Positions 1 through 64,000 of a stretch of 64,000 nucleotides of DNA are shown here, piece by piece. The DNA is from Thalassobaculaceae bacterium (GTDB lineage Bacteria; Pseudomonadota; Alphaproteobacteria; Thalassobaculales; Thalassobaculaceae). The stretch is from the NCBI GenBank assembly GCA_965228875.1, contig OZ245843.1, forward strand, positions 850,616-914,615. Direction: 5' to 3'. Made by a program: the position numbers and the translations under genes. Every line of letters starts with the position of its first letter. Within the stretch, counting starts at the first letter, position 1. The notes under the pieces are model-generated. The model made no database searches, had not been told where the DNA came from, and saw nothing but the letters and a program-made list of their open reading frames with translations.

Positions 1-96
1 GAAGACATGCTGAACATCGACCTGCGCAACTGGGCCCGGGGCGACAAGCACCGCTACTTCGACATTGCAAGCCAGCCGTTCCGTACCGCCGACTGA
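1..96 (+). CDS. 3' end of a gene truncated by the window edge (...EDMLNIDLRNWARGDKHRYFDIASQPFRTAD*), product unknown
   Basis: Open frame from base 1 to TGA at 94-96 with GC-rich third positions; an imperfect hairpin follows at 102-151. Confidence 0.6.
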   Translation, partial: EDMLNIDLRNWARGDKHRYFDIASQPFRTAD

Positions 97-101
97 AACC
101 A

Positions 102-151
102 CCCGCTCCGGACCCGGACCGCATGACCAAGCGGCTCCAGGTCCGGGCGGG
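102..151 (+). terminator. Imperfect GC-rich stem-loop after the first gene
   Basis: CCCGCTCCGGACC ... GGTCCGGGCGGG; no U-tract. Confidence 0.3.
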
Positions 152-550
152 AGAAGAACCTTCGCCGGCACGCCGATATTGCGCGGCTGGCGCCATCATC
201 GTCTGATGAAGCCGGTCTCCAACGCCCTCACATCTCTCGACGCCTCGTGACGGATTGCCGGCAAGCGGCCTTGGGTCAAGGCCAGCTCATTGCCGGCGCC
301 ACGGACGGCTTGATGTGTCCGGAACTCCGTTAAGACGTTCTGCCAACGATGCGACGGTGCCTACAACCCAGCGAACCGGTCGGATTGGTTGAAGTCGCCA
401 TGACTGACGGGAGTGGCTGCGTGCGGAGGCGACTGCCCAGCATCAGGTCGCCAACAGTCTGGTTGGGCGGCGGCTCTGGGACAGTGTTTTGAGCGGCTTC
501 TCTATCGTCACCCGGGACACTGAGCTGCTTGGCGATCACCTGATTGCAGT

Positions 551-567
551 ATGTTATAACGTAACGT
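551..567 (+). promoter_or_regulatory. Zur box
   Basis: ATGTTATAACGTAACGT resembles the GTTAT-N3-ATAAC Zur palindrome; AT-rich patch directly upstream of a zinc-uptake operon. Confidence 0.7.
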
Positions 568-597
568 ATGAATGGGTACCTTGATTGGAGTCAGAAC

Positions 598-1000
598 GTG
601 AATAAGCGGGGGGCGACGCATGCAGACGGAGATGTTGGCGGTTCTTTGCCGGCAGGACCGTCCGTTGACCGCATTCAAGGTTCAGGCGGGGTTATGGGGT
701 TCCAATCCGAGGTTCGCGTCACCAACGATTTATCGAGCGCGAACCGTGCTGGTGGAGCAGGGGCGGGTACATCGTCTCGAGGCCCTGAGTGCTGGTATAG
801 CGGGCCAAGGCTTGGCGCATCAGCGCGCAGTAATCCTGGCCAACAGCAACGACTGCGGCAGCGTCGAGGAAGGCACTGCTCCCCGTTCGCTGATGGGCCA
901 CTCGCACACCTCAAGTAGGTTCGGGACTACGCCGGCGCGCCATGTGGTCGACGTCCAAGGCCACTGTGCCGCCTGCGATGGCGGGGAGGTGTCAGGATGA
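598..1000 (+). pseudogene. zur: Zur/Fur-family regulator, frameshifted and degenerate
   Basis: RBS GGAG (587-590) and GTG at 598 give VNKRG, out of frame with MQTEMLAVL at 620 across a G6 run (608-613). PTIYRA..L.E.G.VHRLE and the C-terminal HCAAC are retained, but the first CxxC reads NSNDC and NAFIAC reads SAGIAG. Confidence 0.7.
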
Positions 1001-1128
1001 GGGGGATGCACTCCATGGGGCGCCTTCTTCTCCTCGGCGCGGGGCCGCGTTTGATCGGTGCCGCACTGATCGTGGCGGCGCTTTGGGCAGGCTTCTTCTG
1101 GGCGACCTCGACGCCGGGGGCGCTATGA
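997..1128 (+). CDS. Small 43-aa hydrophobic membrane peptide (MRGMHSMGRLLLLGAGPRLIGAALIVAALWAGFFWATSTPGAL)
   Basis: ATGA overlaps with the zur stop (997-1000) and with the ATPase start (1125-1128); one hydrophobic helix; below the ORF-track cutoff. Confidence 0.7.
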   Translation: MRGMHSMGRLLLLGAGPRLIGAALIVAALWAGFFWATSTPGAL

Positions 1129-1868
1129 CCGCGGTTGTCGCCTTCCAGGATCTGACGCTTGGATACGACCGGTTGCCGGCGGTTCACCGACTGGATACCG
1201 AGATCGCGCAAGGTAGCCTGACGGCCGTCGTCGGCCCTAATGGGGCCGGTAAATCCACGCTGTTGAAAGGCGTGGTCGGTACCCTGTCGCCATTGGAGGG
1301 GCGGGTGGCGTTCGGCGCGCTTCGGCAGGAGGACATTGCATATCTGCCGCAACAGTCGGAGATCGATCAGTCCTTTCCGCTCTCCGTCGTGGATCTTGTC
1401 GCCATGGGGCTCTGGCGGGAGATCGGTCCCTTCGGATGGTTCGGCAAGACGCACCGTGCCCGTGTCGAGGAGGCGATCGCCGCCGTCGGACTGACCGGGC
1501 TCGAGACCCGCGTGATCGGATCTCTGTCGGGTGGTCAGATGCAACGGGCGCTCTTCGCCCGCCTCCTCTTGCAGGATGCGCGGTTGGTCCTGCTCGATGA
1601 GCCCTTCACCGCGATCGACGCCCGCACCATGGCGGATCTTCTTGGGGTGATCCGCCGGTGGCACGGTGAAGGACGGACGGTTCTGGCCGTCCTGCATGAT
1701 CATGACATTGTTCGGGAGCAGTTTCCGCGCACGCTGATGCTGGCGCGGGAACTCGTCGCCCACGGTCCCACCGACAATGTTCTCACGGCGGAGAACCAGT
1801 TTCGCGCTCGCCAGATGTGCGAAGCCTGTGCCGGACCGCCGCATGTCTGCGGCCGGAGTGCGGCATGA
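1125..1868 (+). CDS. Zn/Mn ABC transporter ATP-binding protein (ZnuC/AztA-like)
   Basis: GPNGAGKS Walker A, LSGGQ signature, LLDEP; start reassigned to ATG 1125. Confidence 0.93.
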   Translation: MTAVVAFQDLTLGYDRLPAVHRLDTEIAQGSLTAVVGPNGAGKSTLLKGVVGTLSPLEGRVAFGALRQEDIAYLPQQSEIDQSFPLSVVDLVAMGLWREIGPFGWFGKTHRARVEEAIAAVGLTGLETRVIGSLSGGQMQRALFARLLLQDARLVLLDEPFTAIDARTMADLLGVIRRWHGEGRTVLAVLHDHDIVREQFPRTLMLARELVAHGPTDNVLTAENQFRARQMCEACAGPPHVCGRSAA

Positions 1869-2734
1869 TCTGGGACGTCCTGATTGCGCCGTTCGCGGAT
1901 TTTGGCTTCATGCGTCGCGCCCTGTTCGGCTGCGTCGCGGTTTCTGTGGGCGCCACGCCGGTGGGCGTTTTCCTGATGCTGCGGCGGATGAGCCTGACCG
2001 GCGACGCGATGGCCCACGCGATCCTGCCTGGCGCGGCTGTGGGGTATCTGGTTTCTGGGTTGTCGCTCGGGGCCATGACCGTTGGCGGGCTTGTCGCCGG
2101 CATGGCGGTCGCGTTGCTGTCGGGGCTGGTCACGCGCGTTACCGCCCTGCGCGAGGACGCGAGCCTCGCGGCGTTCTACCTGATCTCTTTGGCTCTCGGG
2201 GTCCTGATCGTCTCGACCCGTGGCAGCAATGTCGACCTGATGCATGTGCTCTTCGGCACCGTGCTCGCCCTCGACGACGCCGCGCTGATCTTGCTGTGCT
2301 CGATCGCGAGCATCACGGTTCTCGTTCTCGCGACCATGTTCCGGCCGCTGGTCCTGGAATGCGCCGACCCGCAGTTTCTACGCTCGGTCAGCGGGTTGAG
2401 CGCGGTGACCCACTTCACCTTTCTGACTCTCGTGGTGCTGAACCTGGTCGGCGGGTTCCATGCATTGGGCACGCTCATGGCGGTCGGCATCATGATCCTG
2501 CCGGCGGCCGGTGCGCGCTTTTGGGCCGCCGGCATCGGCGGTCTGATCGTCGCCTCCGGAGCCATCGCCGTGCTGTCCAGCGTGATCGGGCTGCTGCTGT
2601 CGTTCCACCTCAGCCTGCCGTCGGGGCCGGCGATCATCCTCGTGGCCGGGCTCGCCTACGGGATGTCGTTGGTGTTCGGGCCGGTGGGCGGTCTCGTCGC
2701 GCGGATGCAGCCGCGTTCCCGCCTAGAACTGTGA
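1865..2734 (+). CDS. Zn/Mn ABC transporter permease (ZnuB/AztB-like, ABC-3)
   Basis: RRMSLTGDAMAHAILPG motif, multiple TM helices, ATGA overlap with the ATPase. Confidence 0.93.
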   Translation: MIWDVLIAPFADFGFMRRALFGCVAVSVGATPVGVFLMLRRMSLTGDAMAHAILPGAAVGYLVSGLSLGAMTVGGLVAGMAVALLSGLVTRVTALREDASLAAFYLISLALGVLIVSTRGSNVDLMHVLFGTVLALDDAALILLCSIASITVLVLATMFRPLVLECADPQFLRSVSGLSAVTHFTFLTLVVLNLVGGFHALGTLMAVGIMILPAAGARFWAAGIGGLIVASGAIAVLSSVIGLLLSFHLSLPSGPAIILVAGLAYGMSLVFGPVGGLVARMQPRSRLEL

Positions 2735-2745
2735 AAGGACTGCCG

Positions 2746-3753
2746 ATGACGACCCGCAGAACCCTCCTTACATCCGCCGCGGCATTGGTCACCCTGTCTC
2801 TTGCCGGACCCGCGTCCGCCCAGTCGAGCGAGCCGGTCCCGGTCGTCGCGACGTTCTCCATCCTTGGCGACATGGTGGCGCGCATCGGCGGCGAGCATGT
2901 CTCGGTCACCACGCTCGTCGATCCCGATGGGGACGCGCATGTCTATCAACCGACCCCGGCAGATGCCCGGTCGGTCCGCGAAGCCAAGGTTCTGTTTGTG
3001 AACGGGCTCGAGTTCGAAGGCTGGATCGACCGTCTCGTGGACGCCTCTGGCTTCAGTGGCACCCGAGTGGTGGCGACCCAGGGGATCGAGCCGATCGCGT
3101 TCGACGACCATGACGATCACCACGGCCATGGCAAAGACGAGCACGATAAGGACGACCATGGCCATGCGCACGACGGCAAGCATGGCGATGACAAGCACGA
3201 CGCCCATGCCGGTCATGACCATGGTGCGTTCGATCCGCATGCCTGGCAGAGCCTTGGAAATGCGGTGACGTATGCCGAGAACATCATGATCGCTCTGGCC
3301 CAGGCCGATCCGGACAATGCGGCCGCGTTCTACCGGAACCGCGTCGCCTATGTGGCCGAGATCAAAGCGTTGGATGCGGAGGTTCGAGCCCAGATCGACC
3401 AACTGCCAGAGAACAAGCGCACCGTCGTGACCTCACACGACGCGTTCCAGTATTTCGGTCGCGACTACGGACTGGTCTTTCTCGCGCCTCAGGGACTCAG
3501 CACGGAGGCCGAGGCATCGGCGAAGGATGTCGCCCATCTGATCGAGCAGATGCGCAAGGAAGGCATTTCGGCGGTCTTCGTCGAAAACATCACTGACGCG
3601 CGGCTGCTCGAACAGATTGCCCGCGAGACCGGTGCCACGATCGGCGGAACCCTCTATCCGGGAGCCCTTTCCGGTCCGGACGGCCCGGCAGCCACTTATC
3701 TCGACATGATGCGCCACAACGCGACGACGCTCGCGACGGCGCTTGGGTCGTAA
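2746..3753 (+). CDS. Zinc ABC substrate-binding protein (cluster A-I) with His/Asp-rich loop
   Basis: Signal peptide, VVATFSIL, DAHVY, DPHAW, TSHDAF, long His/Asp-rich insert; RBS AAGGA. Confidence 0.93.
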   Translation: MTTRRTLLTSAAALVTLSLAGPASAQSSEPVPVVATFSILGDMVARIGGEHVSVTTLVDPDGDAHVYQPTPADARSVREAKVLFVNGLEFEGWIDRLVDASGFSGTRVVATQGIEPIAFDDHDDHHGHGKDEHDKDDHGHAHDGKHGDDKHDAHAGHDHGAFDPHAWQSLGNAVTYAENIMIALAQADPDNAAAFYRNRVAYVAEIKALDAEVRAQIDQLPENKRTVVTSHDAFQYFGRDYGLVFLAPQGLSTEAEASAKDVAHLIEQMRKEGISAVFVENITDARLLEQIARETGATIGGTLYPGALSGPDGPAATYLDMMRHNATTLATALGS

Positions 3754-3828
3754 CGCGCCGCCAGCGCCGCGGCTGACGACACCTTCCGCATACCACCAAC
3801 AGAGCACTGTAACGTCAGGGGACATTCT

Positions 3829-5394
3829 ATGTTGAGAAACCGGCTCATGATTCCTGGGGCATTGGCCGTCCTGGTGGGCGCCTCGGTCCAGGCGACGCCT
3901 GCCGTGGCGCAAAGCCTGGAGGAGCGACTGAACGCGCTGGAGCAGGACTATGTGAAGATCCTGGTCCGGGAGCGTGAGAAGCAGGAAGAGATAGAGCAAC
4001 TCCGAGAGGAGCTTGAGCGTCTACGCCGCGGCGACCGGACGTCTCCCGATGCATCACACGGACATGGACATGGGCATGGGCACGCCCACGAAGGGGACAA
4101 GAAGCAGGGCAGCTCGACCGCTTCCCAAGCCTCGACCCAGGAAGGCCACGACCACGCCCATGACCACGGCGGCCACGGTCATCACGACGATCATTCGAAC
4201 GGGTACAGCTCCGTCCTGCTCGAGACGGAGGACGTGATCGTGTACGCGCCGGCCATCGGCGTCGACCTCTCCCTCTATCAGGACGATGGCGACACAGCCC
4301 TGGAAAGCCGGCTGGAGGAGCTCGCGGGTTTCGGCGGCGGCCATTCGCATGGGGAGGGCGAGGAAGGTCACGGCCTGGAGGATGGCTTCAACCTTCGTCA
4401 CGCGGAAGTCGGTCTCGCTGTGGGCCTGAAGGGCATCGCCCGAGCCCAGGTGTTGTTCAACGGCTCAGAGGATGGCGTCGAGACCGAGGAGGCCTTCGTC
4501 GTATCAGAGCCCATCGGCGACGTCCTCACCCTGAAGGCCGGTCTCTTTCGCAGCGGCTTCGGATTCTTCAACGCCAAACACTCGCCCGAGTGGGATTTCG
4601 TCAACCAGCCGCTGGCGAACTTCGCTCTCCTGGGTGACCACGGATTGGATGGGCTTGGCGGACAGGCGGTATTTTCACCGGGCAACGGCCGGGTGACGTT
4701 CGGCGTGGAAGCGTTCAACGGTGATGGCGAGACACTGTTCTCGCGCGAGGACGGCATTGAGGACCAGGACAACCCCGGCGTGATCGTCGGCTGGATCAAG
4801 GGAGATGCTTTCCGGACTTCCAGCAGCACGCTTCGCCTTGGGTTTGCCGGAGGATACGGAATCCACCAGCAGGAACTTGAAGCGCATGAGCATGAAGAAG
4901 AAGAGGAGGAACACGAGCACGAACACGAGGAGGAAGAGGAAGAAGAGCGCTTCGGTGACGGTCGTGCCTGGTTCATTTCTCCCGGGTTCGAGTTCGTGAG
5001 CCAAGGCAGTGGCCCTCGCCTCGAGGGGGATTGGACCGTCCGCGGCGAGTACATCTATCGCTTCAAAGATCTCGATATTGTCGACGAGTCGGAGACCTAC
5101 GAAGCGAAACAGGACGGCTACTATCTGGAGGCCTTGTATGGCGTGACGCCGAGCTTCCAGATCGGTGCCCGGTTCGATCAGATTGGCTTGGTCAACTCGA
5201 TCACGGACGAGGACGAGAAAACCAGCTACGACAGTAGTGAGCAGATCTCGCTTGTTGGATCCTACTGGTTCAACGACTGGGCTCGCCTGAGCGGACAGGT
5301 GGGTTTCGGCGACTACGCGTTCGAGGACGGCAACGACGAGGTTATGCACGGTTCCCTGCGGTTCACCATGCAACTTGGCCCTCACTTCCACTGA
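3829..5394 (+). CDS. Putative zinc-regulated outer-membrane beta-barrel protein with His- and His/Glu-rich tracts
   Basis: Signal peptide, N-terminal coiled coil, His-rich tracts, alternating beta-strand pattern, C-terminus SLRFTMQLGPHFH; last gene of the Zn operon. Confidence 0.75.
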   Translation: MLRNRLMIPGALAVLVGASVQATPAVAQSLEERLNALEQDYVKILVREREKQEEIEQLREELERLRRGDRTSPDASHGHGHGHGHAHEGDKKQGSSTASQASTQEGHDHAHDHGGHGHHDDHSNGYSSVLLETEDVIVYAPAIGVDLSLYQDDGDTALESRLEELAGFGGGHSHGEGEEGHGLEDGFNLRHAEVGLAVGLKGIARAQVLFNGSEDGVETEEAFVVSEPIGDVLTLKAGLFRSGFGFFNAKHSPEWDFVNQPLANFALLGDHGLDGLGGQAVFSPGNGRVTFGVEAFNGDGETLFSREDGIEDQDNPGVIVGWIKGDAFRTSSSTLRLGFAGGYGIHQQELEAHEHEEEEEEHEHEHEEEEEEERFGDGRAWFISPGFEFVSQGSGPRLEGDWTVRGEYIYRFKDLDIVDESETYEAKQDGYYLEALYGVTPSFQIGARFDQIGLVNSITDEDEKTSYDSSEQISLVGSYWFNDWARLSGQVGFGDYAFEDGNDEVMHGSLRFTMQLGPHFH

Positions 5395-5422
5395 CGAAGC
5401 CGACCCTTTGATGGTCAACGAA

Positions 5423-5451
5423 GGCACCGCCGCGGCTGATGCGGCGGTGCC
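5423..5451. terminator. Stem-loop between convergent operons
   Basis: Perfect 11-bp stem GGCACCGCCGC-N7-GCGGCGGTGCC. Confidence 0.6.
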
Positions 5452-5594
5452 GCAATCTGGCTGACGGGACCAACAATCACGTGCCGGGACCATTCACCTC
5501 GAACGGCGAACAGGGAAGTATGGACCGCGAACAGCGAACTCGTTGACCTGCAGCAGGAAGTTTCAGCTGCCACGCTCTTCTCAAGCCCTCGCTC

Positions 5595-6995
5595 TCAGCT
5601 AACCTGCCGCGGCGCCTGGAAACTGGCAGTTCCCGCTTTCTCCAGCACCTTCGACGCTCTCAGGCATAGATCCTCGCGCCAAGGAGCCGCGATCACTTGT
5701 ACGCCAATCGGGAGGCCGGCAGAGGCAACGGGAACCGCGCAGACCGGCAAACCGATGGCCGAAATCGGTTGAGTGAACAGGCCGATATTCGGGCGCAGCA
5801 AGACCTCCCGACCATGGATCATCACGGTCCGCTGGCCGATCTCCGGGGCCGGGAAGGGGGTCGCCGGGGCGATCAGCACGTCGACCTCGCGGAACACCTT
5901 GGCGAACTGATCGCGATACCAGCGGCGGACCTGCTGCGCGCGGGCGTACCAGGCGCCCGGCAGCATCGCGCCCGCGAGGAAACGGTCGCGGGTGTCAGGA
6001 TCGAAGTCGTCGAGCCGGGCGCGCAGGTTCTTCATGTGCAGTGCCGCGCTCTCTACATTGGTGATCAGAAACGCGGCGGCCCGACCCTCGGCCACACCGG
6101 TCACCTCGACCGGTCCACGGGCATCGAGGGCCGCGGCGACGGACTGGACGGCGGCATCCGCCTCCGGCATACCCTCGGGCGAGAAATAGCCGCCCAGGGT
6201 GGCGATCCTCAGGCCGTCGATCCCGGCATCCAGGGAGCCGGTGACCGATTCGACCGGACGGTCGGCGCAGGCAGGATCCCCGTCAGCCGGGCCCTGCATG
6301 ACATCGTAGGTCACGGCCAGGTCGCGAACCGACCGGGCGAGCGGGCCGAGATGGTCGAGGCTGTCGCAGAACGGAAAGCTGCCGGCCCGGCTCAGTCGGC
6401 CATAGGTCGGTTTCAGGCCGAAAACGCCGCAGAACGAGGCCGGGACCCGGATCGATCCGTTGGTGTCGGAGCCCAGGGCGAAGGCGTCGAGGCCGGCCGC
6501 CGTCGCCGAGCCGCTGCCCGAGGACGAACCGCCGGCCATACGGGTCGTGTCGTGCGGGTTGCGGCAGGTGTCGTCATTCGCGTTCTCGCCGGTGAAGTCG
6601 TAGGCATATTCACCCATGTTCAGGCCGCCGATCAGCACCGCTCCGGCGGCGGTGAGTCGGCGGATCAACACCGCATCGGTCTCCGCCGGCGGCAGGTCGC
6701 GGTTGATCTTCGAGCCAGCCCGGGTCGGCAGGCCCTCGATGTCGAACAGGTTCTTCACCGCGAACGGGACGCCGGCGAGCAGACCGAGCGGCCTTCCGGC
6801 CGCGCGGTCGGCGTCGATCCCGCGCGCCTGGGTCAGGGCCCGGTCGGCCGTGACATCGGTGAAGGCGTTGACCGTCGGATTGGTCGCGGAGACCCGGTCG
6901 AGGGCCGCACTCGTGACAGCCTCGGCGGTGACCGTGCCGGCAGCGATCGCCTCGGCGACCCGCCAGGCGGGGGCGAAGGGGTCAGGTCCGCTCAT
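5595..6995 (-). CDS. atzE: AtzE-family amidase (1-carboxybiuret hydrolase-like)
   Basis: Amidase signature AVKNLFD, GGSSSGS, GSDTNGSIR; YAYDFTGEN and LRPNIGLFTQPIS are typical of AtzE. Confidence 0.85.
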   Translation of the reverse strand: MSGPDPFAPAWRVAEAIAAGTVTAEAVTSAALDRVSATNPTVNAFTDVTADRALTQARGIDADRAAGRPLGLLAGVPFAVKNLFDIEGLPTRAGSKINRDLPPAETDAVLIRRLTAAGAVLIGGLNMGEYAYDFTGENANDDTCRNPHDTTRMAGGSSSGSGSATAAGLDAFALGSDTNGSIRVPASFCGVFGLKPTYGRLSRAGSFPFCDSLDHLGPLARSVRDLAVTYDVMQGPADGDPACADRPVESVTGSLDAGIDGLRIATLGGYFSPEGMPEADAAVQSVAAALDARGPVEVTGVAEGRAAAFLITNVESAALHMKNLRARLDDFDPDTRDRFLAGAMLPGAWYARAQQVRRWYRDQFAKVFREVDVLIAPATPFPAPEIGQRTVMIHGREVLLRPNIGLFTQPISAIGLPVCAVPVASAGLPIGVQVIAAPWREDLCLRASKVLEKAGTASFQAPRQVS

Positions 6996-7633
6996 GCGCC
7001 GTCACTCTCGGTCTCGGCGTCGCAAGCGTAGGTGGGATCGAACACGGCCGCCAGGGCCAGCGTACCCTCGGGCACCGGTGCGGCTTCCAGCAGGGCCACC
7101 ATGTCCCGGACGATGGTGAGGAAGGGCTTCACCGACTCGATCCGTTGCTCGTCGAGGTCGAGGTCCAGCATCGGCGCCGTCGCGCGGATGTAGGCGTCGG
7201 CGTCGAATGCGGAAGCCGCCATGCAGTTCTCCTGATCTGTCCGGGTGGGTCGTTCTGGCGGAGGCAGCAGGCTCACATGGGCCGCCACCACCCGCCAGCC
7301 CTCGGGCATGCGCACCCAAGTCTGGCTCTGGCGTCCCATGCGGCCGTTGGATCTCCGCCGATACTCAGTGAAGGCGATGGCATGGTCGGTGCCATAGGAG
7401 GTGATCGCCGTTCGGGTCAGATCCCGAGCGATGTCGCTGACGTCCCGGGCGCTGCGGTAGGAAGAGATCTCGGCGAAGCCGTACAGCGCCTCCTGCGGGC
7501 CGTAGCGGATGGTCTCGGGCGCGTTCAGGAACAGCTCGTTCAGCACCGCGATGTCGTTCTCCATCAACGCGGTCTCATAGCGTCGGAACGCGGCCTCGAC
7601 CTCGGCCCGGACCTCGGGGATATTGATCTCCAT
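6992..7633 (-). CDS. In-frame AtzH/HpxZ-like (DUF3225) plus AtzG-like (DUF4089) fusion; internal start at 7222
   Basis: N-terminal part MEINIPEVRAEV...GRQSQTWVRMPEGWRVVAAHVS; C-terminal part begins MAASAFDADAYI after an AGGAG RBS and ends LAAVFDP. Confidence 0.75.
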   Translation of the reverse strand: MEINIPEVRAEVEAAFRRYETALMENDIAVLNELFLNAPETIRYGPQEALYGFAEISSYRSARDVSDIARDLTRTAITSYGTDHAIAFTEYRRRSNGRMGRQSQTWVRMPEGWRVVAAHVSLLPPPERPTRTDQENCMAASAFDADAYIRATAPMLDLDLDEQRIESVKPFLTIVRDMVALLEAAPVPEGTLALAAVFDPTYACDAETESDGA

Positions 7634-7642
7634 CGCGCGTTG

Positions 7643-9292
7643 CTACTCGGCAGCTTTGGAGACTTGTGTCGCCTCCAGGGCCGCGATGGAGGCCGGCGGC
7701 ATCGGCGTGGCGTCGATCAGGCTGCGGGTATAGGGATCGGCGGGCGCCACCATTATGGATTCCGCAGCTCCCTCCTCGACGACCTGACCTTTGCGCATGA
7801 CGATCACTCGGTCGCAGAGCAGGCGAACCACGTGCAGGTCGTGGCTGACGAAGAGATAGCTGACGCCGAGCCTGGCCCGAAGCTCGGCGAGCAGATTCAG
7901 CACGATGGCCTGGATCGACACGTCGAGCGCCGCTGTCGGCTCGTCGAGGATCAGCAGGCTCGGCCGCGAGGCCAGGGCCCGGGCGATTCCGACCCGCGCC
8001 TTCTGACCGACGGAAAGCTGGTGCGGAAAGCGGTCCAGCAGGGTCAGCGGCAGACCGACCTGAGTGGCCAATTCCTCGACCCTTCCGGCCGGTTTCTCGT
8101 CGGTGAGGCGCCGGATCGGATCGGCGATCGCTTGGCGTGCGGTGAACCGCGGGTTGATGCTGTCGGTGGCGTCCTGGAACACCATCTGCAGGCGACCGCG
8201 CCGCGGATCCCGGGCGAACCTCGCTGCTGGGGTGTCGGTGAGCGGCTTGCCGTCGAGCAGGATCTCGCCGCTGGTCGGATCGAGCAGGCGCATGACCATC
8301 GACGAGGTCGTGGACTTGCCGCAGCCGGACTCGCCGACCAGGCCCAGGGTCTCGCCCTCACGGATGTCGAAGGAAATGTCGTCGACCGCCACCGCCTCGT
8401 CGGCGCCGCGGCCGAACACCTTGCGCAGGTTCCGCACCTCAAGCAGCGGTGCCCCGAGGACCGGACGTGCCGGCGAGGGAACCGGCGGCTCGACCAGGTC
8501 GCCGATCTCCGCACCGGGGCGGGGGGTCGAGCGGATCAGCCGGCGCGTATAGGCGTCCCGCGGATCGGCGAACAGGGCTTTCGGGTTGCCGGCCTCGACC
8601 ACCTCGCCGTCCTTCATGACGACAATGCGGTTGCAGTATTCAGCCGCCAGGCCCAGATCGTGGGTGATCAGGATCGAGCTCATTCCCCGGTTCCGGGTGA
8701 GCTCGGCCAGCAGGTCCATCACCACCTTCTGGGTGGTCACGTCCAGGCCGGTGGTCGGCTCGTCGGCGATCAGCAGGCGCGGGTCGCAGGCCAGCGCCAA
8801 GGCGATCACCACGCGCTGGCACATGCCGCCCGACAGCTCGAAGGGATAGGCGTTGTAACGCTTCTCCGGATCCTCGATGCGTACCGCCTCCAGCGCCTCG
8901 ATCGCGAGTTTCCGTGCCGTGCTGCGGGTCGCCGTGCCGTGGCGGCGCAGAACGTCCTCGATCTGGTGGCCGACCTTGCGGATCGGGTTCAGGGCGGCGC
9001 GCGGGTTCTGGAACACCATGGAAATCTCGCGCCCGCGCATCTCCCGCATCTCGCGGTTGGTGAGGCCGGTCAGGTCGATCCCGTCGAAGGTGATCTGGCC
9101 GCCGGCTATCCTGCCGCTGCGCTCCAGGATGCGCATGACGGCGTAGGAGCTGACCGACTTGCCGGACCCGCTCTCGCCGACGATGCCGAGGGTCTCCCCC
9201 TTGGCCAGCGAGAAGCTGACCCCGCGCACCGCGTTCACGGCCCCGCGGCGGGTATTGAAGGTGACGCTGAGATCCTGGACGTCGAGGAACAT
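7643..9292 (-). CDS. Peptide/nickel-type ABC transporter, fused double ATPase
   Basis: Two GESG(S/C)GKS Walker A motifs, YPFELSGGM and FPHQLSVGQ; start reassigned to ATG 9292. Confidence 0.92.
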
Positions 9293-9309
9293 CGCTCCGG
9301 TCCCCTTCT

Positions 9310-10182
9310 CTAGGTTCGCTGCCGGGGATCGAAGATGTCGCGCAGGCCGTCGCCCAGCAGGTTGAAGGCGAAGACGGCGGTCATCAGGGCAAGGCCGGGG
9401 AAGAAGGCCAGCCACCATTCGCCGGAGACGACAAAGTTCGCCCCCTCCGCCACCATGATCCCCCACTCCGCGGTCGGCGGGCGCACGCCGAGGCCGATGA
9501 ACGACAGCCCGGCGGCGTTGAGGATCGCCCAGCCCATGTTGAGCGAGATCTGCACCATCATCGGTGGCAGGGCGTTCGGGAAAATGTGGAAGGCGAGGAC
9601 CTGGACGTCGGTGTTGCCTGAGAGCCTGGCAGCCTGAGCGAAGCCGGCGTTACGTCGGATCCGCACCTCAGCTCGGGCCACGCGGGCGTAGAACGGCAGA
9701 TTGATGATGGCCGTGGCGTAGATGATGTTCTCCACCGTATTGCCCATGGCGGCGACGATGCCCATGGCCAGCACGAAAAGCGGGAAGGCCATGATTGTGT
9801 CGACGAGACGGCCGGTGACCGCGTCGGTCCATCCGCCCCAGTACCCGGCGGCGGAGCCGATCGCCGCCCCGACGACGAAGGAGAGCGCGACGGCGGCGAC
9901 CGAGATCACCAGATCGAGCCGGGTGGCCACCAGCACCCGGGAGAACACGTCGCGTCCGAGATTGTCGGTGCCGAACCAGTGGTCGGCCGAGGGTGGTTGC
10001 AGAGCACGAGCGGCGTTGGATTCCAACGGGTCGTAGGGCGCGAGCACCGGACCGAACAGCGCGACCAGGACGATGATTGCGAACAGAGCGAAGGCGAAGG
10101 CGGTGATCGGGTTTTCGCTGAGCACATAGACGACGTGGTCAAAGAAGCCGCGCTCGCGTGTGTCGGGGGTGGTCGCACTCAT
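9310..10182 (-). CDS. Peptide-type ABC permease (DppC-like)
   Basis: HWFGTDNLGRDVFSR, AGLSFIGLG.RPPTAEWG. Confidence 0.92.
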   Translation of the reverse strand: MSATTPDTRERGFFDHVVYVLSENPITAFAFALFAIIVLVALFGPVLAPYDPLESNAARALQPPSADHWFGTDNLGRDVFSRVLVATRLDLVISVAAVALSFVVGAAIGSAAGYWGGWTDAVTGRLVDTIMAFPLFVLAMGIVAAMGNTVENIIYATAIINLPFYARVARAEVRIRRNAGFAQAARLSGNTDVQVLAFHIFPNALPPMMVQISLNMGWAILNAAGLSFIGLGVRPPTAEWGIMVAEGANFVVSGEWWLAFFPGLALMTAVFAFNLLGDGLRDIFDPRQRT

Positions 10183-10185
10183 GGC

Positions 10186-11211
10186 CTAACCCTCCCGGGT
10201 CCGCGGATCGACCAGGGTGTAGATGATGTCGATCGCGAGATTGAGCAGAACGAAAAGGATCGCCATGGCGAGCACGAAGCCCTGCACGGCGGCGTAGTCG
10301 GAGACCACCAGGGCCTCGACCGCGTAAGAGCCGATGCCGGGCCAGGAGAACACCTTCTCCACCAGCACGTTGGCGCCCAGCATGAAGGAGAACACCATGC
10401 CGAGCGTGGTGATCACCGGCAGCATCGCGTTCTGGAAGGCATAGCCGAACACCACCTGGTTTTCACCGAGACCGGCGGCGCGCGCGGTGCGTATGTAGTC
10501 CGATGACAGGGCCTGCAGCATCGCCGCCCGCGCCATGCGGGCGAGCGGAGCGAGGGTGAACAGGGCCAGCGTGCTGGCCGGCAGGATCAACTGGCGCAAG
10601 GCGCCAAGCGCGGTCTCGGTGTCGCCGATCAGCAGGGCGTCGACGATGTAGAACCCCGTGACCTCCGGCGGCGACAGGTAGATGAAATCGAGCCGGCCCA
10701 GCGGCGACGGTGCCCAACCCAGCAGGTAGTAGAAGACGTAGACCAGCACGATGCCGGTGAAGAAGGTCGGCAGAGACACGCCGGCGGTAACCAGGCCGCG
10801 GCAGGCGTGGTCGATCCATCTGCCCTGGTGTACCGCCGCGGCGACGCCAAGCGGTAGGGCGATTGCGCAGGACAGAATCAATGCCGTTAGGGTCAGTTCC
10901 AGCGAGGCCGGCAGCCGGCGGGCGAGTTCCTCGACCACCGGCTGACCGGTCGACAGGCTGTTGCCGAGATCGCCGCCGATGAGGTCCCAGACATAGTGCA
11001 GGAACTGGACCGGCATGGAGCGGTCCAGGCCCATGGCCGCCCGGATCTCTGCGATCGAGGCTTCGGTTGCGGCGGGGCCCGCGAAATAGGCTGCCGGGTC
11101 GCCGGGCAACATCCGAGTCAGGATGAAGCTGACGATGACGACCCCGACCAAAGCCGGGATCGCCTGCAGGGTGCGGTAGAGCACCAGTTTCGCGCGGGGG
11201 CCCATCCGCAT
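10186..11211 (-). CDS. Peptide-type ABC permease (DppB-like)
   Basis: LPGDPA, DYIRTARAAGL EAA motif, VEKVFSWPGIG. Confidence 0.92.
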   Translation of the reverse strand: MRMGPRAKLVLYRTLQAIPALVGVVIVSFILTRMLPGDPAAYFAGPAATEASIAEIRAAMGLDRSMPVQFLHYVWDLIGGDLGNSLSTGQPVVEELARRLPASLELTLTALILSCAIALPLGVAAAVHQGRWIDHACRGLVTAGVSLPTFFTGIVLVYVFYYLLGWAPSPLGRLDFIYLSPPEVTGFYIVDALLIGDTETALGALRQLILPASTLALFTLAPLARMARAAMLQALSSDYIRTARAAGLGENQVVFGYAFQNAMLPVITTLGMVFSFMLGANVLVEKVFSWPGIGSYAVEALVVSDYAAVQGFVLAMAILFVLLNLAIDIIYTLVDPRTREG

Positions 11212-12815
11212 CAGGCCTTGAATCCGCGGGCGTCGAGCTGGCGGTGGAACCAGTACTCGTAGCCTTCCATGTCGCGGGTGCCGACGTTGAGGGCCGGCTG
11301 GAACAGGGCGATGCGCGGCACCTCGTCCCAGGCGATGGCGATCATCTTCTTGATCAGCGGCGCATAGCCCGGATCGTCGACCGGCATGTGCAGCGCCTCG
11401 GCGGTGAGGGTCTCGATCTCCTCATTCCGGTAGTTCGAGGAGTTGAACAGATGCCCCTCCAGATAGGCCCAGAAGAAGTAGTAGCAGGGGTAGTTGAGCC
11501 AGCCGCCGAAGGTCTCCAGGTGAAGCGGCAGGCGCTTCTCGACCAGCGAGGCGGTGCGCCAGTTCGCGCCGGGGATCTTCTCGATCGTCGCCTTGACGCC
11601 GATCTTGGCCAGATTCTCCTGCACCAGCAGGGCGGTCGGTTCCATCCAGTCGGTCTGGCTCAGCGAGATCGACAGCGGCACCTCGAAACCGTCCATGTAG
11701 CCGGCCTCCTCGAGCAGCGCCTTCGCTTTGTCCAGGTCCGTGCTGTAGGGGAAGGGCTGCGGCCAGGCGATGTCCGCCGGCGAGGTCGATGCTCCGCCCC
11801 ACATCGGCACACCGCGGCCGTAAGCGGCGGTCTGAAAGATGTCCTCGTAGGGCACCGACCATGCGATGGCCTGGCGCACCTTCTTGTCCTTGAACGGTTC
11901 GAAGGCGAGGTTCGGGTTCAGGCAGTAGATGGCGTTCTCGACCGGCGTCGAGGCGATGGTCACGCCGTCGGCGCCGGACAACTCCTTGGCGTCCTTGTTC
12001 GGCATGTTGAAAGACACCTGGATGTCGCCGCGCTCGAACAGGGCACGCCGGGTCGCCTGGCTCGGCACCTCGCGCACAATCACGCGCTTCACCGCCGGGA
12101 CCGGGCCTGAGGTCCAGTTTTCGTTCCGCTCGTAGACCAACTGCTGGCCCGGCTCCCAGCGCGCGACCTTGAAGGCGCCGGAGCCGGCCGGGGTCTTGTG
12201 CAGGTACTCGGTCGCCCAGGGATCGTCGGCCGTCGCGTGCTCCTTGGCGACCTTGGCGTTTATGATCATCGGCACCGGTACCGCCAGGTCCGGCAGGGTA
12301 AGCTTGGACGGGCGGAGCAGCTTGATCTTGAAGGTGAGGTCGTCGATCGCCTCGAACTGCTCGGGCTTCTCCAGCGAGCCGGCCTTCATCTGCACCGTCG
12401 GGAAGCCGCCGACCGACACCGCCCGGTCGAAGGACCACTTCACGTCCGCGGCGGTGATCGGTAAGCCGTCCTGGAACTTGCCTTCCGGGCGCAGCTTGAA
12501 GGTGATGGCGCTGCCGTCCTCGGCGAACTCCCAGCTCTCGGCGACTTCCGGTTCGATGACCGAGTAGTCGTAGGACAGGCTACCGTCGGCCAGGGTCTTG
12601 GTGCCGAAGCTGACCAGCCGGTCATAGACGTTGACCGCCACCTGATAGCTCGGCCGGTTGGTGCCGGTGCGGTGGATGTCGAGGCTGTTGATGGTCTGGC
12701 CCATGGCCACGACCACGACGCCGTTGCCGGCGGCACTCGCCGGAAGCGAGCGGATGAAGGGAAGGGCGCCGGCGCCGAGAACGGCCGCACCCTTTAGAAA
12801 ATCGCGCCTGCGCAT
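11211..12815 (-). CDS. Peptide-type ABC substrate-binding protein (family 5), Tat signal
   Basis: MRRRDFLKG twin-arginine signal after an AGGAGAG RBS; FQDG.PITAADVKWSF and GSGAFK motifs. Confidence 0.9.
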   Translation of the reverse strand: MRRRDFLKGAAVLGAGALPFIRSLPASAAGNGVVVVAMGQTINSLDIHRTGTNRPSYQVAVNVYDRLVSFGTKTLADGSLSYDYSVIEPEVAESWEFAEDGSAITFKLRPEGKFQDGLPITAADVKWSFDRAVSVGGFPTVQMKAGSLEKPEQFEAIDDLTFKIKLLRPSKLTLPDLAVPVPMIINAKVAKEHATADDPWATEYLHKTPAGSGAFKVARWEPGQQLVYERNENWTSGPVPAVKRVIVREVPSQATRRALFERGDIQVSFNMPNKDAKELSGADGVTIASTPVENAIYCLNPNLAFEPFKDKKVRQAIAWSVPYEDIFQTAAYGRGVPMWGGASTSPADIAWPQPFPYSTDLDKAKALLEEAGYMDGFEVPLSISLSQTDWMEPTALLVQENLAKIGVKATIEKIPGANWRTASLVEKRLPLHLETFGGWLNYPCYYFFWAYLEGHLFNSSNYRNEEIETLTAEALHMPVDDPGYAPLIKKMIAIAWDEVPRIALFQPALNVGTRDMEGYEYWFHRQLDARGFKA

Positions 12816-12859
12816 GTGTCTCTCCTTCCTGTTCGGTCGGTTCTTCAATGGATCGATCA

Positions 12860-14719
12860 TCAGGGGGGGGCCCCCTTGGTTTCGGGCCCCTGGATTTCGG
12901 GTCCCCTGGAGTCGAAGCCAAGGGGTCTGGTTCCGGCGGCGAGGTAGGCCCGCCATCCGCCGAATTCGGTGATATCCGTGGCCCCGTCGAGGCCGGCTGC
13001 CTCGCAGATGAAGCCGTTGACGGCGGTGCCGTCCTCCAGGCTCACAGTGCCGATGCCGAGCGGCGCTGGGATGCCGCGCAGGAAGTCGCCGAACGTGGCC
13101 GAGGGCAGGGCCCAGATTTCGAGCTCGATCGCCGCACCGTCCGCAGACCGGACCAGCCCAGGACGGAACGGCGGGCCGCCGGCGAGGCTGTAAAGCCGGT
13201 AGCCGGGGGCCGTTCTGGCGGTGGAGAGAAAGCGGCCACCCAGCCGGGTGAGCTCGCCGTTCAGCGGCAGCCCGGACATATGGGCACCGACGGCGGCGAC
13301 GGCGATTTCGCCGGCCTGAGGCACAGTTGCCGGGACCGGCTCAGCGGGCAACGTCCAGCCGGTGGCACCCAGGCTGACCCCGGCCCGGCGGTGGAGCCGG
13401 GAGGCGAGGGCGGCGGTCAATCCGTCCTGTCCGGCGCGGGCGAGCACGGTGAGGCTGGCCGGCCTGCCGTCGCTGCGCGTGCCGGTCGGCACCGCGATGC
13501 CGCAGAGGCCAAGCAGATTGACGAAATTGGTGTAGGTACCGAGCTTAGAGTTCGGGCCGATCGGGTCGGCCTCCAGGTCGGCGACGGTGAAGAAGGTCGG
13601 GATGGTCGGTACGCAGAGCAGGTCGAGCCCGGCCATGGCCGTCTCGCATTGCCGGCGCAGCGCCTCCATGCGATAGAAGCTGTTGAAGGTGTCGGTGGCG
13701 GAGAAGGTCGCTGCCGCGCCGACGATCTGACGGATCACCGGGTGGACCGCGTCGGGATCGTGTTTCATCAACGGACCGACGACCGTGTGCCGCTCGGCGA
13801 CCCAAACGCCTCCGTAGAGCATCTCCGCGATCTGATAGAACGGTGTGAAGTCGAGCTCGGTGATCTCGCCGCCGGCGGCCTTCACCGCTGCCAGTGCCTC
13901 ATTGAACGCCTCTTCCTGGGCGACATCGCCGAAGAACTCGAGCGTGGTCGCATCAGGTACGCCGACTCTGAGGTGGGGTGGAGCAATGCCAAGTTCCGGC
14001 ACCGGCACGGATTTGGAGAAGGCGTCCGCCGCGTCGTGGCCAGCCGCAGCGCGAAAGGCGCAATAGGCGTCCTCGACCGTCAGGGCGAAGATCGAGATCG
14101 TGTCGACCGTTCGACAGGCCGGCACCAGGCCGCTGGCAGAGAGCGCGCCGACCGTCGGCTTCAACCCGACGATGTTGTTGAGCGCCGCCGGAACGCGCCC
14201 TGAGCCGGCGGTGTCGGTGCCGAGCGAGAAGCTGACCAATCCGCGAGCGACCGCGACGCCTGAGCCGGAACTGGAGCCGCCTGGAACGATCTCGGGATCG
14301 AGCGCGTTTTTCGGCACGGGATAGGGCGACCGCACGCCGACCAGGCCGGTGGCAAACTGGTCCAGGTTGGTCTTGCCGATCAGGATCGCGCCGGCGGCGC
14401 GCAGTTTCGCGACCGTGAAGGCGTCCTCTTCCGCTTCATAAGCGAAAGCCGGACAGGCCGCGGTCGTGCGGATGCCGGCGGCGTCGATGTTGTCCTTGAT
14501 CGCGAACGGAATGCCCCAGAGCGGCTTGGCCGACCCGTCGAAGGGGCCGAGCCGGGCCACCTCACTCTGCGCTACCGCCTCGTCGATCAGCGTGATGAAG
14601 ATGCCGGGATCGTCCGCCGCCGCGATCCGCCGGTAACATTCCGCGATCACATCCGCCGGTTTGGTTCCCGCGGCGTAGGCGGCGTGCACCGAGGCGATGT
14701 CGAAAGCCAGGTCCTGCAT
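12860..14719 (-). CDS. atzF: Allophanate hydrolase
   Basis: AIKDNID, GKTNLDQFATGLVG.RSPY, GGSSSGS, C-terminal VGAHMSGLPLN...FGGWRAYL domain. Confidence 0.92.
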   Translation of the reverse strand: MQDLAFDIASVHAAYAAGTKPADVIAECYRRIAAADDPGIFITLIDEAVAQSEVARLGPFDGSAKPLWGIPFAIKDNIDAAGIRTTAACPAFAYEAEEDAFTVAKLRAAGAILIGKTNLDQFATGLVGVRSPYPVPKNALDPEIVPGGSSSGSGVAVARGLVSFSLGTDTAGSGRVPAALNNIVGLKPTVGALSASGLVPACRTVDTISIFALTVEDAYCAFRAAAGHDAADAFSKSVPVPELGIAPPHLRVGVPDATTLEFFGDVAQEEAFNEALAAVKAAGGEITELDFTPFYQIAEMLYGGVWVAERHTVVGPLMKHDPDAVHPVIRQIVGAAATFSATDTFNSFYRMEALRRQCETAMAGLDLLCVPTIPTFFTVADLEADPIGPNSKLGTYTNFVNLLGLCGIAVPTGTRSDGRPASLTVLARAGQDGLTAALASRLHRRAGVSLGATGWTLPAEPVPATVPQAGEIAVAAVGAHMSGLPLNGELTRLGGRFLSTARTAPGYRLYSLAGGPPFRPGLVRSADGAAIELEIWALPSATFGDFLRGIPAPLGIGTVSLEDGTAVNGFICEAAGLDGATDITEFGGWRAYLAAGTRPLGFDSRGPEIQGPETKGAPP

Positions 14720-14917
14720 AGCGGTGGTCGTTCCCCCCAGTCTGGCGTACGGCCCGGCCGGTCCCGGCCTTCGCAGGTGCGAAGGTTCGGTCGCTCAGCC
14801 TGACTGCGCGCCTTGAAACTCTTGAGCAGATATGCGGGGTCTCTCGGTCTCGAGCGACATCTCGCATCTGCAGCAGGAAAAGGGTGCGAACTTTGAGTGA
14901 CGCTGTCTTCTGCTATG

Positions 14918-14938
14918 ATTGCAGCATTCCGCTGCAAT
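14918..14938. promoter_or_regulatory. Perfect inverted repeat, likely operator in the atzF/LysR divergent region
   Basis: ATTGCAGC-ATTCC-GCTGCAAT. Confidence 0.55.
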
Positions 14939-14963
14939 TAATGCAGCGCCCATGGAGGCGGCC

Positions 14964-15863
14964 ATGCGGCATATGACGACGTTGCGCTATATCGATGCGG
15001 TCGCGCGCGCGGGTTCGATCCGCAAGGCGGCGGATACCCTGTCGATCACCTCCACCGCACTGAACCGCCGATTGCTGTCGATCGAGGAAGACCTGGGGGT
15101 GCCGATCTTCGAGCGCCTTCCGCGCGGTGTGCGCCTCAATGCAGCGGGTGAACTGCTGATCCAGCACATCCGCAACCAGATCTCCGACATGGAACGGCTG
15201 CGCTCGCAGATCGCCGATCTCTCGGGGGAGCGTCGAGGCCATGTCTCGATCGCCTGCAGTCAGGCTGTGCTGCCGTACCTGCCCGGTCAGATCGCCCAGT
15301 ATCGCCATGATCATCCCGGCGTGACTTTCGGTGTGTTTCGTCGCGATCGGGAAGCGGCCGAGCAGGCGCTGGTCGACCATACCGCCGACCTCGCGCTGGT
15401 GTTCGAGCCGATCCGGCTTGCCGAGTTCCAGACGATCCTGACCGTGCGCCAGCAGGTCTACGCCATGTTGTCGTCGAACCATCCGCTGGCTGACCGGCCC
15501 GTTCTGCGGCTGCGCGAGATCCTGGAGCATCCCTTCGCCCTGCCGACCCAGGCCTATGGGGTGCGGCATCTGCTGGAGATCGCGTTGGTGGACTCACCGA
15601 TCAAGATGAACCCGGTGATCGAGACGGATAGCTTCGAGTTTCTGCGTTACCACGTGATGACTGAGGGCATCATTTCGTTCCAGATCCCGATCGGGCTGCC
15701 GGCCGACAGCCTGCCGCCGGGAATGGTGACCGCACCGATCGACGAGCGCGACGTGCCGACCGGCCTGATCTACATGGGGCAGCTTCGCGGTCGGACGCTG
15801 CCCGTCGCTGCCGCCCGCTTCGCCGACCAACTGACCAAGAACTTGGCCGAGCGCTTCGGGTGA
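14964..15863 (+). CDS. LysR-family transcriptional regulator divergent from atzF
   Basis: GSIRKAA..L.IT.TAL.R.L..IEEDLG..IFER HTH; GGAGG RBS before ATG 14964. Confidence 0.92.
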   Translation: MRHMTTLRYIDAVARAGSIRKAADTLSITSTALNRRLLSIEEDLGVPIFERLPRGVRLNAAGELLIQHIRNQISDMERLRSQIADLSGERRGHVSIACSQAVLPYLPGQIAQYRHDHPGVTFGVFRRDREAAEQALVDHTADLALVFEPIRLAEFQTILTVRQQVYAMLSSNHPLADRPVLRLREILEHPFALPTQAYGVRHLLEIALVDSPIKMNPVIETDSFEFLRYHVMTEGIISFQIPIGLPADSLPPGMVTAPIDERDVPTGLIYMGQLRGRTLPVAAARFADQLTKNLAERFG

Positions 15864-15921
15864 AGGCGTTTTGAGTGAGGCTCGTCTGAACGTTGCTCGG
15901 TTTGTGTCAGGCCAATCCCGA

Positions 15922-15970
15922 TGATCTGAGCCCCTTAATCTCCTCCAGATTTGAGTAGAGTCCGTCACCT
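15922..15970 (+). mobile_element. Isolated terminal fragment of an IS3-family (IS407-group-like) element
   Basis: TGATCTGAGCCCCTTAATCTCCTCCAGATTTGAGTAGAGTCCG resembles IS3-family left ends (from memory); starts with TG; no ORF follows. Confidence 0.5.
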
Positions 15971-16302
15971 TGTGGAGTGCTCCCGAACGTGCCCCCAGCC
16001 GTGGCTAGAGTTTTGGGGCCTCGGTCAGCATCACGGGCTGGCAGAGTGTGCTGATCTCATGAGCGCTACCGGGACCTTGTTCCCGATCGCGCTGTGAGGT
16101 CGCTCCTCATTGTAGTCTCTACGCCAAGCCTCCGACTTTTCCGCCGCATCGGCAAGGCTCAGGAACCAGTGGGTGTTCAGGCATTCCGCCAGCAGATCCG
16201 CTCCAGGGTCGCCATCACGTTCTCGCCCCGATAGCTGAACCGCGGATCAAGTACCGGTACGTAGCGCGAGAAGGTGTCGACCACCGTCAGCACGCGAAAT
16301 CT
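15971..16302 (-). pseudogene. IS3-family transposase (OrfB) remnant with internal deletion and probable right end
   Basis: FRVLTVVDTFSRY...LERIC is joined out of frame at about 16190 to AECLNTHWFLSLADA...WRRDYNEERPHSAIGNK; stop at 16031-16033. Confidence 0.88.
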
Positions 16303-16480
16303 CAATGTACCAGCAAAATGGCAAGGAGAGACTTCGGGCCTTAGGGGTCGATTTTCCGCCACCGCGAGTGTCTCGGGGTACACTAGTGGTCGCGACCGGG
16401 CCGCCAAGGGCCTGAAACAACACCACGATTTCCCGCTCACCCGAAAGCGTCCCGCAGAGACCGACATGTCTGGGAAAGAA

Positions 16481-16554
16481 TGGCTGGGGGACCTGGATTC
16501 GAACCAGGGTTGACGGAGTCAGAGTCCGTAGTCCTACCGCTAGACGATCCCCCA
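16481..16554 (-). tRNA. tRNA-Gln (anticodon CTG)
   Basis: Reverse complement TGGGGGATCGTCTAGCGGTAGGACTACGGACTCTGACTCCGTCAACCCTGGTTCGAATCCAGGTCCCCCAGCCA folds as a cloverleaf with TTCGAAT T-loop and encoded CCA. Confidence 0.97.
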
Positions 16555-16793
16555 GCAGGATCGGGACCGATCCGTCTCGGACGGCGACGCTCCCTCGCGG
16601 TGAGCCGGGCTTCTAACACAGGCCGGGGCCGGGATGCAAACGTCGAAACGCGGAAGTTTTGCGCCGCCGGAGCGCGCACCGGGAAGGGGGCCGGTGGCAA
16701 GGCTGGTGGGGCGTGCGGCGGCCCGCTAGACTGACGTCGACAAACGCGTCGCCACCAAGGCAGACGCGGCGAACAGGGAAGGACGTCAGGGGA

Positions 16794-18005
16794 ATGGGAT
16801 CCAGCGCGCACCGTGCTGGCCGATCCCGCTCCCATGTCTCGAAGCGACGGTCGGGCGACGGCCGCCCGCCGGGCGCGGAAATTCGGGACGGGATCGGCGA
16901 CGGCTACATCAGGTCGGCGGGGCATCGTCATGCCGCCGCCGCGCAGCGACCGGGGGCGAGGCCGGGACAAAGGGCAGGACCGGAAACGGGGCCAGGGAGC
17001 GGGGCAGGCAGGTCGGGGTCGTGGTCGGGCCGAGACCCAGAGTCGGAGGGAACGGAGGAGGTTCTGGCGGCGCTCGACCTCGGCACCAACAACTGCCGCC
17101 TGCTCGTGGCGCGTCCGAACGGCCACGGCGCCTTCCGCGTGATCGACGCGTTCTCGAGGATCGTGCGCCTCGGCGAGGGGGTCGGGAGTTCCGGCCAACT
17201 GACCGAGGCGGCGATCGACCGCACGCTCGACGCGCTCAGGATCTGCGGCTCGAAAATGCGCCGGCGCCGGGTGACCCGGTTCCGCGCGGTGGCGACCGAG
17301 GCCTGCCGGCGGGCCCGCAACGGGCCGGAGTTCCTCAAACGCGTCGAGCGCGAGACCGGAATCGCTCTGGAGGTGATCTCGTCATCGGAGGAGGCCGGGC
17401 TGGCGCTTGCCGGCTGCGGGCCGCTGCTCGACCCGGACGTACCGGGCGCGCTGGTCTTCGATATCGGCGGCGGATCGACGGAGCTCGCCTGGTCGCAGGG
17501 GGGAGGGGCGGGCGGCGAGGTCGCCGTGACCTCGATCCCCATCGGTGTCGTCACCCTGGCGGAGACCTACGGCGGCGATCGTTACGGCGACGGCGTCTAC
17601 GACCGGATGGTCGAGGATGTCGCGGGCTGGCTGCGGGCCTATGAACGCGAGCACGCCATCGCGGCGGAGGCGGCGGCAGGCCGGGTGCAGGTCGTCGGCA
17701 CCTCGGGCACGGTGACGACACTGGCGGGGGTCCACCTCAACCTGCCGCGCTATATTCGCGACCGGGTGGACGGCGTGTTCCTGGATGTGGCAGACACGCT
17801 CAGGATCGGCCGGAATCTGGCGGCCCAGGGATTCGACGAACGCGCCGCGCATCCCTGCATCGGTCGCGATCGGGCGGATCTGGTGGTCGCAGGCTGCGCC
17901 ATCCTGGAGGCGATATGCCGGCAGTGGCCGGTGGCGCGGATGCGGGTCGCCGACCGCGGGGTGCGCGAGGGCATCCTGTTCGGGCTGATCGCGGGCGGAA
18001 CCTGA
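16794..18005 (+). CDS. ppx: Ppx/GppA-family phosphatase (start uncertain; low-complexity N-terminus)
   Basis: AALDLGTNNCRLL, VATEACR, FDIGGGSTE, VADRGVREG. Confidence 0.88.
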   Translation: MGSSAHRAGRSRSHVSKRRSGDGRPPGAEIRDGIGDGYIRSAGHRHAAAAQRPGARPGQRAGPETGPGSGAGRSGSWSGRDPESEGTEEVLAALDLGTNNCRLLVARPNGHGAFRVIDAFSRIVRLGEGVGSSGQLTEAAIDRTLDALRICGSKMRRRRVTRFRAVATEACRRARNGPEFLKRVERETGIALEVISSSEEAGLALAGCGPLLDPDVPGALVFDIGGGSTELAWSQGGGAGGEVAVTSIPIGVVTLAETYGGDRYGDGVYDRMVEDVAGWLRAYEREHAIAAEAAAGRVQVVGTSGTVTTLAGVHLNLPRYIRDRVDGVFLDVADTLRIGRNLAAQGFDERAAHPCIGRDRADLVVAGCAILEAICRQWPVARMRVADRGVREGILFGLIAGGT

Positions 18006-20366
<2,361 letters not shown>

Positions 20367-20398
20367 GCCGGGCGGCGCGATCAGATGAGACCGAACCG

Positions 20399-21718
20399 AT
20401 GAGGCCCGCGGGCCGCCTGGCGGCGGCGATCGAGATTCTGGAGGCGATCGACGCCACGGACCGCCCGGCGGACCGTGTCCTCGACCGCTATATCCGCGAC
20501 CGGCGCTACATCGGCGGCGGCGACCGTTCCGCCATCGCCGCGCGGGTCTGGGGCATCTATCGACGCCGCGCCCGGCTCGACTGGTGGATCAAGAAGGCGG
20601 GCAAGGGCATCGGTCGGAACGCCCGGGGACGCGTCCTGGCCGATCTGGTGCTGCACGACCGCCAGGACGTTCCCGGTATCGCCGAGATGTTCGACGGCTC
20701 CCGTCACGCGCCGGCGACCCTGGCGAAGACGGAGAGCGAGGCCCTGCGGCGGATCGTCGGCGGCGCGCTCGACAGCGAGGAGATACCCGAGGCGGTGAGG
20801 GCGGAATGCCCCGCGTGGCTGTGGCCGCATATGGAGGCACGGTTCGGCGCCGAGACCACGCGAGCGGTCGCGGCCCTGGGCGAGGAGGCTCCGTTCGACC
20901 TGCGCGTCAACCCGCTGGCCGGAGCGAGCCGGGAAGCGGTGGTCGCCGCGCTCGCCGAGGAGCAGGTGCCGGCCGCGCCGACATCCCTGTCGCCGCTGGG
21001 CCTGCGGCTCGACCGCCGCCGCCCGGTGGACCGCATGGCGGCCTTCAAGTCCGGCGCGATCGAGGTTCAGGACGAGGGCTCGCAGCTCGCCGCCCTCCTG
21101 GTCGGGGCGGCCCCCGGCATGCTGGTCGTCGACTATTGCGCCGGCGCCGGCGGCAAGGCCCTCGCCATGGCCGCCGGAATGGAGAATCGCGGCCGGCTGA
21201 TCCTCTACGACGTGTCCAAGGCCCGGCTTGACCGGGCCGCCGTGCGTCTGCGCCGGGCCGGAATCCACAATGCCGAACGCCGCGTTCTGGGCGAGGGTGA
21301 GAAGACCGTCAAGCGGTTGGCCGGCAAGGCCGATCGGGTGCTGGTCGATGCCCCGTGTTCCGGGACCGGCACGTGGCGGCGCAATCCGGACGCCAAATGG
21401 CGCTACGGCGCCGACGACCTCGCCGAACTCACCCAGACCCAGCGGGAGATCCTGGAACGGGCGGCCAGTCTGGTGAAGCCGGGCGGTCGGGTGATCTACG
21501 TCACCTGCTCGGTGCTGCGGGCGGAGAATGAGGACGTGGTCGACGGGTTTCTGGCGGAGAGCGACCGCTTCTCGGTGCTGCCGGTGGCCGGCGTTTGGGC
21601 GGACACCGTCGGGACCGAGCCCTGTCCGGCGACCGGACCCTATCTGACCCTCTCGCCGCACCGCGAGGGAACCGACGGCTTCTTCGTCGCGGTCCTGGAG
21701 CGATCGCCGCTGCCCTGA
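20399..21718 (+). CDS. RsmB/NOL1/NOP2-family RNA m5C methyltransferase
   Basis: QDEGSQ, DYCAGAGGK, DAPCSGTG, YVTCS..ENE, TDGFF. Confidence 0.92.
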   Translation: MRPAGRLAAAIEILEAIDATDRPADRVLDRYIRDRRYIGGGDRSAIAARVWGIYRRRARLDWWIKKAGKGIGRNARGRVLADLVLHDRQDVPGIAEMFDGSRHAPATLAKTESEALRRIVGGALDSEEIPEAVRAECPAWLWPHMEARFGAETTRAVAALGEEAPFDLRVNPLAGASREAVVAALAEEQVPAAPTSLSPLGLRLDRRRPVDRMAAFKSGAIEVQDEGSQLAALLVGAAPGMLVVDYCAGAGGKALAMAAGMENRGRLILYDVSKARLDRAAVRLRRAGIHNAERRVLGEGEKTVKRLAGKADRVLVDAPCSGTGTWRRNPDAKWRYGADDLAELTQTQREILERAASLVKPGGRVIYVTCSVLRAENEDVVDGFLAESDRFSVLPVAGVWADTVGTEPCPATGPYLTLSPHREGTDGFFVAVLERSPLP

Positions 21719-21742
21719 GCCACGCCGTCGCCAGAAGCGTGG

Positions 21743-22528
21743 TCAGCCTGCAGACAGCAGTCCGTCCATCGCCCTGACCAGCGCTCTCGACTTGTCGAGG
21801 TCGAGGGCATCGGGGTGGGGCGGGCCGAAGCGACCGGCATCGTTGTCGAAGTACCTGCCGGAGGCGTCGGCGAAGTCCGGCGACAGGGCGGCGCGGGCAA
21901 GAATTTCGGCGCCGATGCCCAGATCGCTGCCGGCGACCCCGAACCCTTCCCTGACCATTTTGCTGGCGAGCAGCGAGCCTGGATTGACTGCCACCACCAC
22001 CGGTCCGTCGGTCAACTCCGCGGCCAGGGTGGCGCTCCACATTGTCAGCGCGAGTTTGCTCTGGGCGTAGGCTTCCATGTCAGACAGGCGCGACTCGCCG
22101 GTCAGCGCCCGCAGGCTCACCGGGGACTGCGCGGCGGAGGAGAGGTTGACGATGCGGCCTTCGCGAGCGAACAGCGGTAGCAGGCGGCGGGTCAGCGCGT
22201 AGGGCGCCAGCGTGTTGACCATGAACCGCACATCCAGCCCTTCCGCCGTCGTCGTGACGGGGGTCTTGAAGACGCCGGCATTGTTGATGAGGACGTCCAG
22301 GCGTTGATGCTCGACAGCGATCGCCGCGGCCAGAGCCTCGACGTCGGCCAGGCGCGACAGGTCAGCCAGGTACCGACCGGCCGGATCGCCGACGGCGCGC
22401 GCGGCCGCGTCGAGCTTGTCGGCGCTGCGGCCGTGCAGCAGGACCCGGTGACCGTCGGTGGCCAGCCGCCTGGCGGTCTCTAGACCGATGCCGTCGGTCG
22501 CGCCGGTGATCAGAATGGTCTTGGACAT
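21743..22528 (-). CDS. Short-chain dehydrogenase/reductase
   Basis: TGATDGIG, NNAG, YAQSK. Confidence 0.92.
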   Translation of the reverse strand: MSKTILITGATDGIGLETARRLATDGHRVLLHGRSADKLDAAARAVGDPAGRYLADLSRLADVEALAAAIAVEHQRLDVLINNAGVFKTPVTTTAEGLDVRFMVNTLAPYALTRRLLPLFAREGRIVNLSSAAQSPVSLRALTGESRLSDMEAYAQSKLALTMWSATLAAELTDGPVVVAVNPGSLLASKMVREGFGVAGSDLGIGAEILARAALSPDFADASGRYFDNDAGRFGPPHPDALDLDKSRALVRAMDGLLSAG

Positions 22529-22678
22529 GATCGAGGATCCTTTCTGCCGGCGAGACCCGGGAAGGTGTCGGCGGCCACCCGCTTCGGCGTCGTTGTGTGT
22601 CGGGGGGCAGACAGCGCGCCCTATCAGGCTTCACTAGGTATGGTGACGTTGAAACGATAGAAATCACGCAGAATTGGC

Positions 22679-22700
22679 TTCACAATTCGGAAATTGCGAA
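22679..22700. promoter_or_regulatory. Imperfect palindrome, likely LysR site between SDR and LysR
   Basis: TTCACAATT-CGGA-AATTGCGAA. Confidence 0.4.
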
Positions 22701-22719
22701 TAATAGCGGGTTGATCGCC

Positions 22720-23634
22720 ATGGATACCGAGTGCGTTCGTCTCTTCGTCCTCGCCGCGGAGAAGCTGAACATCAGCGCCGCCGGTCGGGACCTGGGTCTT
22801 GTCCCGGCGGTGGCCAGCGCGCGGTTGGCGAAGTTGGAGCGCACGCTCGGCGCCGATCTGCTGCACCGTTCGACCCGCAAGGTGTCGCTGTCGGTTGAAG
22901 GCGAGGAGTTCCTGCCGTTCGCCCGCGAGATACTCGCCCAGGAGACGGCGGCCCGCGCCGCGCTGGGACTCGGACAGGCCAGTGTATCGGGAAAGCTGCG
23001 TTTCGCCGCGTCGAGCACCTTCGCACAGCTTCACATCCTTCCTCTGGTGCCCGAGTTCCTGGCGCGCCATCCGGGTGTCGATCTCGACCTGCGCCTTTCC
23101 GATCTGATGTTCGACCCGATCGAGGGGAGCTTCGACCTGGCGTTGCGGAGCGGGCCGCTCGAGGATACCAGCCTCAAGGGCCGCAAGCTCGCCGACGACA
23201 CGCGGGTGCTCTGCGCCTCACCGGGCTACCTGGCGAAGTTTGGAACGCCGGAGGATCCGGACGACCTCCTGCGCCACCAGGTGATCGCCTTCCACAACCA
23301 GTCGGAACGGCGGCTGGCCGCAGCCGATGGGCGGACGGGAGCGTTCGATCCCCGCCGTTCCGCCTGTCGGTTGGTTCTCGACGACGGCCTCGGCCTGAAG
23401 ATCGCGACCCTGGCCGGGGGCGGCATCTCGATGAACAGCCTCTGGTCCGTCTACCGGGAACTGGCCGCCGGGGACCTTGTGCGTGTCCTGCCGGAGTTCG
23501 CGGTCGACGACCGCTCCGTCTTGTGGCTGGTCTATCCGAAGTCGAACGTGCTCACCGCCAAGGTCCGGGTATTCATCGACTTCCTCCTCGAACGGATCGG
23601 CCGGCGACCGCCGTGGATCGATATCCGGGAATAA
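22720..23634 (+). CDS. LysR-family regulator (CrgA-like) divergent from the SDR
   Basis: NISAAGRDLGL..AVASARLAKLE..LG..LL.RSTR HTH; KVRVFIDFL. Confidence 0.92.
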   Translation: MDTECVRLFVLAAEKLNISAAGRDLGLVPAVASARLAKLERTLGADLLHRSTRKVSLSVEGEEFLPFAREILAQETAARAALGLGQASVSGKLRFAASSTFAQLHILPLVPEFLARHPGVDLDLRLSDLMFDPIEGSFDLALRSGPLEDTSLKGRKLADDTRVLCASPGYLAKFGTPEDPDDLLRHQVIAFHNQSERRLAAADGRTGAFDPRRSACRLVLDDGLGLKIATLAGGGISMNSLWSVYRELAAGDLVRVLPEFAVDDRSVLWLVYPKSNVLTAKVRVFIDFLLERIGRRPPWIDIRE

Positions 23635-23725
23635 AACACCAGCGCCGACGGTCTCCACGCTACAGCATCCTTGAATTCTGTTCCGAAGGCGTCATGTTGT
23701 CGCCTACACGATAATTGGAGGTCTC

Positions 23726-25501
23726 ATGTGTGGTCTGGCCGGCGAACTGCGGTTCGACGGGGGGTTCGTCACGTTCGATGCGCTGGGTGGCATGGCCGAC
23801 GCCATGGCGGCGCGCGGTCCCGATGCGCAGGGTACGTATGTCCAGAGCGGCGTCGGGCTGGCGCACCGGCGCCTGTCGATCATCGACCTTTCGGACCGGG
23901 CGCAGCAGCCGATGCACGATCCGTCGCTCGGCCTGACCATTGTGTTCAACGGCGCGATCTACAACTATCGGGAACTGCGTACGGACCTGGAGGCCAAGGG
24001 CTACACGTTCTACAGCGAGGGTGACACCGAGGTCATTCTCAAGGCCTTTCACGCCTGGGGCGAAGCGTGCGTCGAGCGGTTCCACGGCATGTTCGCCTTC
24101 GCCGTCTGGGATCGGACCGAGCGCCGGCTGACGCTGGCGCGCGACCGGCTCGGCATCAAGCCGCTGTACCTCGCGCCGGTGAGCGGCGGTCTGCGGTTCG
24201 CCTCCAATCTCCAGGCGCTCCTGTCGGCCGGCGGTGTCGACACCGCGATCGACCCGGTGGCCCTGAACCACTATATGAACTTCCATGCCGTGGTACCGGC
24301 GCCCCACACGATTCTCGCGGGCGTGCGAAAGCTGCCGCCAGCGACGACGATGACCGTGACCGGCGACGGCCGGGAGACCCGACGTCGGTACTGGGAACCG
24401 GTCTACGGCACGCCGACCGAGGACGCGGGCCTGTCCGAGCAGGACTGGCGCGACCGGGTTCTCGAGGCGCTGCGAACCGCCGTGCGGCGGCGGCTCGTGG
24501 CGGACGTTCCCGTCGGGGTGCTGCTGTCCGGCGGCGTCGACAGCTCGATGATCACCGCGCTGGTGGCCGAGCAGACCGGCGGCGACCTCGATACCTTCAG
24601 CGTCGGCTTCGAGAGTGTCGGAAACGAGGAGGGCGACGAGTTCCGCTACTCCGACGTAATCGTCGAACGGTTCGGCACCCGGCACCACAAGATCCAGGTC
24701 GACAGCCGCGAGCGCCTGCTGCCGAGCCTGCCGGGCTGCATCGCCGCCATGTCGGAACCGATGGTCAGCCACGACTGCATCGGCTTCTACCTGCTGAGCC
24801 AGGAGGTCTCGAAGCATGTGAAGGTGGTGCAGTCCGGCCAGGGCGCCGACGAGGTGTTCGCCGGCTATCACTGGTACCCGCCGCTGATGGAGGATGGCGC
24901 CGGGTCGGCCGATTACGCCCGGCTGTTCCGCGACCGCGACCACGCCGACTACCTGTCCGCGATCCACCCCCGCTTCCACGGCGACGACCATGCGGCGGCG
25001 TTCGTCGAGGAGATGTTCGACCGGCCGGGAGCGACCAGCGCGGTGGACAAGGCCCTTCGCCTGGACACCACGGTCATGCTGGTCGACGACCCGGTGAAGC
25101 GGGTCGACAACATGACCATGGCCTGGAGCCTGGAGGCGCGCGTGCCGTTCCTCGACCACGAACTGGTCGAACTGGCCGCCCGGGTCCCGCCGGAACTGAA
25201 GGCCGGGCGGGGCGGCAAGCATATCCTGAAGGAAGCGGCGCGGCAGATCGTACCTTCCGAGGTCATCGACCGACCGAAGGGCTACTTCCCGGTGCCGGCG
25301 CTGAAATACATCCAGGGCGACACCCTGGACTACGTCCGTGGGGTGCTCGACAGCCGAGCGGCGCGGGAGCGTGAGCTGTTCGATCGCGACTATGTCGACG
25401 GCCTGCTCGCGCGTCCCGAGGACCAGATCACGCCGCTCGGCGGCTCAAAGCTCTGGCAGGTCACGTTGCTCGAGGCATGGCTGCAGGCGAACGGCCTTTG
25501 A
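23726..25501 (+). CDS. asnO: N-acetylglutaminylglutamine amidotransferase (asparagine synthase family)
   Basis: N-terminal MCG Ntn nucleophile, LLSGGVDSS, SGQGADE, DDPVKRVDNMTM; first gene of the NAGGN triad. Confidence 0.9.
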   Translation: MCGLAGELRFDGGFVTFDALGGMADAMAARGPDAQGTYVQSGVGLAHRRLSIIDLSDRAQQPMHDPSLGLTIVFNGAIYNYRELRTDLEAKGYTFYSEGDTEVILKAFHAWGEACVERFHGMFAFAVWDRTERRLTLARDRLGIKPLYLAPVSGGLRFASNLQALLSAGGVDTAIDPVALNHYMNFHAVVPAPHTILAGVRKLPPATTMTVTGDGRETRRRYWEPVYGTPTEDAGLSEQDWRDRVLEALRTAVRRRLVADVPVGVLLSGGVDSSMITALVAEQTGGDLDTFSVGFESVGNEEGDEFRYSDVIVERFGTRHHKIQVDSRERLLPSLPGCIAAMSEPMVSHDCIGFYLLSQEVSKHVKVVQSGQGADEVFAGYHWYPPLMEDGAGSADYARLFRDRDHADYLSAIHPRFHGDDHAAAFVEEMFDRPGATSAVDKALRLDTTVMLVDDPVKRVDNMTMAWSLEARVPFLDHELVELAARVPPELKAGRGGKHILKEAARQIVPSEVIDRPKGYFPVPALKYIQGDTLDYVRGVLDSRAARERELFDRDYVDGLLARPEDQITPLGGSKLWQVTLLEAWLQANGL

Positions 25502-25517
25502 CCCGCGGGAGGGCGTC

Positions 25518-27305
25518 ATGACGGACCGCGCACAGCAGGAGTTCAGGCAGCGCCGGGCCAGGGCCCGGGGCCGATCGCGTCGGGCCTGGACCCGCAACCC
25601 GGGCGACGGGCCACCCCAGGACCGCGGGCAGGCGAACGCCGTGGTCAACGTGGGTTGGGGCCGACTGATCTTCGCCGACACGTTCGAGTCGGTGGAGGAT
25701 CTCGCCGAGGTGATGCGTCAGGAGGCGCCGGACGAGCGGGACATCACGCTCAACGTCAGCAATCCGCATGTAGTGCTGGCCCAGGCGCCGGAGGCATTCT
25801 TCCTCGACCCCTCGCATACCTACCGCCTCGAGTTCGAGCACTACCGGCCGCGGCCGGACCGTGTGGCGGGCGTTTTCATCCGCCGCCTGCGCTCCAGCGC
25901 CGATGCCGACGCCGTCAACCGGATCTGCGCCAAGGTGGGGATGGTTCCGGTCGGCCGCGACTTCCTCCTGGCGCACCGCGGGTCGCGTCGGATCGTCCAC
26001 CTGGTGGCGGTGGACGACACCACAGGCGCCGTCGTCGGTACCGTCACCGGCGTCGATCACGAGCGGGTCTACGACGATCCGGAGGGAGGCAGCAGCCTTT
26101 GGTGCTTGGCCGTCGATCCGCAGGCGCCGCTGCCGGGGATCGGCGAGGTGCTGCTGCGCCATCTGATCGAAACGTTCCAGACCCGTGGCCTCGCCCATAT
26201 CGACCTGTCGGTGATGCACGACAACGCGCCGGCCATCGCGCTTTACGAGAAGCTCGGTTTCCAGCGCGTGCCGCTGTTCAATTTGAAATACAAGAACCCG
26301 ATCAACGAGAAGCTCTACAGCGCGCCGATGCCCGAGGCGAAGCTGAACCCCTACGCCCGGATCATCATCAACGAGGCGCGGCGCCGCGGCGTCACCGTCG
26401 AGGTCGAGGACGCGGAGGGTGGCCTGTTCGCGCTGTCCCATGGCGGGCGCAAGGTGTCCTGCCGGGAATCCCTGTCGGAACTGACCAGTGCCGTCGCGCT
26501 CAGCCGCTGCGACGACAAGGCGCTGACCCATCGCCTGCTGGCGCGCCACGGCCTGCGGGTCCCGGCGCAGCACGAGGTGGACGACGAGAGCGACGCCCGG
26601 GCGTTCCTGGAGACGTACGGCAGGATCGTGGTCAAGCCGGCACGCGGCGAGCAGGGGCGCGGGATCTCCGTCGATATCAGCGATCCGGTGGACATGGTCC
26701 GCGCCGTCGAGGCCGCTGAGGTGGTGAGCGACCGTGTCCTGCTTGAGGAATTCTGCGAAGGCGACGATCTGCGGATCATCGTCATCGGCTACAAGGTGGT
26801 GGCGGCCGCGGTCCGGGTGCCGGCGACCGTCACCGGCGACGGCATCAGCGACGTGCGCAGCCTGATCGACCGCCAGAGCCGGCGGCGCGCCTCCGCAACC
26901 GGCGGAGAGAGTCGCATCCCGATGGATGCGGAGACCGAGCGCTGCGTGCGCGCGGGCGGCTTCGAACTCGACGACGTGCTGCCGAAAGGCCGTTCCCTGC
27001 CGGTCCGCAAGACCGCGAACCTGCACACCGGGGGCACGATCCACGACGTGACCGACCGGCTGCATCCGCACCTGCGCGAGGTGGCGGAGGAGGGCGCGCG
27101 CATCCTGGACATTCCGGTGGTCGGCTTCGACTTCCTGGTGCCCGACGTGGCCAAGGACGCGTACGTCATCATCGAGGCCAACGAGCGTCCGGGCCTCGCC
27201 AACCACGAACCGCAACCGACGGCGGAGGCGTTCGTCGACCTGCTGTTTCCGCAGACCACCGACCGTTTCCTGGAGATGAAGGAGCCTCGCAATGCCAGTG
27301 GCTGA
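25518..27305 (+). CDS. ngg: NAGGN synthetase (GNAT plus ATP-grasp)
   Basis: GWGRLIF, GNAT segment (SLWCLAVDPQ, DLSVMHDN), ATP-grasp (VVKP..GEQGRG, IEANERPGLANH). Confidence 0.9.
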   Translation: MTDRAQQEFRQRRARARGRSRRAWTRNPGDGPPQDRGQANAVVNVGWGRLIFADTFESVEDLAEVMRQEAPDERDITLNVSNPHVVLAQAPEAFFLDPSHTYRLEFEHYRPRPDRVAGVFIRRLRSSADADAVNRICAKVGMVPVGRDFLLAHRGSRRIVHLVAVDDTTGAVVGTVTGVDHERVYDDPEGGSSLWCLAVDPQAPLPGIGEVLLRHLIETFQTRGLAHIDLSVMHDNAPAIALYEKLGFQRVPLFNLKYKNPINEKLYSAPMPEAKLNPYARIIINEARRRGVTVEVEDAEGGLFALSHGGRKVSCRESLSELTSAVALSRCDDKALTHRLLARHGLRVPAQHEVDDESDARAFLETYGRIVVKPARGEQGRGISVDISDPVDMVRAVEAAEVVSDRVLLEEFCEGDDLRIIVIGYKVVAAAVRVPATVTGDGISDVRSLIDRQSRRRASATGGESRIPMDAETERCVRAGGFELDDVLPKGRSLPVRKTANLHTGGTIHDVTDRLHPHLREVAEEGARILDIPVVGFDFLVPDVAKDAYVIIEANERPGLANHEPQPTAEAFVDLLFPQTTDRFLEMKEPRNASG

Positions 27306-28458
27306 CCACGCCCATATCGGCCCGGTGGAGAACCGCGACCCGATCTCCCGCGTGCTGCGTCGCATCGATGGCGAGCGGATCATCGACCTGCTGCTGGAGT
27401 TGCAGAACGTTCCGAGTCCGACCGGCTACACCGACACCATCGTCCACCACGTCTGCGGTCTTCTGAAGGATCTCGGTGTCGAATACGAGGTCACCCGGCG
27501 CGGCGCCATCCGGGTGAACCTGCGCGGCGAGGTGTACAGCCCCGACCGGGCGGTGGTCGCCCATCTCGACACGCTCGGTGCCCAGGTGACCGCGCTCAAG
27601 GACAACGGTCGGTTGTCCGTGCGGCCGATCGGCACCTGGGCGGCACGGTTCGCCGAAGGCGCGCGCGTGACCGTGTTCACGGATGTCGGCCCTCGCCGCG
27701 GCACGATCCTGCCCCTCAAGGCCTCTGGACACACCTACGACACCGAGATCGAGACCCAGCCGTCCGAGTGGGACAACCTGGAGATCCGCGTCGACGAACG
27801 GGTGATGACCCGCAGCGATCTGATCGGCGCCCGCTTCAACGTCGGTGACATCGTCTCGGTCGATCCGCAGCCCGAGGTGACGCCGGCCGGGTTCATTAAC
27901 AGCCGCCACCTCGACGACAAGGCGGGCGTGGCGGCCATGCTGGCCGCCCTGGAAGCGGTTCTGGCGGAGGAACTGACGCTGCCGGTCGACTGTCACTTCC
28001 TGTTCACGATTTCGGAGGAAACCGGCTCCGGCGCCTCGGCGGTGCTCCACGGCGACGTGGCGGAGCTGCTGTCGGTGGACAACGCCACGGTCGCGCCGGG
28101 GCAGAACTCCTCCGAGTACGGCGTCACGATCGCCATGGGCGACATGACCGGGCCGTTCGACTATCACCTGACGCACGGCCTGATCGGCCTCGCCGAGCGT
28201 CACGGCATCGAGCACAGCCGTGACGTGTTCAAGCATTACCGCTGCGACGCCGCCTCGGCGATCGAGGCCGGCAACGATATCCGCACGGCTCTGATCGCCT
28301 TCGGCCTGGACGGCAGTCATGGTTGGGAACGGGTGCACGTCGACTCCCTGATCGCCATTTCGCGTCTGGTGGCGGTGTATATGGCCTCACCGCCGATGGT
28401 GGCGCGCGACGACAAGGACCTCGGGCCGATCGACGGCTTCCCGGACGTTCAGGAGTAG
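27292..28458 (+). CDS. NAGGN-system M42-family peptidase
   Basis: PSPTGYT, AHLDT, SRHLDDKAG, SEETG, SHGWER; overlaps ngg. Confidence 0.88.
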   Translation: MPVADHAHIGPVENRDPISRVLRRIDGERIIDLLLELQNVPSPTGYTDTIVHHVCGLLKDLGVEYEVTRRGAIRVNLRGEVYSPDRAVVAHLDTLGAQVTALKDNGRLSVRPIGTWAARFAEGARVTVFTDVGPRRGTILPLKASGHTYDTEIETQPSEWDNLEIRVDERVMTRSDLIGARFNVGDIVSVDPQPEVTPAGFINSRHLDDKAGVAAMLAALEAVLAEELTLPVDCHFLFTISEETGSGASAVLHGDVAELLSVDNATVAPGQNSSEYGVTIAMGDMTGPFDYHLTHGLIGLAERHGIEHSRDVFKHYRCDAASAIEAGNDIRTALIAFGLDGSHGWERVHVDSLIAISRLVAVYMASPPMVARDDKDLGPIDGFPDVQE

Positions 28459-28547
28459 CCCCGCCGGACCCGCGTCAACTTCTCCCTTCATTTCCGGCGG
28501 CCCGCCGGTCCATGATCCGGGCAAAACGAAAGCAAGGGAGGATGACC

Positions 28548-29348
28548 ATGGCCGACGGCGAGACCGTTCTGGTCGACCGCGCCGCAGGGCTGTGCCGGAT
28601 CACGCTGAACCGTCCGGACAAGCTCAACGCGTTCAACACCGAGATGCACAGGGCGCTCTACGCGGCGCTGAAGGAGGCCAACGATGATGAGTCCGTCCAC
28701 GCGATCCTGCTGACCGGATCTGGCCGGGCGTTCTGCGCCGGCCAGGATCTGGGCGACCGCGACCCGTCGATCAGCGGCGAGACCCGCGACCTCGGAGCGA
28801 CACTCGACAGTACCTACAACCCGCTGGTGCGGCTGATCCGAGCGATCGAGAAGCCGATCGTCTGCGCGGTAAACGGCGTGGCCGCCGGCGCTGGCGCCAG
28901 TCTGGCGCTGGCCTGCGACATCGTGCTGGCCGCCCATTCGGCCAAGTTCATCCAGGCCTTCTCCAGGATCGGATTGGTGCCGGACTCCGGCGCGACCTGG
29001 ACCCTGCCGCATCTGGTTGGCGAGGCGCGGGCCAAGGGCCTGGCCTTGACCGGGGCGCCGCTGCAGGCGGAAACGGCCGCGGAGTGGGGCCTGATCTGGG
29101 CCGCCGTCGAGGACGGCCTGCTCATGGAGGAGGCGGAGAAGCTCGCTGCCGGTCTCGCCGCCGGACCGACCATCGGTCTCGGCCTGACCAAGCGGGCGAT
29201 CCAGGCGGCGGGCGACAACACCCTGGACGCCCAGCTCGACCTCGAGCGCGACCTGCAGCGCGAGGCGGGGCGGACGCCGGACTATGCCGAGGGTGTGGCC
29301 GCCTTCCTCGAGAAGCGCAAACCCTCCTTCACCGGGAGCCGTGGATGA
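28548..29348 (+). CDS. paaG: 1,2-epoxyphenylacetyl-CoA isomerase (crotonase family)
   Basis: LNRPDKLNAF, FCAGQDL, YNPLVR, GLVPDSG, LDLERDLQREAG. Confidence 0.88.
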   Translation: MADGETVLVDRAAGLCRITLNRPDKLNAFNTEMHRALYAALKEANDDESVHAILLTGSGRAFCAGQDLGDRDPSISGETRDLGATLDSTYNPLVRLIRAIEKPIVCAVNGVAAGAGASLALACDIVLAAHSAKFIQAFSRIGLVPDSGATWTLPHLVGEARAKGLALTGAPLQAETAAEWGLIWAAVEDGLLMEEAEKLAAGLAAGPTIGLGLTKRAIQAAGDNTLDAQLDLERDLQREAGRTPDYAEGVAAFLEKRKPSFTGSRG

Positions 29349-29794
29349 ACGCCGGCCCATCGATGTCGCCGCAGGCGTTGGCCGAGGCCTGCGCCGCGGC
29401 GATGTGGGCCGACGACAACGCCTCCCGGCGCCTCGGCATGGTGCTGGAGCGGGTCGGGCCCGGCGAGGCGGTCGTCTCCATGGCCGTGACCGACGACATG
29501 ACCAACGGCCACGGCACGGCTCATGGCGGCTACATGTTCACCCTGGCGGACTCGGCCTTCGCCTTCGCCTGCAACTCCCACAACCAGCGCACCGTCGCCC
29601 AGCACTGCGCGATCACCTTCCTGGCGCCGCCGTCCGTCGGTGACAGACTGACCGCGGTCGCGGCGGAACGGATTGTCGCCGGTCGCAGCGGCATCTGCGA
29701 CGTGACGGTCACCGATCAGAACGGTCGGACCGTCGCCGAGTTCCGTGGTCACTCACGCACCGTCAAGGGCACCCACCTGCCGGAGGGGTCGTGA
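29345..29794 (+). CDS. paaI: Phenylacetyl-CoA thioesterase (hotdog fold)
   Basis: MWADDNAS, NGHGTAHGG..FTLADSAFAFACN, AEFRG.S. Confidence 0.9.
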   Translation: MNAGPSMSPQALAEACAAAMWADDNASRRLGMVLERVGPGEAVVSMAVTDDMTNGHGTAHGGYMFTLADSAFAFACNSHNQRTVAQHCAITFLAPPSVGDRLTAVAAERIVAGRSGICDVTVTDQNGRTVAEFRGHSRTVKGTHLPEGS

Positions 29795-29795
29795 G

Positions 29796-31100
29796 ATGGA
29801 AGACCTGAGCCCGGCACCCGGCGAGTTGGACGCGATCGAGACCGCGTCGCGCGACGAAATCGCCGCGCTACAGCTCGAGCGCCTGAAATGGACGCTGACC
29901 CATGCGTTCGATAATTCTCCGTTCTACCGCAAGCGGTTCGCCGAGGCGGGCGTGCATCCGGATGATCTGAACTCACTTGAGGATCTGGCGACGTTCCCGT
30001 TCACCGTGAAGGCGGACCTGCGCGACCACTATCCGTTCGGCATGTTCGCCGTGCCGCGCGAGCAGGTGGTGCGGGTGCATGCCTCCTCCGGCACCACCGG
30101 CAAGCCGACGGTGGTCGGCTATACCCGCCACGACATCGATGTGTGGTCCGACGTGGTCGCCCGGTCGATGCGGGCCTCCGGAGCGCGGTCCGGCGACATT
30201 GTTCATGTCGCCTACGGTTACGGCCTGTTCACGGGCGGGCTCGGGGCCCATTACGGCGCGGAGAAACTCGGCTGCACGGTGGTTCCGGTCTCCGGCGGCA
30301 TGACCGAGCGCCAGGTGACGCTGATCGAGGACTTCAAGCCGCGTGTCATCATGGTGACCCCGTCCTACCTGCTGTCGATCCTCGATGAGTACCGCCGGCA
30401 GGGCCTGGATCCGCGCGAGACCTCCCTGGCGGTCGGCATTTTCGGGGCCGAACCCTGGACCAACGCCATGCGCCAGGAGATCGAGCAGGCCTTCGACATG
30501 CACGCGGTCGACATTTACGGCCTGTCGGAGGTGATCGGCCCCGGCGTGGCCAACGAATGCGTGGAGACCAAGGACGGCCTGCACGTCTGGGAGGATCACT
30601 TCTATCCGGAGATCATCGACCCGCAGACCGGGGCCGTGCTGCCGGACGGCGAGAAAGGGGAACTGGTTTTCACCTCCCTGACCAAGGAGGCGATGCCGAT
30701 CATCCGCTACCGCACCCGCGACCTCACACGACTGCTGCCGGGGACGGCGCGCTCCATGCGGCGGATCGAGAAGATCACCGGGCGATCCGACGACATGATC
30801 ATCCTGCGTGGCGTCAACGTGTTCCCGACCCAGATCGAGGAACAGCTCATGCGCTGCCCTGGCCTCGCACCGCATTTCCAGATCGAGCTGACCCGCGAAG
30901 GCCGTATGGATGCCATGACCGTGCTGGTCGAGGCGGCCGAAGGCCACGGCGACGCGGCGACCCGCGAAACGGCGGCCGACGAGTTGGCGCGGCACATCAA
31001 GAGCGTGGTCGGGGTGACCGCCAAGATCGTCGTCGGCGCTCCGGGAGCGGTCGAACGCTCGGCCGGCAAGGCGCGGCGGGTGGTCGACCGTCGGCAGTGA
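29796..31100 (+). CDS. paaK: Phenylacetate-CoA ligase
   Basis: HASSGTTGKPT, YGYGLFTGGLG, DIYGLSE, RYRTRD. Confidence 0.95.
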   Translation: MEDLSPAPGELDAIETASRDEIAALQLERLKWTLTHAFDNSPFYRKRFAEAGVHPDDLNSLEDLATFPFTVKADLRDHYPFGMFAVPREQVVRVHASSGTTGKPTVVGYTRHDIDVWSDVVARSMRASGARSGDIVHVAYGYGLFTGGLGAHYGAEKLGCTVVPVSGGMTERQVTLIEDFKPRVIMVTPSYLLSILDEYRRQGLDPRETSLAVGIFGAEPWTNAMRQEIEQAFDMHAVDIYGLSEVIGPGVANECVETKDGLHVWEDHFYPEIIDPQTGAVLPDGEKGELVFTSLTKEAMPIIRYRTRDLTRLLPGTARSMRRIEKITGRSDDMIILRGVNVFPTQIEEQLMRCPGLAPHFQIELTREGRMDAMTVLVEAAEGHGDAATRETAADELARHIKSVVGVTAKIVVGAPGAVERSAGKARRVVDRRQ

Positions 31101-31103
31101 GCG

Positions 31104-32597
31104 TCAGGGCTCGTTCACCCGGTCGAGCGGGTAGATCGGCCGGCGCACCTTCTTGAAGTCGAGGATCGAGTTGTCCGACGTGGTCACGCCGTCGCCGTCC
31201 AGCGTGATCGTCGCCTTGCCGAGGTCGCCGAAGCCGGCGCGGTAGTGGATGCGCGACTTCAACAGCAGGTAGCGCTTGTGCTGCGGCTGGATGCCGACCG
31301 AGGTGAAGACACCGAGGTCCCAGGGCTCGTGGTGGTTCGAGGTGATGACGATCTCCACCTTGCCGGTGTCGAGCACCGCGCTGTGGCCCATGGAGACCTG
31401 CACGCCGGTATACATCGGCCCGCGCACGGTCCAGCGCCCGTCGGTGAGCGTCTTCACCGTGCCGGTCACCTCGAGCGGCTGGCCCTTCATGTCGATCGAC
31501 GGCATGTCGGTCTTGCCGCCGAGCTTGAGTGTGATCTCGGCGCCGATCCCGGCCTTCTGCATCTGCTTCACCGCTTCCGGGTCGTAGACGGCGGCGACCG
31601 CGACGTCCTCCAGGCCCTGGGCGATCACCTCCTCGATCACGGTCATGACGTCCTGGGTGCCGCCGGAGCCGGTGTTGTCGGCATGGTCGAGCAGCAGCGT
31701 CGGCCCACCGTCGGTCTTGAGCGTGTTCAAGTCCTTCGCTCGCGCGACCGCCTCGCCGAGCGGCTCGTGCTGGTAGACAAACTCCTCGCGCCGCTGCCAC
31801 ATCTCGGCGACGAGCTTGTCGCGCCAGTGGTCGGCCAGGGCCTGGTCGCCGTCGGTGACGACCACGACGCTGGAGCCGGCGTCCTGGAAATCGGCGAGCG
31901 GGAAGCCGCCGAACACCGTGGCGGCGAGAACTTTCGGGTCCTTCTCGGCCTCGCGGGCCATCGCCAGCAGGGTCTTCATCGGCTCGTCGTCATGGCCCAT
32001 CCGCAGGGTCTGGGCGAGCAGGGCGGGCTGACCCCAAGCCATGACCGGGTTCACCTCGCCGGCAATGGTGCGCATCAGCACATGGGCGATCTGGCTGCCG
32101 ACCTCGACCATGTCGATATGGGGGTAGGTCTTGTAGCCGATCAGACAGGTGCAGTTGTCGACCATCTTCTGGGTCAGGTTGGTGTGCAGGTCGTAGGTCA
32201 CCGCGATCGGGATGCCGGGGGCGATCCTGTGGATGTTCTCCAGCAGCGTGCCCTCGCCGTCGTCGGTCGTCTCCGCCACCATGGCGCCGTGCAGGTCGAG
32301 CAGGCAGGCGTCCACGCCGTCGCGCACAGCGTCCAGGATCTTGCCCGTCAGGAACTCGTAGGCCTCGGCCTTGACCGGCCCCGACGGCATGGCCTCGGCG
32401 GCGACCGGGGTGACCACCTCGTGGCCGGCGGCCTCGGCGATGTCGAGATAGGCGCCGAACGGCATGCCCGTGCCCTTGTAGGCCTTGTACGCCTCCTCGC
32501 CGACATACCCGCCCCAGGCCATGAACCGGTCGAGATCGGTGACCACGGGGGAGAAGGTGTTGGTCTCGTGCTTCATCATGGCGACGAGCAGGCGCAT
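31104..32597 (-). CDS. M81/MlrC-family metallopeptidase
   Basis: HETNTFSP, LDLHGAM, DGEG, DLH.N, YKTYPH.D, DNTGSGG. Confidence 0.88.
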   Translation of the reverse strand: MRLLVAMMKHETNTFSPVVTDLDRFMAWGGYVGEEAYKAYKGTGMPFGAYLDIAEAAGHEVVTPVAAEAMPSGPVKAEAYEFLTGKILDAVRDGVDACLLDLHGAMVAETTDDGEGTLLENIHRIAPGIPIAVTYDLHTNLTQKMVDNCTCLIGYKTYPHIDMVEVGSQIAHVLMRTIAGEVNPVMAWGQPALLAQTLRMGHDDEPMKTLLAMAREAEKDPKVLAATVFGGFPLADFQDAGSSVVVVTDGDQALADHWRDKLVAEMWQRREEFVYQHEPLGEAVARAKDLNTLKTDGGPTLLLDHADNTGSGGTQDVMTVIEEVIAQGLEDVAVAAVYDPEAVKQMQKAGIGAEITLKLGGKTDMPSIDMKGQPLEVTGTVKTLTDGRWTVRGPMYTGVQVSMGHSAVLDTGKVEIVITSNHHEPWDLGVFTSVGIQPQHKRYLLLKSRIHYRAGFGDLGKATITLDGDGVTTSDNSILDFKKVRRPIYPLDRVNEP

Positions 32598-32703
32598 GGG
32601 ACGGCTCCGGGCAACTGGACAACGCATGGGTTAGACAACCTCGCGATCTTGTGGACTTCGGCGCCGGTTGTCGAGGTTCCGCAAGCGTGCGACACGGAAG
32701 GCC

Positions 32704-33258
32704 ATGCAGATACGCTCCGCGCCCGCCGTCACCCACGTCGCCGCCGACGGCGATCATCGTTTCTCCAAGCCGACCCGCGATGTCGTACGGCTGATCGCGG
32801 GCGAGGGGGTTGAAGGCGATGCCCATCGCGGGGTGACGGTGAAGCACCGTTCGCGGGTCCGCGCCGACCCGACCCAGCCGAACCTGCGCCAGGTGCACCT
32901 GATCCACGGCGAGTTGCACGACGAGCTGACCGCCAAAGGGTTCGATGTCGGCCCCGGCGTGATGGGCGAGAACGTGACGACGCGGGGGATCGACCTGCTC
33001 TCCCTGCCACGGGGGACGCTGCTCCACCTGGGCGACGAAGCGGTGATCGAGGTCACCGGCCTGCGTAACCCGTGCGGTCAGCTCGACGGTTTTCAGGAGG
33101 GGTTGCTCAAAGCGGTGCTCGACCGGGCGGAGGACGGCAGCCTGATCCGCAAGGCGGGGGTCATGGGGATCGTGCGGGCCGGCGGTGCCGTCCGGCCGGG
33201 GGACACGATCGCGGTGACCCTGCCGGCGGAACCGCATGAGAGGCTTGAACGGGTATAG
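32704..33258 (+). CDS. MOSC-domain protein
   Basis: GVEGDAH, RQVHLI, GENVTT, TGLRNPC, GG.VRPGD. Confidence 0.88.
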   Translation: MQIRSAPAVTHVAADGDHRFSKPTRDVVRLIAGEGVEGDAHRGVTVKHRSRVRADPTQPNLRQVHLIHGELHDELTAKGFDVGPGVMGENVTTRGIDLLSLPRGTLLHLGDEAVIEVTGLRNPCGQLDGFQEGLLKAVLDRAEDGSLIRKAGVMGIVRAGGAVRPGDTIAVTLPAEPHERLERV

Positions 33259-33327
33259 GACGCGATTCGTTGAGATTGAATCATGTCGTAACGCGACTCT
33301 GCCCTTGGCTGTCCGGCGGGACCCGTG

Positions 33328-34053
33328 TCAGTCGGGTGCGGCGTCCGGTATCTCGATCTCGGCGACCAGCGGGCGGTGGTCGGAGGCGGTCCGCGCGAGC
33401 GGTGTGGCCGGTGACCACACCGCCCGCAACCTGACCCGGTCGTTCACCAGGATGCGGTCCAGTGCCAGCAGCGGAAAGCGGCTCGGAAAGGTCGGAACCC
33501 GTCGCTGCGCCTCGAAACTGCGGCCGAGGGTGCGGCCGAGCAGACGGACCACAGGCGAGAACGGCAGCCAGTCATTGAAGTCGCCCAGGAGAACGGTTGC
33601 CATGTCGCCGCTCTCGGCCAGCAGGTCGGCGATCATCAGCGCCTGCGCCTGTCGTGCTCGGTGGTTCAGGCCGAAATGGCTGGCCACGACCCGCAGCGGC
33701 CCGTCCGGGGAGTCGACCTTCGCCACGATCACGCTGCGCGGCTCCCGCGCCGGATAGGCGAGATCGGCCACGCGCCAGTCGGTCACGGGCCAACGCGAGA
33801 GCAGCAGATTGCCGTAGCGCCGGTCGCCGTCCTGGATCGCCGGACCCTCCACCGCATGGCCGCCGAACGCGCGGGCGAGGGATCGGAAGTCGTCGGGGCG
33901 GCCGGACTCGCGATCACCGGGACCGGAGACCTCCTGCAGGGCCACCATACCGGCGTCGGTCTCGGCGATGGTGCGGGCGATGCGGTCGGGGTCCCGGACA
34001 CCGTCCCTGCCGACGGCGTCGTGGATGTTGAAGGTCGCTACCCTGAAAGGCAT
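33328..34053 (-). CDS. Endonuclease/exonuclease/phosphatase-family protein
   Basis: TFNIH, ALQEV, LLGDFND, LDRI, ASDHRP. Confidence 0.9.
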   Translation of the reverse strand: MPFRVATFNIHDAVGRDGVRDPDRIARTIAETDAGMVALQEVSGPGDRESGRPDDFRSLARAFGGHAVEGPAIQDGDRRYGNLLLSRWPVTDWRVADLAYPAREPRSVIVAKVDSPDGPLRVVASHFGLNHRARQAQALMIADLLAESGDMATVLLGDFNDWLPFSPVVRLLGRTLGRSFEAQRRVPTFPSRFPLLALDRILVNDRVRLRAVWSPATPLARTASDHRPLVAEIEIPDAAPD

Positions 34054-34060
34054 GGGCGGA

Positions 34061-36283
34061 TCATCTGTCCTCGGTCTCGTCGTCTTCGTCGTCGGCGTCC
34101 CCGTCCGAGGCGAAGGCGTTGACGAGCCGCTGCAGGCCGATGCTGAGGGCGAGCCAGCCGAGGATCACGCCAGCCAGGATCCCGACCTTTGCGGCCGTCG
34201 GCTCCGCGACCAGCTGCCAGAGGCTCTCGCCGACGGCCGTCAGCGCGATGACGCTCGGCAGAAGGCCGAGGGCCGTGCCGATGACGAAGTCCCAGGGCCG
34301 GATATGCGTGGCGCCGGCCAGCACGTTGATCAGGGTGAACGGCGCGACCGGCGTGATCCGCAGGGCCAGCACCGCCACGATCCCCTGGCGGCCGATCTTG
34401 CCCGACAGGGCCTTCAGGCGGTGCCCCATGAGGCGGTGGACGAGACGTCGCCCGCCCCAGCGGCCGACGCCGTAGGTCAGCACGGCCCCGAGCGTGGTGC
34501 CGAGGACGGAGTACATGGTGGCGACGACCGGCTCGAAGGTGATCGCGGTCAGGACCAGAAGGACCGTGATCGGGAACATCGTCAGGCTGGCGACCGCGTA
34601 CACCGCCGCCACGAGCAACGGGGTCCAGGCGGTTCCCGTTAGCCGCTCGAACAACGGTCCGAGGCGGTCCACATTGGCGAAATCGGCCACCGGGGTCATG
34701 GTCCAGATCGCGGCGAGGAGCATCAGGCCGAGGACCGTCACACCCAGAACCAGCTTCTGCAGGCGCGGCCGGAACGTCGGAACCGACTCCATCGCCAGGA
34801 AGCCAAGCACGCCGTCCTTGAGCTGGCGGTCCGGATCGGCGAGGTCGAGCAGCACGCTCGTCGCCGGGTCCAGCTCGAAGGCGGCGGGCTCCCTGATCGG
34901 CAGAAGGCTGCGGTCCTCGCCGTCGCCTTGCCGGTAGCGCTCGGCCTCCGCGCGGATCAGGTCGCCGAGGCTGTCGCACTCGGCCTCCCGTTCGGCCATT
35001 TCCGACGGCTCGATCCCGAGATGCTCTCCCAGCAGGCGGTGGCGCAAGCCGGCGATGGTCGCCCGGCGCTCCTCGGTGTCGCCGACCAGATGCAGGTTGG
35101 CCTCGGTGTCGAACCGCATGGATCGGCGGTTCAGGTTGGCGGAGCCGACGGTGAGGAAGCGATCGTCGACGATCATCAGCTTGGAATGCACCATGACCGA
35201 GGCGGTAGTGCCGTCGGCTGAGCGGGTCACCGGCGCGACGAGCGTCACGCGATCGAGCACGCCCGCTTCCTTGAGCTGCGCGCGGAAACGCCGGCGACCG
35301 CCGCCCATCGACTTGGTTTCCAGCCAGGTGTTCTGCACCGCCGGGGTGATGATGACCGCTTCCAGGTTGGGACGTTCCTGCAGCCGGCGGGTCAGGGCCT
35401 CCGCCACCACGGGCGCCGTCAGAAACTGGTTCTCGATGAAGATCAGCTCCTCGGCCTGCAGGATCGCGCGGCTGTATAGGGTCTCGATCTGCCAGACCGC
35501 CGGGCTTTCGTTTAGCGAGGGTTCCGTCAGGGACAGGGCGATGTCGATGTCGGCGAAGTGCGGCTCCAGGCCCTCGGGCCAGATCGGCTGCGGCGAGTCG
35601 ATGCGCGGAATGCCATCGGGATCCACCGCCCGCCACCGGCGCGACGTCAGGTCGCCGAGCGCGCGCGCGGCCGGCCCCGTCACGGCCATGTGGGTGTCGT
35701 GAAAAGGACTGTAGATCCCGCCCTTCGGTGACACCCGCCGCGGGTCGTCGGGGATGTGCGCGCTGGTGTCCCAACGCTCCCGCGTCACGTCCAGGCCGCC
35801 GCAGAAGCCGATCGCATCGTCGATGACGGCCAGCTTCTGGTGGTGACAGGCCCCGAAGGGCAAAGCGTCGTCCAGATGCACGTGGATGCGTGCGGAGGTG
35901 GTCAACATCAGGTTGACCGTGGGGAGCGGTTCCCGGTCACGGACGAACAGCGGGGTGAAGTCCCAGAGCAGCAGCCAGACCTCGAGCTCCGGCGTCCGGT
36001 CGATCAGGTGTTCGAGAAGCGGCTTGAGGTGGGTCGGGACACCGTCGCCGTCGATGCCGCTCCCGTCATGCAGTTCCGGAGCGAGGTCGACCTGACTGTC
36101 GAGGTCCCAGCCGACCAGGACGATGGTCCGCGTTGCCTGAAGCATGGCGCTGCGGAGGGCCGCGAAGTACTCCTCCCCATCGACCATCAGCGCGGCCCGG
36201 TCGGCCCGCGCCACGGTGGAGCATGTCTCCCCCTGGACCATGACCGTGTCGGCCAGGGACGAATCGTCGCTCGATTGCTGCAT
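34061..36283 (-). CDS. Phospholipase D-family protein fused to a C-terminal VTT/DedA (SNARE-associated) membrane domain
   Basis: Two HKD motifs (HQKLAVID, HSKLMIVD...GSAN); hydrophobic C-terminus with LRITPVAPF. Confidence 0.88.
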   Translation of the reverse strand: MQQSSDDSSLADTVMVQGETCSTVARADRAALMVDGEEYFAALRSAMLQATRTIVLVGWDLDSQVDLAPELHDGSGIDGDGVPTHLKPLLEHLIDRTPELEVWLLLWDFTPLFVRDREPLPTVNLMLTTSARIHVHLDDALPFGACHHQKLAVIDDAIGFCGGLDVTRERWDTSAHIPDDPRRVSPKGGIYSPFHDTHMAVTGPAARALGDLTSRRWRAVDPDGIPRIDSPQPIWPEGLEPHFADIDIALSLTEPSLNESPAVWQIETLYSRAILQAEELIFIENQFLTAPVVAEALTRRLQERPNLEAVIITPAVQNTWLETKSMGGGRRRFRAQLKEAGVLDRVTLVAPVTRSADGTTASVMVHSKLMIVDDRFLTVGSANLNRRSMRFDTEANLHLVGDTEERRATIAGLRHRLLGEHLGIEPSEMAEREAECDSLGDLIRAEAERYRQGDGEDRSLLPIREPAAFELDPATSVLLDLADPDRQLKDGVLGFLAMESVPTFRPRLQKLVLGVTVLGLMLLAAIWTMTPVADFANVDRLGPLFERLTGTAWTPLLVAAVYAVASLTMFPITVLLVLTAITFEPVVATMYSVLGTTLGAVLTYGVGRWGGRRLVHRLMGHRLKALSGKIGRQGIVAVLALRITPVAPFTLINVLAGATHIRPWDFVIGTALGLLPSVIALTAVGESLWQLVAEPTAAKVGILAGVILGWLALSIGLQRLVNAFASDGDADDEDDETEDR

Positions 36284-36480
36284 GATGAACGCTGCGTAAC
36301 CCGGAGTCGCGAGAATGGGACGAACCCTTCCTGGTTGAACGGGTCCGCGAACACCCGTTTCGAAATAGGCTCAACGGGCGAAGGGTCAAGGCTGCGACGT
36401 CGGTCGGGCATCGCCGGCGCGATCCGTTTCCTGCCGTGGGAGGTGGCGCGGCCGTCTCCGGCGGGTGATGCGCGGCCCGG

Positions 36481-37455
36481 CTACGCCGATCTGCGGTCCG
36501 GCGTCGTCCGCTCGGGCGGACGAAACCGTCTCCGGTATTCTCCCGGCGTCAGTCCGGTCGTCGTCCGGAAGATCCGGGTGAAGGCGGACACATCGCCGTA
36601 GCCGACCTGCCAGGCGATCTCGGCAACCGGCATCGTGCTTCTCTCCAGCATGCCGCGGGCGTGCTCGATCCGAAGGTTCTGCAGGTATTCCAGCGGCGCG
36701 AGGCCGGTCGCCGCCTTGAACCGACGCAGGAAGGTGCGGCCGGACAGGCAGGCCCGTTCCGCCATCTCGACGACGGTGACCGGGGCGCGAGCCTGCTGCT
36801 CGAGCCAGTGCTGAACGCCCAGGACGGTTCGGTCGCCGTGGTCCAGGCGGGGGCGGAAGCTGCGGTAGTTGCGCTGCTCGCGTCCGGAGGGATCGACCAG
36901 AAGCTGGCGGGCGGTGGCGGACATGATCTGCGGCCCGAGCCAGCGCTGGACCACGTAGAGCCCGAGATCGATCCAGGCCATGACGCCACCCGCGGTAACG
37001 ATGTCGTTCTCGTCGACCAGGATCCGTTCCGACAGCAGGGTGACCGATGGGAAGGCGTTCCGGAATTCCTCCTCCAGGGCCCAGTGGGTGGTGGCGGTGC
37101 GTCCCTCGAGCAGGCCGCTGTGCCCGAGCCAGAACGCGCCGGCACAGGCCGAGCACATCACACTCCCCGACCGGTGCTGCGCCGCCAGCCAGTCGAGCAG
37201 GACCGGTGCGTCGTCGCCCCGTGCGCCGGAAAGATTCGGCGGCAGAACCACGATGTCCGGCCGGCCTCCGTCTTGCGCCGGAAGGGTATCCGCGAGGGGA
37301 TCGGCCGAAACCTCGCGCACGCGAAGCGGCCCGGCACCCTCGGGCAGGTTGCGGTTCGCCATCGTGAACAGGTCGGCGAGCCCGAGAACGGCCGAGGTCA
37401 GGCTGCCGGGGTAGGAGACGATAGCGATGTCGGCGGTCGCAGGGTGGGACGTCAT
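36481..37455 (-). CDS. GlxA-family (DJ-1 plus AraC) regulator
   Basis: CSACAGAF.L...GLL.GR.ATTHW, AraC HTH (EIAWQVGY.D.SAF.R.F...TGLTPGEYR). Confidence 0.92.
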   Translation of the reverse strand: MTSHPATADIAIVSYPGSLTSAVLGLADLFTMANRNLPEGAGPLRVREVSADPLADTLPAQDGGRPDIVVLPPNLSGARGDDAPVLLDWLAAQHRSGSVMCSACAGAFWLGHSGLLEGRTATTHWALEEEFRNAFPSVTLLSERILVDENDIVTAGGVMAWIDLGLYVVQRWLGPQIMSATARQLLVDPSGREQRNYRSFRPRLDHGDRTVLGVQHWLEQQARAPVTVVEMAERACLSGRTFLRRFKAATGLAPLEYLQNLRIEHARGMLERSTMPVAEIAWQVGYGDVSAFTRIFRTTTGLTPGEYRRRFRPPERTTPDRRSA

Positions 37456-37492
37456 TTGGCGAATATGGCATAGAAATTGTCATATCCGCCAA
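37456..37492. promoter_or_regulatory. 15-bp imperfect inverted repeat, likely GlxA operator
   Basis: TTGGCGAATATGGCA-N7-TGTCATATCCGCCAA (13 of 15 positions pair). Confidence 0.6.
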
Positions 37493-37545
37493 TTCATTCA
37501 CAGCCCGGGAACGACCAGAGTCGGGTTCCCAACAAGGAGGTTCCG

Positions 37546-38094
37546 ATGTCGAGTTCCGCGCTCATCCTCGTCGATATCCAGAATGACTATTTCGAAGGCG
37601 GCCGCTGGCCGGTCGACCGGATGGACCGCGTTGCCGAGAACGCGGCGCGGCTGCTGTCCCGCTACCGCGACGCCAGCCTGCCGGTGATCCATGTCCGCCA
37701 CGAGTTCGCGTCCGACGCCGCTCCATTCTTCGTTGCCGGAACGCCGGGGGCCGAGATCCACACCTCGGTCGCGCCGACCGCCGGAGAGGCGGTCGTCGTG
37801 AAAGGCAAGGCGAACAGCTTCCGCGACACGTCTCTGAAGGAGCAACTCGACCGGGTGGGGATCACCGACGTCGTGATCTGCGGCGCCATGACCCAGATGT
37901 GCATCGACGCGACGACGCGGGCGGCGGCCGATTACGGGTACGGTGTGACCGTGGTCTCCGACGCCTGCGGTGCCAAGGCACAGGAGTTCGACGGCGTCGC
38001 GGTCTCGGCCGATCAGGTCCAGGCGGCGATCCTGGCGCCGCTGGCGATGTCCTATGCCAGGGTGGTCACCACGGACGCGTTTCTGAAGGCGTAA
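37546..38094 (+). CDS. Isochorismatase-family cysteine hydrolase
   Basis: ALILVDIQNDYF, K...NSF, G.MTQMCIDAT; AAGGAGG RBS. Confidence 0.92.
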   Translation: MSSSALILVDIQNDYFEGGRWPVDRMDRVAENAARLLSRYRDASLPVIHVRHEFASDAAPFFVAGTPGAEIHTSVAPTAGEAVVVKGKANSFRDTSLKEQLDRVGITDVVICGAMTQMCIDATTRAAADYGYGVTVVSDACGAKAQEFDGVAVSADQVQAAILAPLAMSYARVVTTDAFLKA

Positions 38095-38118
38095 GGATCG
38101 TTCGGAGCCGCCATCCGG

Positions 38119-39147
38119 TCACGCTTCGGGCCAGGTGTCGCTGAGTCGGTACCCGCCCTGCCACGGATCGCTCGGGTCGAGCAGCAACTGGCGGGTATCG
38201 GTCAGCCAAGCCCGGCCTTCCAGGCTCGGGGTGATCCAGGTCCGGCCGTCACGCTGCTCCGACCCCTCGATGCGGCAGTCGAACCGGCTGTCTATGATCG
38301 ACTCGCCGACAAAGCGCCGACCGATCTCAAGCATACCTCGGGCATGCAGCACGGCCATCCGGGCCGAGCAGCCGGTGCCGGTCGGCGAGCGGTCGACCTT
38401 CCCCGGACGCACCACCACCGCGTTGCGTCCGACCAGAGCGTCGCCGACGGTCCGAACCCGGGCCGCCACCTGGCAGAACGAGATATGCCGCCACTCCGGC
38501 AGGTCCGGATGGGCGAAGCCAAGCTGTTCGGTCGCGGCCGCAGTGATGCGCGTACCGGTCTCCGCGATATCGCGGGCTTCGTCGGGGACCAGCGCAAACC
38601 CCAGCGCCTCGGCCGGAACGATGACGAAGCTGTCGCCGCCGAAGGCGGTGTCCACGGTCAGTGTCCCGAGCCCTTCGACTTCGAGCGTCGCATCCAGTCT
38701 ATCGGCAAACGAGGGGAGGTTGCGGACCCGGACCCGCTCCACTTTGCCGTCGCGGCAGGTTGCCGTGACGCGCACCAGCCCGCCGGGCGCCTCGAGGGTG
38801 AGCACCGTCTCCGGCTCGGTCATGGGGACGATCCCGGTCTCCAGCAGGACGGTGGCCACGCACAGGCTGTTGGAGCCGGACATCGGCGGGGTGTCCGCCG
38901 GTTCCATGATGATGAAGCCCATCTCCGCGTCCGGGTGTTTGGCCGGCACCAGCAGGTTGACGTGGCGGAACACACCGCCGCGGGGTTCGTTGAGGACCAG
39001 ATTGCGCAGGGTTTCGTCGGCCGCGATGAAACGCGACTGCTCCCAGACCGTCCCACCCGGAGGTGGTGCCACGCCGCCGACGATCACGTCGCCGACCTCG
39101 CCCTCGGCATGGCAGCCGACGATGTGGATCATGGTCTTCGAGCGCAT
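38119..39147 (-). CDS. Proline racemase family, Ser/Thr type (probable trans-3-hydroxy-L-proline dehydratase)
   Basis: HAEGE, EPRG, MSGSN in place of [12 protein letters not shown] in place of DRSPCGTG. Confidence 0.82.
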
Positions 39148-39229
39148 GCGGTTCCTCCGCGCCGGTCACAGGCGCCGTCAGTGTGCAGGGTGCGAAACGG
39201 CAAGATCGACAGAAAAGGACTCTCTGGAT

Positions 39230-39245
39230 TGGCACGATCGTTGCT
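39230..39245 (+). promoter_or_regulatory. Sigma-54 (-24/-12) promoter
   Basis: TGGCAC-GATCG-TTGCT, exact consensus. Confidence 0.75.
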
Positions 39246-39291
39246 TTGTCAGTTGCGTGGGTTGGACCCCACGCAACCGGAGGATAAGACG

Positions 39292-39453
39292 ATGCGACAC
39301 CTTCCGAAATTTTCCGACGATTACGGCCTGCCGACCGGCGATATCGCCGAGGCGGCGATCCTGTCAGCCGATGTGGACGAACTGCTCGAGGCGATGGGCG
39401 ACGACTGGTCGCTGGCCGATGCCGAGGAGCTGGAGTTCGGTCCGGCACACTGA
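39292..39453 (+). CDS. Small acidic 53-aa hypothetical protein
   Basis: GGAGG RBS at 39279-39283, GC-rich third positions, fills the gap between minus-strand genes, sigma-54 promoter upstream. Confidence 0.72.
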   Translation: MRHLPKFSDDYGLPTGDIAEAAILSADVDELLEAMGDDWSLADAEELEFGPAH

Positions 39454-39484
39454 GGCCCGACCGGACAGCCTCCCGGAAGGCCGC

Positions 39485-40348
39485 TCAATCGGCCGCGCCG
39501 TCGCGGTCTGCCTGGCGTGACAGGGTGGAGAACCACCGCAGCGCCGGCGCCAGTTCGTCGCGCCACAGTCGCCATTCGTGGCCGCCGTCGCGGACCCGCA
39601 GTTCGACGGCATGACCTGCGCTGCGCGCCGCTCTGAAGAAGCGCAGGGCGCCGTCCCAGAGACCGAGGCCGTCATGATCGCCGGTCATGACGTAGAAATC
39701 CGTCGGCAGATCGGCGGGAATGGTCGCCAGCGGCGCGAAGACGTTTGCCGCATTGAACCGCGGGACGTCCAGCGGGTCGCCGAACGCGCCGGCAAAGAAC
39801 TTGAGCTGAAAGGCCGGGAAGTCGGCGACCGACGCCACATCCTCGAAGATCGCGGGGCTGAACGCGGCCGCCGCCCTGAACCGGTCGGGATGGTGCACCG
39901 CCAGCCGCAGCGCTCCATAGCCGCCCATGGACAGGCCGGAGACAAACCGGCCGTCCCGGTCTCGGCGAACCGGGTATCGCGCCTCGATCGCCGGGATCAG
40001 GTCGTCCAGCAGCGCGGTTTCCCAGGCGCCGTACTTCGGCGAGTCGACGTACCAGGAGTTCGTCGCCCCAGGCATGACCAGCAACATCGGACCCGTCTGC
40101 GGCTCGGCGAACACCGCCCCGGCGGTCGCCTCCGCCTGACCACCGCCGATCCAGTCGCCCGATCCGCCGCCATAGCCGTGCAGCAGATAGACCGCCGGCA
40201 GTGGGCGGGAGGTGTCGTCGGGCACGTAGACGGTCGTCTCGATCGGGTGACCCAGAACGGCGCTGTCGATCGACAGGCGCTCGACCGTTCCGGCGGTCGC
40301 CGACGCGGCCGCCAACGCCAGGATCAGCAGGAGCAGCGAGCGGATCAC
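39485..40348 (-). CDS. Secreted alpha/beta-hydrolase (putative esterase family)
   Basis: Signal peptide, YLLHG, GLSMGG nucleophile elbow, GGHEW; GTGA overlap with opgC. Confidence 0.85.
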   Translation of the reverse strand: MIRSLLLLILALAAASATAGTVERLSIDSAVLGHPIETTVYVPDDTSRPLPAVYLLHGYGGGSGDWIGGGQAEATAGAVFAEPQTGPMLLVMPGATNSWYVDSPKYGAWETALLDDLIPAIEARYPVRRDRDGRFVSGLSMGGYGALRLAVHHPDRFRAAAAFSPAIFEDVASVADFPAFQLKFFAGAFGDPLDVPRFNAANVFAPLATIPADLPTDFYVMTGDHDGLGLWDGALRFFRAARSAGHAVELRVRDGGHEWRLWRDELAPALRWFSTLSRQADRDGAAD

Positions 40349-41568
40349 TCGGCCGGCGCGGGGTAGGGGGCGCGCGTCTCGGGTGCGGTCGACCGCTGCG
40401 CCGACGCCGGATACGCCGGGACAGGTGTCGCCCGCTCGGCGTCATACTCGGCGGCTAGTCGCCGCCAGGGCTGTTTCCGCAGCATGGTGCACCAGTAGGC
40501 GAAGCCGATGATGATGGCCAGGCCCGCGAGGTTGACGAGGGCGAAGGTGGCCGGGCTTCGGCCGATCTGGTCGAGGACCATGCCGGCGACCCGGGACAGT
40601 CCCATGCCGAGCAGGAATACCGGCAGGGAGTTCTGACCGACGGTGACGATCGGCTTCGCCCAATCGGACCGGAGCAGGTGGATCCTTGGGTTCACCAGCG
40701 CGAGGGCGATATAGGCCAGCGCCAGAAAATGCAGATAACGCAGCAGGCCGAAATCCGTCTTGCCCTGCAGGTCCCAGATCACCTCGCGCACCCAGCGCAG
40801 GACCTCGTACTCCCGGGCGATTCCCCAGTTGGCCGCCGGGACGGAGAGGACGACGAAGAGGACCGCCGCTGCGACCCAGAACCGCGAGATCGTCGGCGCC
40901 GGCAGCCATCCCATGGCGAACGCGAAGCCTGTGAAGAACAGCAACTGCCAGGCCAGCGGGTTGAAGAACCAGCGGATATCGTCGTGTTCCGGATGGGCCG
41001 GCAGCATGAGCCCGAAGGCGTGAACGCTGCCATAGACGGCGGCAACGAAGCCGAGGGCCGCCACCGGGTGGAGGCGGGACAGGGCCATGACCGCCGGAAC
41101 CAGGATCAGCGCGCCGATATACATCGGCAGGATGTCGAAGTAGTTCGGCACGTAGGTCAGCGTGAACAGCCCGATCAGGCCGGCGCCCGGATTCTCGAAG
41201 AACCATCCGAGGTTCAGCTGGTCGACGTAGTCGCGGGTGTCTGCGAGGAGTTGCGTCGCCGCAAAGACCAGGGTGGCGATGAAGACGAACATCGCGATGT
41301 GGGCGGCGTAGATCTGCCACACCCGGTAGCCGATCCTCAGGGTCCCGTAGGTGAAGCTGGCCTTGTAGAAGGTCGATCCGAACGCGAGTGCGGCCGCGAA
41401 GCCGGAGCAGAACACGAACATCTCGGTCGCGTCCGACCAGCCGAAACGGGCCGGAATATAGCTGGCCCACAGGTTCGCCGGCACGTGCGCGATGAAGATG
41501 ATCAGCATCGCAATGCCGCGGAAGAAGTCCAGGCGCGGATCGCGCGGCGAGCGGCTGGGAGTGCTCAT
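40345..41568 (-). CDS. opgC: OpgC-family periplasmic glucan succinyltransferase
   Basis: RDPRLDFFRG, GWSDATEMFVF.SG, PNYFDILPMY, FNPLAWQLLF, GQNSL.VF. Confidence 0.87.
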   Translation of the reverse strand: MSTPSRSPRDPRLDFFRGIAMLIIFIAHVPANLWASYIPARFGWSDATEMFVFCSGFAAALAFGSTFYKASFTYGTLRIGYRVWQIYAAHIAMFVFIATLVFAATQLLADTRDYVDQLNLGWFFENPGAGLIGLFTLTYVPNYFDILPMYIGALILVPAVMALSRLHPVAALGFVAAVYGSVHAFGLMLPAHPEHDDIRWFFNPLAWQLLFFTGFAFAMGWLPAPTISRFWVAAAVLFVVLSVPAANWGIAREYEVLRWVREVIWDLQGKTDFGLLRYLHFLALAYIALALVNPRIHLLRSDWAKPIVTVGQNSLPVFLLGMGLSRVAGMVLDQIGRSPATFALVNLAGLAIIIGFAYWCTMLRKQPWRRLAAEYDAERATPVPAYPASAQRSTAPETRAPYPAPAE

Positions 41569-41836
41569 CGTCGGTCTCTCTGGAATAACCGCTTGTGTCA
41601 GACGTCCATGGATATGGGATCGCCCGCGTCGGGGCCAATCAAACTCCCGGCACCCCTGGTTGACGGGATCGTGATGGCTGGCGTCCTTCGCCGTCCGGCG
41701 GTTCGGCCTCACCGTTTCTCACGTTTCGGTCAAGTGGGGCCGGGCCTGTGGCGCGGGCCGGCCGGCGATCCCATATTGCTCGCGGCTGTCCCGTGTCGGG
41801 TGGCTGGGGCGACCCGCAAGCTGGGCTCGGAAGAGG

Positions 41837-43747
41837 ATGATGACTGTGAATGAAATGGGCGCGACGTCGCAACGCCTCGCCTCGTCGCCGCAGCCGGAGC
41901 GCGTTCTGCGCCGGCGCCGCTGGACCTTCCTCGCACTTGTTTCGGTCACCGCACTGGCGCTGTTCGCCTGGATGGCGCGCCTCCTGGGCGGCGACGGGTT
42001 CGATCCGCTCGATATCGCCATGCTCGTCCTCTACGCCGGCACGCTTCCCTGGGTGGTGATCGGCCTGTGGAATGCGGTGATCGGCGTCGGCCTGATCCAC
42101 CTGCGTCGCGACTGGCTCGCCTCGGTCGTGCAGATTCATGGACTGGAGGACGACGAAACGCCGCTCACGACGCGCACCGCCATCGTCATGCCGGTCTTCA
42201 ACGAGGATCCTGCGCGCGTGTTCCGCCATCTGCGGGTGATCGAGACCTCGCTGGCCGAAACGGGCGAAGATGCGGCCTTCGATCTTTTCCTGCTGTCGGA
42301 TACCAACGATCCGCAGATCGCCGCCGAGGAGGAACGCCGGTTCGAGGCGTGGCGGGCGGTGTCCGCCTGGCCCGACCGGCTGCACTATCGCCGCCGGCTC
42401 GACAACGCCCGCCAGAAAGTCGGCAACATCGAGGCGTTCTGCGAGCGTTGGGGCGATCGCTACGCGCATATGGTCGTCCTCGACGCCGACAGCCTGATGT
42501 CCGGCGCGGCGATCGTCCGCCTGGCGCGGTTGATGCAACGCAATCCGCGGCTCGGCATCCTGCAGACCCTGGCGGTCGGGCTGCCGTCCTCGAGCGCGTT
42601 CGCCCGGATCTTTCAGTTCGGGATGCGCCACGGCATGCGCGCCTACACCACCGGCAGCGCCTGGTGGCAGGGCGACAGCGGGCCGTACTGGGGCCATAAC
42701 GCGATCGTCCGCCTCGATGCGTTCCGGCGTCACTGCCGGCTGCCGCGCCTGGACGGCGCGGCGCCCCTGGGCGGAGAGATCCTGAGCCACGATCAGGTCG
42801 AGGCGGCGATGATGCGCGCCGCCGGCTACGACGTGCGCGTGCTCCCGGTCGAAGGCGGCTCCTACGAGGAGAACCCGCCGAGTCTGCTCGATTTCATCAA
42901 GCGGGACCTGCGGTGGTGTCAGGGAAACATGCAGTACCTGAAGCTGATCGACTGGCCGCGCTGGCTCCCGCTGGGGAGGGTGCAGCTTGCGCTGGCGATC
43001 CTGATGTACCTGTCGGCGCCGCTGTGGCTCGGTTTCATCGCGCTGGGCATGACCCGGCTGTTCGCGGGCGGCGTCGATCCGTCCAGCGACATCGCCTTCT
43101 CCGACTCTCTGTGGGCCTCGGTCGCGTGGAATGAAGGGGCCGCCCTGTTCGCCACGATGATGGCCATAACCTTCGCGCCGAAGATCATGGGCATCGTTGA
43201 CATCATGCTCTCCGCCGCCAAGCGTCGGCGCTACGGCGGTGGGCCGAGGGTCGTGGCGGGAGCGCTCGTGGAGCTGTTGTTCGGCATGATGGTCGCGCCG
43301 GTCATGGCCGTGGCGCAGTCGGTCTTCATTGTCGGTCTGTTCTTCGGCCGGCGCATCACCTGGAATGCGCAGGCCCGCGACCCGCGTCAGGTCCGCTGGG
43401 CACAGGCCGCGTCGACCCTGTGGCCGCAGACGCTGGTGGGGCTCGGCGTCGCCGGCGTGCTCGTGACCGCCGCACCGGGAATGCTGCCGTGGGCGGCGCC
43501 GCTGGTGGCGGCATGGATCCTGGCGGTGCCTTTCGCCGTCGGGACGGCCTCGCCGGGCCTGGGCCGGCTGCTCCAGCGCTGGCGTCTGTGCGGCGTCCCG
43601 GAGGAGTTTGAGACGCCGGCGGAGATCGCTGCCGTGCAGGCACCGGACGACCGTGCGGACATCGTCGCGGTGCTGCCGACGGGCGGCGGTCCGGTGGTCC
43701 CGGCTCTGCCCAACCGGGTTCCGGTACCCCTGCGGGCGGACAGTTGA
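41837..43747 (+). CDS. opgH: Periplasmic glucan glucosyltransferase H
   Basis: MPVFNEDP, LLSDT, K.GNI..F, VLDADS.M, YWGHNAI, LSHD.VEA, RDLRWCQGN. Confidence 0.93.
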   Translation: MMTVNEMGATSQRLASSPQPERVLRRRRWTFLALVSVTALALFAWMARLLGGDGFDPLDIAMLVLYAGTLPWVVIGLWNAVIGVGLIHLRRDWLASVVQIHGLEDDETPLTTRTAIVMPVFNEDPARVFRHLRVIETSLAETGEDAAFDLFLLSDTNDPQIAAEEERRFEAWRAVSAWPDRLHYRRRLDNARQKVGNIEAFCERWGDRYAHMVVLDADSLMSGAAIVRLARLMQRNPRLGILQTLAVGLPSSSAFARIFQFGMRHGMRAYTTGSAWWQGDSGPYWGHNAIVRLDAFRRHCRLPRLDGAAPLGGEILSHDQVEAAMMRAAGYDVRVLPVEGGSYEENPPSLLDFIKRDLRWCQGNMQYLKLIDWPRWLPLGRVQLALAILMYLSAPLWLGFIALGMTRLFAGGVDPSSDIAFSDSLWASVAWNEGAALFATMMAITFAPKIMGIVDIMLSAAKRRRYGGGPRVVAGALVELLFGMMVAPVMAVAQSVFIVGLFFGRRITWNAQARDPRQVRWAQAASTLWPQTLVGLGVAGVLVTAAPGMLPWAAPLVAAWILAVPFAVGTASPGLGRLLQRWRLCGVPEEFETPAEIAAVQAPDDRADIVAVLPTGGGPVVPALPNRVPVPLRADS

Positions 43748-43778
43748 CGCGCGCCCGCGTCTCGCGTTCGCTGCCGCC

Positions 43779-44600
43779 ATGGACTGGCATTCGACACGAT
43801 GGGTGGACTGGGAGCACCTGACCACCGCCGACCTCGCCGCCGATAACGCCGCCGACAACGCCGCCGGCCTCCCGGCTGGAGCGGTCGCGCTGCTGCCCGT
43901 CGCGGCCGTGGAACAGCACGGGCCGCACCTGCCGCTCGGCACCGATGCGATCCTGACCGACGCCGTCGTCTCCGCCGCCCGCGCGAAGTTGCCACCGGGA
44001 GCGACGGTGCTGCGGTTGCCGACGCAGCGCATCGGACTGAGCCCGGAACACCGGGCCTTTCCCGGCACGCTGACCCTGGAGCCGGAAACGGTGATCGCGA
44101 CCTGGTCGGCGATCGGCGCGTCGGTGGCACGCGCCGGGGTGTCCCGGCTCGTCATCGTCAACGGCCATGGCGGTCAGACCGGGCTGGTCGATGTGGTCGC
44201 CACCCGGCTGCGGGTCGAGCACGCGATGACGGTGGTGCGGGCGACGACGTTCAGGCTGCTCGGCGATGCGGTGGACCTCGGCCAGCGGGAAGCGCGCTAC
44301 GGCCTGCACGGTGGGTTGCTGGAGACGTCGATGATGCTTGCCGTGGCGCCGGACCTGGTTCGCTGCGACCGGCTGGCCGACTTCCCGTCCCGCGCCGAGA
44401 CCTGGGAGCGGAGATTCGCGCGGCTCGAGGCGGAGGGTAGCACTGGACTCGCCTGGATGGCGCAGGACCTCAACGCCGAAGGCGCCACCGGCGACGCGTC
44501 CGGTGCCACGGCGGCGCTGGGTCTGCGGGTCCTGGACGCCATGGCCGGCAGTCTGGCGGCGATCATCGGTGACCTGTCGACGTTCGAGGGACTGGCGTGA
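43779..44600 (+). CDS. Creatininase/FAPy-deformylase family amidohydrolase
   Basis: EQHGPHLPLGTD, S.EH..FPGT, NGHGG, HGG..ETS. Confidence 0.87.
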   Translation: MDWHSTRWVDWEHLTTADLAADNAADNAAGLPAGAVALLPVAAVEQHGPHLPLGTDAILTDAVVSAARAKLPPGATVLRLPTQRIGLSPEHRAFPGTLTLEPETVIATWSAIGASVARAGVSRLVIVNGHGGQTGLVDVVATRLRVEHAMTVVRATTFRLLGDAVDLGQREARYGLHGGLLETSMMLAVAPDLVRCDRLADFPSRAETWERRFARLEAEGSTGLAWMAQDLNAEGATGDASGATAALGLRVLDAMAGSLAAIIGDLSTFEGLA

Positions 44601-45367
44601 CCGGCATGTGGGACGACATTCTGGCGGCCATGCTGCGGGCCCGCGAGGTCCGCCGGCTGGGTGGGGCGCCGGAACCGCTGCTCCGGGACATCGGGCGGAT
44701 GCGGGCCGCAAAATCCGACCTGCCGGCGTCCGGCGCGTTGCTGGACCTGGTCGCGGCGGCGGCGCATGGCCCCCTGGTTATCGGCCAACTCGGCCAGACC
44801 CTGGACGGCCGGATCGCCACCGCCGGTGGCCACTCGCACTACGTCAACGGTTCGGTGGCGCTCGATCACCTGCACCGGCTGCGGGCGCTGGCGGATGCGG
44901 TGCTGGTGGGAGCCGGAACCCTGCGCGGCGACGACCCGGCGCTGACCGTGCGGCGATGCCGGGGCGAGAACCCGGTCCGCGTCGTCCTGACCGGCGGCGG
45001 CCCGGTGCCGCGCGACCGCAAGGTCTTCGCCGATGGCGCGGCGACCACCCTTGTGACCGGCGTGGACCTGCCGTGCGAAGCGGGGGACGGCGGTGTCGTC
45101 TCTGCGCGGAGCGTCCTGGACAGCCTTGCGGCGATCGGCCTCGATGTCGTGCTGATCGAAGGCGGGGCGGTGACCCTGTCGCGGTTTCTCGCCGCCGGAT
45201 GTCTGGATCGCCTGCACCTCCTGGTCGCGCCGACGGTGCTCGGCTCCGGACGTCCGGGGATCATGCTGGACGAGGTCCAGTCGATGGATCAGGTGATCCG
45301 GTTCACGGCCAGCCGTCACGACCTGGGTGACGACACGCTGTTCGACCTGGTTCCGTGCCGAGATTAG
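44597..45367 (+). CDS. RibD C-terminal-like reductase
   Basis: GQTLDGRIA, LRA..DAVLVG.GT...DDP.LTVR, IEGG; GTGA overlap. Confidence 0.85.
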   Translation: MTGMWDDILAAMLRAREVRRLGGAPEPLLRDIGRMRAAKSDLPASGALLDLVAAAAHGPLVIGQLGQTLDGRIATAGGHSHYVNGSVALDHLHRLRALADAVLVGAGTLRGDDPALTVRRCRGENPVRVVLTGGGPVPRDRKVFADGAATTLVTGVDLPCEAGDGGVVSARSVLDSLAAIGLDVVLIEGGAVTLSRFLAAGCLDRLHLLVAPTVLGSGRPGIMLDEVQSMDQVIRFTASRHDLGDDTLFDLVPCRD

Positions 45368-45450
45368 GGTCGGCGGCCCACCCAGCGAGCGGTGGCGCAA
45401 GCGGGATGGGACGTTGCACGGCCGTGGCCGGACAGCGGCCGGACAGCGGA

Positions 45451-45939
45451 TCAACCCTCGGCGCCGGGCTCCACGATCAGGCGGCAGCAGCCGTTCTGGC
45501 CGGGCTTCCAGGTCTTGCCTTTGAACACGAAGCCCGCGGTTTCGAACAGGCCGCCGTCGATCCTGCCGGCGGCCCGGCAGAGCTGCTCCACCTCTTCATC
45601 AGAGCGCCCGTCGCCGACCCAGAAATCCTTCAGCGGACAGCGGTGGAACTGGATCTCGATCCGATCCTCGCTCCTCTCGATGACCTCCGGCGCGAACATG
45701 GCGTCACGGCCGGGAATGCCGCCGAGAAAGGCGTCGCACAGGCCGACCGTGTCGGCCGGCCCATGCTCCGCGAACCTGGCGCCCATGTCCTCACCGAGCC
45801 GTCTGGTCGCGTCGCCGAGCAGTTCGACCGCCTGTTCGGCGCCGAATCGCTCCTTCAGCACGTCGAAGATATGGCCGTAGGCCGAGGCGCGCATGTTCAC
45901 CGCCGCCCGCAGCTGCTCCAGTGTCACCGTGTCCGACAT
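45451..45939 (-). CDS. L-2-amino-thiazoline-4-carboxylate hydrolase-like protein
   Basis: About 160 aa with FHRCPL...W...LC..A..ID...CC pattern; GGAGG RBS. Confidence 0.6.
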   Translation of the reverse strand: MSDTVTLEQLRAAVNMRASAYGHIFDVLKERFGAEQAVELLGDATRRLGEDMGARFAEHGPADTVGLCDAFLGGIPGRDAMFAPEVIERSEDRIEIQFHRCPLKDFWVGDGRSDEEVEQLCRAAGRIDGGLFETAGFVFKGKTWKPGQNGCCRLIVEPGAEG

Positions 45940-45952
45940 GGTGCGTCCTCCC

Positions 45953-46948
45953 TCAGCACTTCAGCATGATCTTGCCGATATGCTTGCTCGACTCCATGAG
46001 CGCATGGGCCGCGGCCGCTTCGGTCAGCGGGAAGGTCTTGTACATGATCGGCTTGACCGTGCGGGCTTCCAGCAGCGGCCAGACCTTCTCCTCCAACTGA
46101 CGGGCGATGGCGGCCTTCTGGGCCACGGTTCGGGGCCGAAGGGTCGAACCGGTGATCGTCAGGCGGTTGGTCATCACCTTGAGGAAATTGAAGCTGTCGA
46201 CGACCGGCGGCTGCAGGAAGGCGATCTGGACCAGCCGGCCCTCCAGCTTGAGGGACTCCAGGTTCTTCTGGATGTAGGGCCCGCCGACCATGTCGAGGAT
46301 GACGTCGGCGCCGCCCGCGTCCTTCATGACGGCCTCGAAATCCTCTTCGCGGTAGTTGATCGCCCGATCGGCGCCGAGGTCGGTGCAGACCTTGCACTTA
46401 TCGGCGGAACCGGCGGTCGAGTAGACGGTGGCGCCGAAATGGTGGGCGAGCTGGATCGCGGTCGTGCCGATGCCGGACGAACCGCCGTGGATCAGGATCG
46501 TCTCGCCCTTCTGCAGACGGCCGCGCTCGAACACGTTGGTCCAGACGGTGTAGTAGTTCTCCGGAATGGCCGCCGCCTCCTCCAGGGAATAGCCCTCGGG
46601 GATCGGCGAGCAGGTGTCCGAGGCCGCCGTGCAGTATTCGGCGTACCCGCCGCCCGGAACCAGCGCGCAGACCCGGTCTCCGATCTTCCAGCGGGTGACG
46701 TCGGCAGCGACCGCGACGACCTCGCCGGCGATCTCCAGACCGGGGATGTCGGACGCCCCCGGCGGCGGCGGATAGCCGCCGGAGCGCTGAATGCAGTCCG
46801 GACGATTGACGCCTGCGAAGGCGACCCTGACCAGAACCTCTCCGGCGGCCGGAGCGGGAACGTCGCGGGTCGTCGGCTTCAGCACTTCGGGCGGCCCGCC
46901 GGCGCCTTCGATCTCGATCGCCGTCATCGTCGCCGGTACGTCAGTCAT
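45953..46948 (-). CDS. NAD(P)H-quinone oxidoreductase (PIG3-like MDR)
   Basis: AGVNRPD..QR.G.YPPP, HGGSSGIG, GSTLRPR, HIGKI. Confidence 0.92.
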   Translation of the reverse strand: MTDVPATMTAIEIEGAGGPPEVLKPTTRDVPAPAAGEVLVRVAFAGVNRPDCIQRSGGYPPPPGASDIPGLEIAGEVVAVAADVTRWKIGDRVCALVPGGGYAEYCTAASDTCSPIPEGYSLEEAAAIPENYYTVWTNVFERGRLQKGETILIHGGSSGIGTTAIQLAHHFGATVYSTAGSADKCKVCTDLGADRAINYREEDFEAVMKDAGGADVILDMVGGPYIQKNLESLKLEGRLVQIAFLQPPVVDSFNFLKVMTNRLTITGSTLRPRTVAQKAAIARQLEEKVWPLLEARTVKPIMYKTFPLTEAAAAHALMESSKHIGKIMLKC

Positions 46949-47167
46949 GCATTCCTCCCATCGTGTTTGACGACAGTTCTAGACCAGCGCGCCGCGACTT
47001 GGAATTGGCCGAATTTCCGGGCGCCGGGCTGGGCCAGGCCGGGGTCCGGCCCCGGGTGGCGAAGTTTAGCGTCTTGACTCCTGTCGCCACCGCTTTCGAC
47101 ACTTGTGGCCTAACCAAGGAGCCGGATCCACCGGCCGGTTTTGCTCTCGAGAGCTGGAGGAAGTGCC

Positions 47168-48490
47168 ATGAAGTCCACGAAATACGCCCGCCGGGCGGCG
47201 TTGGCCGTGCTCGGCGCGGCGGCGGTCGCCCTGCCGATGGCTACCCTGACGCCGGTCGCGGCCCAGGCGGCCGATCCGATCCGGATCGGTGTGATCTATG
47301 ACTTCACCGGGCCGTTCGCGGCCGGTGGGTCGACGGCCGCGGCCGTCGGCAATGAAATCGCCGTCGAACTCATCAACGAGCAGGGCGGCGTCGGAGGCCA
47401 CATGATCGAGACGATCGTCGCCGACGCCCAGTCGAAGGCGGAGGTGGCGATCAACGAAGCCACGCGCCTGCTCGACCAGGAGAATGTCGACCTCATCATG
47501 GGCGTGTTCTCGTCGGCCCACTGCGTGCCGATGGCGCAGAAGGTGGATGCCCAGCAGAAGTTCATGTGGGCGAACGTCTGCGTGTCCTCCGCCGTCTTCA
47601 AGGACAAGAACCTGAAGTACGTGTTCCGCGGCCAGGTCCACTCGGACCAGTTCGGCTGGGCGTCCTGCACGTTCCTGAACGAGTACGCCGAGAGCAAGCT
47701 CGGCATGAAGGCATCGGACCTGAAGGTCGCGATCATCTACGAGGACGGCCCCTACGGCTCCGGCGTCGCGTCGGGCAACGAGGAGACCTGCAAGGGCTAC
47801 GGCATGGACGTGACCCTGAAGGAAGGCTACTCGGCCACGGCCCCCGACCTGTCCAGCCTGGTCACCAAGCTGCGCCGTGCCAGGGCCGACGTGATCCTGC
47901 ACACCGGCTACAACCCGGACATCACGCTGTTCCTGCGCCAGGCCAAGGAGCAGGGTCTGAAGTGGAAGGCGCTGATCGGTCACGGTGCCGGCTACGGCCA
48001 GATCGACAAGCTGACCGAGGCCTTCGGAGAGGATGCCAACTTCATCTACAACACCGACCCGGTTGCCGCGCAGCTGCTCGATCCCGCGACTCTGGCGCCG
48101 GGCCTCGGCGACCTGACCGCGGAAATGGTGAAGCGCTACAAGGAGAAGACCGGCGCCAACGAAGTGCCGCCGCACACCTCCATGGGCTTCAACCAGGCCT
48201 GGATCTTCTTCAGCGACGTGCTGCCGCGGGCCATCAAGAACCATGGCGGCTACTCCCCGGACGCGCTGCGTGAGGCGGCTCTGGCGACCGATATCCCGGT
48301 CGGCGGCACCGTTCAGGGCTACGGCGTGAAGTTCAACCCTCCGGGCCACAAGATGGCCGGTCAGAACGAGCGCTCGTCGCCGGTGGTCATGCAGTACGTG
48401 GACGGGGAGACCAAGATCGTCTGGCCGACCGCGATCCAGACCATGGACCCGGTTCTTCCCCTGCCGGAAGGCCACACCTACGCGCGCTGA
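47168..48490 (+). CDS. Branched-chain amino acid-type ABC substrate-binding protein
   Basis: Signal peptide, IRIGVIYDFTGPFA, IYEDGPYG; GGAGG RBS. Confidence 0.9.
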   Translation: MKSTKYARRAALAVLGAAAVALPMATLTPVAAQAADPIRIGVIYDFTGPFAAGGSTAAAVGNEIAVELINEQGGVGGHMIETIVADAQSKAEVAINEATRLLDQENVDLIMGVFSSAHCVPMAQKVDAQQKFMWANVCVSSAVFKDKNLKYVFRGQVHSDQFGWASCTFLNEYAESKLGMKASDLKVAIIYEDGPYGSGVASGNEETCKGYGMDVTLKEGYSATAPDLSSLVTKLRRARADVILHTGYNPDITLFLRQAKEQGLKWKALIGHGAGYGQIDKLTEAFGEDANFIYNTDPVAAQLLDPATLAPGLGDLTAEMVKRYKEKTGANEVPPHTSMGFNQAWIFFSDVLPRAIKNHGGYSPDALREAALATDIPVGGTVQGYGVKFNPPGHKMAGQNERSSPVVMQYVDGETKIVWPTAIQTMDPVLPLPEGHTYAR

Positions 48491-48520
48491 TCGCTCGGGA
48501 TCATACCCCGACAAGAGGAT

Positions 48521-48554
48521 CCGCCGCCGATGCCGTTCCGGGCATCGGCGGCGG
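48521..48554 (+). terminator. Intra-operon stem-loop after the SBP gene
   Basis: Perfect 14-bp stem CCGCCGCCGATGCC-N6-GGCATCGGCGGCGG. Confidence 0.6.
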
Positions 48555-48602
48555 TGCCCTCGGCGATAAGCCATCGGTCACGTCGACAGGAAGGGTTCGG
48601 CG

Positions 48603-49376
48603 ATGGGAGAGATGCTGCAGGTCCGCGGCCTGACGAAAAAGTTCGGCGGCTTCACCGCCGTGAACGAGGTCGCGTTCGATCTGGACGAGGGCGAAATCCT
48701 CGGTCTGATCGGACCGAACGGCTCGGGCAAGAGCACGACGTTCAATCTCATAGCCGGGGCGCTGTCGCCGACGGCCGGTTCTGTCACCCTGGAGGGACAG
48801 GACATCACCGGTCTCGCCCCGACCAGGGTGTGCCACAAGGGAGTGGCGCGGACCTACCAGATCCCGCGCCCCTTCCGGAAACTGACGATTCTGGAAAATG
48901 TCGCGCTCGCCGCCTATTTCGGCGCCGACGGCGCGATCAGCCGGGAGGAGGCCTGGCGTCGTGCGGAGGACGCCCTTGAGCTCACTCAGCTCCCGGTCGA
49001 TGCCGGCGCCCGGGTGGACGGCCTCGGCGCCGCCGGCCTGAAGAAACTGGAGCTGGCCCGCGCGCTCGCGACCCAGCCGCGTCTTCTCCTCGCCGACGAG
49101 AGCCTCGGCGGTCTCGATGAGAAGGAGATGGACCAGGCGGCCGACATGCTGAGCCATATCCGCCAGCAGCGCGGCATCACCATCATCTGGGTCGAGCACA
49201 TCATGGGCGTGCTGATGCGGGTGGTGGACCGCTGCATCGTGCTCGACCACGGCGAGATCATCGCCGCCGGCCTGCCGCACGAGGTGGCCCACGACCCCAA
49301 GGTGGTCGAGGTCTATCTCGGGAGCGACGCCGAGGCGGTCCAGACCCAGGTCGCCGGTCTCGGCGCCGGCGCATGA
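48603..49376 (+). CDS. Liv-type ABC ATPase (LivG-like)
   Basis: GLIGPNGSGKST, RTYQIPRPF, VVEVYLG. Confidence 0.9.
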   Translation: MGEMLQVRGLTKKFGGFTAVNEVAFDLDEGEILGLIGPNGSGKSTTFNLIAGALSPTAGSVTLEGQDITGLAPTRVCHKGVARTYQIPRPFRKLTILENVALAAYFGADGAISREEAWRRAEDALELTQLPVDAGARVDGLGAAGLKKLELARALATQPRLLLADESLGGLDEKEMDQAADMLSHIRQQRGITIIWVEHIMGVLMRVVDRCIVLDHGEIIAAGLPHEVAHDPKVVEVYLGSDAEAVQTQVAGLGAGA

Positions 49377-50092
49377 CGGGGGGCAGAATGCTTGAACTGA
49401 AGAACGTTTCCGCCGGCTACGGCACGTTTCAGGCGCTGTTCGACGTCAGCCTGGAGGTTCATGCCGGCGAGGCGGTGGCCGTGATCGGCCCGAACGGAGC
49501 GGGCAAGACGTCGCTCCTGCGCGTGATCTCGAAGGTGATCGACCTGAACGGCGGGCAGATCTCGATGGAGGGCGTGCCGCTGAACGACGTGCCGGCGCAC
49601 AAGATCATCGAGCTTGGCATCGCCCACGTACCGGAGCACCGGCGCCTGTTCCCCCGGCTGACCGTCGAGGAGAACCTGAAGATGGGCGCGTTCATCTCGA
49701 CGGCGCGCGACCTCTACAACGAGCGCCTCGAGTTCGTCTACGAGCTGTTTCCGCGCATGAAGGAACGCCGCGACCAGCTCGCCGGCACGATGTCCGGCGG
49801 TGAGCAGCAGATGTGCGCGATCGGCCGCGGGCTGATGTCGGGGCCGAAGCTGCTGCTCCTCGACGAGCCGTCCGCCGGACTGGCGCCGGTGATCGTCCAG
49901 CAGGTGTTCGACCTGGTCCGGCGCATCCGCGAGGAGGGCTACACCGTGCTGATCGTCGAGCAGAACATCCAGCAGGTGCTGAAGGTCGTCGACCGCGCCT
50001 ACCTGCTCGAAGTCGGTCAGATCAAGATGAGCGGATCGTCCCAGGAGCTCCTGGAGAACGACGAAGTCCGCCGCGCTTACATCGGTCTCTGA
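49373..50092 (+). CDS. Liv-type ABC ATPase (LivF-like)
   Basis: GPNGAGKT, AGTMSGGEQQM, LDEPS.GLAP. Confidence 0.92.
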   Translation: MTGGRMLELKNVSAGYGTFQALFDVSLEVHAGEAVAVIGPNGAGKTSLLRVISKVIDLNGGQISMEGVPLNDVPAHKIIELGIAHVPEHRRLFPRLTVEENLKMGAFISTARDLYNERLEFVYELFPRMKERRDQLAGTMSGGEQQMCAIGRGLMSGPKLLLLDEPSAGLAPVIVQQVFDLVRRIREEGYTVLIVEQNIQQVLKVVDRAYLLEVGQIKMSGSSQELLENDEVRRAYIGL

Positions 50093-50104
50093 AGGAGGGA
50101 CGCC

Positions 50105-50980
50105 GTGGATTTCCCGCTCACCGACCCGTTCTTCTGGGAGACCGTCATCCAGGGCCTGCTCTTCGGCGGCGTCCTGGCCCTGCTGTCCCTGGGCCTCAAC
50201 ATCATCTTCGGCGTGATCGACGTGGTGTGGATCTGCTACGCCGAGCTGATCATGCTCGGCATGTACACGATCTACTTCCTGTACACAGATTTCGGCGTGC
50301 CGCTGCCGCTGGCGATGGTCGCCGGCATCCTCGTCGTCGCGATACTCGGCGCGATCCTGCACCACTTCATCATCCGCCCGATCCTGCACACGGAGCCGAT
50401 CAACCAGTTGCTGGTCACGGGCGGCGTGCTGTTCTTCCTGCAGGGCTTCGCCACGCTCGCCTTCTCGGTCGAGTTCCGCAACCTCGGCGTCTCCTTCGGC
50501 AGCATCGAGGCCGGCGACATGTACATCCCGACGACCCGGCTGCTGGCCTTCGTGGTCAGTCTGGTCGCCGTCGTGGTGCTCTGGCTGTTCCTGAAGAAGA
50601 CCTATCTCGGCACCGCGATCCGGGCGATCAGCCAGGACCGGGACATCATGCCGCTGATGGGAGTGAGTCCGCGCAAGATCTACCTCGTCACTTCGGCGCT
50701 CGGGGGCGGTCTCGCCGGCCTGGGCGCCTGCCTGCTGGTGCTGCTCTACGACATCCACCCGGCGATCGGTCTGACCTTCGGGCCGATCACCTTCATGGTC
50801 TGCGTGATGGGCGGGCTCGGCAACATGATCGGTGGGTTCATCGCCGCCTTCATCTTCGCCGAGTTCATCGCGCTGGGCGGGTTCTACGCCGAGATCGAAT
50901 GGGGCTACGTCATCGCCTTCGCCTTCTTCATCGTGATGATGTTCATCCGCCCGCAGGGCATTCTCGGATCCAAGAGCTGA
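50105..50980 (+). CDS. Liv-type ABC permease (LivH-like)
   Basis: LGLNIIFGV, GTAIRA.SQD, RPQGILG; GTG start after GGAGG. Confidence 0.9.
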   Translation: MDFPLTDPFFWETVIQGLLFGGVLALLSLGLNIIFGVIDVVWICYAELIMLGMYTIYFLYTDFGVPLPLAMVAGILVVAILGAILHHFIIRPILHTEPINQLLVTGGVLFFLQGFATLAFSVEFRNLGVSFGSIEAGDMYIPTTRLLAFVVSLVAVVVLWLFLKKTYLGTAIRAISQDRDIMPLMGVSPRKIYLVTSALGGGLAGLGACLLVLLYDIHPAIGLTFGPITFMVCVMGGLGNMIGGFIAAFIFAEFIALGGFYAEIEWGYVIAFAFFIVMMFIRPQGILGSKS

Positions 50981-50990
50981 GGGGGCGGCC

Positions 50991-52010
50991 ATGAACGTCG
51001 GAACGATCATCAAGGCCGTCGGTCTCCTCGCCATCCTCTGCTTCCCGATGCTGGGGTTCAGCGACTACATCCTGCACATCGCGATCTCCATCCTGCTCTG
51101 GGGCTTCATCTACACCGGCTGGTCGGTCATGGGCCGGTTCGGGCTGGTGTCGCTCGGCCACGGCGCCTTCATGGGCATCGGCGCCTATGTGGTGACCATG
51201 CTCTGGAACCATGCGGGCATCACCCCGTGGATCGGCATCCCGGTCGCGATCGTGGTCTCCATGGCGGTCGGGTTCATGATCGGGTTCCCGTGTTTCCGGT
51301 TCCGCATCACCGGCCACTACTTCGCCCTGGTGACCCTGGCCCTGTCGGAAGTGGCGCGCCTGCTGATCGTCGCCCTGCGCGATCACACCGGCGGATCGCT
51401 CGGCATCACGCCGGTCAATGTGATCTCGGCCGACAATCCGTCCTCGATCTGGGCGATGCAGTTCTCCGACAAGGAGACCTGGTTCTACATCGTCGTCGCC
51501 GTCTGGGTCCTGGGGCTGCTGGTCTGGCGGGCGGTCGATCGGTCGATGATCCGCTACGCCATGGAGGCGGTGAGCCAGGAGGAGGACGCGGCCGCCTCGC
51601 TTGGCGTCCATGTGACGCGGACGAAGCTGATCGTGACGATGATCTCGGCGGGGATGACCGCGGTCGGCGGCGCGGTCTACGGCCAGTACCAGCTGTACAT
51701 CAACCCGGAGACCACATCGGGCATCGCCATCTCGCTGCAGATCGTGTTCGCGGCGATCGCCGGTGGCATGTTCGTCCAACTCGGCCCGACCGTGGGGGCG
51801 GTCATCACCCTCCTGCTCACCGAAACCCTGCGTCAGACCGTCGGCCACGACGTGCACGGTCTCGACGTGATGATCTACGGCGCGATGCTGGTGCTGTTCA
51901 TCATCTACATGCCGCGTGGCGTGCTCGGCCGGGTGATCGCGGTGTACGAGAGCCGTTTCGCAGGTCAGTCGGGATCGTCCGGGCAACCGAAACCGCAACC
52001 GGGTGAATAG
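50991..52010 (+). CDS. Liv-type ABC permease (LivM-like)
   Basis: SLGHGAF.G.GAY, YFALVTLA, E.AAASLG, MPRG. Confidence 0.9.
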   Translation: MNVGTIIKAVGLLAILCFPMLGFSDYILHIAISILLWGFIYTGWSVMGRFGLVSLGHGAFMGIGAYVVTMLWNHAGITPWIGIPVAIVVSMAVGFMIGFPCFRFRITGHYFALVTLALSEVARLLIVALRDHTGGSLGITPVNVISADNPSSIWAMQFSDKETWFYIVVAVWVLGLLVWRAVDRSMIRYAMEAVSQEEDAAASLGVHVTRTKLIVTMISAGMTAVGGAVYGQYQLYINPETTSGIAISLQIVFAAIAGGMFVQLGPTVGAVITLLLTETLRQTVGHDVHGLDVMIYGAMLVLFIIYMPRGVLGRVIAVYESRFAGQSGSSGQPKPQPGE

Positions 52011-53296
52011 TGGCCGCGCCACCCGAGCATGCCCCCTCGCTCTGGGCGGCGACAGCACCGCCGCCGCCCGAGACCGGTGAACTGACCGAAAGCGTGCGCG
52101 CCGACGTGGTGATCGTCGGCGGCGGCGTCACCGGCCTGTCCACCGCCCTTCACCTCGCCGAACGGGGCGTCTCCGCGGTCGTGCTGGAGGCGGCGCGGAC
52201 CGGCTACGGCGGCTCCGGCCGCAACAGCGGCCACATCATTCCGGCACTGGGGGCCGGCGACCCCGACGCCCTGGTGGCGAGGCTCGGTCCGGACCGGGGC
52301 GAGCGGCTGGTCTCCTTCCTGCGCGACAGCGCCGGTCTCACCTTCGATCTGATCCGGCGCTACGGGATCGACTGCGACGCCGTGCAGACCGGCTGGGCCA
52401 TGCCGGCGCACCGACCGTCGCGGCTGAGGGACCTGGAACGGCGCCACGACGAGTGGAGCCGGCGCCAGGCCCGGGTATCGCTCCTCGACGCCGCGGAGAC
52501 CGAAAGCCTGCTCGGCAGCCGGGCCTATTCCGGCGCCCTCCTGATGCATACCGGCGGTCACGTGAACCCGCTGGCGCTGGCCCGCGGACTGGCGAAGGCG
52601 GCGATCGGGCAGGGCGCCAGAGTGTTCACCGGGTCCCCGGCGCTGTCGGTCTCGCGCACGGCCGAGGGATGGCGCGTCGCGACGCCGGCGGGGGCGGTGA
52701 CGGCTGAGAGGTTGGTGGTGGCGACCAACGCCTATACCGGCGCACTAATCCCCGTCCTTGCCCGGACGCTGGTCCGCATCATCAACTATCAGGTCTCGAC
52801 CCACCCCATGCCGGACGACGTGGCGGCGCGCGTGCTTCCGAGCGATGTCGCCGCCTCCGACACGCGCCGCGACCTCTACCCGTTCCGCAAGGACCGCTGG
52901 AACCGCCTCGTCACCGGCGCGACCCTGGCCCTGCCGCTCAACATGGACGCCCGTATCCGTCCCTGGATCGCCGAGCGGATCGGCAACGTGTTCCCGCAGA
53001 TCGAGGACCGCCGGTTGGAGTACGTGTGGAACGGCCGTATCGCCATGACGCCGAACCGCCTGCCAAAGGTGCAGGAGATCGGCCCCGGCGCGATCACCTC
53101 GATTGCCTATAACGGCCGCGGCATGGCGATCGGAACGGCCATGGGCCGGGAACTGGCCGACTGGGTGGACGGCAAACCGGCCGACAGTCTCGGCCTGCCG
53201 AAAATGGAGATCGAGCCGATCCCGCTCGCCAGCGCGCTCGGCCGCTGGGCCCAGTCCGCGCTGGTGTGGTACCGGCGGCTCGACGCGCGGGACTGA
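52010..53296 (+). CDS. FAD-dependent oxidoreductase (DAO/PuuB-like)
   Basis: IVGGGVTGLSTA, GSGRNSG, ATNAY, YNGRG.A.GT; GTG start overlaps the permease stop. Confidence 0.87.
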   Translation: MAAPPEHAPSLWAATAPPPPETGELTESVRADVVIVGGGVTGLSTALHLAERGVSAVVLEAARTGYGGSGRNSGHIIPALGAGDPDALVARLGPDRGERLVSFLRDSAGLTFDLIRRYGIDCDAVQTGWAMPAHRPSRLRDLERRHDEWSRRQARVSLLDAAETESLLGSRAYSGALLMHTGGHVNPLALARGLAKAAIGQGARVFTGSPALSVSRTAEGWRVATPAGAVTAERLVVATNAYTGALIPVLARTLVRIINYQVSTHPMPDDVAARVLPSDVAASDTRRDLYPFRKDRWNRLVTGATLALPLNMDARIRPWIAERIGNVFPQIEDRRLEYVWNGRIAMTPNRLPKVQEIGPGAITSIAYNGRGMAIGTAMGRELADWVDGKPADSLGLPKMEIEPIPLASALGRWAQSALVWYRRLDARD

Positions 53297-53449
53297 GCGG
53301 CGCCTGATATCGCGGACACGCGACGGGCGAACCGGGCTCGCGTCGTCGCTTCGGTTGACGTCGATCCGATCTGTGTTGTGATAGGCGCCACGCGCCGCGC
53401 GCGAATGACGGGCGGCCGAAAAGGATTCATTCGAACCGGGAGTTTCACG

Positions 53450-54376
53450 ATGAAGACCAAGACCGCCGCACTTGCGCTGGCGCTCAGCCTGGCTGCCGGC
53501 ACGGCCTATGCGAGCTGCGATACCGTCACGTTCTCCGACGTCGGCTGGACCGATATCACCGCCACGACGGCGGCGACCACGGAGGTGCTGCAGGCGCTCG
53601 GCTACGAGACCGACGTCAAGGTTCTGTCGGTGCCGGTGACCTACACCTCGATGGCGAAGGGCGATGTCGACGTCTTCCTCGGCAACTGGATGCCGACCAT
53701 GGAAGGGGACATCGCGCCGTACCGCGAGGCCAAGACGGTCGACACCGTGCGCGAGAACCTGGAGGGCGCGAAGTACACGCTGGCGACCAATGCGGCCGGC
53801 GCCAAGCTCGGGATCACCAGCTTCGCCGACATCGCCAAGCATGCCGACGCCCTGGAGGAGACGATCTACGGCATCGAGCCGGGCAACGACGGCAACCGGC
53901 TGATCATGGACATGATCGAGAAGGACGCTTTCGGCCTGAAGGGCTTCGAGGTCAAGGAAAGCTCGGAGCAGGGCATGCTGGCCCAGGTCGCCCGCGCCTC
54001 GAAGCGCGACGAACCGGTGGTCTTCCTCGGCTGGGAGCCGCATCCGATGAATGCCAATTTCGACCTGACCTACCTGACGGGCGGCGACGACTATTTCGGC
54101 CCGAACCTCGGCGGCGCGACGGTCTACACCAACACCCGCGCCGGTTATGTCGCGGAGTGCGCCAATGTCGGCAAGCTGCTGTCGAACCTGAAGTTCTCCC
54201 TCGCCATGGAGAACGAGATCATGGGCGCGATCCTGAATGAGGGCACCGATCCGAACGAGGCGGCGGCGGCCTGGATGAAGGCCAACCCGGACATGGTGAT
54301 GGGCTGGCTCGACGGCGTGACGACCAAGGACGGCGGCGACGCCAAGGCCGCGGTCAGCGCCGCGCTCGGGCTCTGA
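53450..54376 (+). CDS. choX: Choline ABC substrate-binding protein
   Basis: FSDVGWTDI, GNWMPT, IYGIEPGNDGN, GWEPHPMN. Confidence 0.92.
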   Translation: MKTKTAALALALSLAAGTAYASCDTVTFSDVGWTDITATTAATTEVLQALGYETDVKVLSVPVTYTSMAKGDVDVFLGNWMPTMEGDIAPYREAKTVDTVRENLEGAKYTLATNAAGAKLGITSFADIAKHADALEETIYGIEPGNDGNRLIMDMIEKDAFGLKGFEVKESSEQGMLAQVARASKRDEPVVFLGWEPHPMNANFDLTYLTGGDDYFGPNLGGATVYTNTRAGYVAECANVGKLLSNLKFSLAMENEIMGAILNEGTDPNEAAAAWMKANPDMVMGWLDGVTTKDGGDAKAAVSAALGL

Positions 54377-54402
54377 GACCGCGACCGGCGGACACATGAC
54401 GG

Positions 54403-54430
54403 GGTGGGAGGGGCGCTGGCCCCTCCCGCC
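54403..54430 (+). terminator. Intra-operon stem-loop after choX
   Basis: GGTGGGAGGGGC-GCTG-GCCCCTCCCGCC. Confidence 0.5.
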
Positions 54431-54457
54431 GGCGCTTCACCAGGGGCGGGGTGAGAG

Positions 54458-55291
54458 ATGGACTGGTTGACCGAGACCAAGATCCCGGTCGGCGATGTCG
54501 CCGGGTCGGCATTCGACTGGCTGCAGGAGAACGGCGGCTGGTTCTTCGACGGGCTGTCGGACGCGATGGAATGGCTGATCGACGCCATCCTGCTGGTCCT
54601 GCAATGGCCGCATCCGCTGGTGATCGTGGCGGTCTTCGCGGGCCTCACCTACGTTCTGCAGCGCAACTGGAAGACCGCCGCGTTCGTCGTGCTCGGCTTC
54701 CTGTTCATCCTCAATCAGGGCTACTGGGAGGAGACGACGGAGTCGCTCACCCTGGTGCTGTCGGCCTGCGTGGTGTGCATGGGGGTCGGGGTGCCGATCG
54801 GCATCGCCGCCGCCCATCGCCCGGCCCTGTTCCGGGTGATGCGTCCGGTCCTCGACCTGATGCAGACCCTGCCGACCTTCGTCTACCTGATCCCGGCCAT
54901 TGTGTTCTTCGGCATCGGCATGGTTCCGGGGCTGATCGCCACGGTGATCTTCGTGGTGCCCGCGCCCATCAGGTTGACCCATCTGGGTGTCTCCTCCACG
55001 CCGCAGCACCTGCTGGAGGCGGCGGAGGCGTTCGGCGCCACGCCGACCCAGAAGCTGCTCAAGGTCGAACTGCCCTATGCCTTCCCGCAGATCATGGCCG
55101 GGCTGAACCAGACCATCATGCTGTCGCTTTCGATGGTCGTGATCGCCGCCCTGGTTGGGGCCGACGGGCTCGGGGTGCCGGTGGTGCGCGCGCTGAATCA
55201 GGTCAACACCTCGCTCGGTTTCGAGAGCGGCTTCATCATCGTGGTCGTCGCCATCATGCTCGACCGCATGCTCCGGGTGACGAAGGAGTGA
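54458..55291 (+). CDS. choW: Choline ABC permease
   Basis: KIPVG, LDLMQTLPTFVYLIP, GLNQTIMLSLSMVVIAA. Confidence 0.92.
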   Translation: MDWLTETKIPVGDVAGSAFDWLQENGGWFFDGLSDAMEWLIDAILLVLQWPHPLVIVAVFAGLTYVLQRNWKTAAFVVLGFLFILNQGYWEETTESLTLVLSACVVCMGVGVPIGIAAAHRPALFRVMRPVLDLMQTLPTFVYLIPAIVFFGIGMVPGLIATVIFVVPAPIRLTHLGVSSTPQHLLEAAEAFGATPTQKLLKVELPYAFPQIMAGLNQTIMLSLSMVVIAALVGADGLGVPVVRALNQVNTSLGFESGFIIVVVAIMLDRMLRVTKE

Positions 55292-55298
55292 CGGGGCA

Positions 55299-56336
55299 AT
55301 GAGCATCGCGGTCGATTTCCAGAGCGTCTCCATCGTCTTCGGTGACAGGCCGGAGGCTGCCCTGCCGATGATGGATGCCGGGCGGTCGCGCGGCGAGATT
55401 CAGGCGGAGACCGGACAAATACTGGGCGTGCACGACTGCTCGCTCAGCGTGGGCGAGGGCGAGATCCTGGTCCTGATGGGGCTTTCGGGCTCGGGCAAGT
55501 CGACGCTTCTGCGGGCGGTGAACGCCCTCAACCCGGTGGCGCGCGGCTGCGTGATGGTGAACGACGGCGCCGGCATGGTGAACATCTCGGCCTGCGACGC
55601 CTCCACCCTGCGACGGATGCGCCAGAGCCGCGTGGCGATGGTGTTCCAGCAGTTCGGCCTTCTGCCCTGGCGCACGGTCCAGGAGAATGTCGGCCTCGGC
55701 CTGGAACTGGCGGGGGTGCCGGCGGGAGAGCGGGCGGAGCGGGTGGCGGAGCAGCTCTCGCTCGTCGGCCTCGGCGACTGGGCGGAGCGTCGGGTCGGGG
55801 AACTGTCCGGCGGCATGCAGCAGCGTGTCGGCCTCGCGCGGGCGTTCGCGACCCAGGCGCCGATCCTGCTGATGGATGAGCCCTTCTCCGCCCTGGACCC
55901 GTTGATCCGCACGCGACTGCAGGACGAGCTTCTGGATCTGCAGAAAAGCCTCAGACGCACGATCATCTTCGTCAGCCACGACCTGGACGAGGCGTTCAAG
56001 CTCGGCGACCGTATCGCCATCATGGAAGGCGGGCGGATCGTCCAGTGCGGTACACCGCAGGAGATCTTCTCGGCGCCGGCCAACGGCTACGTCGCCGACT
56101 TCGTCCAGCACATGAACCCGCTCGGCGTGCTGACCGCCGGCGATGTGATGGTCCCGGTTGCGGGCGAGGTCTCGGAGATCGCCGTGGCCAGCGACGTAGA
56201 GATCGAGAGCGTGATGGAGACCGTCCTTCAGGACCCGAAACCGGTGATCGTCGAGGAGGCGGGGACGCCGGTCGGCATGGTCACCCGGGATTCGCTGCTC
56301 AAACGGCTGGTCGGCCTGGCATCGGGCAAGGGATAG
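55299..56336 (+). CDS. choV: Choline ABC ATPase
   Basis: MGLSGSGKST, LSGGMQQR, DEPFSALDPLIR, HMNPL.VL. Confidence 0.92.
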   Translation: MSIAVDFQSVSIVFGDRPEAALPMMDAGRSRGEIQAETGQILGVHDCSLSVGEGEILVLMGLSGSGKSTLLRAVNALNPVARGCVMVNDGAGMVNISACDASTLRRMRQSRVAMVFQQFGLLPWRTVQENVGLGLELAGVPAGERAERVAEQLSLVGLGDWAERRVGELSGGMQQRVGLARAFATQAPILLMDEPFSALDPLIRTRLQDELLDLQKSLRRTIIFVSHDLDEAFKLGDRIAIMEGGRIVQCGTPQEIFSAPANGYVADFVQHMNPLGVLTAGDVMVPVAGEVSEIAVASDVEIESVMETVLQDPKPVIVEEAGTPVGMVTRDSLLKRLVGLASGKG

Positions 56337-56392
56337 CCCGGCGGCCACGTGCCAGTCCGAGGGGGATCGCGCGAGTGCCGAGGTCGGGGTCG

Positions 56393-57091
56393 CTACGCCA
56401 GCCCCATCAGCCGGTCGATCTCGCCGGAGTCCGGTCCGTCCGGCAGACCGGAGAACACGATCCGTCCCCGGCTCATCACCGAGACCGTATCGGCCAGGGC
56501 CTTGGCGAAGTCCAGATACTGCTCGACCAGCAGGATCGCCATTTCTCCCCGTTTGCGCAGGATCTCGATGGCGCGGCCGATATCCTTGATGATCGATGGC
56601 TGAATGCCCTCCGTCGGTTCGTCCAGGATGAGCAGCGATGGCTTCGTCACCAGGGCGCGCGCGATGGCGAGTTGCTGCTGCTGTCCGCCCGACAGATCGC
56701 CGCCACGGCGGTCGAGCATGGAGTCAAGTACGGGGAACAGCTCGAAGATCTCCTCGGGAATCCGGCGCTCGCTCGCCGGCAGGCAGGCATACCCGGTCTG
56801 CAGGTTCTCCTTCACGGTGAGCAGCGGGAAGATCTCGCGACCCTGGGGCACGTAGGCGATGCCGGAGCGCGCGCGCTCGAAAGAGGGCAGAGGGGTCAGA
56901 TCGCCGTCCTGCCAGGAGAGGACGCCGCCGCTCACCGGGTGGTGTCCGACGATACCGCGCAGCAGGCTGGTCTTCCCCACCCCGTTGCGCCCGAGCACGC
57001 AGGTGACCTTGCCGATCTCCGCCTCGAGGTCGATCCCCCAGAGGATCTGCGCGGCGCCGTAGTGCAGGGTGAGGTCCTGGATCTTCAGCAT
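56393..57091 (-). CDS. urtE: Urea ABC ATPase
   Basis: GRNGVGKT, RRGGDLSGGQQQQLAI, DEPTEGIQPS. Confidence 0.93.
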   Translation of the reverse strand: MLKIQDLTLHYGAAQILWGIDLEAEIGKVTCVLGRNGVGKTSLLRGIVGHHPVSGGVLSWQDGDLTPLPSFERARSGIAYVPQGREIFPLLTVKENLQTGYACLPASERRIPEEIFELFPVLDSMLDRRGGDLSGGQQQQLAIARALVTKPSLLILDEPTEGIQPSIIKDIGRAIEILRKRGEMAILLVEQYLDFAKALADTVSVMSRGRIVFSGLPDGPDSGEIDRLMGLA

Positions 57092-57101
57092 CGCCGTCTC
57101 C

Positions 57102-57854
57102 TCAGCGCCCGAGATACACGTCGATGACGCGGTCGTCCGAACTGACATGGTCGAGCGAGCCTTCGGCCAGCACCGATCCCTCGTGCAGCACCGTGACCAT
57201 GACGCCGAGGTCGCGGACGAAATCCATGTCGTGCTCGACCACGACCACCGAGTGGTCGCGGGCGATCTCCTTCAGCAGCGTGGCGGTCTGCATGGTCTCG
57301 GCATCGGTCATGCCGGCCACCGGTTCGTCCACCAGCAGCAGCGACGGGTCCTGGGCCAGGAGCATGCCGATCTCCAACCACTGTTTCTGGCCGTGGCTGA
57401 GGTCGGCGGCCAGCATCCCGGCGCGGTCCGCCAGGCGGATGGTGTCCAGCACGCGGTCGATCCGATCGGCCTCCGACGCGGTGTCGCGTGCGAACAGGGT
57501 GTCGAACACCTTCCGCTTGCCGGCGAGCGACAGAACGATGTTGTCGCGCACGGTATGGCTCTCGAACACGGTCGGGCGCTGGAACTTGCGGCCGATGCCG
57601 AGCTCGGCGATCGCCGCCTCGTCCAGCTTGGTCAGATCCTGGTTGCCGGAGAACAGGGCGGTGCCGACATCCGGACGGGTCTTGCCCGTGATGACGTCCA
57701 TCATCGTCGTCTTGCCGGCGCCGTTCGGGCCGATGATCGCCCGCATCTCCCCCGGCTCGACGACGAAGGACAGGTCGTTCAGCGCCTTGAATCCGTCGAA
57801 GCTCACGCTGATCCCGTCGAGATAGAGGACGGTGTGGGTCAGTTCCCGGGTCAT
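57102..57854 (-). CDS. urtD: Urea ABC ATPase
   Basis: SFDGFKALN, GPNGAGKTT, LSHGQKQWLEIGM. Confidence 0.93.
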   Translation of the reverse strand: MTRELTHTVLYLDGISVSFDGFKALNDLSFVVEPGEMRAIIGPNGAGKTTMMDVITGKTRPDVGTALFSGNQDLTKLDEAAIAELGIGRKFQRPTVFESHTVRDNIVLSLAGKRKVFDTLFARDTASEADRIDRVLDTIRLADRAGMLAADLSHGQKQWLEIGMLLAQDPSLLLVDEPVAGMTDAETMQTATLLKEIARDHSVVVVEHDMDFVRDLGVMVTVLHEGSVLAEGSLDHVSSDDRVIDVYLGR

Positions 57855-58984
57855 GCCCGTTCCTCCGCCTCGGTTCCGGTCTGCGCGGTCTCCGCCCTCC
57901 TGCGGCGCAGCTGCGAGGCAAGGCCGAGGATGCCCTTGGGCATGAACAGGGTGACGACGACGAACAGGCCGCCCAGCGCGAACAGCCAGACCTCCGGCAG
58001 GGCGCCGGTGAAGTAGCTCTTGGCCAGGTTCACGCCGATGCCGCCGATCACCGCACCGACCAGGGTGCCGCGGCCGCCGACCGCGACCCAGATGACCGCC
58101 TCGATCGAGTTGGCCGGCGCGAACTCGCCCGGATTGATGATGCCGACCTGGGGTACGTACAGCGCACCCGCGACGCCGGCCATCATCGCCGAGACGGTGA
58201 ACACGAACAGCTTGTAGTGCTCGACCCGGTAGCCGATGAAGCGGGTCCGGCTCTCAGCGTCGCGCACCGCGATCAGCACCTTGCCGAGCCGCGACAGCAC
58301 GATCGCCCGGCACAGCAGGAAACCGCCGGCGACGGCGACCACCGACAGCAGGTACAGGGCGATACGGGTACTGTCCGCCTGCAGGTCAAATCCGAGCACG
58401 TCCTTGAAATCGGTCAGCCCGTTGTTGCCGCCGAAGCCCATCTCGTTGCGGAAGAAGGCGAGCATCAGGGCGAAGGTCATCGCCTGGGTGATGATCGACA
58501 GGTACACCCCCGTCACCCGGGAGCGGAAGGCGAGGTAGCCGAACACGAAGGCCAGCGCGCCCGGAACCAGCAGCACCATCGCCATGGCGAACCAGAACTG
58601 GTCGAAGCCATGCCAGAACCAAGGCAACTCCTCCCAGTTCAGGAACACCATGAAGTCCGGCAGGACCGGGTTGCCGTAGACGCCGCGCGGCCCGATCTCG
58701 CGCATCAGATGCATGCCCATGGCATAGCCGCCGAGCGCGAAGAACGCCCCGTGTCCGAGCGACAGAATCCCGCAATAGCCCCACACAAGGTCGATCGACA
58801 GCGCCAGGAGGGCGAAGCACAGGTACTTGCCGAAGACCACCACCGAGGCCGTTGTGACGTGGAACGGCGAGGTCGGATCGATGAACTGGTTGGCGACGGG
58901 AACGTAGACCGCCGCCGCCAGCAGCGCCGCCAGCAGGGCGATGCCGGACGGTCCGGCCAGGGTGAGCAGTCTGCCGGTCATCAT
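57851..58984 (-). CDS. urtC: Urea ABC permease
   Basis: GKYLC, WGYCGILSLGHG, LPDFMVFLNW, GVYLSIITQA; start at 58984. Confidence 0.93.
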   Translation of the reverse strand: MMTGRLLTLAGPSGIALLAALLAAAVYVPVANQFIDPTSPFHVTTASVVVFGKYLCFALLALSIDLVWGYCGILSLGHGAFFALGGYAMGMHLMREIGPRGVYGNPVLPDFMVFLNWEELPWFWHGFDQFWFAMAMVLLVPGALAFVFGYLAFRSRVTGVYLSIITQAMTFALMLAFFRNEMGFGGNNGLTDFKDVLGFDLQADSTRIALYLLSVVAVAGGFLLCRAIVLSRLGKVLIAVRDAESRTRFIGYRVEHYKLFVFTVSAMMAGVAGALYVPQVGIINPGEFAPANSIEAVIWVAVGGRGTLVGAVIGGIGVNLAKSYFTGALPEVWLFALGGLFVVVTLFMPKGILGLASQLRRRRAETAQTGTEAEERA

Positions 58985-60624
58985 GACTCCACCGCCCGAC
59001 CCTTGAGCGCGAACAGGCCGCGCGGACGCTTCTGTATGAACAGGATGATGAACACCAGGACCAGGATCTTGCCGAGCACCGCGCCGGCATAGGGTTCCAG
59101 GAACTTGTTCAGAACGCCGAGGGAGAGGGCGCCGACCAGGGTGCCCCAGAGATTTCCGACCCCGCCGAACACCACCACCAGGAAGCTGTCGATGATGTAG
59201 GACTGGCCGAGGTTGGGGCTGACGTTGTCGATCTGGGACAGCGCGACGCCGGCCACCCCGGCGATGCCGGAGCCGAGGCCGAAGGTCAGCGCGTCGGTCC
59301 AGTTGGTCCGGATTCCCATGGAGCTGGCCATCCGCCGGTTCTGGGTGACGGCCCGCATCTGCAGGCCGAAGGTCGTGTGGCGCAGCACCAGAACCAGCAC
59401 GGCAAAGACGACGAGGGCGAAGACGATGATCCAAACCCGCCCGTAGGTCAGCGTCAGTCCGCCGAGCTCGAAGGCGCCGCTCATCCAGCTTGGCGCGCCG
59501 ACCTCCTGGTTGGTCGGGCCGAACAGGCTGCGCACCACCTGCTGCAGGATCAGCGACAGACCCCAGGTGGCCAGCAGTGTCTCGAGCGGCCGGCCGTAGA
59601 GGAAACGGATGATCCCACGCTCGATCGCCATGCCCACCAGGCCGGCGATCGCGAAGGCCAGCGGCAGGGCGATCAGCAGCGACGCGTCGAACAGGAAGGG
59701 CGCGTGGTTGCGGATGATCTCCTGCACCACGAAGGTGACGTAGGCGCCGATCATGACCATCTCGCCATGGGCCATGTTGATGACCCCCATCACCCCGAAG
59801 GTGATGGCCAGGCCGATGGCGGCGAGGAGCAGCACGGAGCCGAGCGACAGCCCGTACCAGACGTTCTGTGCGGCGGACCACATGGCGAGATCGCGCTCGA
59901 CGGTGCGCACGGCGTCGGCGATGGCAAGGCCCAGGGCGTCGCTGGCGCCGTCGCTCGCGGCGAGCAGAATGGCGCGAGCCTCCTGACTGCTGCGGGAGGC
60001 GACGGTCCCGACGGCGGCGATCTTGGCGTCGTCGTCGGCATCGCTGTTCAGGATGGCGGCGGCGCGGGCCCGCTCCATCACGGCGCGGACGTCGGCATCG
60101 CGTTCGGAAGCGATGGCGGCCGTCAGCGGCTCGATCGCATCGGGGTCCAGGCTCTTGAGCACGGATTCCGCGGCCGCCCGGCGCACCGCGGGATCGGGGC
60201 TGCGCAGTGTCAGGGTGCCGATTGCGGCGCGAACGGCACGACGCAGGCTGTTGTTCACGCGGACCTTGGTCACCTCACGCCGGCCGGCCTCTCCCGCGTC
60301 GGCGCCGGTCAGCGGGTCGGTGAGGACATATCCCCTGCCGCCGCGTTCGGCGATGAAGACCGCGTTGTCAGACCGTCGGTAGAAGAGCGCGCCGGCGCCA
60401 AGCGCCTCGAGCACAGGGGCGGCGGCGGGGTCGCCGGAGGCGCCGAGCGCCTCGACGACCGCGGCGGTCTCCTTGAAATCCGCGCCGGCGAGGCGGGAGA
60501 TCAGATCGGGGATGGTGGCGTCCTGGGCTTGTGCTGACCCGCCGATGGCGGCGGTCGCCAGCACAAGCACAAGCACGATCCGGGTCAGGATCAGACGGAG
60601 AGGGCGTGCCATCGCACGGAACAC
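58981..60624 (-). CDS. urtB: Urea ABC permease with long periplasmic N-terminal domain
   Basis: GLSLGSVLLLAAIGLAITFGVMGVINMAHGE, RPLETLLATWG, QKRPRGLF; start could be 60612. Confidence 0.92.
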   Translation of the reverse strand: MFRAMARPLRLILTRIVLVLVLATAAIGGSAQAQDATIPDLISRLAGADFKETAAVVEALGASGDPAAAPVLEALGAGALFYRRSDNAVFIAERGGRGYVLTDPLTGADAGEAGRREVTKVRVNNSLRRAVRAAIGTLTLRSPDPAVRRAAAESVLKSLDPDAIEPLTAAIASERDADVRAVMERARAAAILNSDADDDAKIAAVGTVASRSSQEARAILLAASDGASDALGLAIADAVRTVERDLAMWSAAQNVWYGLSLGSVLLLAAIGLAITFGVMGVINMAHGEMVMIGAYVTFVVQEIIRNHAPFLFDASLLIALPLAFAIAGLVGMAIERGIIRFLYGRPLETLLATWGLSLILQQVVRSLFGPTNQEVGAPSWMSGAFELGGLTLTYGRVWIIVFALVVFAVLVLVLRHTTFGLQMRAVTQNRRMASSMGIRTNWTDALTFGLGSGIAGVAGVALSQIDNVSPNLGQSYIIDSFLVVVFGGVGNLWGTLVGALSLGVLNKFLEPYAGAVLGKILVLVFIILFIQKRPRGLFALKGRAVES

Positions 60625-60654
60625 TCGCTTGGCTGCGTCGGGGAGGGCCGGTGC

Positions 60655-60681
60655 GGAGCTCCGCCGGTCGGGCGGAGCTCC
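60655..60681 (-). terminator. Intra-operon stem-loop after urtA
   Basis: GGAGCTCCGCC-N5-GGCGGAGCTCC. Confidence 0.55.
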
Positions 60682-60698
60682 ACGAGGTCAGAGCCGGA

Positions 60699-61988
60699 TC
60701 AGCTTCCCTTGCCGCCGCACTTGCCGGTGGCCGTGTTGAAGTTGCCGCAGTTCATCGGCTTGCGCCAATCGGCGATCAGGTCCTTGGAGTCCGGCAGGAA
60801 GTCGGACCAGGCATCGCCGACCACCAGACCCGGGGTCTCGAACACGGTCTCGAACTGACCGTCGTCCTGGATCTCGCCGATGAGCACCGGCTTGGTGATG
60901 TGGTGGTTCGGCATCATCGCCGAATAGCCGCCGGTGAGGTTCGGCACGGACACGCCGACGATGCTGTCGATGACCGCATCCGGATCGACGGTGCCGGCCT
61001 TCTCGACCGCCTTAACCCACATGTTGAAGCCGATGTAGTGGGCCTCCATCGGATCGTTGGTCACGCGGTCGGTGCTGCCGATGAACTCGTGCCAGGCCGC
61101 GATGAACGCGTCGTTCTCCGGGGTCGGCGCGGACATGAAGTAGTTCCAGGCGGCCAGGTGGCCGACCAGCGGGCCGGTGTCGATGCCGGCCAGCTCCTCC
61201 TCACCCACGGAGAAGGCGACGACCGGGATGTCCTCGGCCTTGATGCCCTGATTGGCCAGCTCCTTGTAGAACGGCACATTGGCGTCGCCGTTGATCGTCG
61301 AGACGACGGCGGTCTTCTTGCCGGCCGAGCCGAACGACTTGATGTCGGCCACGATCGTCTGCCAGTCGGAGTGACCGAACGGCGTGTAGTTGATCATGAT
61401 GTCCTCGGCCGCCACGCCGCTGTCGAGCAGGTAGGTCTCGAGGATCTTGTTGGTCGTGCGAGGGTAGACGTAGTCGGTGCCGGCCAGCACCCAACGCTCC
61501 ACACCCTCGACCTCGGCCAGGTAGTCGACGGCCGGGATCGCCTGCTGGTTCGGCGCCGCTCCGGTGTAGAACACGTTGCGCTGGCTTTCCTCGCCCTCGT
61601 ACTGGACCGGATAGAACAGCAGGCTGTTCAGCTCTTCGAACACCGGCAGCACGGACTTGCGCGACACCGAGGTCCAGCAGCCGAACACGGCGGCGACCTT
61701 CTCGCCGGTGATCAGCTCGCGCGCCTTCTCGGCGAACAGCGGCCAGTCGGAGGCCGGGTCGACCACGACCGCCTCCAGCTTCTTGCCGAGCAGGCCGCCC
61801 TTGGCGTTCTGCTGTTCAATCAGCATCAGCATCGCGTCCTTCAGCGTGGTCTCGCTGATCGCCATGGTGCCGGACAGCGAGTGCAGGATGCCGACCTTGA
61901 TCGTCTCCTGCGCCTGAACCGCGGTGGACAGCAGCAGACCGGCGGCCATGCCGATCGCCGATCCCCTCAGCATCTTTGTCATTTTCAT
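60699..61988 (-). CDS. urtA: Urea ABC substrate-binding protein
   Basis: IKVGILHSLSGTMAISE, FGCWTSVSRK, YPVQYEG, DYVYPRTTN. Confidence 0.95.
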   Translation of the reverse strand: MKMTKMLRGSAIGMAAGLLLSTAVQAQETIKVGILHSLSGTMAISETTLKDAMLMLIEQQNAKGGLLGKKLEAVVVDPASDWPLFAEKARELITGEKVAAVFGCWTSVSRKSVLPVFEELNSLLFYPVQYEGEESQRNVFYTGAAPNQQAIPAVDYLAEVEGVERWVLAGTDYVYPRTTNKILETYLLDSGVAAEDIMINYTPFGHSDWQTIVADIKSFGSAGKKTAVVSTINGDANVPFYKELANQGIKAEDIPVVAFSVGEEELAGIDTGPLVGHLAAWNYFMSAPTPENDAFIAAWHEFIGSTDRVTNDPMEAHYIGFNMWVKAVEKAGTVDPDAVIDSIVGVSVPNLTGGYSAMMPNHHITKPVLIGEIQDDGQFETVFETPGLVVGDAWSDFLPDSKDLIADWRKPMNCGNFNTATGKCGGKGS

Positions 61989-62039
61989 GAGTGAAGCCCC
62001 TCTATTGGCGGACACGTGCCCGCGACAACGGCGAGGAAG

Positions 62040-62055
62040 CGCAAGACATGTGCCA
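62040..62055 (-). promoter_or_regulatory. Sigma-54 promoter of urtA
   Basis: Minus strand TGGCAC-ATGTC-TTGCG, about 50 bp upstream of the urtA start. Confidence 0.78.
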
Positions 62056-62153
62056 CTGAGACGGGAACCGGAAAACCCGTGCGATTCAGGGGGGTTCTGG
62101 GGAGCGGGCGAGCGTGAGGCGCGTTCGATGTTATTGGAAATGATCGAATCTTT

Positions 62154-62187
62154 CGCACTGCAGCAGAGCGTGCCGAAATTTTGGGCA
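62154..62187. promoter_or_regulatory. Putative NtrC enhancer site(s)
   Basis: TGCCGAAATTTTGGGCA (62171-62187) and CGCACTGCAGCAGAGCG (62154-62170) resemble TGCAC-N7-GTGCA; 100-130 bp upstream of the -24 element. Confidence 0.55.
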
Positions 62188-62448
62188 TCCCTCGGCTCGC
62201 GGATGATCGCCGGCCGTCGGACCCGGCCATTCGGAGTCGGTGCTCATCCGGATACGGTCGTGAGGAAACAGGTATTGCCTTGTCTGTTCATGATTAAGTC
62301 GGAATTGGAATGAGTGCGCTGGCGTTCCGGGCACCAATTCCGCATCGGGAGAGAGGGCTGGCCTGTGTTTCGGCTGCTGCAAAGCCGCGGAGCCAGGATT
62401 TTTTAAAAGATTGTTTCTGGTAAACGAATTTTCATTATGAGTGAATAA

Positions 62449-62461
62449 AATCAATTAGTTG
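62449..62461 (+). promoter_or_regulatory. IHF-like site
   Basis: AATCAATTAGTTG matches WATCAANNNNTTR, with an AT-rich tract upstream. Confidence 0.5.
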
Positions 62462-62476
62462 AATGATCCTGGCCCG

Positions 62477-62491
62477 TTAACTCCCCGTTAT
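62477..62491 (+). promoter_or_regulatory. CtrA-like box upstream of the MCP
   Basis: TTAA-CTCCCCG-TTAT, one mismatch to TTAA-N7-TTAA. Confidence 0.5.
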
Positions 62492-62536
62492 CGAAACCCG
62501 CTCATGGTGCGCTCAGTTCATGGATTGGGGGTACAG

Positions 62537-64000
62537 ATGAAGTCTCTTTTCGGATTGCTGGCACGTGTCTCGGTCGCCGCAAAACTGACAGCCGTGGCGA
62601 TCGCCACCGCCGTGGCTGTCGTCAGCCTTTCGGGCATCGCGCTCTACTACAGCTACTATCAGCTCCGCAGCGACCGGATCGATGTCGCGAAGGCGGCGGT
62701 CGAGATGACCCTGTCGTTCGCGGAGGCGATGTATGCGCGGGCCGATGCCGGCGAGTTCAGCGAGGAAGAGGCCTTCGCCCGGGTGCGGGACTACGTCCAT
62801 GGGGCGCGCTTCAACGGCAGCGACTACGTGTTCGCATACAGCCTCGAAGGCGTAAACCGGATTCACCCGATCATTCGCGACATGGTCGGCAAGCCACGGA
62901 TCGACGCGACGGACAAGAAGGGCTTCCGCTACATGCGGGCGATGACCGAGGGGGTCAAGAAGAACGGCTCCACCATCGTCGAGTACCACTGGCCCAAGCC
63001 CGACACCACGGAGGTCGTCCAGAAGTTCAGCTACGCCGCAAGCTTCCCGCGGGAGAACATGTTCTTCGGCGCCGGCGTGTATGTGGACGACATCAACACG
63101 ATCTTCCTGGATCAGGCGATCGTCCTCGGATTGACCGGAGGCGTCATCCTGATCGTCGTGCTGGGGCTGACGACCCTTACCATCGTCGACCTGAGGAGAT
63201 CGATCCGCGGGCTCGGGACCTGGATGCACGCCCTTGCCGATGGCGAACTCGAACACGCGCCGACGGGCGCCGATCGCAAGGACGAGATCGGCGCGATGGC
63301 CCGGACGGTGGAGGTGTTCCGGCAGACCGCCGTGGAGAAGGTCGACAGGGCCCGCCAGGAAGAAATCGAACGTCAGGCCGAGCTTGAGCGGGCGAGGCAG
63401 ATGCTAGCACTCGCCGATGGCCTGGACTCCAAGATCGCCACGATCGCCGGTGAACTCGGTGAGAGTCTGCAGAACGTGACCGGCCGCATCACCACCCTGC
63501 GCGACGTCACCGATTCGGCGCGGTCCGTGAGCGAGGACGCGTCGGCGGCGACGCAGCAGACCACCGCCAACATGCAGTCGGTGGCGGCGGCTTCGGACGA
63601 GATGAGCGCGACGTCCTCGGAGATCAGCAGGCAGGTCACCCTGTCCACCGAGGTCGTGGGCGAGGCGGGCGATACGGCGTCGGCGGCCGCCGACCAGGTC
63701 GCGCGCCTGTCGGAGTCCGCTGACAAGATCGGTCAGGTCGTCGGTCTGATCACCGAGATCGCCGAACAGACCAACCTGCTCGCCCTGAACGCGACCATTG
63801 AAGCGGCCAGGGCCGGCGACGCCGGCAAGGGGTTCGCCGTCGTCGCGTCGGAGGTGAAGAGCCTGGCCACCCAGACGGCGAAGGCGACGGACGAGATCTC
63901 TGGACAGATCTCGGCGAACCAGTCCCTCATCCGGGAGACGGTGCAGGCGATCTCCCGCATCAACGAGATCATCGGCCGGGTCCGTGACGCTTCGACCTCC
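62537..64000 (+). CDS. Methyl-accepting chemotaxis protein (TM, single Cache, TM, HAMP, MA domain), truncated by the window edge
   Basis: ATG 62537 with no stop before 64000 (hence absent from the ORF track); [62 protein letters not shown]. Confidence 0.93.

Follow-up and report, generated by a model that had tools for sequence, protein, structure and literature searches.

The window analyzed in this study, i.e., the whole stretch of DNA under consideration, comprises 64,000 nt from Thalassobaculaceae bacterium (GCA_965228875.1, contig OZ245843.1, positions 850,616–914,615, forward strand). A Zur box is followed there by a zur-like ORF, a 43-aa ORF, aztA, aztB, aztC, the gene of a predicted 521-aa porin, and a GC-rich hairpin, in this order. 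The elements named in a preliminary description of this DNA (box, small ORFs, azt genes, and the 521-aa ORF) were all present where it had placed them.

Genes and regulatory elements of the azt-porin locus

The first ORF (620–1000, + strand, 126 aa) was assigned to the Fur family as a short, divergent, Zur-like member by its alignment to E. coli Zur (4mtd, residues 29–147, E 5e-9). It scored 42 bits against the NCBIfam Zur profile (cut-off 167) and gave no match to Pfam FUR at E ≤ 0.01. The N-terminal helix and one cysteine of the first CxxC are missing, and the third-position GC content (0.69) is below that of the neighboring genes. Only one homologue was found (94% identity), which likewise has 126 aa. 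The ORF had previously been taken for a zur relic. It is indeed truncated and divergent, but its frame is intact and a canonical zur is present elsewhere in the genome, so that it is better regarded as a paralogue. The hydrophobic 43-aa ORF, which had also been pointed out before, is located at 997–1128 (+ strand); 4-base overlaps (ATGA) link its start to the stop of the zur-like ORF and its stop to the start of aztA. It is preceded by GGAGG, has a third-position GC content of 0.80, and is considered a putative gene; searches of Pfam and NCBIfam gave no family match.

The ATPase, permease, and His-rich binding protein recognized in the preliminary description gave matches to the Azt profiles, above the cut-off for AztA and below it for AztB and AztC; their genes, all on the + strand, are designated aztA, aztB, and aztC. 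The ABC ATPase gene aztA (1125–1868) matched NF040873 (AztA) with 225.8 bits (cut-off 220) as well as Pfam ABC_tran. The ATG start codon of aztB (1865–2734) overlaps the aztA stop; its product, an ABC-3 permease, matched Pfam ABC-3 (E 1.2e-44) and reached 262.7 bits with NF040871 (AztB, cut-off 280). The gene aztC (2746–3753) encodes a zinc-binding protein of the ZnuA family (Pfam ZnuA, E 1.5e-87; AztC profile 303.6 bits, cut-off 350) that has both a signal peptide and a long loop rich in His and Asp. It aligned with Paracoccus denitrificans AztC (5kzj) at E 1.7e-84 and keeps the histidines of DPHAW and SHDAF. A long His-rich loop in such binding proteins is described as a sign of zinc specificity (PMC7463823).

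Starts and stops overlap among the upstream ORFs, and a gap of 75 bp separates aztC from the porin gene (3829–5394, + strand). A strong GC-rich hairpin (5423–5451, strand not applicable), revealed by folding of 5385–5600, lies between the porin gene and a convergent amidase gene and is likely a terminator. Since it has no T run, it is not listed by the terminator consensus scan. The 5.5-kb azt-porin module was not found in 10 congeners, and the porin was found neither in these nor in 26 other same-family genomes searched, which suggests that it is dispensable in this lineage.

The box ATGTTATAACGTAACGT (551–567, strand not applicable) occupies the promoter region of the gene cluster and differs from the 7-3-7 palindrome ATGTTATnnnATAACAT at 2 positions. 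A genome-wide scan for ATGTTATnnnATAACAT with up to 2 mismatches returned 6 sites in 5 places, compared to 0.37 expected from base composition. Besides the window site, these are the znuA/znuCB intergenic region, the region upstream of a COG0523 gene (0 mismatches), and that upstream of a hisI-like and a hexapeptide gene (0 mismatches; a second site overlaps the first); the fifth place, in an AT-rich stretch, is probably a chance match. The window box closely resembles the Paracoccus denitrificans Zur motifs verified by EMSA (PMC5387054). Because the same motif precedes znuA/znuCB, the COG0523 gene, and the hisI-like gene, control of the operon by Zur and zinc is, by inference from the motif, well supported, and the earlier proposal of a Zur-like box is credible for this host. 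No Plug-domain receptor was found near any Zur box in this genome.

Predicted structure of the 521-aa protein

The AF2 model of the 521-aa protein (pLDDT 82.9, pTM 0.74) consists of a signal peptide, a helix, a disordered linker, and a barrel. The signal peptide, read from the sequence, covers aa 1–27 (3829–3909) and ends in PAVA, followed by QS; the database copy of the protein (P0001) starts at Met7. The helix (aa 30–66, 3916–4026, pLDDT 88–95) has coiled-coil character and is presumed to form a periplasmic stalk. It is connected to the barrel by a His-rich linker (aa 74–123, 4048–4197, pLDDT 32–36) containing 14 of the 29 histidines of the protein. For the barrel (aa 126–516, 4204–5376, pLDDT mostly >90), we counted 16 strands by DSSP on the model. 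It is strongly acidic, with 80 Asp and Glu versus 23 Lys and Arg and a net charge of −57.

The loop between strands 1 and 2 (aa 153–185, 4285–4383) contains the family motif GFG..H.H....H, in which the His columns are conserved. Strands 5 and 6 are joined by a long loop (aa 242–273, 4552–4647) that includes a short helix (pLDDT >90) as well as H251 and H271; by analogy, it appears to correspond in position to L3, the constriction loop of classical porins. A His/Glu-rich insert, HEHEEEEEEHEHEHEEEEEEE, is found at exactly 4885–4947 in the loop that connects strand 9 to strand 10 (aa 351–373, 4879–4947). The protein terminates with GPHFH (5377–5391), i.e., with FH versus the usual terminal Phe, while most relatives end with G.HGAH.F. 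Export, helix, His tracts, insert, and C-terminus thus agree with the preliminary description. Its assignment of the His-rich tracts to loops applies only in part: histidines do occur in loops, but the longest tract (aa 74–123) precedes the barrel and lies beside the periplasmic helix, and is therefore probably periplasmic and not a surface loop.

OprP and OprO are substrate-specific, trimeric 16-strand porins that are induced by starvation for their own substrate, which is the role proposed here for the window porin. These plug-less channels from P. aeruginosa (PDB 2o4v, 4rjw, and 4rjx; PF07396) were the best match over the whole barrel. They ranked first in Foldseek (E 5.8e-12), and VIA-align gave Z 29.3 and an rmsd of 2.9–3.0 over 318–321 aligned residues, about 4.6 Z units above the next structural group (general porins ≤24.7), at a sequence identity of only 15–16%. 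In the model, and by our strand count, the protein is thus a plug-less 16-strand barrel superimposable on OprP/OprO. The AlphaFold/Foldseek comparison suggested earlier, which might have revealed a plugged 22-strand receptor or no barrel at all, pointed to neither. The window porin matched no Pfam family at E ≤ 0.01 and, scanned as P0001, did not match Porin_O_P (PF07396) at E ≤ 1. Its relative P0032 passed this profile (23.3 bits, cut-off 20.9) and P0024 gave E 0.087, which places the porin family at the edge of PF07396; in one Atlas cluster of look-alikes, the domain is annotated on 22% of the members. Compared with OprP/OprO, the window porin carries His-rich tracts and an additional helix at its N-terminus, and its gene is linked to those of metal ABC importers and not to phosphate genes. 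According to its title, entry 2o4v contains an arginine ladder for phosphate, whereas in the family of the window porin it is histidines that are conserved, and the barrel is strongly acidic.

DcaP, a porin for dicarboxylates and sulbactam, has a 16-strand barrel preceded by a periplasmic coiled coil at the N-terminus. The layout of DcaP from Acinetobacter baumannii (6eus) is similar to that of the window porin, but the match (Z 23.8, 309 residues aligned) is weaker than with OprO/P, and DcaP has neither the His-rich tracts nor the link to metal transport seen here.

Outer-membrane zinc receptors of the ZnuD type carry His-rich surface loops. These proteins (Neisseria ZnuD, Acinetobacter ZnuD, and Caulobacter ZnuK/L/M) provide Zur-controlled entry of zinc through the outer membrane (PMC2895646, PMC4176598) and have the same physiological place as that proposed for the window porin. 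ZnuD-type receptors depend on TonB and combine 22 strands with a plug; the window porin shows neither the 22 strands nor the plug in its model. Neither Plug nor the receptor-barrel family matched P0001 at E ≤ 1. In place of a plug (PF07715), residues 1–125 of the model comprise the signal peptide, one helix, and the disordered linker, and in place of a 22-strand barrel (PF00593, usually in proteins of >600 aa), we counted 16 strands, with the best structural matches being porins, all of which we take to be 16-strand porins. The window contains no Plug domain, the nearest being about 41 kb before its start, and the sole TonB_C match in the genome, at 3.42 Mb, is 2.5 Mb away. Similarly, TonB, ExbB, ExbD, and Plug were absent at E ≤ 1e-5 among 150 neighboring ORFs of 17 family loci. 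The absence of a plug and of a nearby tonB, both claimed previously, was thereby corroborated, and a reading of the 521-aa porin as a TonB-dependent receptor was rejected on the grounds of the missing plug, the missing receptor-barrel match, and the 16 strands of the model.

Porin family, gene neighborhood, and conserved histidines

At E ≤ 0.001, the family search returned 769 cluster representatives, of which the best 150 have lengths of 131–569 aa and hence are not receptor-sized. In 80 loci from the PVC group, Thermodesulfobacteriota, Pseudomonadota, and others, a gene for a ZnuA-family binding protein adjoins the porin gene in 71; among the 76 loci with sequence beyond the porin gene, 71 have and 5 lack such a neighbor. 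The linkage to znu/azt-type genes, for which a neighborhood survey had been recommended, is thus near-universal in the family.

About ten His positions are conserved across the family. In 81 sequences, H251 is invariant, followed by H519 and H521 (80 each), H271 (79), H181 (77), and H172 and H355 (75 each); in the column of residue 179, 76 have His. W255 and F257 were found in all 81. The loop between strands 9 and 10 varies in length among relatives, with His355 being kept. The clade of the window porin has lost two otherwise conserved histidines (replaced by Pro at residue 253 and by Ser at residue 333). From strand counting and the analogy to classical porins, the conserved histidines may line the pore or lie in outward loops. 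The net charge of the barrel is negative throughout the 81 sequences (median −33, range −57 to −11).

The preliminary description had regarded the family as uncharacterized, and no experimental characterization of the window porin or any family member was found in the literature; the family is not unnamed, however, as relatives carry a database name. A gene with this name was induced 1033-fold under zinc limitation (PMC9817125, Table 1). Its gene order is the same as here (outer-membrane gene, binding protein, permease), the likeness being one of name and order, and the gene is not characterized in that paper.

A putative zinc channel and alternative readings

All computationally testable parts of the zinc-porin reading put forward in advance came out as proposed. 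We consider it fairly probable that the porin, taking the explanation as a whole, forms a zinc channel that is controlled by Zur, works without TonB, and feeds AztC.

A channel for divalent metals in general (Mn2+, Fe2+, Ni2+, Co2+, or small metal chelates), recruited to a zinc operon, is an unlikely alternative that draws on several observations. The adjacent binding proteins of other phyla could be placed only in ZnuA at large, a family that also comprises carriers of Mn and Fe, so that the substrate of the family need not be zinc everywhere; NikR and CbiM genes are found near one of the loci (L009), and His, Asp, and Glu ligands bind several transition metals. The partner in the window, however, is AztC-like with a His-rich loop, and its operon has a Zur box. 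Perfect Zur boxes also precede the pair of binding-protein and porin genes in two relatives (L003 and L090), and database curators predicted zinc regulation for family members.

The fourth gene of the P. denitrificans aztABCD cluster encodes AztD, which delivers zinc to AztC via the His-rich loop of the latter (PMC7463823). No match to AztD (NF038015) was obtained in the complete genome, the same profile matching in 2 of 14 named control genomes, and the porin gene follows aztC at the place taken by aztD in P. denitrificans. AztD is a soluble beta-propeller, whereas the window porin is a predicted membrane barrel. One could think of an outer-membrane-anchored zinc sponge or chaperone like AztD or ZinT, in which the barrel is a non-conducting anchor. 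The absence of AztD and the histidine content of the protein, with 14 of 29 in the linker, would fit such a function, as would the His/Asp/Glu-rich tails of some AztD homologues (PMC7463823), since the window porin has such tracts too. Against this, it is the long His tracts that differ from one relative to another, whereas the barrel and its loop histidines are conserved; a porin barrel of 16 strands would be oversized if it served only as an anchor; and the nearest structures are all channels. We regard this possibility as rather improbable.

Even less credence is given to the view that the protein is simply an OprO/P-type porin for anions or phosphate, or else a general porin, whose gene happens to stand beside the azt genes and which has no role in metal uptake. 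OprP and OprO are the best structural matches, and P0032 passes the Porin_O_P cut-off, but adjacency to ZnuA-type genes recurs across phyla and the conserved residues are histidines. The strongly acidic barrel argues against an anion channel: the charges, counted irrespective of residue location within the barrel, are the opposite of what such a channel needs, both here and in the family median. A TonB-dependent receptor, as implied by the database name of some relatives and by a sub-threshold receptor-barrel match of P0032 (20.3 bits, cut-off 27), is hardly conceivable given the strand count, the helix and linker at the N-terminus, the lengths of the best 150 representatives, and the lack of TonB, ExbB, and ExbD among the neighboring ORFs.

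A zinc channel feeding AztC would operate as follows. With zinc plentiful, Zur would bind the box at 551–567 and repress one transcript reaching from the zur-like ORF through the porin gene; upon zinc starvation, the whole operon would be expressed. After export, the porin would insert into the outer membrane and form a channel of the OprO/OprP fold that has about 16 strands, lacks a plug, and does not need TonB. Zn2+ may be attracted and conducted inward by its acidic barrel together with the histidines of the long loops at the surface, of the loop at the constriction position, and of the C-terminus in the periplasm. Within the periplasm, the helical stalk and the His-rich tether may keep zinc near AztC, whose His-rich loop would take it up for import by AztBA. 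At the position of aztD, the porin may also take over part of the chaperone role of AztD. As this uncharacterized family almost always occurs beside zinc-type ABC importers, the porin probably supplies the outer-membrane step that has been missing from zinc uptake.

Operon layout and genomic setting

The window belongs to a complete genome of 4.96 Mb with 67.8% GC. Between a metallophosphoesterase gene ending at about base 96 and a convergent amidase gene (5595-6995), a palindromic candidate Zur box (551-567) precedes a co-oriented set of ORFs. Specifically, these are a Fur-family (zur-like) ORF of 126 aa (620-1000), a hydrophobic ORF of 43 aa (997-1128), aztA (1125-1868), aztB (1865-2734), aztC (2746-3753) and, after a gap of 75 bp, an ORF of 521 aa (3829-5394). 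Four-base ATGA overlaps are found at three of the junctions, and a GC-rich hairpin with a 12-bp stem was found by folding at 5423-5451. A consensus scan revealed no sigma-70-like promoter, and terminator-like sites were no commoner than in shuffled sequences. The features of the 521-aa protein listed in the preliminary description were all confirmed, among them the His/Glu insert (4885-4947) and a C-terminus that reads GPHFH.

AztA, AztB and AztC scored 225.8, 262.7 and 303.6 bits against NCBIfam cut-offs of 220, 280 and 350, respectively. The window AztC matched the solved structure of Paracoccus denitrificans AztC at E 1.7e-84, and its His/Asp-rich loop is much longer than that of the P. denitrificans protein. 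At about 3655-3680, aztC encodes TLYPGALS where P. denitrificans AztC has TLYSDALS, the aspartate of which we take to be the fourth zinc ligand. If so, the sequence suggests that the window AztC has a three-His site like that of ZnuA.

The zur-like ORF had been called a zur relic. This was a fair guess, as the ORF is truncated and divergent with a low third-position GC (0.69 versus 0.75-0.87 in its neighbours), but the frame is intact. It aligns to residues 29-147 of E. coli Zur (E 5e-9), scores 42 against the NCBIfam Zur cut-off of 167 and has no Pfam FUR match at E<=0.01. Its first helix is missing, as is one of the cysteines in the first CxxC pair. The single homologue found has the same length and 94% identity. 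A canonical zur with both CxxC pairs is located elsewhere in the genome (L085:488-2297; genome 4907487-4909296, minus strand), directly upstream of a His-rich COG0523 gene; thus, the genome has a full Zur besides the short paralogue of the window. A classical znuA/znuCB locus is present as well, as is a third system of the ZnuA type. The zinc chaperone AztD (NF038015) was not found in the complete genome.

Searches for the 521-aa protein in 10 same-genus genomes and 26 other same-family genomes found no copy, and there was one weak match among 24 genomes from other families within the class. At the DNA level, window bases ~100-5600, which hold the whole zur-like/aztABC/porin module, had no match in the 10 congeners, which fits acquisition of this 5.5-kb zinc module as a unit. 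In several congeners, synteny returns at the amidase gene with ~80% identity. The GC content of the module lies somewhat below that of the genome, with 0.59-0.60 in the region of the last gene versus 0.678. No tRNA gene was found in the 7.3 kb searched upstream, and no integrase, mobile-element genes or flanking repeats were seen around the module.

On the minus strand downstream (5595-7633), a gene with AtzH-like and AtzG-like domains comes after the amidase gene, an arrangement that recalls clusters for 1-carboxybiuret hydrolase. The amidase region occurs a second time, with 76% identity, at genome position 4214327-4215868.

Predicted fold and conserved histidines of the 521-aa protein

No Pfam or NCBIfam match was obtained for the 521-aa protein. 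An AlphaFold model built on 62 sequences (mean pLDDT 82.9, pTM 0.74) predicts a signal peptide followed by a confident helix (residues 30-66), a disordered segment with 14 histidines (74-123) and a barrel at ~126-516 with pLDDT mostly >90, in which we counted 16 strands. The top Foldseek matches were the plug-less Pseudomonas aeruginosa porins OprP and OprO (E 5.8e-12). Other porins ranked next, among them Acinetobacter baumannii DcaP, which has a similar N-terminal coiled coil. VIA-align superimposed 318-321 residues on OprO/OprP (Z 29.3, rmsd 2.9-3.0), while general porins reached at most 24.7, about 4.6 units below. As a PDB profile search with A1, an alignment of the family, gave coiled-coil noise only (E>=0.33), the link to OprO/P is only structural.

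The predicted barrel has no plug. Neither a plugged 22-strand receptor nor a protein without a barrel, the two outcomes set against the proposal in the preliminary description, was obtained, and the model identifies the protein as a porin, not a receptor. By strand order, strands 1, 5, 7 and 9 are each followed by a long loop. That of strand 5 (242-273) is modelled where classical porins have their constriction loop, and by analogy with these porins the loops were putatively oriented. An oligomer prediction with two copies of the barrel (residues 125-521) returned a score of 0.00 (mark 0.42), which speaks neither for nor against a trimer.

Conserved residues were identified in an alignment of the window protein with 80 locus sequences (n=81, numbering of the window protein). 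Histidine is invariant at position 251 (81/81) and nearly so at 519 and 521 (80/81 each) and 271 (79/81), and it is frequent at 181 (77/81), 172 and 355 (75/81 each), 346 (70/81) and 191 (66/81). At 253 (His in 77/81), 179 (76/81) and 333 (69/81), the window protein has Pro, Glu and Ser, respectively. The C-terminus reads G.HGAH.F in most relatives versus GPHFH in the window clade. According to our reading of the predicted topology, the conserved histidines would be located in surface loops, in the loop at the constriction position and at the periplasmic C-terminus. A relay of cations through the pore might have such a layout.

Zur-like boxes and distribution of the porin family

The 7-3-7 palindrome ATGTTATnnnATAACAT was scored across the whole genome. 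With <=2 mismatches, six sites at five places were found versus 0.37 expected from base composition; with <=3 mismatches, 12 sites versus 7 expected, hence sites with three mismatches occur at about the chance rate. Besides the window site (551-567), there is a box in the intergenic region between znuA and znuCB, which are divergent. A perfect box lies upstream of a second COG0523 (CobW-type) gene (L082:3149-3165), and another, with an overlapping second site, upstream of a hisI-like (PRA-CH) gene that has a hexapeptide-repeat gene after it (L081:3190-3206). These last two genes are probably zinc-sparing paralogues. The fifth place (genome position 3118020, two mismatches) lies in an AT-rich stretch and was set aside as probably due to chance. 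Three of the five places are classical Zur targets. Furthermore, the P. denitrificans Zur motifs confirmed by gel shift closely resemble the window box, going by Table 7 of PMC5387054 and the accompanying text. Together, the motif places and this likeness make the Zur-like box proposed at the head of the operon credible.

A full HMMER scan yielded 769 cluster representatives with E<=0.001, of which 152 reached E<=1e-10 and 16 reached E<=1e-30; lengths among the best 150 range from 131 to 569 aa. In a scan of one genome per species, 208 stretches encode a relative. The best 80 of these, from Kiritimatiellia and other PVC bacteria, Thermodesulfobacteriota, Pseudomonadota, Elusimicrobia, Planctomycetes-type lineages and others, were surveyed for neighbouring genes using a ZnuA-family profile built from the first hits. 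The expected linkage to znu/azt-type genes was borne out, as a ZnuA-family binding-protein ORF is adjacent in 71 of the 80 loci: directly downstream on the same strand in 63, directly upstream on the same strand in three, and adjacent but outside the distance rule in five. In four loci the contig ends at most 343 bases from the porin gene, and five have at least 2.5 kb of downstream sequence without a binding-protein gene. Similarly, ZnuA, ABC-3 and ABC_tran domains adjoin the porin gene in a Pfam scan that covered 17 of the 39 long loci, with the first 150 out of 330 neighbouring ORFs.

In L003 and L090, which may represent near-identical organisms, a perfect box is located directly upstream of the binding-protein gene, followed by the porin gene. 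In these alphaproteobacterial loci (L003:3523-6106 and L090:3772-6355), the box precedes these two genes only, and an ABC ATPase or permease was not found on the contig. This hints at pore and binding protein as the core pair. The search found no box in the remaining 83 related loci; most of them belong to other phyla, in which the Zur motif may be different.

When metagenomes were scanned with the protein alone, no close relative carrying the whole operon came up; a second scan, with alignment A3, gave five loci of 44-47% identity. A plasmid search returned one weak match (Sulfurovum, 25.9% identity), and a second word-index search with A1 added few sequences, none from Vibrio.

Many PVC-group loci have a small ORF of ~100-120 aa directly upstream of the porin gene (L007:6446-6772, L009:6536-6853, L010:6505-6798, L011:6451-6813, L014:6501-6848, L016:6466-6792, L019:6519-6821, and L032:6426-6749). 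That of L011 matches DUF2946 (E 2e-6); the others have no Pfam match. In L017 (4545-5551), the porin-adjacent binding-protein gene is split into two overlapping ORFs corresponding to two halves of the ZnuA family, which may be due to a frameshift or an assembly error.

Proposed function and alternatives

A full-text literature search found no study characterising this porin family. The sole paper found with the family's database name describes a Vibrio parahaemolyticus gene, 'omr', which may belong to the family and adjoins znuAII and znuBII; under zinc limitation its induction is 1033-fold (PMC9817125, Table 1 and section 17). The name derives from RegPrecise predictions. A paper on nickel in cable bacteria (PMC11247825) and the abstract of one on Brucella ovis (PMC13664203) proved unrelated to the family.

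As far as computation goes, the absence of a plug and of a 22-strand barrel, the Zur box and the ZnuA-type linkage support the interpretation of the preliminary description. We consider a Zur-repressed, TonB-independent outer-membrane zinc channel supplying AztC the most likely reading, with odds somewhat in its favor. The periplasmic His-rich tether would then act much as AztD does; zinc transfer by AztD requires the His-rich loop of AztC (PMC7463823). A wider proposal, for which the chances seem somewhat below even, is that this widespread OprP-fold family, with a histidine-and-carboxylate path instead of the OprP arginine ladder, would be the outer-membrane zinc channel long missing in many phyla, one that is passive, TonB-independent and under Zur control. 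In this genome it would also replace AztD, its periplasmic stalk and His-rich tether passing zinc directly to AztC, with pore and ABC importer acting as one relay.

A channel for other divalent metals or chelates could share the conserved histidines; next to the Zur box and the znu/azt-type neighbours, we regard it as unlikely. More doubtful still is a membrane-anchored zinc sponge without pore function, which might use the His-rich segment and is set here against a predicted plug-less barrel. An unrelated anion porin could have the OprP/OprO fold and seems very improbable; the barrel region is acidic in 81/81 sequences (net charge median -33, range -57 to -11), the window protein being the most acidic. 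A true TonB-dependent receptor is hardly credible: TonB, ExbB, ExbD and Plug had no match at E<=1e-5 among the 150 neighbouring ORFs of the 17 loci. The genome has one TonB and nine Plug-domain receptors, none of the latter near a Zur box.

On the zinc-channel reading, the protein would be a substrate-specific porin of the OprO/P fold turned to a metal cation; its family is widespread, misnamed and uncharacterised. The routes of zinc across the outer membrane are only partly known: TonB-dependent receptors serve in some bacteria, and leakage through general porins is assumed in others. If the zinc-channel reading is true, a dedicated, zinc-regulated, energy-independent channel travelling with ZnuA-type importers across several phyla would fill this gap, and a misleading database name would be corrected. 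After OprP/OprO, it would be a second case in which a porin fold is adapted to a single scarce nutrient, here a cation, and would offer a simple system to study how a pore hands metal to a binding protein.
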